DNA of 63,052 nucleotides, filler included, from Stramenopiles sp. TOSAG23-2 (taxonomy: Eukaryota), in assembly GCA_900128395.1 (NCBI GenBank). It is 7 parts of 7 records of this genome, joined end to end, with 100 filler letters (N's around TTAATTAATTAA, not from the genome) between each part and the next. Parts side by side here need not be neighbours in the genome. Positions count along the whole stretch, not along the records: positions 18,083 to 27,016 come from LT650144.1; 6 more parts are not named here. One strand, given 5' to 3'. Under the pieces are notes generated by a model. It was not told the DNA's origin and made no database searches. It was given only the letters and a program-made list of their open reading frames with translations. The first letter of the stretch is position 1; each line of letters opens with the position of its first letter. Below, piece by piece: positions 1 through 63,052 of this stretch. A program made the position numbers and the translations under genes.

Positions 1-8
1 TTGAATAC

Positions 9-257
9 ATGAAAAGAACATCTGCAAGGGCTGCAAAGATTGCTGCACTGAAAGGATTAGCATCTCCAGAGGCACAACGTGCTTCCCACACTTTGACAGA
101 TTTTCCAACGACGTTAACAAAAAAGGTAACATTGTTGAAGCGTTTTAAAGATTGTTTAAAACGACAACATGAAAGCGGTTGGCAAAGAGCCGTCTCCCGG
201 TCTACTGGTAAACCTTACTACTTTCACAGTGCGTTGAATAAAAGACGAAAAATTTAA
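9..257 (+). pseudogene. Fragment with a polo-box-1 tail followed by a WW-domain-like segment
   Basis: FPTTLTKKVTLLKRFKDCL resembles the end of polo-box 1. GWQRAVSRSTGKPYYFH resembles a Pin1-type WW domain. The ORF stops at 257 and no kinase domain is present in the window. Confidence 0.5.
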
Positions 258-277
258 AGCGAAAGCGTTATTTTAAC

Positions 278-925
278 GTGTACACAAACGAGAAGGCAGA
301 CTCGGTCCGAGAGATAAAGGAGTTGGCGCAAAGGAAGGCACAGACGCGGCCGTCCCCATCCAAAAATGAAATAGATGCATTAACAGATGAAATGGATGCA
401 TTAAAGGTAAGCGGGGGCCAAAGTATGATTTACGTTAAAAAATGGGTTCGCACCCGATATGCAATTTTGTTTCGAATGTCAAATCGTACGGTTCAAGTTG
501 CATTTTTTGACAAGACTGAAATCATATTAGCACCTCAAGCAAACCTCATGCCATTAGCATCTCAAATAGCATCTCAAGCAAAACTCGTAACATATGTTGA
601 TAAATCTAGAAAGCGTACCACGTACTCATTATATGAAATTACCAGATCAAAACGAAGTGAAATACAAAAACGCTTGAAATATACCAAGGATATATTACAA
701 CAGTTCATACAAAGAGATTTCTTGCGGACAAAGAGATTTCTTGCGGGTGAACTGATGAAAGTGACGAAGAATAAATCACCGAGTGACCGTGCAAATATAA
801 TTGAACCGATGAAGTTGGAGGTGAGGTGGTTGCAAGCACTGCAAGAGGCACATAATCTCCCGCCAAAAAAAACAAAAAAAAAACCTATTCTAATTTCCAC
901 TTTCAAGTATATTATAATAATTTAA
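278..925 (+). CDS. Polo-box-2-containing ORF (polo-like kinase C-terminal fragment)
   Basis: YVKKWVRTRYAILFRMSNRTVQVAFFDKTEIIL...LVTYVD...KRLKYTKDIL matches polo-box 2. The start is GTG only, and the ORF is separated by a stop from the PB1 fragment. Confidence 0.65.
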   Translation: MYTNEKADSVREIKELAQRKAQTRPSPSKNEIDALTDEMDALKVSGGQSMIYVKKWVRTRYAILFRMSNRTVQVAFFDKTEIILAPQANLMPLASQIASQAKLVTYVDKSRKRTTYSLYEITRSKRSEIQKRLKYTKDILQQFIQRDFLRTKRFLAGELMKVTKNKSPSDRANIIEPMKLEVRWLQALQEAHNLPPKKTKKKPILISTFKYIIII

Positions 926-1002
926 ATTATGGTCCTTTTTGATACCTTGGTAGTGTTTATTTTAAAAAAATAATGGCCGCCAAAAAAAACAAAAAAAAAA
1001 CC
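860..1002 (+). repeat. Identical 26-bp direct repeat CCGCC-A8-C-A10-CC (860-885 and 977-1002)
   Basis: Read directly. The copies are 117 bp apart and both encode PPKKTKKKP in the same frame. Confidence 0.9.
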
Positions 1003-3424
1003 GAGGGACAACGCGCCGTCGCCTCACCGAGCGAAAAAAAAATCATCACCAAAAAAAGAGTCACCAAAGCGACAACAAAAAAAACACCGCGCAAGCGCCA
1101 ACGCGCCTACACCAAGCAAAACCCCAGGAGAGGCAAATGATGAAGAGGAAGAGGTAAAGACCAAAAATAGCGATCAACGGTTGGAACAGTTGGAGAAACA
1201 AGTACAACGGTTGGTGGGTGAATCCTCTACAAATTTGTACCTAGATATTTACAAAAGCTTAGGAAAGGCACAGACAATACAAAAAAGCTGGCAAGAGCAT
1301 TTTTGTAAGAAAGTAGGCTCTAATGAAAAATGGGACTGTTTAAAAAAAGTAGATGAGGTTACAAGGGACTTAAAAAAGATTATTAAGAACACTAAGGACG
1401 CCATCTCGCTATCGGATGCAATCAAAGGTATGGGAATTTTCAATGAAGAACCAAAACGAGAACTAATAATAGAAAAACTAGCAGAAAGATTGTCCTCTCC
1501 GTTTCAACGCGTCAAGTTGGAGAAAACAAAAAATTGGGACAATGACGGAACTTTTCTGCCTCTGCCAACCACCCAGGGAATTCCTATCATAACCATTGCG
1601 TTTTGGAANNNNNNNNNNNNNNNNNNNNNNNNNNNNNNNNNNNNNAAAGTCTTCATCGGGACTAGACGCGCGGATGACAACGGAAATGTAGTACCAGAAT
1701 CGTTGTACAATGCATTTACAGGTACAGTGAGAGACCAAATTATCAAAAATAAAATCGACGTCCTTTTTTTGGTCGAGTTAAATGACAAGACAGAGTGGTT
1801 AAAGGATCTTCGGTATAGGCTCAGCCACACTGCGTTGGAGGGAGAAGAAGAGTTTGGCGAATGGGAATACGAAGTAACATACAGCGAGGGAAAAGGTGCA
1901 CCCGGCAATTCCAAGGAGTATTACGGTGTTTTATACAAAAAGAATTTGTTTAAGTTTGAGAAGAGGGATTTGACAGCTGAAGTGTTTTTGGAAGAATACT
2001 ACAAAAATAATAAAGAATCAATTGTGGCAATAAAAGAATTGGAAGAGAAGATAGCAGAGGCGAAAAAAACTAAATTACTTAAGGTTGAAACGGAGAAAAC
2101 TATGGACCTACCAAAAAACAAACGAAAAGTGGTAAGCTGTACGTTACAAACACAATTAAATGATTCTTTTAATGTTACGTTTGTTTTCGGTCATTTAACA
2201 TATGCTAATACAGAAGCTAAGCAAAAGGAGTTTACAAAGGAGTTGAATTATGTCCAAAATGCAATTAAAAATGCAATTTCAGGGGGAACCCCTGGTGTTA
2301 TGTTTTTAGGTGACACAAATATTCACCACGCTCTTGGAACCTATTTTTTCAATAAAAATCGGAGGTACTATCAGTATCCAAGCAATCCATGGAAAGAGAA
2401 TCAGATGAAGATGCTTGACGGCCAAATAGGGGAGACTTCTATCGAGAAACTAAAGGACTTTGCATATACTAAAATAAAGGAATTAATAGATGAGAGAAAC
2501 AAGGAGAGTCCTAAAAATGAAATAGCAAAGGAGCACCAGGATATAGTTGCGGAAATGGTTGAAATGGTTGATAGAATTAAAGAAACAAAAGGAATAGACA
2601 GAATAGATCTAATAGACGAAGTTCTGCCAAATCAACACAGTCAAGGAACCCGAGGAAGTTGTAAGATAAAAGAAATTCTTGCATATGTACCAATCTTCAA
2701 ACACAAAAATACTTACTATGTGTTCAGAAACGATTTAGACGATAAGGCCATATTGGATTTGATACATAAATGGTACAACAGTGAAAGACTTAAAAATGGT
2801 AAGGATACATTAATAAAATGCTTGAAGGATAATAAAAATTTCAAACAGTTTTATCAGACACTTACAAGTAAAGATGAATTTAAATCGAAGATCCCAGGAC
2901 TACTGAAAAATAATGATGAATTAAGAAATTTTTTTACCCAAATAATTGAAGAAAAAGATATAGATGCTAATTCCAATGAAAAGTTAGAGTGGGACGTTAT
3001 TAAAAAGATAGTTGTATTTCACGCAAAAAACAAAGAAATAGAAAAAATAGACAAAGACATAGAAAACTCTGAGAAGATCAAAAAGATTCTCCGGAAAAGG
3101 TATAAGTCGGATAATAAGCTAATTATTGATAAAAAAACCCAGTATTTATTCAACGGCTTAAAACACCTCTTAAATACCCACAAAAACGATGACGACAAGC
3201 AGCAAATTAAATCCACAGCAAGCACCAAGGAGAATAGCAACTGCTACGACGTCATGTGGGCAAACGACAAACTCGAAAAAAAATACATCAAAAACTCGTT
3301 TCGTGTCATCGGCTTGAGTAACAAACATTGGTGGAATGGGACGACGAAAAACAACCTTTCAGACCATTGCATGATTGCTGCCTCGTTTCGGGTGTTAGAA
3401 GAGGATAACGGTGATGATGAATGA
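974..3424 (+). CDS. DNase I-like EEP (exonuclease/endonuclease/phosphatase) protein with a large insertion
   Basis: Ordered EEP motifs: IAFW(N), DVLFLVEL, EYYGVLYK, FGHL, FLGDTN, CYD, LSDH. The frame is open from 974 (the ORF track starts at TTG 1181). There is a 37-N gap at 1609-1645. Confidence 0.75.
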   Translation, partial: WPPKKTKKKPRDNAPSPHRAKKKSSPKKESPKRQQKKHRASANAPTPSKTPGEANDEEEEVKTKNSDQRLEQLEKQVQRLVGESSTNLYLDIYKSLGKAQTIQKSWQEHFCKKVGSNEKWDCLKKVDEVTRDLKKIIKNTKDAISLSDAIKGMGIFNEEPKRELIIEKLAERLSSPFQRVKLEKTKNWDNDGTFLPLPTTQGIPIITIAFWXXXXXXXXXXXXXKVFIGTRRADDNGNVVPESLYNAFTGTVRDQIIKNKIDVLFLVELNDKTEWLKDLRYRLSHTALEGEEEFGEWEYEVTYSEGKGAPGNSKEYYGVLYKKNLFKFEKRDLTAEVFLEEYYKNNKESIVAIKELEEKIAEAKKTKLLKVETEKTMDLPKNKRKVVSCTLQTQLNDSFNVTFVFGHLTYANTEAKQKEFTKELNYVQNAIKNAISGGTPGVMFLGDTNIHHALGTYFFNKNRRYYQYPSNPWKENQMKMLDGQIGETSIEKLKDFAYTKIKELIDERNKESPKNEIAKEHQDIVAEMVEMVDRIKETKGIDRIDLIDEVLPNQHSQGTRGSCKIKEILAYVPIFKHKNTYYVFRNDLDDKAILDLIHKWYNSERLKNGKDTLIKCLKDNKNFKQFYQTLTSKDEFKSKIPGLLKNNDELRNFFTQIIEEKDIDANSNEKLEWDVIKKIVVFHAKNKEIEKIDKDIENSEKIKKILRKRYKSDNKLIIDKKTQYLFNGLKHLLNTHKNDDDKQQIKSTASTKENSNCYDVMWANDKLEKKYIKNSFRVIGLSNKHWWNGTTKNNLSDHCMIAASFRVLEEDNGDDE

Positions 3425-3667
3425 TGAGACAAAAAACAGTTAAAAAAAAGAAAAGGAATCATCGTCTTGATTAGAGAATGGGGATGAAATGACTGAAGAT
3501 ACAAATGTCAATAATAGGGATAATGTGGTTCTCCGACCAGCTCACCCAATGATGGTGGATGAAAAGGGAGAAAGTGATTATAGTGAGTCACCATCAATTG
3601 AGATATATCCTACGAATACTCAGGATTCTAGGGACGAAATGCGTGGTGTTAAAAGAGTCGTATACAG

Positions 3668-4864
3668 TTGACGACAGACTATGTCACAGGCAATGAAACT
3701 TTTGTCAAAGATACAATTGAAAAGGCAATTTCAGATGATAAAGGAGAAGGAGCCCATGGTGTTATGTTTTTAGGCGACACAAATATTCACCACGCTCTTG
3801 GAAATCATTTTTTCAATAAAAATAAGAAGTACTATTATTACCCAAACGATAAAAAAAAAGATGTGACAATGTTTTATGAGAAGAACTTAAAGGAGGGGGA
3901 CACTTTCGACATGAAACTAAAGAATTTTGCTAGTGAAACAGCCTTTAAATTACTGCAAAATGAGAGTATGGATATTTTGACAAACTATTACAAAATTGTG
4001 AGCAAGGAAACGGTGGAAGAGCAATACGAAAAAACAAAAAATGATTCGAATAATGATGAAGATTCATTTATACTTAAACTATCCAAATTACTATTAGAGT
4101 ATCGACAATTTTGCTTTTCTGATGCAAAAGGAAACATAACTCATAAGTTTGTACCGCATAAAAAGGACAGAAACATGCAAGAATATATCAAGTCTAACTT
4201 CGAAAGAAAAAAAATCGAGGAAAAAAAAATTAAAAAAGGGCTTAGGAGTTATAAACACACATCTTCATACATTTCCAAACCGCTAGATTTCTGGTATGAA
4301 GATGCATCTAAAAAGAAAACTGAGTGGTTGGGAGGGTGCGAGAAATTAAGACAGTCCATATCCAGGGAATTTGAAAAAAAAATAAAAACAATAAAAGAAG
4401 ATGAAGCAGATTTAGAAAAAATTAAACACACCGCAGAGATAATAAATGTTTGGGGTACCTTAAAAAAGAGCAAAAAAAAAATAAAAGAGTATTTGGATGA
4501 TGTTTTTATTATCAATGCTAATGAGCATATGATTAAAGATAAACAGCTGATTAAAGGTGAACAGCTATTTGGCGTGAATAATAATGAAACAAACGACTTA
4601 AACCTCTTGAATATCCATGAGCACAAAGAAGGCAGAATAGAAAAAAAAAAAATTACATCTACCATGAGCAGCAAGGAGAATAGTTTGTGCTACGACGTTA
4701 TGTGGGCAAATGAAGATCTGAATACAAAATACATCAAAAACTCGTTTCGTGTCATTGGCTTGAGTAGCAAAGATTGGTGGAATGGGGCAACGAAGAACAA
4801 CCTTTCAGACCATTACATGATTGCCGCCTCGTTTCGGATTGAAAAAGAAAGATTGATTTTGTAG
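3668..4864 (+). CDS. Second EEP paralog, C-terminal half only, with a different insertion
   Basis: GVMFLGDTNIHHALG and CYDVMWAN...NLSDH are near-identical to the upstream gene. The N-terminal N/E/H motifs are absent. The start is TTG, overlapping the small ORF 3489-3671. Confidence 0.65.
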   Translation: MTTDYVTGNETFVKDTIEKAISDDKGEGAHGVMFLGDTNIHHALGNHFFNKNKKYYYYPNDKKKDVTMFYEKNLKEGDTFDMKLKNFASETAFKLLQNESMDILTNYYKIVSKETVEEQYEKTKNDSNNDEDSFILKLSKLLLEYRQFCFSDAKGNITHKFVPHKKDRNMQEYIKSNFERKKIEEKKIKKGLRSYKHTSSYISKPLDFWYEDASKKKTEWLGGCEKLRQSISREFEKKIKTIKEDEADLEKIKHTAEIINVWGTLKKSKKKIKEYLDDVFIINANEHMIKDKQLIKGEQLFGVNNNETNDLNLLNIHEHKEGRIEKKKITSTMSSKENSLCYDVMWANEDLNTKYIKNSFRVIGLSSKDWWNGATKNNLSDHYMIAASFRIEKERLIL

Positions 4865-5507
4865 AAGAAATATATCCAGGAACAATATTTAATATGTGTC
4901 GTTGTGTGTAATCATTACATTATATTTATACTTCGTACGAAATATTAATAGGTTGTAAAATCAATCACCGTTCTACGGAGAACCAACCCAACGTTCAACG
5001 CATACAACGCGTGCGAACAGAAGAATAGAACCCTCTACTAATACCAACCCATCCTCCATCAACCCAACCAACGCTGTCAATGCACACCAATGATAAAAAT
5101 ACGTACCAGAACAATCTCCTTTACTCGTACATCTCGTATCTGCTGTTTTATGTGGATTGTAATTTTCACATACATGACGATGTTCATTCCAGAAAATATT
5201 TTTATCCTCTAGAAAATAATAGAATGTAATAATTAATAATAGAATGTATCATAATAATATAGAAAATGTCCGAATGTAATATGTAATAACACACACACAC
5301 CACACACATGATGGTTAAAATCTAAAAAACGTAATAATTAATACGAATGGTAATCCAGTGTAATCTAAAGAGAGTTATAGATTTTAAATTAATTTTACTT
5401 TAACTTTCCTCTACGACGTGTAGTTTTTTAAAAAATATTTTAATTTTTATTATAATACGAATTAACACACAAACACTTTCTCTCCTTCTCTCTCACAAAA
5501 TCATTTT

Positions 5508-5745
5508 TTAAAACAACCCACCACGTACGATTGGCAATGTAATACTTAAACGGTCTTTTTTCCCATCCCATTTTGCATTCCCTTTTTGATCATCCACTTC
5601 ATGTGGTAAATACGTACATAAACGATGTTTTGGACTTTGTGCAATTATTTTTTGTTTTTCAACTTTTAAATCCAAATCTTTCATTTTTTGTCCCGGAAAA
5701 TCAATATGTACTACTAAATAACCAGCACTTATAGTAGATGTTGTT
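5508..5745 (-). pseudogene. DNAAF6: PIH1D3/DNAAF6-like CS-domain fragment (dynein assembly factor), 5'-truncated
   Basis: LVVHIDFPG...DLDLKV...SPKHRLCTYLPHEVDDQKGNAKWD...LSITLPIVR. Upstream sequence is low-complexity, leaving no room for the N-terminus. Confidence 0.6.
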
Positions 5746-5966
5746 TCTCTCCCTTTTAGCAAATCTCTCTCTCTCTTCTCTCTTGTTTTTAATTTGTAAC
5801 ATATGTGAAAATATGCAATCGACTCTTTTCCCACTCTTCTTCGTTCATATATATTTAATATAATATATATAGATATAATACATTTCCAGATAATCACATT
5901 ATATTACCTCCTCCCTATATTCGATGATATATCCTATACGTCTCTCTCCCTCTCTCTCTCTTTCCT

Positions 5967-7496
5967 TCACCGATTGACACTACGTTTACGATAATATTCA
6001 ATAGCACGTTCCGTTGCCTCTGCAGCACTTTTTTGTATGGTTAATAATTCTTCTAATTCATCGGGTGTTGCATATTGCAATTGTTTCCCACTAACATTGT
6101 CTAATCTACGTTGTTTTTTTTCTATTTCCCCTTTTAAATATTTGCAATGTGACATAAAACGTCTACCATTTTGATTTTCATCATGGATACCAAAACAAAC
6201 AAAGACCCATGCAAGGACACATGATACACCGCGTATCCATTCGTATAGGTTCCATTGCGTAATTGCCGCATCGTTTAATAATGGCGCACTATTCATACCA
6301 TTCATTCCTAATTTTGCAATGGAATTATCAATTGGCATTGCTAATAATGATGTTAACAATGCAATGAAATATAAAAATAAAATTAAATAAACTCTAAATT
6401 TCTTTGCATTTGGTAATACTTGCCATAAATCACGTTTGGAACTTTCTCTTAAATATAAATCATATGCACTTGTCAATGCAATAGTTGTTAAAAAGAAAAA
6501 CAAACGACGGGATTCACCTGCCAATGGCCAATACACTTCGATAAAACGATTCCTATCATCAAACATGTTTGCGATGTAAACATGTAATAATGCAAATCCA
6601 GCTAATAAACCTTGTGCAAAACCATATACAGTTGCAGTAAAGGCATTGACATTATCCGTAAAATGTGTCATGACTTCTGGTCCATTAAACGTTTCATTTA
6701 AATCATCATCGTCATCATCATTCATCCCTAATTGTCTATACCCTAAACGCCCCATGCGTACGCGTCTAAATCTACCAGTAGTAGCAGATTCAACATATAC
6801 ATATGTTGGTTTTCCACTACCATCTGATTTTTGTATATTTTGTTGTTCCCTTGTTAATGCATAATCTTGTGTACCAGTAATTGTTGTTTCCGGTGGTGGT
6901 ACATTTAAACGTATGAAATGACTACGTCCTGAAAATGGTAATATTGGTCCATCCATTAAATCTTCTTCATCGATTTCAAAATTATATTGTGCTGGATCAA
7001 ATTCCCTACGTTGTATTTCAATGACTTTTGTACGCATACGTGCAATATTATCATCTTCTTCTACATCATCATCATCATCATCATCATCTTCTCCTTTATC
7101 ATCGTTATTACCTTTTTTTTTCTTATTACGATTACGTTTTTTACGTCGTTTTGATTTACTATTACTATTCTCCTCCTCTTCCCCCTCGTTATTATCAGTA
7201 TTATCTTCTTCTGTATCTTTTTTATTCTTATTTTTACTACTACGTTTTTTACGTCGTTTTGATTTATTGTCATCATCATCACCTGGATTGTTATTCTCAT
7301 CATCATCATCATCTGCATCATTTTTAGATTCTTCTTTTTGTTTCCGTCTTCTAGCTCTTCTACGTTTCCGTTTTGCATCTTCATCTTCAGAGGAACTACC
7401 ACCACCATCACTATCATCTTTTTGTTTCTTTTTACGTCTTCTTCTACGTTGTTTTTTCTTTTCAATTTTTTGTTCTAAATCTTCATTGTCTGACAT
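5967..7496 (-). CDS. TMEM237: TMEM237-like ciliary transition-zone membrane protein
   Basis: 509-aa ORF with a charged low-complexity N-terminus, then about four hydrophobic helices beginning FAQGLLAGFALLH. Confidence 0.6.
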   Translation of the reverse strand: MSDNEDLEQKIEKKKQRRRRRKKKQKDDSDGGGSSSEDEDAKRKRRRARRRKQKEESKNDADDDDDENNNPGDDDDNKSKRRKKRSSKNKNKKDTEEDNTDNNEGEEEENSNSKSKRRKKRNRNKKKKGNNDDKGEDDDDDDDDVEEDDNIARMRTKVIEIQRREFDPAQYNFEIDEEDLMDGPILPFSGRSHFIRLNVPPPETTITGTQDYALTREQQNIQKSDGSGKPTYVYVESATTGRFRRVRMGRLGYRQLGMNDDDDDDLNETFNGPEVMTHFTDNVNAFTATVYGFAQGLLAGFALLHVYIANMFDDRNRFIEVYWPLAGESRRLFFFLTTIALTSAYDLYLRESSKRDLWQVLPNAKKFRVYLILFLYFIALLTSLLAMPIDNSIAKLGMNGMNSAPLLNDAAITQWNLYEWIRGVSCVLAWVFVCFGIHDENQNGRRFMSHCKYLKGEIEKKQRRLDNVSGKQLQYATPDELEELLTIQKSAAEATERAIEYYRKRSVNR

Positions 7497-7520
7497 TGTT
7501 GTTTTACTTTCAAGATTGTT

Positions 7521-7633
7521 TTTGTTTTGGATAATATTTTATCTATAAACCGTTATCTGTTTTTTTTTTTTTTTTTTTTTTGTTTTGGATAATATTTTAT
7601 CTATAAACCGTTATCTGTTTTTTTTTTTTTTTT
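7521..7633. repeat. Tandem duplication of ~57 bp ending in poly-T
   Basis: TTTGTTTTGGATAATATTTT(T)ATCTATAAACCGTTATCTG-Tn occurs twice. Confidence 0.85.
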
Positions 7634-7951
7634 GAATAATTAAATAAAAACTATAATAAAATGTGTGTTGTAAATGTTTACAATGTATTCACTTGCAACT
7701 ATGTTTGTGTATTGTACGTATATATGTATATGTATATTTGTATTATATATTGATATCAATCTATGAATGAATGAATCTTCTGAATCGTAGTTCGTTGTTC
7801 TACATTACTCTCTTATCATATATATATATACAACAACAACTAACTCTCTCTACATGTTCATACATATATATATATCAATAGTAATTAGTGCAATTTGGTG
7901 TGTCTATTTCAATATCCTCGACCTTTTAACTGCCAAATTTTTAATTAATTT

Positions 7952-8091
7952 ATTGAAAATATGTACTATTCTTTGTACACCGTATACTCCATAACTATTA
8001 TCCCCTATGTACTGGCGACGAATTGAAAATATGTACTATTCTATGCACACCGTATACTCCATAACTATTATCCCCTATGTACTGGCGACGA
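7952..8091. repeat. Tandem duplication, 70-bp unit x2
   Basis: ATTGAAAATATGTACTATT...GTACTGGCGACGA at 7952 and 8022, with 2 mismatches. Confidence 0.9.
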
Positions 8092-8808
8092 AGGCGCGGA
8101 CCGAAAACAAGCGGTATGTGCGTACGAACGAATTATTCCATATATGATACGATGTTATTATTTTAACATGTATGTTTTTTTGGATAAATTTCGGAACATA
8201 TTTTGTGGAAAAAAAAATTGGCGTCAACTTAGTGCCGTACTTATTATAACTATCAAAATATTATACAATGGTACGTCTATACAACCAAAAATGGACCTGA
8301 ATAAATTGCAATGGGCTGGACCGGCTAGCAGGTAAATACAATGGAGTACTTTCACAAAGTTGCCATCTTTTACCAGGCAGGCNNNNNNNNNNNNNNNNNN
8401 NNNNNNNNNNNNNNNNNNNNNNNNNNNNNNNNNNNNNNNNNNNNNNNNNNNNNNNNNNNNNNNNNNNNNNNNNNNNNNNNNNNNNNNNCCAGGTACAGCA
8501 TAGTCTAGCAGCGGCCGCAGCATAATATCCAGTATCCAGTAGACGAAGACGAGACACAGCAATACATCATAACACGGAAAAAAGACGGTTAAAACCAACA
8601 AACTTCATCACTTTTAACATAAATATATATTATATATTGGTTCAATTAGGAGATGGAAGAATCAACTGGAACAAGATTATTATAGTATACAGAGATAGAT
8701 AGACAGACAGAATAGACAGATCAAATAGACAGATCAAATTAGTCATAATACTAATAAAAGTACTCTATTTCAAAATAATATATATATATATATAACAACT
8801 ACAAAACC

Positions 8809-8946
8809 ATGGCCAATACGTTAGATTTATGTAAAAATGCAGCATCAATAGCAGTTGACTCTGTATTTAATAATGTATTAGCTAAATTATCTGGTAATAG
8901 TAATTTATTATCACCAAATAAAATGTTACATTTAGATGATAGTGAT
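8809..8946 (+). CDS. Probable gene start truncated by the scaffold end
   Basis: ATG after an A/C-rich leader; the frame is open to the linker. Confidence 0.35.
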
Positions 8947-9046
8947 NNNNNNNNNNNNNNNNNNNNNNNNNNNNNNNNNNNNNNNNNNNNTTAATTAATT
9001 AANNNNNNNNNNNNNNNNNNNNNNNNNNNNNNNNNNNNNNNNNNNN
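8947..9046. other. Artificial scaffold linker N44-TTAATTAATTAA-N44
   Basis: The same 100-bp block occurs six times; the 12-mer puts stops in all six frames. Confidence 0.98.
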
Positions 9047-9894
9047 GGACCAACCATTGTCTTGGGTGACAATAGGTTGTGGTTGCAATGCACAAAATTA
9101 TCACGAGTTTGTAACGTTGGCAAGTGATGAATCTTGGGTTTTTGCTCCCTGATGTTTTGTTGGTTAGACTGCACGTCTGGAGGTAAATTCTTCCCATCTG
9201 AAGTGTGTACTACAAAAGGAACTGTTTCCAAAGTTGATTTATCATTGTATACATCATAGAGCCTAGCCTGGTTAAATTTTAAAGTGATCGCCCGGTGACT
9301 ATGATTTTGAATGATATCCTCTTTGGATAATAGTTTTTTGCAGCATACAGTATTCACATGATGAATCTCATTCTGTTGCGCATTCTTGGTGTTTGTGTTT
9401 ACGTAATAAAGAACGTCTGGTTTGGCCTTTTCATCAAAAAAGTTATTGTCATTATTCCTAATATCATGCTGCTCATAATAATTTGATAGAATGCCGGTGT
9501 TGTTTTGTTGTTTAGACTGCACGTCTGGATGTAAATTCTTCCCATCTGAAGTGTGTACTACAAAAGGAACTGTTTTCAAAGTTGATTTATCATTGTATAC
9601 GTCATCGTCCCTAGCCTGGTTAAATTGGAAAGTGATCGCCCGGTGACTATGATTTTGAATGATATCCTCTTTGGATAATAGTTTTTTGCAGCATACAGTA
9701 TTCACATGATGAATCTCATTCTGTTGCGCATTCTTGGTGTTTGTGTTTACATAATAAAGAACGTCTGGTTTGGCCTTTTCATCAAAAAAGTTATTGTCAT
9801 TATTCCTAATATCATGCTGCTCATAATAATTTGATAGAATGCCGGTGTTGTTTTGTTGGTTAGTCTGCACAACATTTAATATATTGTAGAACAC
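9047..9894 (-). CDS. Hypothetical ORF built from two in-frame 116-aa (348-bp) tandem repeats; runs off the scaffold
   Basis: TTAG(A/T)CTGCAC recurs at 9164, 9512 and 9860 (period 348). The frame stays open, but the start is GTG only. Confidence 0.45.
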
Positions 9895-10093
9895 ACTCTT
9901 TTTACGAACGATTGTAGATTTTTACCATAACATATCTCCTTATTTAACTTCTAAAGATTTTAAACATCTCACTCTTCTTTACATTTTTTGTTTTTCCATT
10001 TTTTTTCATATATTACTCGTATATTTTATTTCTTCAATCCTCCCCCCAGTACAAGACGCCTCTCAACAATCTCTACTATATAAAAATTCATTT

Positions 10094-13000
10094 TTAAATC
10101 TCAATTTGATAACTTTTATGAGCATTATCATCAAAAATAATACGCATCATATCAACAAATTCTTTTTTATCAATAACACCATCACCATTTGCATCTGCTT
10201 CTTTTATAATACGATCTAATTCATGATCTTCAATACCAGAATCATGCGTAATTTGTCTTCTAATTTCATCAGCTTCTAATTCCCCACTTTCATCATCATC
10301 CCATATTTTAAATAACATTTCTAATTCTTGTTTTTCATGGTAAGATAATTCACGTTTATCATCGGAAACAAAACGTGGACTTGCTTGCATCAATATATAA
10401 TCTTCAACATCTTGTTGTTCGTTTTTATTACATTTTTTAAACAACATATGAATCAATTCACGTATATCAACTTCACCATTTGCATCAATATCAATGGATT
10501 TAAACATTGATTCATAATGATCTTTTAGTGCACTACCTTCTTTTTCTAATTTTAAAAAGTCTTCCACTACTACACGATCTTTGTCGACAGAATGTTTGGT
10601 TAAATTTTTCATTACATGTCGCATATTTTTCACATATTTCACACCATAAGTACCAAAATGTAATTTTTTCTTTAACCGTAAACGTTTCAAACGTTGCTTT
10701 TCCTCGATTGCAGCTTTTTGCTCTGGTGATAATTTTGGATTTTTCGCAGCTTCTAACTCTTCTCGTTTTTTCTGCAAACGTTTTTTTCGTTTTAATTTCA
10801 TTTTTTCTTTATGATTACGATGATGTTTTTTATGACGATGCAATTTTCGCTGTTCACGTTTTTTTGCCAATGCAAGGGATTCTTCATCTTCATGCATTGC
10901 TTTAATGGTCAAATCAAAATTACTCATTAATGACTCTAATTTCTTCGCCGATTCTTTTCGCTTGTGTAATTGTTCCGGTGTTTCACATTGTGGCAATAAA
11001 CCATTTCGTTCTGCTAATAATTTGACTTTTTCTTTTACTTTGTCTAATTTTGACATTTTAATTTCAACTTTTTTATTTTTTTTACGCCTACGTAATTCTG
11101 CTTCAAGCCTTGCTTGTCGTTTCTTTTTTGCCAATAAACGTCTTGTTTTTTCCACACCATCACGATATCGTTTTTGTTTTAATTCAATTTGATCAATAAT
11201 ACTACGATGTTTTGAATATTGTTCCAATAACCATTTTGATGGTGCCAATAAATTTGGCCCACGCAATTTATTCATTTTTTCCTGTTCCATTACTTCCACT
11301 CTATGTTTCTCACCATATAATTTTGGATATAATAATCTTTGTTTATTTGTACCTCCAATATCCCAATTGTTTTCATCTTCTAACGTTAAACCACATCCTG
11401 TTGAATACATGTTTAACTTTTTCAACTCATCCAATGGTGGTGGATCAGATAATAATTCCATCATTTCTGCATCGTCGGCTTCTTCACTACTACGTTTGGC
11501 CATTAATTTCGCTTTTCTTGCATCGATTTTAGCTTGTGCATCTTCTCTCGCTTGAATGCGGCCAATTTCAGCATCGGATAAATCCCATGTTTTCTCACCT
11601 TGTAATTGATCAATTAAGCGATCACGTTCATCTTGTGCTCTTAATTTTTCTTTTAAAATTTGTGAATCTTCATCTTCCCCAGCAGCTGCTTCTTCATGTC
11701 GTCTACGTCTTTCCTCAATTTCTCGTTGTTTCCGTGCCTCCGCATCTTCTTCTGCTTGTTGTTCCTCCTCAAATTCTTTGACAGCATCAATCATTTCAGT
11801 TGCATAATCAATTTTTTCCAATTCCCTGGCATTTCCATCAACTGGTGAAAGCCAAATTTTATTACGTTCTTTTTTATCCTGTTCCTCCCCACGTGTTAAA
11901 ATTCCGCGTGCTTCCCCGCTAAAATTAAACAAACGAACACAAAAGTCGTCTGCTGACGTTAATATTATATCTGGATCTGCACTAACACTTACGGAACGAA
12001 TACGCGTTTTATGAGCTTCAAATCGTCTAATTAAATGTATTTTTGGCATAACTCGTGGTTTATTTTTATCACTATTCATTTCATCTATAAAACGTCTTGT
12101 ATTTGATCGTTTTAATTTTGTTGGTTTTGATACAGTTTGTGGTTGTTTTTTCTTATTTGGTGAGGATGGACTAGGCGATACTGGTATTGTTGGTAATGAA
12201 TAGGAGCGTTTCAATTGACCCAAAGCAGCAAGTCGTCGATTGTTGTTATTTTTTTGCTTTTTATCTGCTGATTGTTGTTGTTGTTGTTGCTTGGATTCAC
12301 TTTGTGGAGTTTGTTGCAGTTGCTGCCCATTATTTATTTTTGATTCTTCTGAAAACAATGATAATAATTTTTGATGATTCTTATTGTTATCTTTTGCTTT
12401 TCTAGTCGTTTTCCAACCCGTTTTTGCTGCTTTTGGACTTGGAAAAAAATTGCCTTTTAATGGTTTCAATTTAATTGGTGTTACATTTGTATCGACGATA
12501 AGACTTTTATCGTTCTTGTTTGCTTCCTTATCATCATCTTCATTATCGCTATCTACATTTTTCTTCTTTTTTCTTTTTTTCATTCCATCACCTTCTTTCT
12601 CAATAATGCGTCTTGCATAATAATTATTCCTATTAATTGGTAATTTATCCGGATTACATGCTTCAATGCCAGCATCTTTTAAAAATCTACCGAGATTTAA
12701 AATACTAATATTCCCACCTTCGTCACCACATATTAACGTCAACTCACCGTCGTATATAGTTTCATCTTCATTATCACCACCATCAATAATTTTTTGACCA
12801 CCATTTGGATCAAAACGTAATTCCATTGTAATAATAGGCCAAATAGCAGTTTGATCAAATTTATCTTTCCATTGATTTGTAAAGGTTCCTATTAATTTAT
12901 TACCAAATAAAGGGCGAACACCATATACAGAGACTTTTGCAGTGAAATCTGCGACCAATAAAATTGGATACGGGTCGACAAATTTCATACATGTAATTTC

Positions 13001-14878
13001 AATACCAGTATTTTGCAAGATACTGTCACATGTAATAAATTGAAAATCCCAAAGTTTCACTACACCTTGCGAATCACCGGTTGCTATTAATGATAATGGA
13101 TGGGAAAATGCTGCGGCACTTATATCATTTGAATGTGCATCTGTTACTGTTCTTAAAATTGGTATATCGTCCTCGCCTGGCTCTTCATCTAATATTTGCA
13201 ATTTTCTATCCCACGAGACAGAAATGATACATCTATCTTCCACGCTATAAATCATATCTGAAATTTGCTCCGTATGCGGCTCTACATCTTTCATCATAGC
13301 ACCATTTAAATAATTGAAACATTTAATATTTCCTTTTATATCTGCACATATGAATTTACGTTTTCTATCATCTAATACCATTTTTGATATTTCATATTCC
13401 ATACATTCATGAAATTCATGTATCATTTCCGCAGTAACGGCATCCCATATTTTTACTGTAGTACCAGTTGCACCTACAACAGTCATGGAAATATCATTGT
13501 AAAATATTTTACATACTGGTAACTCTTTTGGTCGAATACGAACCGTATCAAATACCATCAATTTCTGTGCAGCAAATATTAAACGTTTATGTGGATGAAG
13601 ACTAATAGTTGCTGATGGTTTCCAATCTTTCTTTTTTGGATGAATAGTTTGAAGGCATCTATCTTGCCCAGCACCAAGGTCCGTGGTTAAATTCCAATAT
13701 TTCATCCATCCTTGTTTATCTACGGTAATACCACGCCCATTGCTGAAATGGCACCGTCGCAATGGAAATCGATGCCCACGTAAACGTATAATTGGCGCTA
13801 CATCTAATGCTTTTACATCCCATACAAGGGCATCATAATCAAATCCACATGAAATGACCGTACGGCCATCTTTACAATCAGCTAAACATAATACACCTGA
13901 TTTATGACCAACCATTGTTTTTTTTAACGATTTCGTCGGCCCACGCGTTGGGTCATTCATATTATACATATCCCAAACATTCAATGTTGTATCCATTGAT
14001 GTAGTCACAAGTACACAAAAGTCTTCATCAATACCAAATCCACGAGAGACGCAGATATCGGTAATAATATCTGTATGTTTTTTTAATTGATATACATTAT
14101 CACATCTAATTTCAGATCCTTTTAAATATACTTTCCATCCATTAATTACAGGTAATCGCCCACCACAAGAAAACAATACGTTCACATCATGCCAATCACA
14201 AAACCGCAATATACTTTGTGCATGTGATGTATGTACACGTTTTCTAAAAAATGGAACAGATTTTGCTGATCTTGCATATCGTTCTTGGAAAAAGCTAATA
14301 GCAAAATCGGATGTTGCCATTACCACTAAATTCATACCTGGTATATATTCTACAGCTAATACTGCACCAGCTTCAATTTCATCCCTTCCAGCTGCTAATG
14401 TTGATTTAGATTCGATAATATGCAAACGTTTTGGTCCAGGCATTGATAATGCTTCGTAAATTTCTACATATTTCTTATTTGATCCAATCAATGCTATTTT
14501 TTCTACTTCCTTGAAAAATGTTAAATTAGTTATTAATGGTCCGTGTAAGTCTCTATCTTTATATTTCGTCTCTGCATATAATTCTGATAATACCAACGTT
14601 TTATGTTTTGTTGCTGCCATACCAGAATCAATACAATAACCAGTAAATTCATCCCATTCCATACTCCCATCACCATTAACATCCACTTGTTCAAATAATT
14701 CTATTAGATCTTTTACCAACATAATCTTTTCATCCAATGTTTCACCTATTTTTTCCTTTGGCAATCGTCTTAAAAATACTGATAAGTAATGTTCTATTTC
14801 AAGACCATCTGGGTCTTCATCAAAGTCTTCGTTCAATGCAGCAAGACTTGACGCTTCAAGCGACATCATGATATCCAT
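10094..14878 (-). CDS. EF-hand + WD40-repeat + coiled-coil + EF-hand protein (WDR49/CFAP337/EFCAB8-like)
   Basis: N-terminal DVNGDGSMEWDEF, many GH...WD repeats, and C-terminal EF loops DIDANGEVD, DDDESGELE and DANGDGVID. 1594 aa uninterrupted. Confidence 0.85.
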   Translation of the reverse strand: MDIMMSLEASSLAALNEDFDEDPDGLEIEHYLSVFLRRLPKEKIGETLDEKIMLVKDLIELFEQVDVNGDGSMEWDEFTGYCIDSGMAATKHKTLVLSELYAETKYKDRDLHGPLITNLTFFKEVEKIALIGSNKKYVEIYEALSMPGPKRLHIIESKSTLAAGRDEIEAGAVLAVEYIPGMNLVVMATSDFAISFFQERYARSAKSVPFFRKRVHTSHAQSILRFCDWHDVNVLFSCGGRLPVINGWKVYLKGSEIRCDNVYQLKKHTDIITDICVSRGFGIDEDFCVLVTTSMDTTLNVWDMYNMNDPTRGPTKSLKKTMVGHKSGVLCLADCKDGRTVISCGFDYDALVWDVKALDVAPIIRLRGHRFPLRRCHFSNGRGITVDKQGWMKYWNLTTDLGAGQDRCLQTIHPKKKDWKPSATISLHPHKRLIFAAQKLMVFDTVRIRPKELPVCKIFYNDISMTVVGATGTTVKIWDAVTAEMIHEFHECMEYEISKMVLDDRKRKFICADIKGNIKCFNYLNGAMMKDVEPHTEQISDMIYSVEDRCIISVSWDRKLQILDEEPGEDDIPILRTVTDAHSNDISAAAFSHPLSLIATGDSQGVVKLWDFQFITCDSILQNTGIEITCMKFVDPYPILLVADFTAKVSVYGVRPLFGNKLIGTFTNQWKDKFDQTAIWPIITMELRFDPNGGQKIIDGGDNEDETIYDGELTLICGDEGGNISILNLGRFLKDAGIEACNPDKLPINRNNYYARRIIEKEGDGMKKRKKKKNVDSDNEDDDKEANKNDKSLIVDTNVTPIKLKPLKGNFFPSPKAAKTGWKTTRKAKDNNKNHQKLLSLFSEESKINNGQQLQQTPQSESKQQQQQQSADKKQKNNNNRRLAALGQLKRSYSLPTIPVSPSPSSPNKKKQPQTVSKPTKLKRSNTRRFIDEMNSDKNKPRVMPKIHLIRRFEAHKTRIRSVSVSADPDIILTSADDFCVRLFNFSGEARGILTRGEEQDKKERNKIWLSPVDGNARELEKIDYATEMIDAVKEFEEEQQAEEDAEARKQREIEERRRRHEEAAAGEDEDSQILKEKLRAQDERDRLIDQLQGEKTWDLSDAEIGRIQAREDAQAKIDARKAKLMAKRSSEEADDAEMMELLSDPPPLDELKKLNMYSTGCGLTLEDENNWDIGGTNKQRLLYPKLYGEKHRVEVMEQEKMNKLRGPNLLAPSKWLLEQYSKHRSIIDQIELKQKRYRDGVEKTRRLLAKKKRQARLEAELRRRKKNKKVEIKMSKLDKVKEKVKLLAERNGLLPQCETPEQLHKRKESAKKLESLMSNFDLTIKAMHEDEESLALAKKREQRKLHRHKKHHRNHKEKMKLKRKKRLQKKREELEAAKNPKLSPEQKAAIEEKQRLKRLRLKKKLHFGTYGVKYVKNMRHVMKNLTKHSVDKDRVVVEDFLKLEKEGSALKDHYESMFKSIDIDANGEVDIRELIHMLFKKCNKNEQQDVEDYILMQASPRFVSDDKRELSYHEKQELEMLFKIWDDDESGELEADEIRRQITHDSGIEDHELDRIIKEADANGDGVIDKKEFVDMMRIIFDDNAHKSYQIEI

Positions 14879-16119
14879 GGTTGGTTATTTTCTATTATGA
14901 ATTGTTTACAGATGTTGAGATGTAATATATAATAGATGTTTGCGTGTATTTGTTGGTATGTTTAATATGATTAAAAGGTTTGTATGTATTTCTATGTATC
15001 TATATTTTAATAAAATTAGTCTGTTTGTAATAATAATAATCAATAGTAATTAGTGTTATTATTATTTATTAAAATTATGAAGAAGCAGGAGGAAGAAGAA
15101 GGGAAAAAAAAACCCAAAAAACTTAGCGGACAAATAATATAATTGACGTATTCCAAGTTTTACATAAATAACATTATTATAACACATGTAATGGTATATG
15201 TAAATATATCCGCATAAATTATTATATAAATATTATGACAATTAATCATAGTGTAATAATGTTGATAAGTAATGTAAATAGTCGGATATTTTATTTGTAC
15301 ACTATGGTTACTTTTTATTTCATTACTATTGTAATAGTATCAATATGCTATTCCGTTAAAAGTCTAAAATGCCATATTCGGTCCCTAAATTTCCCTCTGT
15401 AGTTGCGTTGATAATTGATAATGTGGGGGGGATTGGGCAATGGCATTGGGCATTGGGGATGGGGATTAGGGATTTGCAAATTAACATGCAAATTGCAACG
15501 ATAGTCGGAACACACGACGCTCAGTTATTGCAACGAAGCGAAGAGACGACTGTGGACTGTGGACTGTGGATTTTTATAAAACTCCCATATACAGTTTTCG
15601 TTATCCCCAGAAAAAAAGTGGATTTTAATTGGCCTGCTGTTCCACAATCCCGAGATTTCCAATATCAACTTAACGTTATAGAGGCGAATAGCATTATCCA
15701 ATAGTGTGTAGATGCTAATAACACCCAGAATCAAGACTCCTAAAAAAAGTTTGTACTACACTTATTGATAGACCAAAATCATACTAAAAACATCCCACCC
15801 ACAACAGGCACATATCACCGGCGGTCCAAAAGTACATTTACGACATCCTTTTTTTCCGAAAAATATTTTTTAAATGGATATTTGTATTACGGTACATATT
15901 TCTGGCTTGCGGTGTGCTATTTTTAATACTATTTGTATATATATCGTTTCCGGCGCTTCAGAAATCGACTATTTTGTGGAATTAGATACATTTTAAGATT
16001 TTTGTACCCAGCAAAAAGGGCCAATGATAATTCCATATAAATAAAAGTGACAATGGACTTTTTGGTGCTCAGTCGAAAATGTAATGCATATGCGAGTCGA
16101 TATTTGTTGCAGCCTTTAT

Positions 16120-17140
16120 TTTTGGATCGACTTCCGAGTCAATATTTTTTAATGATATACACGGCGTATTTTTTACGACGGAAATATGGTTGTGAGCTAA
16201 TCGAGTCCAAGAGTCTTAAAAATAAAAATCAAAAATCAAAAAATTGAATTAAAATGAATATATTTATATTTTACACACTACTGACAAACAACATATCAAT
16301 CAATACAAACAAAATATACATAAGGCACACACAAATAATCAGCGAAATGTTATGATATATGTAAACAGTTGTTTCTCGTTTGTTTTCTGAAAATAAAGGA
16401 TTCAATAAAAACGTATGTCAAGTTAGTGTCAGAAAAGAACAAGATCCACTCGTTATGTTTGTGAAAAGCCTATCGGTATGCTGCATACCAATATTATACC
16501 TGTAAACAAATACATACACTCGTTGGTGTACATCGTTTGTGATGAGGTACACTTTTGATGGAGATTGCATTGCAAATCGTATACACCTAGATATATTTTT
16601 TAGCATGGGTATACCATGGGTGTAGATGGTGTATACGATTTATGTTATCGAAGACTTGTGATGAAAAAAATGTAGAAGTAGTTTTATATTTTATGTACAC
16701 TCCTTCGTGTACATCTTTTGTGATGAGGTACACTTTTGACAGTGCTGTACGTGTTGTAGAGCTAGATAGTAGCAGCTCAACATTAACGTATAATTGTTTG
16801 TATATATACAATAGTTTTCCATTAATACGCGAAGCGCACGCGAACAAAAGCAAACAAGAAGCCGTTGCCTTCGTTGCATTATCGTTATCATTTTATCTTA
16901 TAAATCATTTTATCTTATGAATCATTTTATCTTATGAATCATTTTATCTTATGAATCATTTTATCTTATTTAATTAATATAATATAAAAAATCTTTTTAT
17001 CCATTATACCTTAATCTTGTGAGCGAATCGAATTAATTTTCTAAAAGTTGGGCCCAAATTAGCTCACCAATTCTATTTCGATGGTAAAAAAATACGCCGT
17101 GTATATCATGGAAGGCAAATCGGCTGTGAAGTCAATCCTT
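16120..17140. mobile_element. Degenerate inverted-repeat-bounded element (possible non-autonomous DNA transposon)
   Basis: TGATATACACGGCGTATTTTTTTAC (16153-16177) is the reverse complement of GTAAAAAAATACGCCGTGTATATCA (17084-17108). Weaker similarity extends to both sides. Confidence 0.5.
16888..16969. repeat. Minisatellite TCATTTTATCTTATGAA, 17-bp unit x~5
   Basis: Read directly. Confidence 0.9.
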
Positions 17141-17713
17141 GCTAATGGTGAGTGGGTGCTGGGAGCTAGCAGGTGATTACAAGTACAGCCAAATCGCGGA
17201 AGAAGGCAAAAAATGAATGATTAGCAACTCATGCCATTTTTAGATAAAACTGGCATTTCGGGACTCGTGGCGTATTTTTGCCAATGGTGTGTAATGCTAA
17301 AAAACGAGCCATCAACATCAAATAACACTACGTATCCCACAACATTCACCTCAAAAATCCAAAAATCGAGAGAAATTCCAATAGTATATTTAATATAACG
17401 TAAATATAATGGACTCATCTCTCTTTAGCATCACAAAAAAACGTTTTTCCGAAAAAGTATTTTTGCTTCGGTTATTTTTGAAACCAACCAACTTTTTTGG
17501 ATATTCCCTCATCATTGATAATACTGTGTCAAGCTATTGAGTCTTGAAACATAATTATTTCTCAAAGGTCTCCATTTGGTGTTTTTTTTTGGTTTTGCCG
17601 GATAGTCGAAAAAGCTTAGTGATGTGTCTATGTATTATTCCTCAATATCGAGAGAAATGGCAAGAATGGATACAGTCTTTTTTTTAGCAGGGAGGTATGA
17701 TTGCATAAAAGAA

Positions 17714-17813
17714 GGAAGAACAGAGGTAGGTGTCGAAAACATAATAAAAAAAGTGGAGGAAGACAGTAGGTAGGTGTCGAAAACATAATAAAAAAAGTGG
17801 AGGAAGACAGTAG
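17714..17813. repeat. Tandem repeat, ~44-bp unit x~2.3
   Basis: AGGTAGGTGTCGAAAACATAATAAAAAAAGTGGAGGAAGACAGTAG occurs twice. Confidence 0.85.
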
Positions 17814-17982
17814 ATAATTCTTTTTTGCAGTAACATATATATGCGTATCCTATTAGCTATTAGAAAATAGCTGTATATCCCACTACTATAAGTTGAAGAA
17901 AACAACTATTCGGTTAGAAAGTTGACTTCGTGCATACGAAAAAGCGAACACAACCACTCTAATTATCACGAAAGGTATAAGC

Positions 17983-18082
17983 NNNNNNNNNNNNNNNNNN
18001 NNNNNNNNNNNNNNNNNNNNNNNNNNTTAATTAATTAANNNNNNNNNNNNNNNNNNNNNNNNNNNNNNNNNNNNNNNNNNNN
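17983..18082. other. Artificial scaffold linker
   Basis: N44-TTAATTAATTAA-N44. Confidence 0.98.
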
Positions 18083-19313
18083 TTTTTTGCACACCAGATG
18101 AAAGCAATGGTGCATATACATTCAACGAAGCATCGGATGCTGCTTCAAAACACCATTTACATAATCGCACACCTGCTAAGCGATGTTTATCAGTAGTTCC
18201 CGTTCCATATAAGCAATCAAACGCTACTTTGATACATAATGCTGGTTGTTCCGTACACATCCTTGAACGCAATAAATCTTCTAAAATTTTTAATTTCAAC
18301 GTTGGGCCTACCGCAGACTTTACCTCATTTGCATTTTGCTGTGCCTGTGCTAAATCGCCAATGACCATTTCCAATAATGAACGTATCAATGGAACGTCCT
18401 CCAGCTCTGGCCTACCTTGTTGAAAACGACGGTAAATTTCATCTGCTTTTTCAATCACGTGATGGCTACTATCCACACGTCCAGCAAGGACATGGCGTGG
18501 AATTAAAATAAGGGTGGAAAGACACTCGCACCAAGTAATTTCATAATACCAAATTTATAATTTTTCAATGTATCTTGTGGTATATCTTTTTTCGTAGGTC
18601 TTATTATATTAGCTTTTCCATTGTTTAATGCATGTGGTGGCGAGCTTACGTAGCGGATAATTTATTCGAAGTAGTTTGTTTTTCGTTTCCATTTGACATT
18701 AAAACCGTATAATATGGATTGTTGCCATCTGGGTGCATGTACAGAACTACACATGCTTCATCAGTTGCTTTATAATATACAATTTGACCTTTTCGAAAAA
18801 AAATTAGTATTTCCAGTAACGTTGTTACCACCAGCTGTTAAAAGAATTTTGGATCTTTGAATGGATGAATTGGAGAGAAGTGGTGGTCTTTTATGTAATA
18901 AAACACTGAGCCAAAAATCGAATATAAAATCACACGTATCAATGGAACAATCAGTAAAAAATCGTATTGCCATATGCCTTTGCTCAATTTCTGTTGGTAT
19001 CTCTATTGTTGGTAAAATAATTAACCTCAATCTTAAATAAAGCATATTTTGGTGCAACCGCAGCAGTTGTTTTGATGATGATATACCAGCAACAAACAGT
19101 GAAAGCAATTCATTCCCCTAATTTGGTATTCCTAACGTCATATATACCATACCAAAATTAGTATGAATAGGATTTGCTGGAGGTAATGCATTGTTCTTAT
19201 TATCACCACCCTTGGTATTAGACGTTTCGTAATCATCATCATTGTCATCATCGTCTTTCTCGCCTTCCATAACCATATCTCCATCTTTATCAACAACAGC
19301 AGTATTATTATTG

Positions 19314-19345
<32 letters not shown>

Positions 19346-19620
19346 GCTACTACTACTACTGCTTTTTTTTTTTCTTCTATGCTTTTTGATGACCTAAAAC
19401 AAGTCGTAACATATCTTTACATGGTAATATAATATTTGAAATAGATTTAAAACCCGTTTGTTAATATGTGAAAATATATAGTTTTATCATTTCTGTTCGT
19501 AATTCTACTGTATTCCATTTTGTAGGTGTTAATACTAATAACATTCTTGGTATTAATATGGTAATAACTTTTTAAAACGATTCATCTTTAAAAGCACATC
19601 ATCTAGTTGTTTACCATTCA
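18083..19620 (-). pseudogene. ECM29: ECM29 (proteasome adaptor) N-terminal region, disrupted by stops and frameshifts
   Basis: Fragments in different frames: SHINKRV (~19455-19475), VDSSHHVIEKADE, and LKLKILEDLLRS...IKVAFDCLYG...VRLCKW. No continuous ORF. Confidence 0.6.
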
Positions 19621-20459
19621 TTGTAAGGCAATATAGTCTTATTGTTTACGAATATATATAAATAGAGTTTATCCAGTCTGTATTGAGTAAAATAGAAACA
19701 ATTTGTTGATAGTTATAGTGTATGATTTGCAATCGTTTTAATTGATATTAAATGTATATATATATACTTTGTGTTAATACTATATATAGTGCCTGGAGTG
19801 CAATCTGCAATCCAGCAAAATGTTGATTCCATGCCAGCCGGGCCAGCCGGGCCAGCATTTCAATTACTGGGGTAGAACACTACCAGGTACAGTTTGTGTC
19901 ATACCATTAATATGTACTTGTTAGTATACTTTATTTCATCATCAAAATACTATTTGGCCTATTTTTCAATGCTGTGTAGCGTTAATTTCCAACATGGATA
20001 GCTCATTTAAAAAATATGTTTTTAACTAATTTCCTTCCTCGAACCTTTGTTTAGGATTAAATGAATATGGAAAGAAGAATATGTCACTGGAATATACATA
20101 TCCACCTCGTGAAAAATTAGTTTGAATATTAACACTACACACTATTGAAAATGTATTGTTGATAGTTATTTTATACATATATATAATATAGTAACAAGTA
20201 CAATATTGTTGTAACACAAAATCCAGAGTCCAGTCTAGTAAGACACAGGTAGGAAGATAGCATAGAGCATAGACACAGCATCGGAGCTACAAATAATATA
20301 GGGTAAATAAAATATACTAACAAGTACAAATATATGAAATTTGGTAAAATCTGGTAGTGTCCTGCTCTAATTACAAAACTACAAACAAATACGGTATACT
20401 TTATTGATACAGTAATGAATTTAGAATACAAACTCTATGCCTCTGTCACCTATCACACC

Positions 20460-20615
20460 GATTTTACCCTATCAAATGACACATAATTTATACTTGAAAG
20501 GGATATCAGAATATTAAAAATTCTCTCCCAACCACGCCACCGACCACCGACCATCCGACATTCTCTATATCAAATGTCAATTATGTGTACTTGAAAGGAA
20601 TATTAGAATACCAAA
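20460..20615 (+). repeat. Dispersed repeat family (TATCAAATG...TACTTGAA...AGAATA), 2 units
   Basis: The same motif order recurs at 49885-50167 on another scaffold. Confidence 0.7.
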
Positions 20616-20997
20616 AATAGTAATCGTACAATTACTTAGAAGTCCTAAAAACATTTTCAAGAATTCCAAAACTTGATTTCAAGAATTCCTGGAATTCCAA
20701 GTCCAAACCTAGCTTTTTCATTCACACTGGTAATTATTTGCCTGCTATTTTCTTATGAAGTTTACAACACATGTATATCCTACTATATATGCCTTCTATA
20801 ATATTTATATTTACCTCAAACACAAACATATATATCATAAAATATAAACAAAGAAGTGTAAGAAAAGATATCTTTTTTTAAAAAAAAAACAAAAACAATT
20901 TAAAAACAATATCAAACAAGTCAATATACGACAACAAAAACTAAAACAAACAAAACAAACATTTAATATTTTAACAATACAAACGTAATTTAAAATA

Positions 20998-23628
20998 ATG
21001 CAAAATTCAAACAACAAAATCAAATCAAGTACAAATGTACAACAAGTATCAAATGCAGAGAAAGATTGCATTGAAACTTGTATGCACTCGTTGACAGTAA
21101 CAGTTCGACGAAACATTGAAAGTGAGGTGACGTATTCATCGCAAGTGAGTGCCATCGTCAACTCTAGAAAGTTCCTTCTATCAAAGATTTATGTAGCAAT
21201 GGAAAAAATGAAAAACTTTTCTACAAATGCATTGCGTCATTTTGTAAATTTGTTTATGAAGATTAGCGATTACAGCAATATGCACTTGGAAAAAAAGTCC
21301 CATGTATGGATAGTCGTAAACTTCTTCCGCTGTTGTTGCAAAAACGAATACAACAAGATGAAATGCGTAGATTTTGTATACAAGTTGTTGGTACATCATG
21401 TCAATGCGATGGAAAATGTTGCAAAAGAGTTGAAAATTTTCTCCAACAAGTTTGTTATGAATAGTCATCAATTTGATTCATTTATTAAAATGAAATACGA
21501 AAAATTAAAACCGGAAAACCAAGTGTATTTTGAAGCGGATGCAGAGGAAGAAGAGGCATTTCGCCGCAAACAAATGGAGCTGTTGAAAGAGACAAAAGGT
21601 GATGATGATGGTGGCGATGATGATGATGGTGATGGTGGCGATGATGATGATGATGGCAATGATGATGATGATGATGATGGCAATGATGATAGCAATGATG
21701 GCAAAAAATCTTCTAAAAAATCTTCAAAAAAATCTTCAAAAAAATCATCAAAAAAATCATCAAAAAAAGAAGACGATGACAAAGACAATGAAGACGACGA
21801 TGAAGACGATGAAGACGACGATGAAAATGACGATGAAGACAATCACAACAATGATTCGCCAAAAAGCAAGAAAAAAACAAAGACAGAACGTCTCAAATTG
21901 ATTGAGAAAAAAACTCCTGGTGTATTTGCACAAAGGCAAAAACCCCGCATGTTTGATGGCACTATTGATAATAATATTACCAAGAACTTTCATTTTAGTC
22001 AGCTAAAATTGGACTACAAGACGGAAGTTCATACAGCAATTGAAAATTATTTTGAAAGAAATAAAACAAACTTCAAAGCTCCACGTGGTAAAAACAATCA
22101 ACAAGTTTCGTTTGGATGGGTTACTGGGGCGGATACTGCATCATCATCGTATAACGGAAAACATATCATGAGACAAAGTGTGGCGGAAAATTTTATGGCA
22201 ACATTATCAAACGGTTTACAAATTCATTTAATGGATATATACAAAAAATTGGCGCCGAAAAGTTATATTCAATTATTGAAAATTCCACGAAGGAATTGGT
22301 TGACTCCATTTTGTCCTTTTTTAAGTGGACAGGTAAACATATGTACTGAGTTAAAAACAAATGTATTACGTGAAGAAGATTTAAATCAATTATTTAAAGA
22401 AAAAGATGTTGAAGAAAATGAACATGAAAAAGAAGTCGTTGACAAAGAGCCACAAGAAGAAGAAGAAGAAGAAGAAGAAGCAGAATTGAATAAATATGTA
22501 AACATTTTGTCACCCAATGGTAACGTGAAATTCAATTGTGCGTTTTGGCATTTTGATGGCAACAATGCACCAGGTATTAAGCAAATGAATATATACGATT
22601 CAAACATTGGATGCCAATTGTGGATTTCGTCTGGTAAATTGAAAAAAAATAATATGAATTTGTTTTATTTTTTCGAATCTGGTGGTATCGATGGATACAC
22701 AGTATATCAATGGACCACAGATCTTATGATTGTAATTGGTAACTTTGGAAAATTTGTACATGCCACTACTGGAATGATAATAAGAACTGGTCAATATGAG
22801 AAATTACAGGATGTGTGTTATAGAAATTTTTTCACATTAAACGCCCAAACGAATACAGTTCTGTTATTACAAAAACCCCATTTAGATTTGAAAGTTTTAA
22901 AATATATTGAACAAAAAAGGTTGTTAAACGAATTTGTTGAAAAAGTAAATAGTGGTAAAGATATTGAAATATCTTGGTTTAAAACATATTTGTATGGTGT
23001 TGGAAAAGGCGTTTTTGCAATATTTTATGCAACGTTATTTCAAGAACTTGGATTTATAAAAATGAATCGTGGATATATGCCAGCTTTTAAAGGTATTTGT
23101 GGTTCAATTCGTGGATATTATTTTCTTGTCAATGGACGTGCATATCCATCCATGACTGATTTTATGATCAAGATAAGCAATGATGAGGCTGACAAGGAAC
23201 GTGCGATTCGAGTTAAAAAAAAATTTGATTCTGCATATTTACAAAATCATGTACCACGTATGGTTGCGTTTATTAACAAAATTTTATTAAACAAACCAAA
23301 TAAATTTACTGCATTGGATGTTGAAAATGCATTATGCAAATTTAGCGTTGCATTACGAGATTGCAAAGCAACAAAATCAAGTTCTGGTATTGGCCCAAGT
23401 TCTTTATTGGAAGAGGCAAAAAAATCAATTGCGGTGGATATTATTGATTTAACGGATGATGGTGATGGCAGTGGGGAAGAAAAGATGTATTTAATGGAGG
23501 ATGTTAAAACATCTATGACATCAAACAAAAAACGACGTTTCGAAGAAGACAGTGTGACTGGTGATGAACAAGAAAGTGGATCATCATCAATGTCAAAAAT
23601 AACAAAAAAGGCAAAAAAGGGTGAATAA
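20998..23628 (+). CDS. TET/JBP-family 2OG-Fe(II) dioxygenase fused to an HhH-fold aGPT-PPlase1/5-hmdU DNA kinase-like domain
   Basis: Dioxygenase motifs: RG...SFGW, YKKLAPKSY, PFLSGQVN, HFDGNN (H518/D520), HATT (H588), R609. HhH-fold motifs: LYGVGKGVFA, GICGSIRG, LDVENALCKF. Confidence 0.7.
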   Translation: MQNSNNKIKSSTNVQQVSNAEKDCIETCMHSLTVTVRRNIESEVTYSSQVSAIVNSRKFLLSKIYVAMEKMKNFSTNALRHFVNLFMKISDYSNMHLEKKSHVWIVVNFFRCCCKNEYNKMKCVDFVYKLLVHHVNAMENVAKELKIFSNKFVMNSHQFDSFIKMKYEKLKPENQVYFEADAEEEEAFRRKQMELLKETKGDDDGGDDDDGDGGDDDDDGNDDDDDDGNDDSNDGKKSSKKSSKKSSKKSSKKSSKKEDDDKDNEDDDEDDEDDDENDDEDNHNNDSPKSKKKTKTERLKLIEKKTPGVFAQRQKPRMFDGTIDNNITKNFHFSQLKLDYKTEVHTAIENYFERNKTNFKAPRGKNNQQVSFGWVTGADTASSSYNGKHIMRQSVAENFMATLSNGLQIHLMDIYKKLAPKSYIQLLKIPRRNWLTPFCPFLSGQVNICTELKTNVLREEDLNQLFKEKDVEENEHEKEVVDKEPQEEEEEEEEAELNKYVNILSPNGNVKFNCAFWHFDGNNAPGIKQMNIYDSNIGCQLWISSGKLKKNNMNLFYFFESGGIDGYTVYQWTTDLMIVIGNFGKFVHATTGMIIRTGQYEKLQDVCYRNFFTLNAQTNTVLLLQKPHLDLKVLKYIEQKRLLNEFVEKVNSGKDIEISWFKTYLYGVGKGVFAIFYATLFQELGFIKMNRGYMPAFKGICGSIRGYYFLVNGRAYPSMTDFMIKISNDEADKERAIRVKKKFDSAYLQNHVPRMVAFINKILLNKPNKFTALDVENALCKFSVALRDCKATKSSSGIGPSSLLEEAKKSIAVDIIDLTDDGDGSGEEKMYLMEDVKTSMTSNKKRRFEEDSVTGDEQESGSSSMSKITKKAKKGE
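21600..21845 (+). repeat. Coding low-complexity repeats (GAT/GGC runs; 12-bp SSKK unit x~5; GACGATGAA runs)
   Basis: Read directly; encodes an acidic/basic linker. Confidence 0.85.
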
Positions 23629-23951
23629 AAAACTATATAATATTAAAGTTATATGCAATATTATGGTATCACAATACGAACTTCGTACAAACCGTATTTT
23701 AAAATATTAAATTATTTTTATTATATTTTTTACTTAGATTTTAACCATCATTTATAAAAAAATTATGACATATATCCATATATTACATTTAATACGCATA
23801 TTATATGATAATATTTTCATTTGATCGATATTTTCATTGTTTTGTTGGTTATTTCGTTATATATTGTTATATTTTTATTTATTTTACTTTTTCACCATAT
23901 ATGACCTGTATATCAACCTTTCTGTTTAATTTTTTTTCCCATTGTTGTCAT

Positions 23952-26585
23952 TTACACAGTTGTCTTGGTATTCATGTTTGTTGTTGGTTCGTTACTAGAA
24001 CTACTACTACTATTCGTTCCTTTTTTTGCCTTATTGTTTGAATGGAATTCACGAAAATCCGTTGAGGTAAATATTGTACCAAATTGTGTATTATAATACG
24101 CAGATATTGCTACCCAATATCCATTGTTGAATGTTTTGATACTTGGTTTTTCCAGTACCTTCATCCAACTCATAATAGTGTTTAATTTAGTTTTATCAAT
24201 TTTTTTCCTCTTTTCTAAGTTCTCTTTTCTTTTTTTATTCACATAATGTCTTAATGAATTAAACCTGTCGCTTTTGGGTATTATATCATAGGCATTAGTT
24301 TTCACTGCTGACGGTGCATACAAATCGTTTAAACCGTAACATTCATGCAAATCATTGCATTTTAAATGATACAATAAAATAAATATTTGAAATTTATCAT
24401 CCAAACGAAATAATTCCCAAATATCTGCCTCTAATAATGCAGAATGCCATTTATTGTTAACATTAGTGTTACTACCTGCTGTGTTATTGTTGGCATTGTT
24501 CATGGTCGTATTGCTACTACCACCTGTGCCGTTGTTACCATTGTTTGTGGTTGCGTTGTTACCACCACCTGATGTGTCGTTGTCAGCATTGTTTGTGGTT
24601 GTATCATACCTATCATTATTATAACACAATGCATTTAATTTGTTACAATACAAGCATTTCTGACATACTTTTTCGATGGTAAATTTTACATTGTCTAATA
24701 CAATTTGTAACGATTCATTTCCGGAGGAGGAGGAGCTACGGGATTCGGTATTTGATATTTGTGCTTTTACAAAGCCGTTGTTCAAAGTTATTGATATACT
24801 TCGATTTACTGGATTCGTGACTGCAGTTATGTTAGCAAATAATCGTAAACATGGTGCATGTATTAAATTACCTATTTGCATGAATTCCTTTTGCAGTGAT
24901 CGACTGTTGTATCCAAACGTCACTGTTGTCTCACCAGTATTACTATTCCTTACAATTCGTTGTGACTCGATTTCAAGAAACTCGCGCTTCAATTCTATTG
25001 GAACAAAATTTTTGTGAGCCTCAACTTGTTCCCACACCCTTAATTTATTATCTGAATTTCGTACTACAACAAGACGTGTCATGTCAAATGCTTCTTTTAA
25101 TAAATGTTGCTCGGATGGAACAAGATAACGGCGACTTATGTATTTCCATAAATATTCTTTATTTTTAACGAAAAAACAATGTCGAAATTTATATGTGATT
25201 TTACCTCCCGTATATTCAACTTCTTTTTTGAAATCATAATTTGCTAAACGTTTTAGCAAATGCTTCCAATTTTGAGTTTTTAAGAAATACCATGATGGTT
25301 TCCTCTTTCTAGTTTTTTCCCAATAAATTTTTTGATCACCTAACAGGGGTGGTAAACTATCGTTCATCTTTTCTACAAGTTTGTCCCCTAGTTCATTATG
25401 AATTTTTGATTGTGCCTTTTTGGCCATGTTCGATGTAGCGTTGGCGTTGGCAGTGTTCAATGTAATGGTAAACCAATCAATATCATTTCCCTCGTTTTCA
25501 TCTACATTTTCCCCCGTTCCATCTGCATTTTCCGTCGTACCCCAACGTATACCAGGAATACTGTTATTGGTACATATGATACCTAATGCTTGTATAAATT
25601 TCACTGTGGTTGGGTCATTTCTTAACTTGGTAATTACTTTCTGGTAATTACTTTCTGCCGCTTCGAACCGTTCATTTGTATTATTATTATTATTATTAAT
25701 ACGTTGTTGGGTAGTATTACCATTGTTACTGTTGTTTTGTCTTGTTGTTGGCAAAGTATTGTTAATAGTACAGGTTGAAAAATCAATACCATTAAATGTA
25801 TTGTTTGCTGATATACAATTCTTAACTCTTGCGCACACGGGTGATGGACGGTGAGGTGCTACTATACCCATCTTTTGATCATAACATACATTTTTATATG
25901 TACTAAGTTCAATTCTTTCAACAACTTGATGACGGGTACCCGACAACGGCTTACACGATGTAATTTTTCCAAGTTTGATGTAAGATAATGGCCCACCACC
26001 TAATTCTCGTGACGATATAAATTGCTCTGCAATTTGTATGTATTTGTATTGCAATTGTTTCAGTGATTCGTTGCTCCCAAGAAACACAAAATTTGACAAC
26101 GCACCTTTTTTGCTCTCTGGTTTCACCACTTTCAAATGAGTATTTATATTATCAAATAAAATTGAAGAGTTGTATGGACAACCTGGACACGTTTCCAAGT
26201 GATTTTGTATACGTGTAACCGATAGGTCCAGGTTGCAGGATATATATCTATCTTCATTTTTCACTTTTTTGATAACATCCGGACATATGAAAGGAGCATA
26301 GTTCCAAATTTTAGTGCTTTTTGTAGAAGCATGTAGCCGGTTAAACCTTCGGGGTGAATACAGTTCCCCGTCTACGTCGTTTGCGCATATATGCATAATT
26401 GCAATTTGCATCCACATATGTTCTTGTATTGTCATAGCGGTACATATGGTTGGCCTTACAGACTCCGGCTTTGATTCTGGCTTATGTGGCATGTTTTTGT
26501 TGAATAAATCATATACTTGTTGATGGAAAGTTTTCTTTCCATTTTTCATATTGAATTCACGTTTGCGCTTACCTGCGTTAATCAT
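23952..26585 (-). CDS. Hypothetical 877-aa protein (basic N-terminus, CPGC and CQKCLYC clusters, Asn-rich linkers)
   Basis: Long ATG-started ORF; no family recognised. Confidence 0.75.
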   Translation of the reverse strand: MINAGKRKREFNMKNGKKTFHQQVYDLFNKNMPHKPESKPESVRPTICTAMTIQEHMWMQIAIMHICANDVDGELYSPRRFNRLHASTKSTKIWNYAPFICPDVIKKVKNEDRYISCNLDLSVTRIQNHLETCPGCPYNSSILFDNINTHLKVVKPESKKGALSNFVFLGSNESLKQLQYKYIQIAEQFISSRELGGGPLSYIKLGKITSCKPLSGTRHQVVERIELSTYKNVCYDQKMGIVAPHRPSPVCARVKNCISANNTFNGIDFSTCTINNTLPTTRQNNSNNGNTTQQRINNNNNNTNERFEAAESNYQKVITKLRNDPTTVKFIQALGIICTNNSIPGIRWGTTENADGTGENVDENEGNDIDWFTITLNTANANATSNMAKKAQSKIHNELGDKLVEKMNDSLPPLLGDQKIYWEKTRKRKPSWYFLKTQNWKHLLKRLANYDFKKEVEYTGGKITYKFRHCFFVKNKEYLWKYISRRYLVPSEQHLLKEAFDMTRLVVVRNSDNKLRVWEQVEAHKNFVPIELKREFLEIESQRIVRNSNTGETTVTFGYNSRSLQKEFMQIGNLIHAPCLRLFANITAVTNPVNRSISITLNNGFVKAQISNTESRSSSSSGNESLQIVLDNVKFTIEKVCQKCLYCNKLNALCYNNDRYDTTTNNADNDTSGGGNNATTNNGNNGTGGSSNTTMNNANNNTAGSNTNVNNKWHSALLEADIWELFRLDDKFQIFILLYHLKCNDLHECYGLNDLYAPSAVKTNAYDIIPKSDRFNSLRHYVNKKRKENLEKRKKIDKTKLNTIMSWMKVLEKPSIKTFNNGYWVAISAYYNTQFGTIFTSTDFREFHSNNKAKKGTNSSSSSSNEPTTNMNTKTTV

Positions 26586-26843
26586 TTTGATTGGAAATAT
26601 ATATATATATATTAATATTATGGCGTATAAAATATATACATATGTATAGTTTTAATATATGTAATATGTATATATGTATTTGTATTGTTCCCATCGATGT
26701 ATATATATTCTACATTATATAATAACTGTGTAATTATTATATTATTATTATTTTTTTGTTGTTTTCCAAAACTCACACACCACTCGAACGATTAATTAGT
26801 GTTTTTGATAGTTACATATATTATAGTGTTTAAGTATACTAAA

Positions 26844-26897
26844 AAATTTGTGCCGAAAATTTACGACTGGCCGGCACAGTAAAAATTATATCGGGAA
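26844..26897 (-). repeat. ~55-bp dispersed hairpin element, copy 1
   Basis: The reverse complement matches 35841-35899 (35-bp core with 1 mismatch). Contains a TGTGCCG-N16-CGGCACA stem. Confidence 0.8.
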
Positions 26898-27016
26898 TAT
26901 ATATATTGGCTGCATCAATGTATCGATAGAGAACGAAGTCCAGAAGTAATAGCAATAGGAAGGACAACATAATTAATAGATTGTTGTATACACTTATATA
27001 TAGTCATTTATTTATT

Positions 27017-27116
27017 NNNNNNNNNNNNNNNNNNNNNNNNNNNNNNNNNNNNNNNNNNNNTTAATTAATTAANNNNNNNNNNNNNNNNNNNNNNNNNNNN
27101 NNNNNNNNNNNNNNNN
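27017..27116. other. Artificial scaffold linker
   Basis: N44-TTAATTAATTAA-N44. Confidence 0.98.
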
Positions 27117-30075
27117 TACTCGTATTTATTTTATCATTGTTATTTTGCTTCTTATATATATTCACGTTGCTCTTTTTGGTTTTTCCTGCATTATCACCAC
27201 TACTTTTGCTTTGCTTACTCTTCATAAAATTTAATCCGCCAAATATTTTCTTTTTTTTCTTTTTTTTCTTTTTTTGGTTATTTGAATTTTGCTCATTGCG
27301 TATATCCATTTTCGAAATAATATCAGGTTTCAATAATTTACCAAAATAATAGCTGTGCATTCTTGAAAATAAATTTTTAATGCCTTTTTTACGAGCTGTT
27401 TTTGACATCGGCTTATGATGTTTGCGCATCTGTTGCACTGCAGCGGTTAGCATGAGATCGTGATTCTCACGACGGTTTTGAATTTTACTGTCTAAAGTTT
27501 GCCATTCCATTTCCATTTGTTTTTTACGTTGTTCGCTGACTTTTTTATAATCTTCTTTGACATTATTATCAAATTCTTTTTTAACTTCCGTAATCGGCGT
27601 CTTCTTATATACTTTTTTATTTAATGACCAACTAGTTCCCATTTCCTCGTCGTAATCGTTTTTATCCAATTCTTTAAACACTTCTTTCTCATCTTCATCA
27701 CAGAAGTCATTATATATTAACATTTTTACAAGCTGGCCATTTTCAATTTCATCCATCTTTGCTTTGATTTCACCTTCGCGATGATTGTATTGTGCAACGA
27801 TAGATTCAAATTTAGTAGTAGTACCCATGATGTCAAACTCCATCTGAAAGTTGGAATGTTTCTTGAGTACTCTTCGTCCCGGTGTATTAGCAAGGGCAAT
27901 TTCCTCCTTCATCTTATCATTAACAATATCTTCGAAATGTTCCATCTTATCCTCAACATCAGGGTCAAAATCTGGTTCATTCTGTTCCTTCCTGCTTTTT
28001 TTATGTGCTAAAAGTTTTTCGATTAAACGGTTTATATCTTCATCGCTAATGCCAGTAAATTTGCATAGGCGAGGTCTACGATTAAATAAATTTGCTTTTT
28101 CTACTGTCCAAGTATTATCCACTTTTTCCCCCGCATTGGCTTGGTGGATCCCACTTTCATCTTCGTGCCTATACATCAAACATAATGATTGCCAAAATGT
28201 TGGACCCATGCCAAGTTGTGCAGCTGCATCCTCTAACACTTGGCGGGTTGTAGTTTCCTTGCGTACTTTCATGGAGACATTGGAATTTGCCCCATCATTT
28301 CCACCTTCTAATTTTAAGTTTAATGTCCAAGTGGTTGGTATGCGGACTTTTTTTGGATTTTCTTTGCTACCAGCTTCTCCTTGAACGTCGCATTCATCCT
28401 CTCTATACGCTTTTTCATTCTTTTTCAACGTTTTCCATTCATAGAAAGGGTAAAATATTTTGTACTCAATTTCTTCTTCTTCTTCTTTTGCGTCTTGTTT
28501 CGCCTGTTCAATTTCAACTTTTTCCTCCACTTCCTCTTCCTCCACTTCCTCTTTACTCGCTGCAATATTTTGTGCACGAGATGACATTAATTCTTGTATC
28601 ACTTCTTCCGCCTTTTGTTCCTTTTGCTGCATCGTTTTTGCTAATTTTTCAACTTTTAAACGTTCCTCTTCTAATTTCTCTTTCGAGTCTTCTTGTTCTT
28701 TTAACATTTTCTGAGCAGCTTGGTCGGCATCTTTTTTCAACTCATTCAACGCTTCATCCTTTTTGCGTAATGAATCTTGCAATTCGTTGCATAGATCTTC
28801 CAACTCTTTCCTACTTTTACGCATCCGTCCCCAGCTTTCTCTATCATGCAATAAATCATCGTCATCGTTTCCATCTTCATCATCCTCCAGATCACCAGCC
28901 ATAGATGGTTGCGGTACATCACTTCCTTTGCCTTCCGTTTGTGCCATTTGGCGTTGAGCTAAAATACGTTGCTCAGCAATTTCTTGCTCCATCATCTCTT
29001 TCATTCTGCGAAGTTCTTCACGAAATTTCTCTTCCATTTCTTTTTGTCGTTTGTTGACAGATTCCTCCGTAGCTTTGATGGCACTATCTACTTTTTTTTC
29101 TGCCTCTTCGCGTTTCAAACGCTCCTGCTCTAATTCCTTTCGAATTTCCATCTCTTCCAATCTCAACGTTTCTTTCAATTTTGTATCTTGTTCCAAACGT
29201 AAACGTTGTAACTCTTCTTTCCTTCGTCGTTCTTCCTCTTCCTTTTCACGTGCAAGTTGTTCTTTTGCAAGTACTTTGTTCTTTTCTTCTTCTTGTAGCT
29301 TCATTTTCATTTGATACGTGGCATCTTCATTTTCTTTCAATGCTTCTTCCTTCATTTGTCGCTTTATATGATCTACCGCAACATATTTTTTGCCACCTAA
29401 ATCAACGATATCATGGTACATATTATTATTATTATCACTTGATATATTGATATTTTGTTGTGCACTTTTTTGTGTTAACAAAGCTTCATATGTTGTAATG
29501 ACTTTGCGATTTTGCTTCACTTCTTTCTTTAATATATCCATCTTCTTTTTTCTAGAACGTAAACGCCTCTCGCCTTCTCTACAAGCTGCTTCAATTTTTC
29601 CTGTCTCCTCTTCTGCATCTTTTGCATATGTCAATAGTGCATTTTGTACATTTAACAAATATTCTATGATTAACTGAGATAAGCGAAACAATTTGATAAA
29701 ATGTTCGTCTGCATAGTGTGCTAAATCATCTGCGTCTAAATCTGCAAATGCAACTGCCTCGAGATGACTTTGCAAAGTATCAATATCGACATCTTCTATA
29801 ACACGTTCAATATCAATTCGAGAAATGCTTCGTAAATCCAATCGACCACGTCGCTGTTGGAAATAAAACGTATTCTCTGCTAATACAGCTGTTTCAGCAA
29901 CAGGTTCCGTACCAGGTATGGTAACATTAATACCAGGAATACGATTAATATCCTTCTTCCTACTACTACTACGTTTTGTTTTCTTTTTCTTGTATTTCTT
30001 CTTATTATTACTACTACTACTATTATTACTCTCTTCCATTTGCATTGTTTTTTTGGTACTATTTTCTTTATTCAT
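27117..30075 (-). CDS. DZIP1: DZIP1/DZIP1L-like cilium assembly protein, 3'-truncated
   Basis: Dzip-like N domain: FYFQQRRGRLDLRSISRIDIERVIEDVDIDTLQSHL...FIKLFRLSQLIIEYLL, followed by long coiled coils. No stop before the scaffold end. Confidence 0.8.
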
Positions 30076-30359
30076 TTTTCTGTTTCTTTTTGTTTTTAAT
30101 TCTCTTTTTCTTTTCCGTCTCTTTTCAAACTATATCTACATTTTATGTTTTTGTTTTTGACTTTTTCGTTTGAAATTTGCAAATTCACGAAAAATTGAGT
30201 GGAAATTCACTTCTTTTTTCAATTATTTACAACTGCCAAAACTACTATTATTATTATTATTCTTGTACCACCGGTTGGTACAATAATTAGAATATCAAAA
30301 CAATTTCCTATCATGCTGTTTTTTTTCCCATATTTTGTTCTGCTGCTATGAAACAAAAA

Positions 30360-30780
30360 GACGCTTGTATCCCTTGCTGTGTCAATGCTATTATATTAGC
30401 AGGTGCATAGCAGTGAAAATGGATGGGAAACTGTGTGTATCCCTTGCCGTGTCAATGCTATTATATTAGCAGGGGCATAGCATTGAAAATGGATGGGAAA
30501 CTGTGTGTATCCCTTGCCGTGTCAATGCTATTATACTTAGCAGGTGCATATAGGAGCGAAAATGGATGGAAAATTGGGCAACAATTGATCACTAACAAGT
30601 ATAAGCTTCCTACTATCAAAACGGCAAAAATGATTTCAATATAGATTCCAGATTCCCCCCACTATGCACCTGCTAATACAATAGTATGGAGATAGCACAC
30701 ATATATGTTCCATTTTCACTCTGCTATGTATCTGCTAAATATCAGCAAGCCGGGCAAGCCTGGCAAGGGATACAAGCGTC
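30360..30780. mobile_element. 421-bp MITE-like element with perfect 18-bp terminal inverted repeats
   Basis: GACGCTTGTATCCCTTGC (30360-30377) and GCAAGGGATACAAGCGTC (30763-30780). Internal 70-bp tandem units start at 30366, 30436 and 30506, with diverged inverted copies at 30660-30760. Confidence 0.8.
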
Positions 30781-31186
30781 AATTCAGTGTTAGATTTGTT
30801 GAAATACATTGTGTGATGTGGTGGTGTGCCATTATTATAAATAATCAAAGTTCATTAAGGGAATTTAAATTTAAGAAATATTAAACAAAAATAAATATTA
30901 CTATTTGCAACACTGTTCATATCACACACAATCAGAGGTAAATACATTTATTCAAATATTTTTTCCTTAAATAATTTTTACATTTTGATTCCTCCCCATA
31001 AAAAAAGTACCAGGTAGTTCAAAAGGTGATATATTATAGTGAAAATAACACCATCATCAAACTTATTATTATTAATATTGTTGCTATTTTGAAAATATAC
31101 TACTGATCCTTCCAAGATAGATAGATCGAAGGGATTTTGTTTTAAAAAAAAAGTAATATTATTATAATATAAATTTCAATATAATA

Positions 31187-32401
31187 ATGAAGGCAATAGA
31201 ATTACAACCGAAAAGAAGTACATATAATCCATCTCCTTTAGGGAAAAATAATAATAATATTAGAAAAAGTAGTACTGCAAGACTCTCTAGAAGTGACTCC
31301 AAAAACCATGTTGATGATGCAGCTCTAGCTAGTGTATCATTCGATTTAGAAGTTCAGAAATTACAGGAGGAAGAAAAAAAAGGAAGCAATACGTTTTTTG
31401 CGAGAATATGCTCTAATATTGGAAATAAAATATGGGAAAATACAAACTCATTAAGGGAGGTACTTTATTCACCGGAATGGACTTCTATAGATCTACAAAA
31501 TAGATTAATATATTCTAGTTGGATACAATTTGTACTAAATTTGTTATTAGCAATAATTGGGATTGCTATTGCACCGTTCCCTTCGTTTGCTGTAGTATCG
31601 GCCGTGCCATTAGGTTTGTCTCTTATATCACCCATTTTAGTCCACTTATTTGTAACCACTTCGTCTGTCCGTGCAGAAAAACCAAGTTTAATTTTATTTG
31701 CATTAGCCTTTATTGCTTTATTGGCACCAGCTTTTGGTGGTGTATCGATATCAATTGTGACAACATTTTTCTCCACTCATGGTACGGCACATGGTCCATG
31801 GTGGTCTTTTTGGGTTTTTATGCAAACAATTGTATCTGTAACGTTTGGCTTCAGCCCAGGCGCTTATTCATTTTTGCTTTTGTTACAATTACAACAAGGA
31901 AGAGTTAGGCGTGAGTTAGGAAACGATTTATTGACAACATCAACTACCATTCAAGCCGGGCTATTAGCTGTTGCACGGACTACGGACAAGGTCATTGAAA
32001 AACATGTAAGAGATTTGCGTGGGATGATCGAAGTTGGTGGCGATGAAATTGCCCAATTAGAAAAGATTGTCTTTGATTTATGTCTAAAACTTGGTCTAGA
32101 AGTTAATCATGCTAATGCTGGTTATCATTTAGGGGATGATGATGATGAATTTGAGGAGGAAACCACAATGCTTAGCAACGTGAATATATATAAGAAGCAA
32201 AATAACAATGATAAAATAAATACGAGTACAAGAACACATAATTTTATGGGGGAAAATAATCTTAATGTTAATAATAATAATAATAGAAATCATGTTGCAA
32301 ATGGGAACATCGTCGGTACTAAGCCTAAGGATGATTCTGAAAATAATAGAGGAACGACAAAGAGTTTAAGAAGCAGAAAAGTAGTAAGATTTAGAAATTA
32401 A
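31187..32401 (+). CDS. Hypothetical multi-pass membrane protein (~4 TM), 404 aa
   Basis: ATG-started ORF with hydrophobic helices at aa ~110-235. Confidence 0.75.
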   Translation: MKAIELQPKRSTYNPSPLGKNNNNIRKSSTARLSRSDSKNHVDDAALASVSFDLEVQKLQEEEKKGSNTFFARICSNIGNKIWENTNSLREVLYSPEWTSIDLQNRLIYSSWIQFVLNLLLAIIGIAIAPFPSFAVVSAVPLGLSLISPILVHLFVTTSSVRAEKPSLILFALAFIALLAPAFGGVSISIVTTFFSTHGTAHGPWWSFWVFMQTIVSVTFGFSPGAYSFLLLLQLQQGRVRRELGNDLLTTSTTIQAGLLAVARTTDKVIEKHVRDLRGMIEVGGDEIAQLEKIVFDLCLKLGLEVNHANAGYHLGDDDDEFEEETTMLSNVNIYKKQNNNDKINTSTRTHNFMGENNLNVNNNNNRNHVANGNIVGTKPKDDSENNRGTTKSLRSRKVVRFRN

Positions 32402-32572
32402 TGATCTTTAAATTATATATATACTTTCGTACGAAGCCGTTCGTATGATATATGATATATAATATATACTTCGATACTTCGTACTTCGTAAAAAATTATA
32501 TATAATATATATAATATATTATTTTCGTACTCTCGCATTGATATATATGCATACCTCTCTTTATTCCATTTC

Positions 32573-35500
32573 TTACGCTGTTGCCTTTTTCTTTCGTTTT
32601 CGTTTTTTTCTTTTTGCTTTTTTTACTTCGCCCATTCCTGGAATTACTCTAGTTCCTATATTCCTATTGTTGTTATTTTGACCTGGTCCATTATTCATCC
32701 GCGTATTAAATGTTCCTTGTTTCATTGGTTTTTTCCCACGATTTGTATTTTTTCTTTGATTTTGTGATTTTTTTTCTTGTCGTCGCCTTTGTGAAGAAAT
32801 ATTTTCTGGTAAATAATTATCAGTATCATTTTCAGCAAGTAATTCTTCTATTTTGCAACCATCTTTTAACATCGTCAATGCTCGATTCAACTCTTCATTG
32901 ATAGCTGTTTGTCCTGAACGAGATACGGGAGTTCCTAAATCATGAGACAAATCGAATGGATCCTCAATGCATATACGCCATCGCTTACCATTAGGGTACA
33001 CATCTCCTTTTTCTACTGTTTGTCCAAGTCTTATTGAAGCACAACTATGGCGGGTATTGAATATATTTGAGAAAAAATAAAAAAATCCATAAATTAATTC
33101 GCTAACAGTGGCATTGTATTCCTTTGCTTGTTCTACTGCACGAGGCCACAATTTGCGAAAAGATCCAGTTTCGGAACAAAATGCAATATTGCAACCTTCA
33201 TATTCAAGTATTGGATTATTATCATTATTATTATTGTTGTTATGGTTTCTTTTTTTACCTTTATCGTTGTCTTTCTTACCTGATTTGCTTTTTTTATTAT
33301 TTAGTTCTTGCATGTCCACAAATGGTTCTATTTGCAGACTTGGTATCATACCACAAGTTTGCAACCAAAAAATAGACAATATGATCCATGCATAGCTACT
33401 TAGCGTTCCAGAATCCGAACGTTTCACACCTCGTTTTGCCGCCCATTGCTTTATAAATAACCCAACGTGCCGAACCCTGGGATCAAGTGATGCATATGCC
33501 TTTAACAAACGTGTATTGTGAACTGCCAGCTCGTTATCAACGCATATATCACATTCAATACCAGAGTTAAGTTCTACAAATTTAACAATAGGCACACGTG
33601 CCCTTGCTATAACGTTGATATCATCAAAATCTAAATCATGCCCATATTGGCGTAAAGCTGCTCGTATTTGAAAACACGATTTCGCTTTGTCAGGTGATCG
33701 CAATCTTACGCACATGTCCATATCAGAGGAAGGGGATCCGTATAAATTTCCACTGGAGCCAAAAACAAATAAACGAGAACGATTCCATCTACATTTTAAT
33801 GCATATGCAATAGATTTTTTCAGCATATCTTTTCTAGATTCTTCGTCTTTGCCTGGCATCATTTTCTTGATTAGTTGCATCATTTTTTTATGCAATCTTT
33901 TAAAATTTAAACTATTTTTATTATTGTTTTCATTATTATTATCGTTTGTTGCCGTGTCATCATTGGATTTATTTTCCGCGGTATCTTTTGTCTGTTTCGC
34001 AGCTTTCATAGCATTTTTACACCATGATATTAATATCTCTTCCGTTACCCCTAATGCAAACTTGTCATCAATTTTATTTTGATTAAAATCTTCTTCTAAT
34101 ATTGTTTTCATATCATCATAAGCATAATGTATTTCTGCTCGTACTTCCGCTAGCTCTGGTACATCAGCAAATATATTTTCAACTTCGCTAAGCAATGTAA
34201 AAAATTGTGTTGTAATATCAATCTTCCATACAGAATCAATAATTTTAGGTATTAATTTCTCCGAAAATAATTTACCTATTTTTTTGATTTGCATCAAGGT
34301 TGGTTTGGACGTATCATCCTCCTTTTTTTTGGTAGAACCATTATCGTGTAATGAGTTGTTCTCATCAATAACAACTGAACTTTTTTTACTATTATTATTG
34401 CTACTATCTTTGTCGTCGTCGTCGTTGTTGTTGTTGTTGTTGTCGTCGTCGTTGTTGTTGTTGTTGTTGTTGTCGTTGGTGGTGTTATTAGTGTTGTTGC
34501 TGTTGCATGCAACAATATTATTGTTATCTTGTTTTTTTAGGTATTCAATGATATTTTCAAAATGTTTGTATAGTTCCTCAGGTTCCATAGGACCATTTCG
34601 CGATCGAGAAAACGATAAACCACGAGAGCATTCCACATACAACATTGTTAAATCAATATCACCAATTTCTTCTAAACTCGATTTTAATTTTTGACTTTGA
34701 TTTTCAGAAAATAATGTAAATTTTTGTATACCTATTGTACCATCTGAGAAAACAACACTTTTTTCATAATTTTTCTTTGATAAATTATTATTTTTTTTAC
34801 TATTTGCATTATTGTCACTATCTACAAAATTACATAACAACTCCTTTAATTTTCCTAAGACATCAATATTAGAAATGCCTTGATCAGATACAGATTGTAT
34901 AGTGTTGTATACAACATCGAATAGCCTTGCACGTTGCCATGCTGAATGATATGTTTCAACAGTTGTAAAGGCTACTTCTAGTTTTTCAATAATATTCATA
35001 TTAATTGGTTCTGGGTCTTTCATTTCTTCACCCCGTAACATATCACGTACCGTATTAATTTGATCTTGCAATTCTCCATCTTTAAAATCGTGCAATATAT
35101 TGCTAAGATTCTTTACAATCTTTGGTTTTTCAAAAAGGCATATAATATTTTGCATCAAACCTGCTGTTTCTCGCTGAAGTTTCCAATTTCTTGTTGTGTG
35201 ATTTGCTTGAAATTGAATGGATACTGCTTTTGCATATAGTTCTTTTGTTTTATTATTATATTCTTCTTCTTCAAATTGTTTGTAAAGGCGCGTGAAAAAT
35301 ATTAGAGTTGGCTCATCATATGCTGTATCTATTGTTTTTGCACCACTTTTTTTACAAATTTCCTTCAATCGTTTTTCATCTAATAAAGAAAGTGTACATT
35401 TTTTTGTTGACATATTATTAATGCCAGAGCTTTCGTTAGAACGTATGTCATCAATGTTATCATCTTTTTCGTCTGTAACTTTCACATTTTTTTCAAATTG

Positions 35501-35587
35501 TTCCACCATTTGTCCCATATTATTATTATCAGCAGCATCGTTTATTATTATATCATCACCATCTTTTGCAGACACAATGGAAGACAT
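32573..35587 (-). CDS. Cid1/TUT7-family terminal nucleotidyltransferase (TUTase/non-canonical PAP)
   Basis: FGSSGNLYGSPSSDMDMC, ARVPIVKF, CDICVDNELAVHNTRLLKAY, GTLSSYAW, and the PAP-associated IEDPFDLSHDL. Confidence 0.9.
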   Translation of the reverse strand: MSSIVSAKDGDDIIINDAADNNNMGQMVEQFEKNVKVTDEKDDNIDDIRSNESSGINNMSTKKCTLSLLDEKRLKEICKKSGAKTIDTAYDEPTLIFFTRLYKQFEEEEYNNKTKELYAKAVSIQFQANHTTRNWKLQRETAGLMQNIICLFEKPKIVKNLSNILHDFKDGELQDQINTVRDMLRGEEMKDPEPINMNIIEKLEVAFTTVETYHSAWQRARLFDVVYNTIQSVSDQGISNIDVLGKLKELLCNFVDSDNNANSKKNNNLSKKNYEKSVVFSDGTIGIQKFTLFSENQSQKLKSSLEEIGDIDLTMLYVECSRGLSFSRSRNGPMEPEELYKHFENIIEYLKKQDNNNIVACNSNNTNNTTNDNNNNNNNDDDNNNNNNDDDDKDSSNNNSKKSSVVIDENNSLHDNGSTKKKEDDTSKPTLMQIKKIGKLFSEKLIPKIIDSVWKIDITTQFFTLLSEVENIFADVPELAEVRAEIHYAYDDMKTILEEDFNQNKIDDKFALGVTEEILISWCKNAMKAAKQTKDTAENKSNDDTATNDNNNENNNKNSLNFKRLHKKMMQLIKKMMPGKDEESRKDMLKKSIAYALKCRWNRSRLFVFGSSGNLYGSPSSDMDMCVRLRSPDKAKSCFQIRAALRQYGHDLDFDDINVIARARVPIVKFVELNSGIECDICVDNELAVHNTRLLKAYASLDPRVRHVGLFIKQWAAKRGVKRSDSGTLSSYAWIILSIFWLQTCGMIPSLQIEPFVDMQELNNKKSKSGKKDNDKGKKRNHNNNNNNDNNPILEYEGCNIAFCSETGSFRKLWPRAVEQAKEYNATVSELIYGFFYFFSNIFNTRHSCASIRLGQTVEKGDVYPNGKRWRICIEDPFDLSHDLGTPVSRSGQTAINEELNRALTMLKDGCKIEELLAENDTDNYLPENISSQRRRQEKKSQNQRKNTNRGKKPMKQGTFNTRMNNGPGQNNNNRNIGTRVIPGMGEVKKAKRKKRKRKKKATA
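34412..34477. repeat. (GTC)n/(GTT)n coding microsatellite (poly-D/N in the TUTase)
   Basis: Read directly. Confidence 0.9.
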
Positions 35588-35840
35588 AATTGATTGGTTA
35601 ATTTTATATTATTTTTTTTTTTTTTCCCTGGTTTTTTTGAGTCAATATAATATGTAAATATATGTATATATATATATAATATGATATAATATAATGTAAT
35701 GCAATGTAATACAATATAATATAATATAATATAATGTATATATATTCTTTTTGAACATCAATATGTACCTCGCGTATCCATATGTATGTATATATATATA
35801 TATATTCATAAATTTTTAAAAAAATAAATCATTTTTTTGG

Positions 35841-35899
35841 ATCCCCTGATATAATTTTTAGTGGTGTGCCGGCCAGTCGTAAATTTTCGGTACAAATTT
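35841..35899 (+). repeat. ~55-bp dispersed hairpin element, copy 2
   Basis: ATCCCCTGATATAATTTTTAGTGGTGTGCCGGCCAGTCGTAAATTTTCGGTACAAATTT matches the reverse complement of 26844-26897. Confidence 0.8.
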
Positions 35900-36040
35900 A
35901 TTACTAGGGATCTAGCAGGTGTAATATTTCAAGTGCCTTTTTTTTAAAAGTTGCACACAGTCAATACGAATTTAGAGAGCCCAAAACGAAAAAAAAAAAA
36001 AAATAAATAAAATATATTGCGATAGGTAGATAAATAAAAT

Positions 36041-36140
36041 NNNNNNNNNNNNNNNNNNNNNNNNNNNNNNNNNNNNNNNNNNNNTTAATTAATTAANNNN
36101 NNNNNNNNNNNNNNNNNNNNNNNNNNNNNNNNNNNNNNNN
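36041..36140. other. Artificial scaffold linker
   Basis: N44-TTAATTAATTAA-N44. Confidence 0.98.
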
Positions 36141-36576
36141 CCTGGTACGGCCAATTTTGAACTTAGCATGGAATAGCATTACTAATGGTGTGTATGTGCT
36201 AGCAAATTATAGCGAGTGCTGTGTCATGCTATCTCGTGCCCATTTATGAAACCCTATAGGAATAGCATAAGAGACGAATATAAGGACATATCAAGAATGA
36301 GGTGATTCAGGATGAAAGTTAGTAAACAAAAAAGGGAGGAGATATCGATATGTAAATAACATTTCTTTCATTATCACAAACTCGAAATAAACCTCTACCA
36401 TACGAATACAATTAAAAAAAACAATAACATTTATTCATTTTATAAGAATAAATAAAAATAAATACAAGGAGAGATACAACATATGAAACATATAGATAGT
36501 GTAATAGTATCAAATATCAGTGTGTGTATATATATATAATATAGAACATAGTAGTATATAGTATATACATATCAAG

Positions 36577-39500
36577 ATGAATAGGATTATATTTTTGTTA
36601 GCATGCGTATTGTTAATTGTTGGTGCAAGTGGTAAGCATTATAATGCAAAATTACGTGGACCAACCAGTACAGCTGAATTGTTACGTTTTGCAAGAGTAC
36701 AAGAAGCAAACGATGAAAGCGAAGTAAAAAAACCCATGCCAGCACCAAAAAAAAGAAAGCAAAGAGAGGTAAAACAGGAGCAACTGGCATGGCAGCAACA
36801 GGAGCTGCAACTGGAGCTGCAACTGGACCAGCACCAGTAGCAAATGAAACGAAAAATGAAACGAAACTCCCAAAAGAAAACCCAATTGTTGCTGCATATA
36901 AAGAAAAAATGGATTTATTGGGAGAACATTGTGACCAAGCTAAAGATTTAACTTTTAATACTACGTTGCATTTAAATATGTCCATAGCAACGGTACAAAA
37001 ATTCATGACATTAGCAAATGAAGATGTGAGAGAAGCAAAGAAAAGTGAGAACGAGGAGGAAGGCATTGTTACGTTGAGTGCATTGACGGAAAGCCAAAAA
37101 CATGCATCAGATGCAAAACATGAGCGTAAACGTTTAAAAGCATTACGTAGCGTTCTAGTCACTGCAAAAGAACATGAAGCTAAAATTTGCGAAAGGTACA
37201 ACGAAAGTGTCAAAGAATGGGAAGCGGCAAGGACAAAAGTATGGAAAGATAAAAAACAAATATACGATGAGATCAAAGTGTTGATGAAGAAAACAAAACG
37301 TTGGTTGATGCGTGAAATGTCAGAAGCAAAGAAAGATGTTGAAATTGCAACTGCTGCGCAGTTAGACCCAGCAACTATGCCATTAGTTATTACACATAAA
37401 ATCTTAATTGTAAACAACGCTATCCGTGCATCTCATAGTATTAAATTATACTTCGATGCTATCGTGAAACGTTTTAATAAAGCAGAAGCTGAGGCAAATG
37501 CAGAACATGAGAAATTGTACAACAAGCCAATGAAGGAGGTCATTGCGAAACGTGAAGCAGCAGCTAAAGCAGAGGAAGACGATGGTCCACAATGGAGTAA
37601 CGATTTCATCGAAGGTTTAGGAAAAAATGCTACTGAAGCTATTGCAAAAGCAGAGGAAAGTCGTGAATTTATCGCAAATGTTACTGGTGAAGAATACAAA
37701 AAACCAACAAACATGATGGGTGCAAGTGGTGGTGAATCAGGTGCTTCAGGTGAATCAGGTGCATCTGGCGCTGGCGAATCAGGTGCAGCAGCACCAGCAG
37801 AACCTGCCGTTGGTGAAGAAATGAAATTTAGCCAAGTATTTGCATCTGGTCCAGCAGGTGGAAACAAAACAGCAGGTGGAAACAACACAGCAGGCGGCAA
37901 TGCTACTGCAGGCGGTAACGCCACTGCAGCAGGTGGATGCGTAGGTCCATGCGCTGATCGTTTAAGCAAGCTTGAAAGTTTGTTGAAAAAAGTTGCAACA
38001 AAAGTTCTTGGTGGTAACAAGACCAAAAAGAATGATACCGTAACAGCTGCACCAGTTGCGAATAATACAAAAAATGCTTCAGATGCGTCTGGTGGAGAGG
38101 AGGAAATGGGTGAACCGGCATCAGTCAGTCACACATTTACAACTCCAGATGGAAAAACCATTACAACCATGACAACATTTCATAAAACAGAGGAAAGCAA
38201 ACCAAAATCAAAGAAATTGTGGCAAAAAGTGAAAGCAATCGAAGAGAAGAAAAAAGGAGGCAGTGGCCCATCTGGCGCAAGCGGAAGTGCAAGTGGTGCA
38301 TCCGGCCCATCAGGTAGTGGTGCAAGTGGCGCTGAATCTACACCTTCACAAGATGCGATTGCACGTTTAGCTTCCATGGAAAACGTTATTTACGGCCAAG
38401 TCAACGCTGCTCGCAAGAAGGAATTAAGAGACCAAAAAGAAAAAGCAAAATTAACTAATATGGTAAATAAATTAAGTGCAGAGCTTGCTGAAGCACGTAA
38501 ACCTAAAGACCCAGTTTCTTTGATTAAAAAAGTACATATGTTAACTAGTGGTGAGTTGAAGAAAAACAAAACGAAGACACCAATTAGTGAAGAATTACGT
38601 GAAGCAGCTGATGGCGCTTTAGATCCTGAAGATGCAGTTCAATTGCAAGCGATTGCGCTTAAATTAGAAGGTGGTGCAAGTGGCGAAAGTGGTGCTGAAA
38701 GTGGTGCTAGTGGTGCTGAAGATGAAGCCTCTGGTGCTTCCGGCCCTTCCCCACAAGAGGAATTAGGCGGAATTGTTGCAAAATTAAAAGCCATGCCTGG
38801 ACAAGAAACCAAGCAAATTGCTAAATTAGCAGCTAAACTTGGCACTGTTTTGGCATCCCCATCAGGATCTGAAATGCTAGGACCTGATGCGCAAAAGAAA
38901 GATCGCGATCCTGGTATGGGAAAGGAAGATTTAAATGGTCTTAAATCAATAGCTGGAAAATTAGCAAATTTATTAAATCCAAGTCAAAGCGGATCCAGCG
39001 GTAGCAGTGGTGCTAGTGGAAGTAGTGGTTCCAGTGGTGCTAGCGGTGCAGAGGAAGATCCATTAGCTGATGTAATTCCAGGACAAGAAAGCGGAAGTTC
39101 GGGTGCTAGTGGTGCTGAAGATGACGACCAAGATGATGGCGTAGATGCAGCCAAAGACGAATTGTTGAAAAAACGCGTTAAAAAGTTAGAAGCGCAATTA
39201 GAAGCAATTGGAGGTGATAGTAGTGAAGATAAAGAAAAGAAAGATAGTAAAAAAGATAGTAGTAGTGATGATGACAGTAGTAGTGGTGAAGATGGTGAAG
39301 AGAAGAAAGTAGAAGCCGATGAGAAAAAAGAAGAAGAGAAAAAGGATGGCGCTACTTTAAAAGATAAAAAAGAAGAAGAGGAAGAAAAGAAAGATGGCGA
39401 AACTGCTGGCGAGAAAAAGAAACCAGTAACTGGTAAAGGCAAAGCAAAGAATGGATTTAAAAAGGTAGAACAAGTTCAAAAAGGTGATTTAGATAATATG

Positions 39501-39659
39501 ATTAACTCACCAAACCCAACGTTTAAACATCCAGATCCAGATGCAGAGAAGCAGAAGTTAAAGATCCCAAAAGATGGTAGCCAAGAAGCACCTTCAATAG
39601 TAAAAAATTTAGCCAGCAAACCCACTTCTGGTACTCACGTAGTAACTACGAATAAATAA
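36577..39659 (+). CDS. Secreted Ser/Gly/Ala-repeat coiled-coil protein, split by a 1-nt frameshift at an A8 run (36747-36754)
   Basis: Signal peptide MNRIIFLLACVLLIVGASG in ORF 36577-36840. One extra A joins it to ORF 36789-39659, which carries ATGA/SGASG repeats and NxT sequons. Confidence 0.7.
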
Positions 39660-39989
39660 ATTTTTCAAACATATTACGCTTTGTATCATCAAAAGGGAGG
39701 AAATAAAATCTTTTACCAAAAATAATAAAAATATAATTTTAATATATTACATCTCTGAGTATAATATGATCTATGATATCATAGTACGTGATATAAATAC
39801 GAACAGTAATATCATAATCTTATGATATGCATATATTTAATTTTTATTATGCATATCATATAAAAATATATTTTAATAAATCATATGTACACACACTCGT
39901 GTACAAAAACACTTTTTTTTGAAAAAAATTGGAAGAACAAAATGCTTCCTATAAATTTACTTTCAACTTTTATCCTCTTCCTCTCTCTA

Positions 39990-40735
39990 TTACACTTCCT
40001 TTTTTATCTTCTTCCTCGTTGGATATAAAAGCCATTTCATTAATATTACATCATCTTTACAAATAAAAAACAACCCAATACCATATAATACAATCCATAG
40101 ATGATCATAATTTGGAAAATCTTTTAATAGAAATGCACGATATATTTCACGTACCTGCCATAACCAATTACATAAACAACAAACTGTATATGCAACAAAT
40201 GAAACTAATCGTATGATAACCATACCGAAGCTATTTTGATCATATAAAACCCGTAGTGCCAAAAATAAATTAACACTAAATGCATATGCTGACCAATATC
40301 CATATACATCAATACATCGTGTTATTTGAGATGAAATTGATTGAGAATCAGATATATCAGTACACCATAAGATAAGAAGAAATGCAACAGTGATTATGTG
40401 ATGCATTTTAGTAGAATATGGAAGCTTCGGTACAAAAATCAAGGCTAAAAAATCAGTGCAAACATACCAAGTAGCCCACCGTCGACAAAGCTCAAAACTA
40501 TGATAATCTAAACGCAAAGCATAATCATGATGTAATTGCCAACTCGGAAATATTCCTGTATGTGGCCCAGTTAGTGCAACACCCAAAAAAAAGCTTTTAC
40601 TAACATTTGCAATTACATACCATTTTTTATGGGTTGGACTAATTTTTTGAAACCTTGGGTAAAATGTATCTAATAAATAATAAACTAATATCCAAATGGC
40701 AGCTACAATAAGATATAATATTCCAGTTTTATATG
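39990..40735 (-). CDS. TLC (TRAM/LAG1/CLN8)-like membrane protein, 5'-truncated
   Basis: KWYVIANVSKS, YVCTDFLAL, STKMHHI, FSVNLFLALR, CNWLWQ, DDVILMKWL. The frame stays open upstream of TTG 40586 with no ATG. Confidence 0.6.
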
Positions 40736-43700
40736 CTTGTTCAAATTGGGTGTATGACAGATAATTTAGGGAGAATTATGTTAATCGATATGGATGATAT
40801 GAGTATACGAAGAATTTGGAAAGGATATAGAAATGCTCAATGTGGGTGGATAGTAAATGATGAAGGACGAAAGAAAGAATTTCTAGTTATCTATGCGCCA
40901 CAACGTTCGCTGATTGATATTATGAGTTGTACATATGGTCCTCGTGTCGCTCGAATACATGATCCAGTATTGTTAACAGATGGACGATTATTATATTGCA
41001 ACAATTTAAATTCAAATTCAACAATTACTAATAAATTTTCCTTCTCTAGATGTTTCTTTTTAAAACGAGATAAGACTGTGATTGGCAATTTAACAAAAAC
41101 AAGTGCAAAAAGCAACCCAGCAAAAATCGATTTGTTTGAAATTAAATTAGATCAAAAGGCAAATCAAATTATTAAACATGCATTAATATCATCTATTCAT
41201 CAAGATGAAGGATATTTGCTCCATCGATTTTTAAATAGCTTGAATTCATTTGTGAATGCTATAAAGGAGCAAGAACAAGCGAAAGTTACAGAAATGGTAC
41301 AGAATGTTAATGAAAACAACAACAGCGTATTCGATTTAAAAAATAATATCACATCATTGGATATAGAGTCACTGAAAAAAGTGAAAGCACCAATACTACT
41401 TGTAAGAGCAATTGGTGAAATTCATGAAGCTATGCTAAGCTTACCGTTTATAACGCCAAACGAATCCTTCGCAGCAGGGTCGTTATTATTTCCAACCAAA
41501 TCGCTTATATCTATACTGACCGTAATTTACGATGGCTTGCATAATTCATTGCACAGTGAGGATAATGAGATGAGTCCAAATGATGTGAAGAAATACATGA
41601 AATCCTTGAAAGTCAAAATAGATTTGTCAAATGCATATATGATATTAGAGAAAATACCAATGGAAGAAACATTTTCAAATATTGAAACGTTATATCCGCG
41701 TGACATCAATAATAATGACAATGAGAATAATGATAGTGATGATGAAAATGGATTTACAAGTAGTAATGTTGGTAAACAATTTAATGATTGGTCTCAATTT
41801 TATAATAAATATATTGCTATATTGAAAGATGAAAATGAGGACGATATGGAAGATGATGATGATGATGGCATCATGTTGGATGATCAAGATGGAAAGACAG
41901 ATTCCAATGCATATCATGTTTTACGAATCAACCCTTATTCGTTTTTATTATGCTTCCAAACTAATGAGGATTCAACATTATCTTTGTCAGGTTATTGCAA
42001 TCAAAACAAGCATATTAAAAAATCTTTACTTCGTTATATATTTCAGACGTTACTACTTCATTCATTCAATCTGAAGCTTTTATTTGATTTTCAAGATAAA
42101 TTACGTAAAATGGGTTTCGAATCAAAGCAAATATTAGATTTATTTTACGAATGGTTTTACAGTGTTCCTCTACAGGTTTTATTGCATGTAAGTCCTGAAA
42201 ATTTAAAAAACAATTCGTCTATTGTGAAGTGGCTGCACACATTTACTTTAAATTATCATGTTTATGTGAAAAATCCGTTTTTAATAGTACCATCTATTAC
42301 TACATCAAAAGATCAGAAGAAGAAAGGCAGTTTTATTTTTCATAACATGCTTATAAATTACATTTTGACGATAGTTTGGAAGCAAAAACTACAATTAGTT
42401 GAAAAAGAAGCATTGTACAATGATATTGAATTGCTATATGATGATGAAGATGATGAAGAAGAAGAACAAGGTAATAGCGGAAATGATGGCAATAGTAACT
42501 CTGTGAAAACAAGTTTAAATGCATATGTAAAATCTTACTTAGAATCTACCACTGGTGAACCACCAGCTGATGATGCTGATGTTGTATTGACGCATGAAAT
42601 GATAGATTTATTGACAGAAAATATTCGCGACACATATTGGAAACAATTGCAAATTCAAAATATCAAATTGGAAATTATTTTATTCATTCGAACATGTACC
42701 AGTATTGTTATTGGTAACTATGTAGCCTACAATGATAAGAATAAGGAAAAGAGTGGTATTTCTCCTACAAGTAGATATGAGAAAGCAAATTGGGTGAATA
42801 AAATTCTAAACCGCATCAATTTAAATACTAACGTTGAGAATATTGAATTTGAATGTGTAATTGCTGTGTTGCAGTTGCTAAAAAATGAAGTGAATGTATC
42901 AAACAATAATTCCAATAGTTATTTAATTGAATATGAAAAATATATATCAAATAGAAGTAATGTATTGAAAAAATATGCAGGTGGAGATGCAAACAATTCA
43001 ACAATTGATTTTATAAAATGGTTTCAAAATGAATGGATTACATCAAAAGATAATTCACCAACGACATCGCTATTTCAAGATAACGACACCAACGAATGCT
43101 CGTTGTATAGCCCGTTTATCGGCTACAACGATGCGTGTAACACAACGTTTTTATTCGATTTGGTATCATCCGATGAAATGGATGGCTTAGAGCTTCTTGT
43201 TGTATTATTTTCCGATTTTATAGATACAAATAATTTAGCCATTCATCGTACTTTATTATTGATGAATGATTTAAATCATGACAAAGCTGGAACTTCGTTA
43301 CAACTGTATAACTACGATCTTTTATATGATAACCAATCAAATAAAAATGACACATCGTTTACTGTGCCGATAAATCATTTAGAAACTGCTATTGCAAATT
43401 TGGATGCAATAAGTGATAATAACAATATCCTGCGTTTGTGTTGCTATTTACAGGTATTTGATCTTTCCATTTTGCATAAGGTAGCTTTTTTGCGTACTTT
43501 ATGGAAAAAAAAGCCATTGGATGGAATTTTATATTTGATTTATGATATGGCAGATATGGATCGTGATGCAAAAGAAAATCGAAGCGTAGTAACAAACGAT
43601 GAAATTAACGAAAATGTCAAAGGTTTGTTAAATAAATTTACACAAGCACCTGCTGGTAGCAATAATACGGATGATCCACAAGCTTATAATCATTCTACTT

Positions 43701-63052: not shown

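Follow-up and report, generated by a model that had tools for sequence, protein, structure and literature searches.

Post-replicative oxidation of thymine in eukaryotes is described in kinetoplastids and, since 2024, in dinoflagellates, whose enzymes were found by iterative similarity search and are called highly divergent in the relevant section of that report (PMC11572971). The nearest known family to the protein described here is TET/JBP (PF12851), represented by NgTet1 (PDB 4lt5), kinetoplastid JBP1/2, dinoflagellate CryTJ1/AmpTJ1, and phage T-dioxygenases such as Tonitrus gp3. Phage thymidine hypermodification clusters, for example genes 1-7 of Rhodococcus phage Tonitrus, encode ParB, TET/JBP, ADDT, and a P-loop 5-hmdU DNA kinase, and the passages on these clusters in PMC11955845 and PMC13229309 have TET/JBP and ADDT adjoining and acting in sequence. 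The ADDT family (PF18724, formerly aGPT-Pplase2), with which we also compared the protein, includes M6 gp51, ViI gp247, PhiW-14 gp109, PaMx11 gp46/PUGT (PDB 8z2m), and PDB 25qc; as far as the pertinent parts of three reports go, its chemistry on 5hmU belongs so far to phages only (PMC8989533, PMC11472151, PMC13229309). A full-text literature search for eukaryotic ADDT or aGPT-Pplase proteins found only phage papers, which does not prove the architecture unreported. Iyer et al. 2013 (Nucleic Acids Res 41:7635) reportedly gave the first definition of aGPT-Pplases, and eukaryotic fusions may already be among those it lists.

The gene and its surroundings

The window (the whole stretch of DNA analysed, 63,052 nucleotides from Stramenopiles sp. 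TOSAG23-2) carries an open reading frame on the plus strand at 20998..23628, which under the standard code stays open for 876 codons and then reaches a stop (P0001); all motifs named in an earlier note on this DNA lie at their reported positions. A frame of such length is not expected by chance at ~31% GC, and it is a genuine protein-coding gene, a status supported by the 14 synonymous changes among the 31 strain differences listed. In one study, two oligo-dT RNA runs gave three contigs of 151 nt, free of errors, that map to 23051-23507, a weak hint only, as DNA carry-over is possible. RNA runs X15 and X16 leave most of the gene without coverage and are evidence for nothing. The host is an AT-rich, intron-poor marine eukaryote with flagella, and the product is most likely a nuclear protein.

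The first 199 residues (20998..21594, +) belong to no assignable family, the best Pfam match being ArgoMid at 13.2 bits (E 0.11), and their hhalign scores against TET/JBP and ADDT profiles are at noise level. They are followed by a low-complexity acidic and basic stretch of D/G runs and KKSS repeats (aa 200-317; 21595..21948, +; D+E 0.39, K+R 0.22), the origin both of sub-threshold BUD22 and Nop52 Pfam matches and of a depth spike made by unrelated contigs. At the other end the protein closes with a charged, Ser-rich tail (aa 801-876; 23398..23625, +; D+E 0.23, K+R 0.17, S 0.16).

The relatives that we detected were short marine-metagenome fragments only, some of them frame-broken, in unrelated contexts. 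A phmmer search with aa 318-800 against 1.84 billion representatives returned eight matches, all fragments of 53-116 aa with 56-90% identity, and none of the eight covers aa 626-800; in fragment P0005 (60% identical) the block at aa 355-452 is best conserved. Four metagenome contigs share the segment at 22506..22920 (+) at 90-96% nucleotide identity with unrelated flanks. Contigs L002 and L004 showed no C-terminal domain further downstream, and a 266-nt gap in L002 and a 333-nt insertion in L004 were rejected as introns, their boundaries not being GT..AG in frame. A word-indexed search with aa 318-800 and a phage tblastn search with either half of the protein gave no homologue, and fragment P0002 had no usable match in a language-model atlas. 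Scans of IMG/VR (599 pattern matches) and of a first metagenome set (592 pattern matches) each yielded zero relatives, in the latter because the patterns picked were low-complexity. A separate IMG/VR search with the phage TET/JBP alignment kept 80 loci, all of a single clade (47-56% identity), and therefore did not broaden our TET/JBP profile.

In the phage clusters these enzymes are separate genes and a kinase is needed to activate 5hmU, whereas here they would be one eukaryotic polypeptide, and a 5-hmdU DNA kinase was found neither in the protein nor in the 63-kb window. None of 16 large neighbouring ORFs holds a kinase domain, and no terminal inverted repeats were found around 19.8-27.4 kb. 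An adjoining 877-aa ORF was considered as a related gene and rejected as unrelated to the 876-aa ORF; it has no relative in a PDB search.

A putative dioxygenase in two halves

Our best reading, to which we give a probability of about 0.45, is that the gene encodes a divergent TET/JBP-like Fe/2OG dioxygenase with a helical C-terminal domain that has no family assignment. The putative N half (aa 355-452; 22060..22353, +) carries PRGKNN (362-367), SFGW (371-374), LAPKSY (418-423), and FLSGQVN (SGQVN at 443-447). An acidic insert (aa 453-504; 22354..22509, +; D+E 0.40) runs from SGQVN to the HxD motif, and the putative C half (aa 505-625; 22510..22872, +) carries WHFDGNN (517-523), HATT (588-591), and YRNFF (608-612). 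The order of elements is that of TET/JBP, namely G..FG[YW], a helix with P at its end, SG.[IV]N, HxDxxN, GG, H.xT after a hydrophobic strand, and a basic residue, and the long low-complexity linkers likewise resemble those of eukaryotic protist members. These motifs, in this order and spacing, are established, as are the weak profile alignments described below; the fold, metal binding, substrate, and nuclear location we infer.

In an automatic MAFFT alignment, and also by hhalign, H518 and D520 of HxDxxN (22549..22557, +) and H588 of HxxT (22759..22761, +; paired with the invariant HGVT His) fall on columns that are invariant and catalytic in 30 phage TET/JBP proteins, so that the candidate triad HxD ... 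H has both the order and the columns required for the family. With hhalign and the 14-sequence, broader version of our self-built phage TET/JBP profile, the N half scored 16.6 (E 0.071, columns 70-165), which 15 of 228 controls also reach, and the C half 19.2 (E 0.031, columns 159-255), which 4 of 228 reach; the two halves abut and run co-linear on the profile. Spacing in the N half is similar to that of the phage family (FG to P, 47 residues vs 45; P to SG..N, 23 vs 27), and longer strings are shared with single members (TFGW of Ottawa, HRDGNN of Cressida, YRN of MED4-184). When aa 355-625 were shuffled 20,000 times, the pattern FG[YWF]..P..SG.[IV]N..H.D..N..H..T..R with spacing windows never occurred, and it was likewise missing from every other six-frame ORF piece listed for the window (343 in all, 37,336 aa), a significance that is overstated because the pattern, built from the invariant residues of the phage alignment, was chosen after the matching residues had been seen. 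Since the motifs themselves had been picked by eye in the earlier note, all motif tests depend on that choice and are to this extent circular.

Other signals were at control level or negative. The protein scored -2.5 bits on the phage TET/JBP profile in HMMER, equalled by 116 of 500 shuffles, and matched 14 of 52 invariant columns in the unbiased MAFFT --add alignment, a count also reached by 29 shuffles and 17 natural control segments, out of 132 of each. Probabilities from hhalign for the dioxygenase half were 0.3-1.6%, and the protein's own unrelated N-terminal segment scored 15.8 on the same profile, near the 16.6 of the N half. PF12851 gave no Pfam match at E up to 10 for the whole protein, aa 318-876, or the separate halves, and no dioxygenase match, separate halves included, was found in Pfam, PHROGs, or PDB sequences; PHROGs returned only families of unknown function (E 0.03-1.2), and a PDB search with a profile of the protein and its fragments returned only a kinetochore protein (E 0.76). 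More broadly, Pfam, PHROGs, PDB, phmmer (1.84 billion representatives), and phage tblastn held no TET/JBP, kinase, or transferase match. AlphaFold2 reached a pLDDT of 34.6 from the single sequence and 42.9 from a 12-row alignment, both unusable, with the catalytic stretch below 50. In favour of a dioxygenase, members of this family are difficult to detect at all: the phage profile finds only NgTet1 in the PDB (E 0.025-0.03), a phage protein annotated as Tet-like stays at 32.2 bits, under the Pfam PF12851 cut-off of 34.9, and the dinoflagellate enzymes are highly divergent. The language-model neighbours of aa 355-625 described below also count for it, as a lead only. The claim of a TET/JBP dioxygenase is partly supported: it kept its catalytic columns and its co-linear halves, but its scores are marginal and it gained no curated model, PDB match, or fold.

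Several features also set the protein apart from the known family, beyond sequence and profile scores that are at best marginal and a fold that is a candidate only. The gap from SGQVN to HxD is 75 residues here vs 12 in the phage family, a 52-residue acidic insert precedes HxD with ~23 extra residues after it, and the distance from His to His is 70 residues vs 50. At His+14, the family's Arg column, hhalign places K602 rather than an Arg; R609, the Arg singled out in the earlier note, is present and is the nearest Arg, but it stands at His+21, inside YRN. The K602 to R609 stretch (22801..22824, +) holds the candidate 2-oxoglutarate anchor, which may be K602, by its hhalign column, or R609, by the motif first noted. 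Two related fragments also depart from the triad: P0007 has no HxD where the motif would correspond, and P0008 has RN in place of H588.

We suggest that aa ~355-625 may form a classical Fe(II)/2-oxoglutarate dioxygenase, of TET/JBP type but strongly diverged, in which iron would be held by H518, D520, and H588 and 2-oxoglutarate by K602 or R609, with the 52-residue acidic loop inserted ahead of the HxD strand. Judged by the precedent of JBP, the dinoflagellate enzymes, and phage T-dioxygenases, such an enzyme would hydroxylate the 5-methyl of thymine or of 5-methylcytosine in DNA. The main alternative, which we consider unlikely although it is the best placed of the rivals, is that the gene is a lineage-restricted orphan, rich in low complexity and probably nuclear, with no dioxygenase activity, whose likenesses to TET/JBP and ADDT are chance motifs of the kind that were being sought. 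The uniformly negative standard searches, the control-level HMMER and MAFFT --add results for TET/JBP, and the want of a confident AlphaFold2 fold all favour an orphan; two independent halves that lie co-linear on one family, with catalytic residues on the right columns, argue against one.

An oxygenase of another double-stranded beta-helix (DSBH) or cupin family, such as a JmjC-like protein/RNA hydroxylase or a demethylase acting on chromatin proteins instead of DNA bases, is improbable: a protein language-model search with aa 355-625 had only cupin/JmjC 2OG-oxygenase clusters (Cupin_8/JmjC) as named neighbours, the His-to-His distance exceeds that of phage TET/JBP, and the acidic and basic tracts fit a chromatin protein, but the neighbours' scores of 0.83-0.87 are below 0.9 and so leads only (ten concordant matches also arise for a third of shuffled proteins), neither JmjC nor Cupin_8 has a Pfam match at any threshold, and FG[YW], P, and SG.[IV]N match invariant positions specific to TET/JBP.

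The C-terminal region and its likeness to ADDT

The earlier note had taken the second domain for a 5-hmdU-DNA-kinase-like module, a description that is not supported: the protein has no P-loop and no match to any kinase-family Pfam model. The Walker A pattern [AG]x4GK[ST] is absent from the ORF and has its sole match in the window in a 70-aa antisense piece, and no likeness to the 5-hmdU DNA kinase (a P-loop kinase with a helical domain) could be demonstrated; for comparison, Tonitrus gp7 reaches 170.6 bits on Ploopntkinase3. That description had also merged two families into one, and the likeness we detected is to ADDT. The C-terminal region (aa 626-800; 22873..23397, +) is mostly helical in the low-confidence AlphaFold2 model and carries GVGKGVF (667-673), AFKGICGSIRG (696-706), and VENALCKF (775-782; 23320..23343, +). 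In the last of these, E776-x3-C780 aligns with the catalytic Glu-x3-Cys of ADDT proteins (VETSLCDF, VETVLCKW). The concern that LCK replaces LCE is moot, as the solved transferases 25qc and 8z2m carry VET[VI]LCKW.

Against an ADDT profile of 18 sequences, the C-terminal region scored 25.1 with hhalign (E 0.0044, probability 7.8%), a score reached by none of 250 controls, compared with 7.3-11.5 for the other five segments of the protein. HMMER gave 2.4-3.0 bits, with shuffles as good in 4 of 2000 and 1 of 2000 cases, and unrelated ORF pieces drawn at random from all six frames of the window reached up to 4.9 bits on the ADDT HMM, where the C-terminal region had 1.9-2.7. The hhalign result weighs against an orphan gene and the ORF pieces weigh for one. 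That the two matched families cooperate in phage thymine hypermodification clusters likewise speaks against an orphan, since chance coincidence is not expected there, though whoever chose the motifs was possibly primed by the first family to seek the second. PF18724 itself had no Pfam match in aa 631-800 or aa 318-876, whereas Tonitrus gp6 scores 81.6 bits on it. Neither this domain assignment nor that of the putative dioxygenase could be confirmed by searches or fold prediction, and both remain candidates drawn from sequence.

A bifunctional enzyme is a long shot of about the same standing as the cupin alternative. Its dioxygenase would make 5hmU (or 5hmC), and an active, minimal ADDT-like module would attack C6 through C780, with E776 helping, and append a nucleophile; an amino acid, polyamine, or protein side chain joined through a covalent C6 adduct would, at similarly poor odds, be the group added. 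The step once proposed, to phosphorylate or excise the base, is not ADDT chemistry; the pertinent reaction, if there is one, would be covalent group transfer mediated by a Cys. For such an enzyme speak the hhalign score, the Glu-x3-Cys pair, which the section of PMC8989533 on M6 gp51 and ViI gp247 calls essential, its mutation killing activity, and a motif-2-to-motif-3 spacing of 44 residues in the hhalign register vs 43 in phage Tonitrus. The pairing of exactly these two enzymes in phage clusters is a further point for it. The region also shares with ADDT, in the hhalign register, NGR..[DE][FM]..K[IV] and D.E[KR]A stretches whose positions are compatible.

Half of the transferase fold would be missing from such a module. 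Only aa 626-665 (~40 residues) precede motif 1 in the register of the earlier note, or aa 626-711 in that of hhalign, vs ~130 residues in the ADDT family; the two registers differ in which residues they take as motifs 1 and 2, the former using GVGKGVF and GICGSIRG. The missing part is an N-terminal helical bundle in ADDT, and in PaMx11 gp46 it contains the residues that form the phosphate pocket and contact DNA, listed in PMC11472151 as D24, Y47, Y51, E92, R94, H95, and R97; the DxDP, Y..Y, and ERR..R blocks of the ADDT alignment are absent from the C-terminal region. That report also gives T244 of PUGT (PaMx11 gp46) as a metal ligand and places a Trp146/Lys150 pair in motif 1 (PMC11472151). 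In neither register does the protein have counterparts of W146, K150, or T244, N777 replacing the Thr invariant in 18/18 members, and a Pro invariant in 18/18 aligned members is missing too. A strain variant has Ala in place of D732, the residue that hhalign puts on its motif-2 column. The lack of a 5-hmdU DNA kinase, of Walker A, and of any kinase among the large neighbouring ORFs also counts against a bifunctional enzyme, as does a domain that no related fragment covers and that was not seen downstream in L002 and L004. Under the preferred reading of a divergent TET/JBP-like dioxygenase, aa 626-800 would be an accessory module that binds DNA or a modified base, or a degenerate transferase remnant, and is not a proven second enzyme.

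What the protein would mean

Neither the fusion nor the dioxygenase-only reading is secured, and the value of this locus lies in the tests that failed, the weak signals, and the residues worth mutating. If the dioxygenase half alone is real, the protein would add another far-diverged member to the TET/JBP enzymes of protists, which is of moderate interest. If both modules are truly joined, they would point to a new DNA modification in an organism that is present in marine metagenomes and would offer a compact enzyme for DNA-labelling chemistry. Were the bifunctional enzyme true, a marine protist would contain a base-J-independent hypermodified thymine, the first such system outside phages.

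The gene and its surroundings

The window is AT-rich (27-39% GC), with densely packed long ORFs whose Pfam domains are eukaryotic and in several cases ciliary; these include TMEM237, DZIP1-like, WD40/EF-hand, Cid1-type poly(A) polymerase, RAB3GAP2, ketopantoate hydroxymethyltransferase, UMPH-1, and ankyrin domains. The RAB3GAP2_N match (40733-44920) begins at profile position 326 of 419 and at residue 5 of its ORF; this ORF probably lacks its upstream exons, suggesting that introns do occur in the genome. The gene studied here (20998-23628, + strand) has 876 open codons, and every motif quoted in the earlier note was found in its protein at the position assigned there. An unassigned N-terminal part (aa 1-199) is followed by an acidic/basic low-complexity tract (aa 200-317), a putative dioxygenase (aa 355-625) interrupted by an acidic insert (aa 453-504), a C-terminal region (aa 626-800) with helices in a low-confidence model, and a charged tail that ends the protein.

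Upstream of the gene lies a short dispersed repeat (20400-20520), with a 60-nt copy at 85% identity near 50.0 kb (50030-50089), summed contig depths of 1927 in a seawater run (X4) and 656 in an organism run (X8) versus about 10 for the gene, and many loose contig ends at 20468 and 20513-20520. The neighbouring ORF of 877 aa (23952-26585, - strand) contains stretches rich in Cys and runs of Asn; it is unrelated to the gene, none of its Pfam matches passed the cut-off, and the PDB offered no relative. Tandem direct repeats occur at 9150-9870 (373-nt unit, 96.5% identity), 30366-30576 (units of about 70 nt, 89-91%), and 7952-8092 (71-nt unit, 97%). Two adjacent family-less ORFs of 664 and 366 aa (1430-4864) are paralogues, because they share two segments (2248-2381 with 3700-3845, and 3204-3391 with 4650-4837) at 79-85% identity. 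A run of N stands at about 27017-27116, and the palindrome called there by a repeat finder is an artefact.

A possible dioxygenase of the TET/JBP kind

Standard annotation yielded only sub-threshold Pfam matches to BUD22 and Nop52 over low-complexity tracts of the protein, no Pfam match for the separate dioxygenase halves or the C-terminal region, acidic-run artefacts in PDB sequence searches, no interpretable match in PHROGs, and no relatives in phage tblastn and IMG/VR searches. When aa 318-800 were compared by phmmer with 1.84 billion representatives, eight proteins were recovered, all of them fragments (53-116 aa, 56-90% identity) that span aa 318-385, 425-460, and 510-612; none of the eight covers the C-terminal region. 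Both AlphaFold2 models were unusable: pLDDT was 34.6 when no alignment was supplied and rose to 42.9 with one of 12 rows.

The TET/JBP family of 5-methylpyrimidine dioxygenases is notoriously divergent. A phage TET/JBP profile reached only NgTet1 in the PDB (E about 0.03), and one phage Tet-like protein falls below the Pfam cut-off. Our comparators were drawn from phage Tonitrus, which begins with genes for ParB, a Tet-like protein, an amino-acid:DNA transferase (ADDT), and a P-loop kinase (PMC11955845). Against a 30-sequence alignment of the Tonitrus Tet-like clade, hhalign gave a probability below 1%, yet placed HFD on HRD, and HMMER gave -2.5 bits, with 116 of 500 shuffles as good. MAFFT set H518, D520, and N523 on the invariant HxDxxN and H588 and T591 on the invariant HxxT; 14 of 52 invariant columns were matched, but 29 of 132 shuffles did at least as well, as did 17 of 132 natural segments.

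A broader profile of 14 sequences, which adds cyanophage MED4-184, Cr30, ACG-2014b, Cressida, and Ottawa, aligned aa 355-452 by hhalign to columns 70-165 with a score of 16.6 (reached by 15 of 228 controls), setting SFGW on TFG, LAP on P, and SGQVN on SGVIN. The second half, aa 505-625, aligned to columns 159-255 with a score of 19.2 (4 of 228 controls), covering HxD and HATT. We suggest, with a probability of roughly 0.45, that aa 355-625 would be a divergent TET/JBP-like enzyme of the classical Fe/2OG dioxygenase class, though this is not established. The earlier note had proposed such an enzyme fused to a 5-hmdU-DNA-kinase-like domain; its TET/JBP-like half stands as the most likely reading, and the kinase-like label does not. 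Chance resemblance in an orphan protein, with which the 15.8 scored against the broader profile by the unrelated N-terminal segment is consistent, seems unlikely though still a serious competitor: the two alignments are co-linear and abutting, as chance alignments need not be, and a family-invariant pattern, chosen post hoc, was found in none of 20,000 shuffles and no other ORF pieces of the window. Another cupin oxygenase would agree with the named language-model neighbours, all of them in cupin/JmjC clusters (0.83-0.87), and is improbable.

The C-terminal region and the DNA transferases

We rejected the kinase-like label for the C-terminal region since no Walker A motif occurs in the protein. 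That label lumped the aGPT-Pplases together with the P-loop 5-hmdU DNA kinase; what the region actually resembles is ADDT (PF18724), formerly aGPT-Pplase2. A narrow ADDT clade alignment gave a weak signal, with an hhalign E of 0.055 and -0.9 bits in HMMER (28 of 1000 shuffles as good). With a broad profile of 18 sequences, including M6, PhiW-14, Pam3, and Epa5, HMMER gave 2.4-3.0 bits (4 of 2000 and 1 of 2000 shuffles scored as well) and hhalign 25.1 (E 0.0044, probability 7.8%). No control, whether natural (125) or shuffled (125), exceeded 20.5 on hhalign, and the other five protein segments scored 7.3-11.5. On the other side, the ADDT HMM gave up to 4.9 bits for unrelated ORF pieces from all six frames of the window.

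This alignment depends on VENALCKF, matched to VETSLCDF and VET[VI]LCKW. The Lys after Cys is normal, because the solved transferases 25qc and 8z2m contain VET[VI]LCKW, and M6 gp51 and ViI gp247 both require the Cys and the Glu (PMC8989533). For motifs 1 and 2, the hhalign register picks NGRAY.. and DKERA versus GVGKGVF and GICGSIRG in the earlier note; one strain variant carries Ala in place of D732, which belongs to the hhalign motif 2. PMC11472151 describes T244 of PaMx11 gp46 as a metal ligand, W146 and K150 as clamping base and glycine, and an N-terminal bundle carrying D24, Y47, Y51, E92, R94, H95, and R97. Here, in contrast, Asn replaces the Thr, the Trp and Lys are missing in either register, the bundle does not fit in the available length, and the invariant Pro of ADDT is absent. 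The C-terminal region may thus be at most a truncated, atypical ADDT relative, and a full bifunctional enzyme, for which the VENALCKF match would speak, is very doubtful with these residues missing.

Variation, a hint of transcription, and broken copies of the core

DNA near-identical to the gene was detected in seawater, marine, or aquatic metagenome runs (word share 0.27-0.48); contigs of the seawater run X4 and of the organism run X8 cover 27 and 23 of 30 gene bins, respectively, mostly at 90-99% likeness. Of 62 strain differences, 31 were listed, and among these 14 were synonymous and 17 nonsynonymous, a synonymous share higher than we would expect for neutral sequence, judged without a formal ratio; among the differences listed for aa 626-800, the split was 2 to 5. 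Two oligo-dT RNA runs, both from a single study, contain three error-free 151-nt contigs (23051-23201, 23312-23462, and 23357-23507), a weak hint of transcription.

Four metagenome contigs (L002-L005) match only 22506-22920, at 90-96% nucleotide identity with unrelated flanks, in which nothing like aa 1-500 or 645-876 was found. L003 and L005 represent one locus, because an upstream membrane-protein ORF is common to both. L003 carries a frame-breaking 4-nt deletion, and L004 an 11-nt insertion with stop codons plus a 333-nt insertion; L002 lacks 22298-22563 (a 266-nt gap that includes HxD), is shifted in frame, and then passes into a stretch similar to the ankyrin genes that the window carries at 52-54 kb. 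An ankyrin-repeat gene is duplicated there (52083-54052; 52340-52821 versus 53574-54052, 89.5% identity), and L002 joins sequence similar to this duplicate directly onto the dioxygenase-core segment. Broken copies of the catalytic-core segment thus occur in other contexts in related organisms, whereas the gene in the window is intact.

Neither terminal repeats around the gene nor a transposase was found. TET/JBP genes have been tied to DNA transposons in fungi (PMC12730594), which the broken core copies recall, and from their sequences these copies look decayed or transduplicated. Of the homologous protein fragments, P0007 has diverged further and lacks HxD at the homologous place, and in P0008 the position of H588 is taken by RN. 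It may be that some family members are catalytically dead or pseudogenes.
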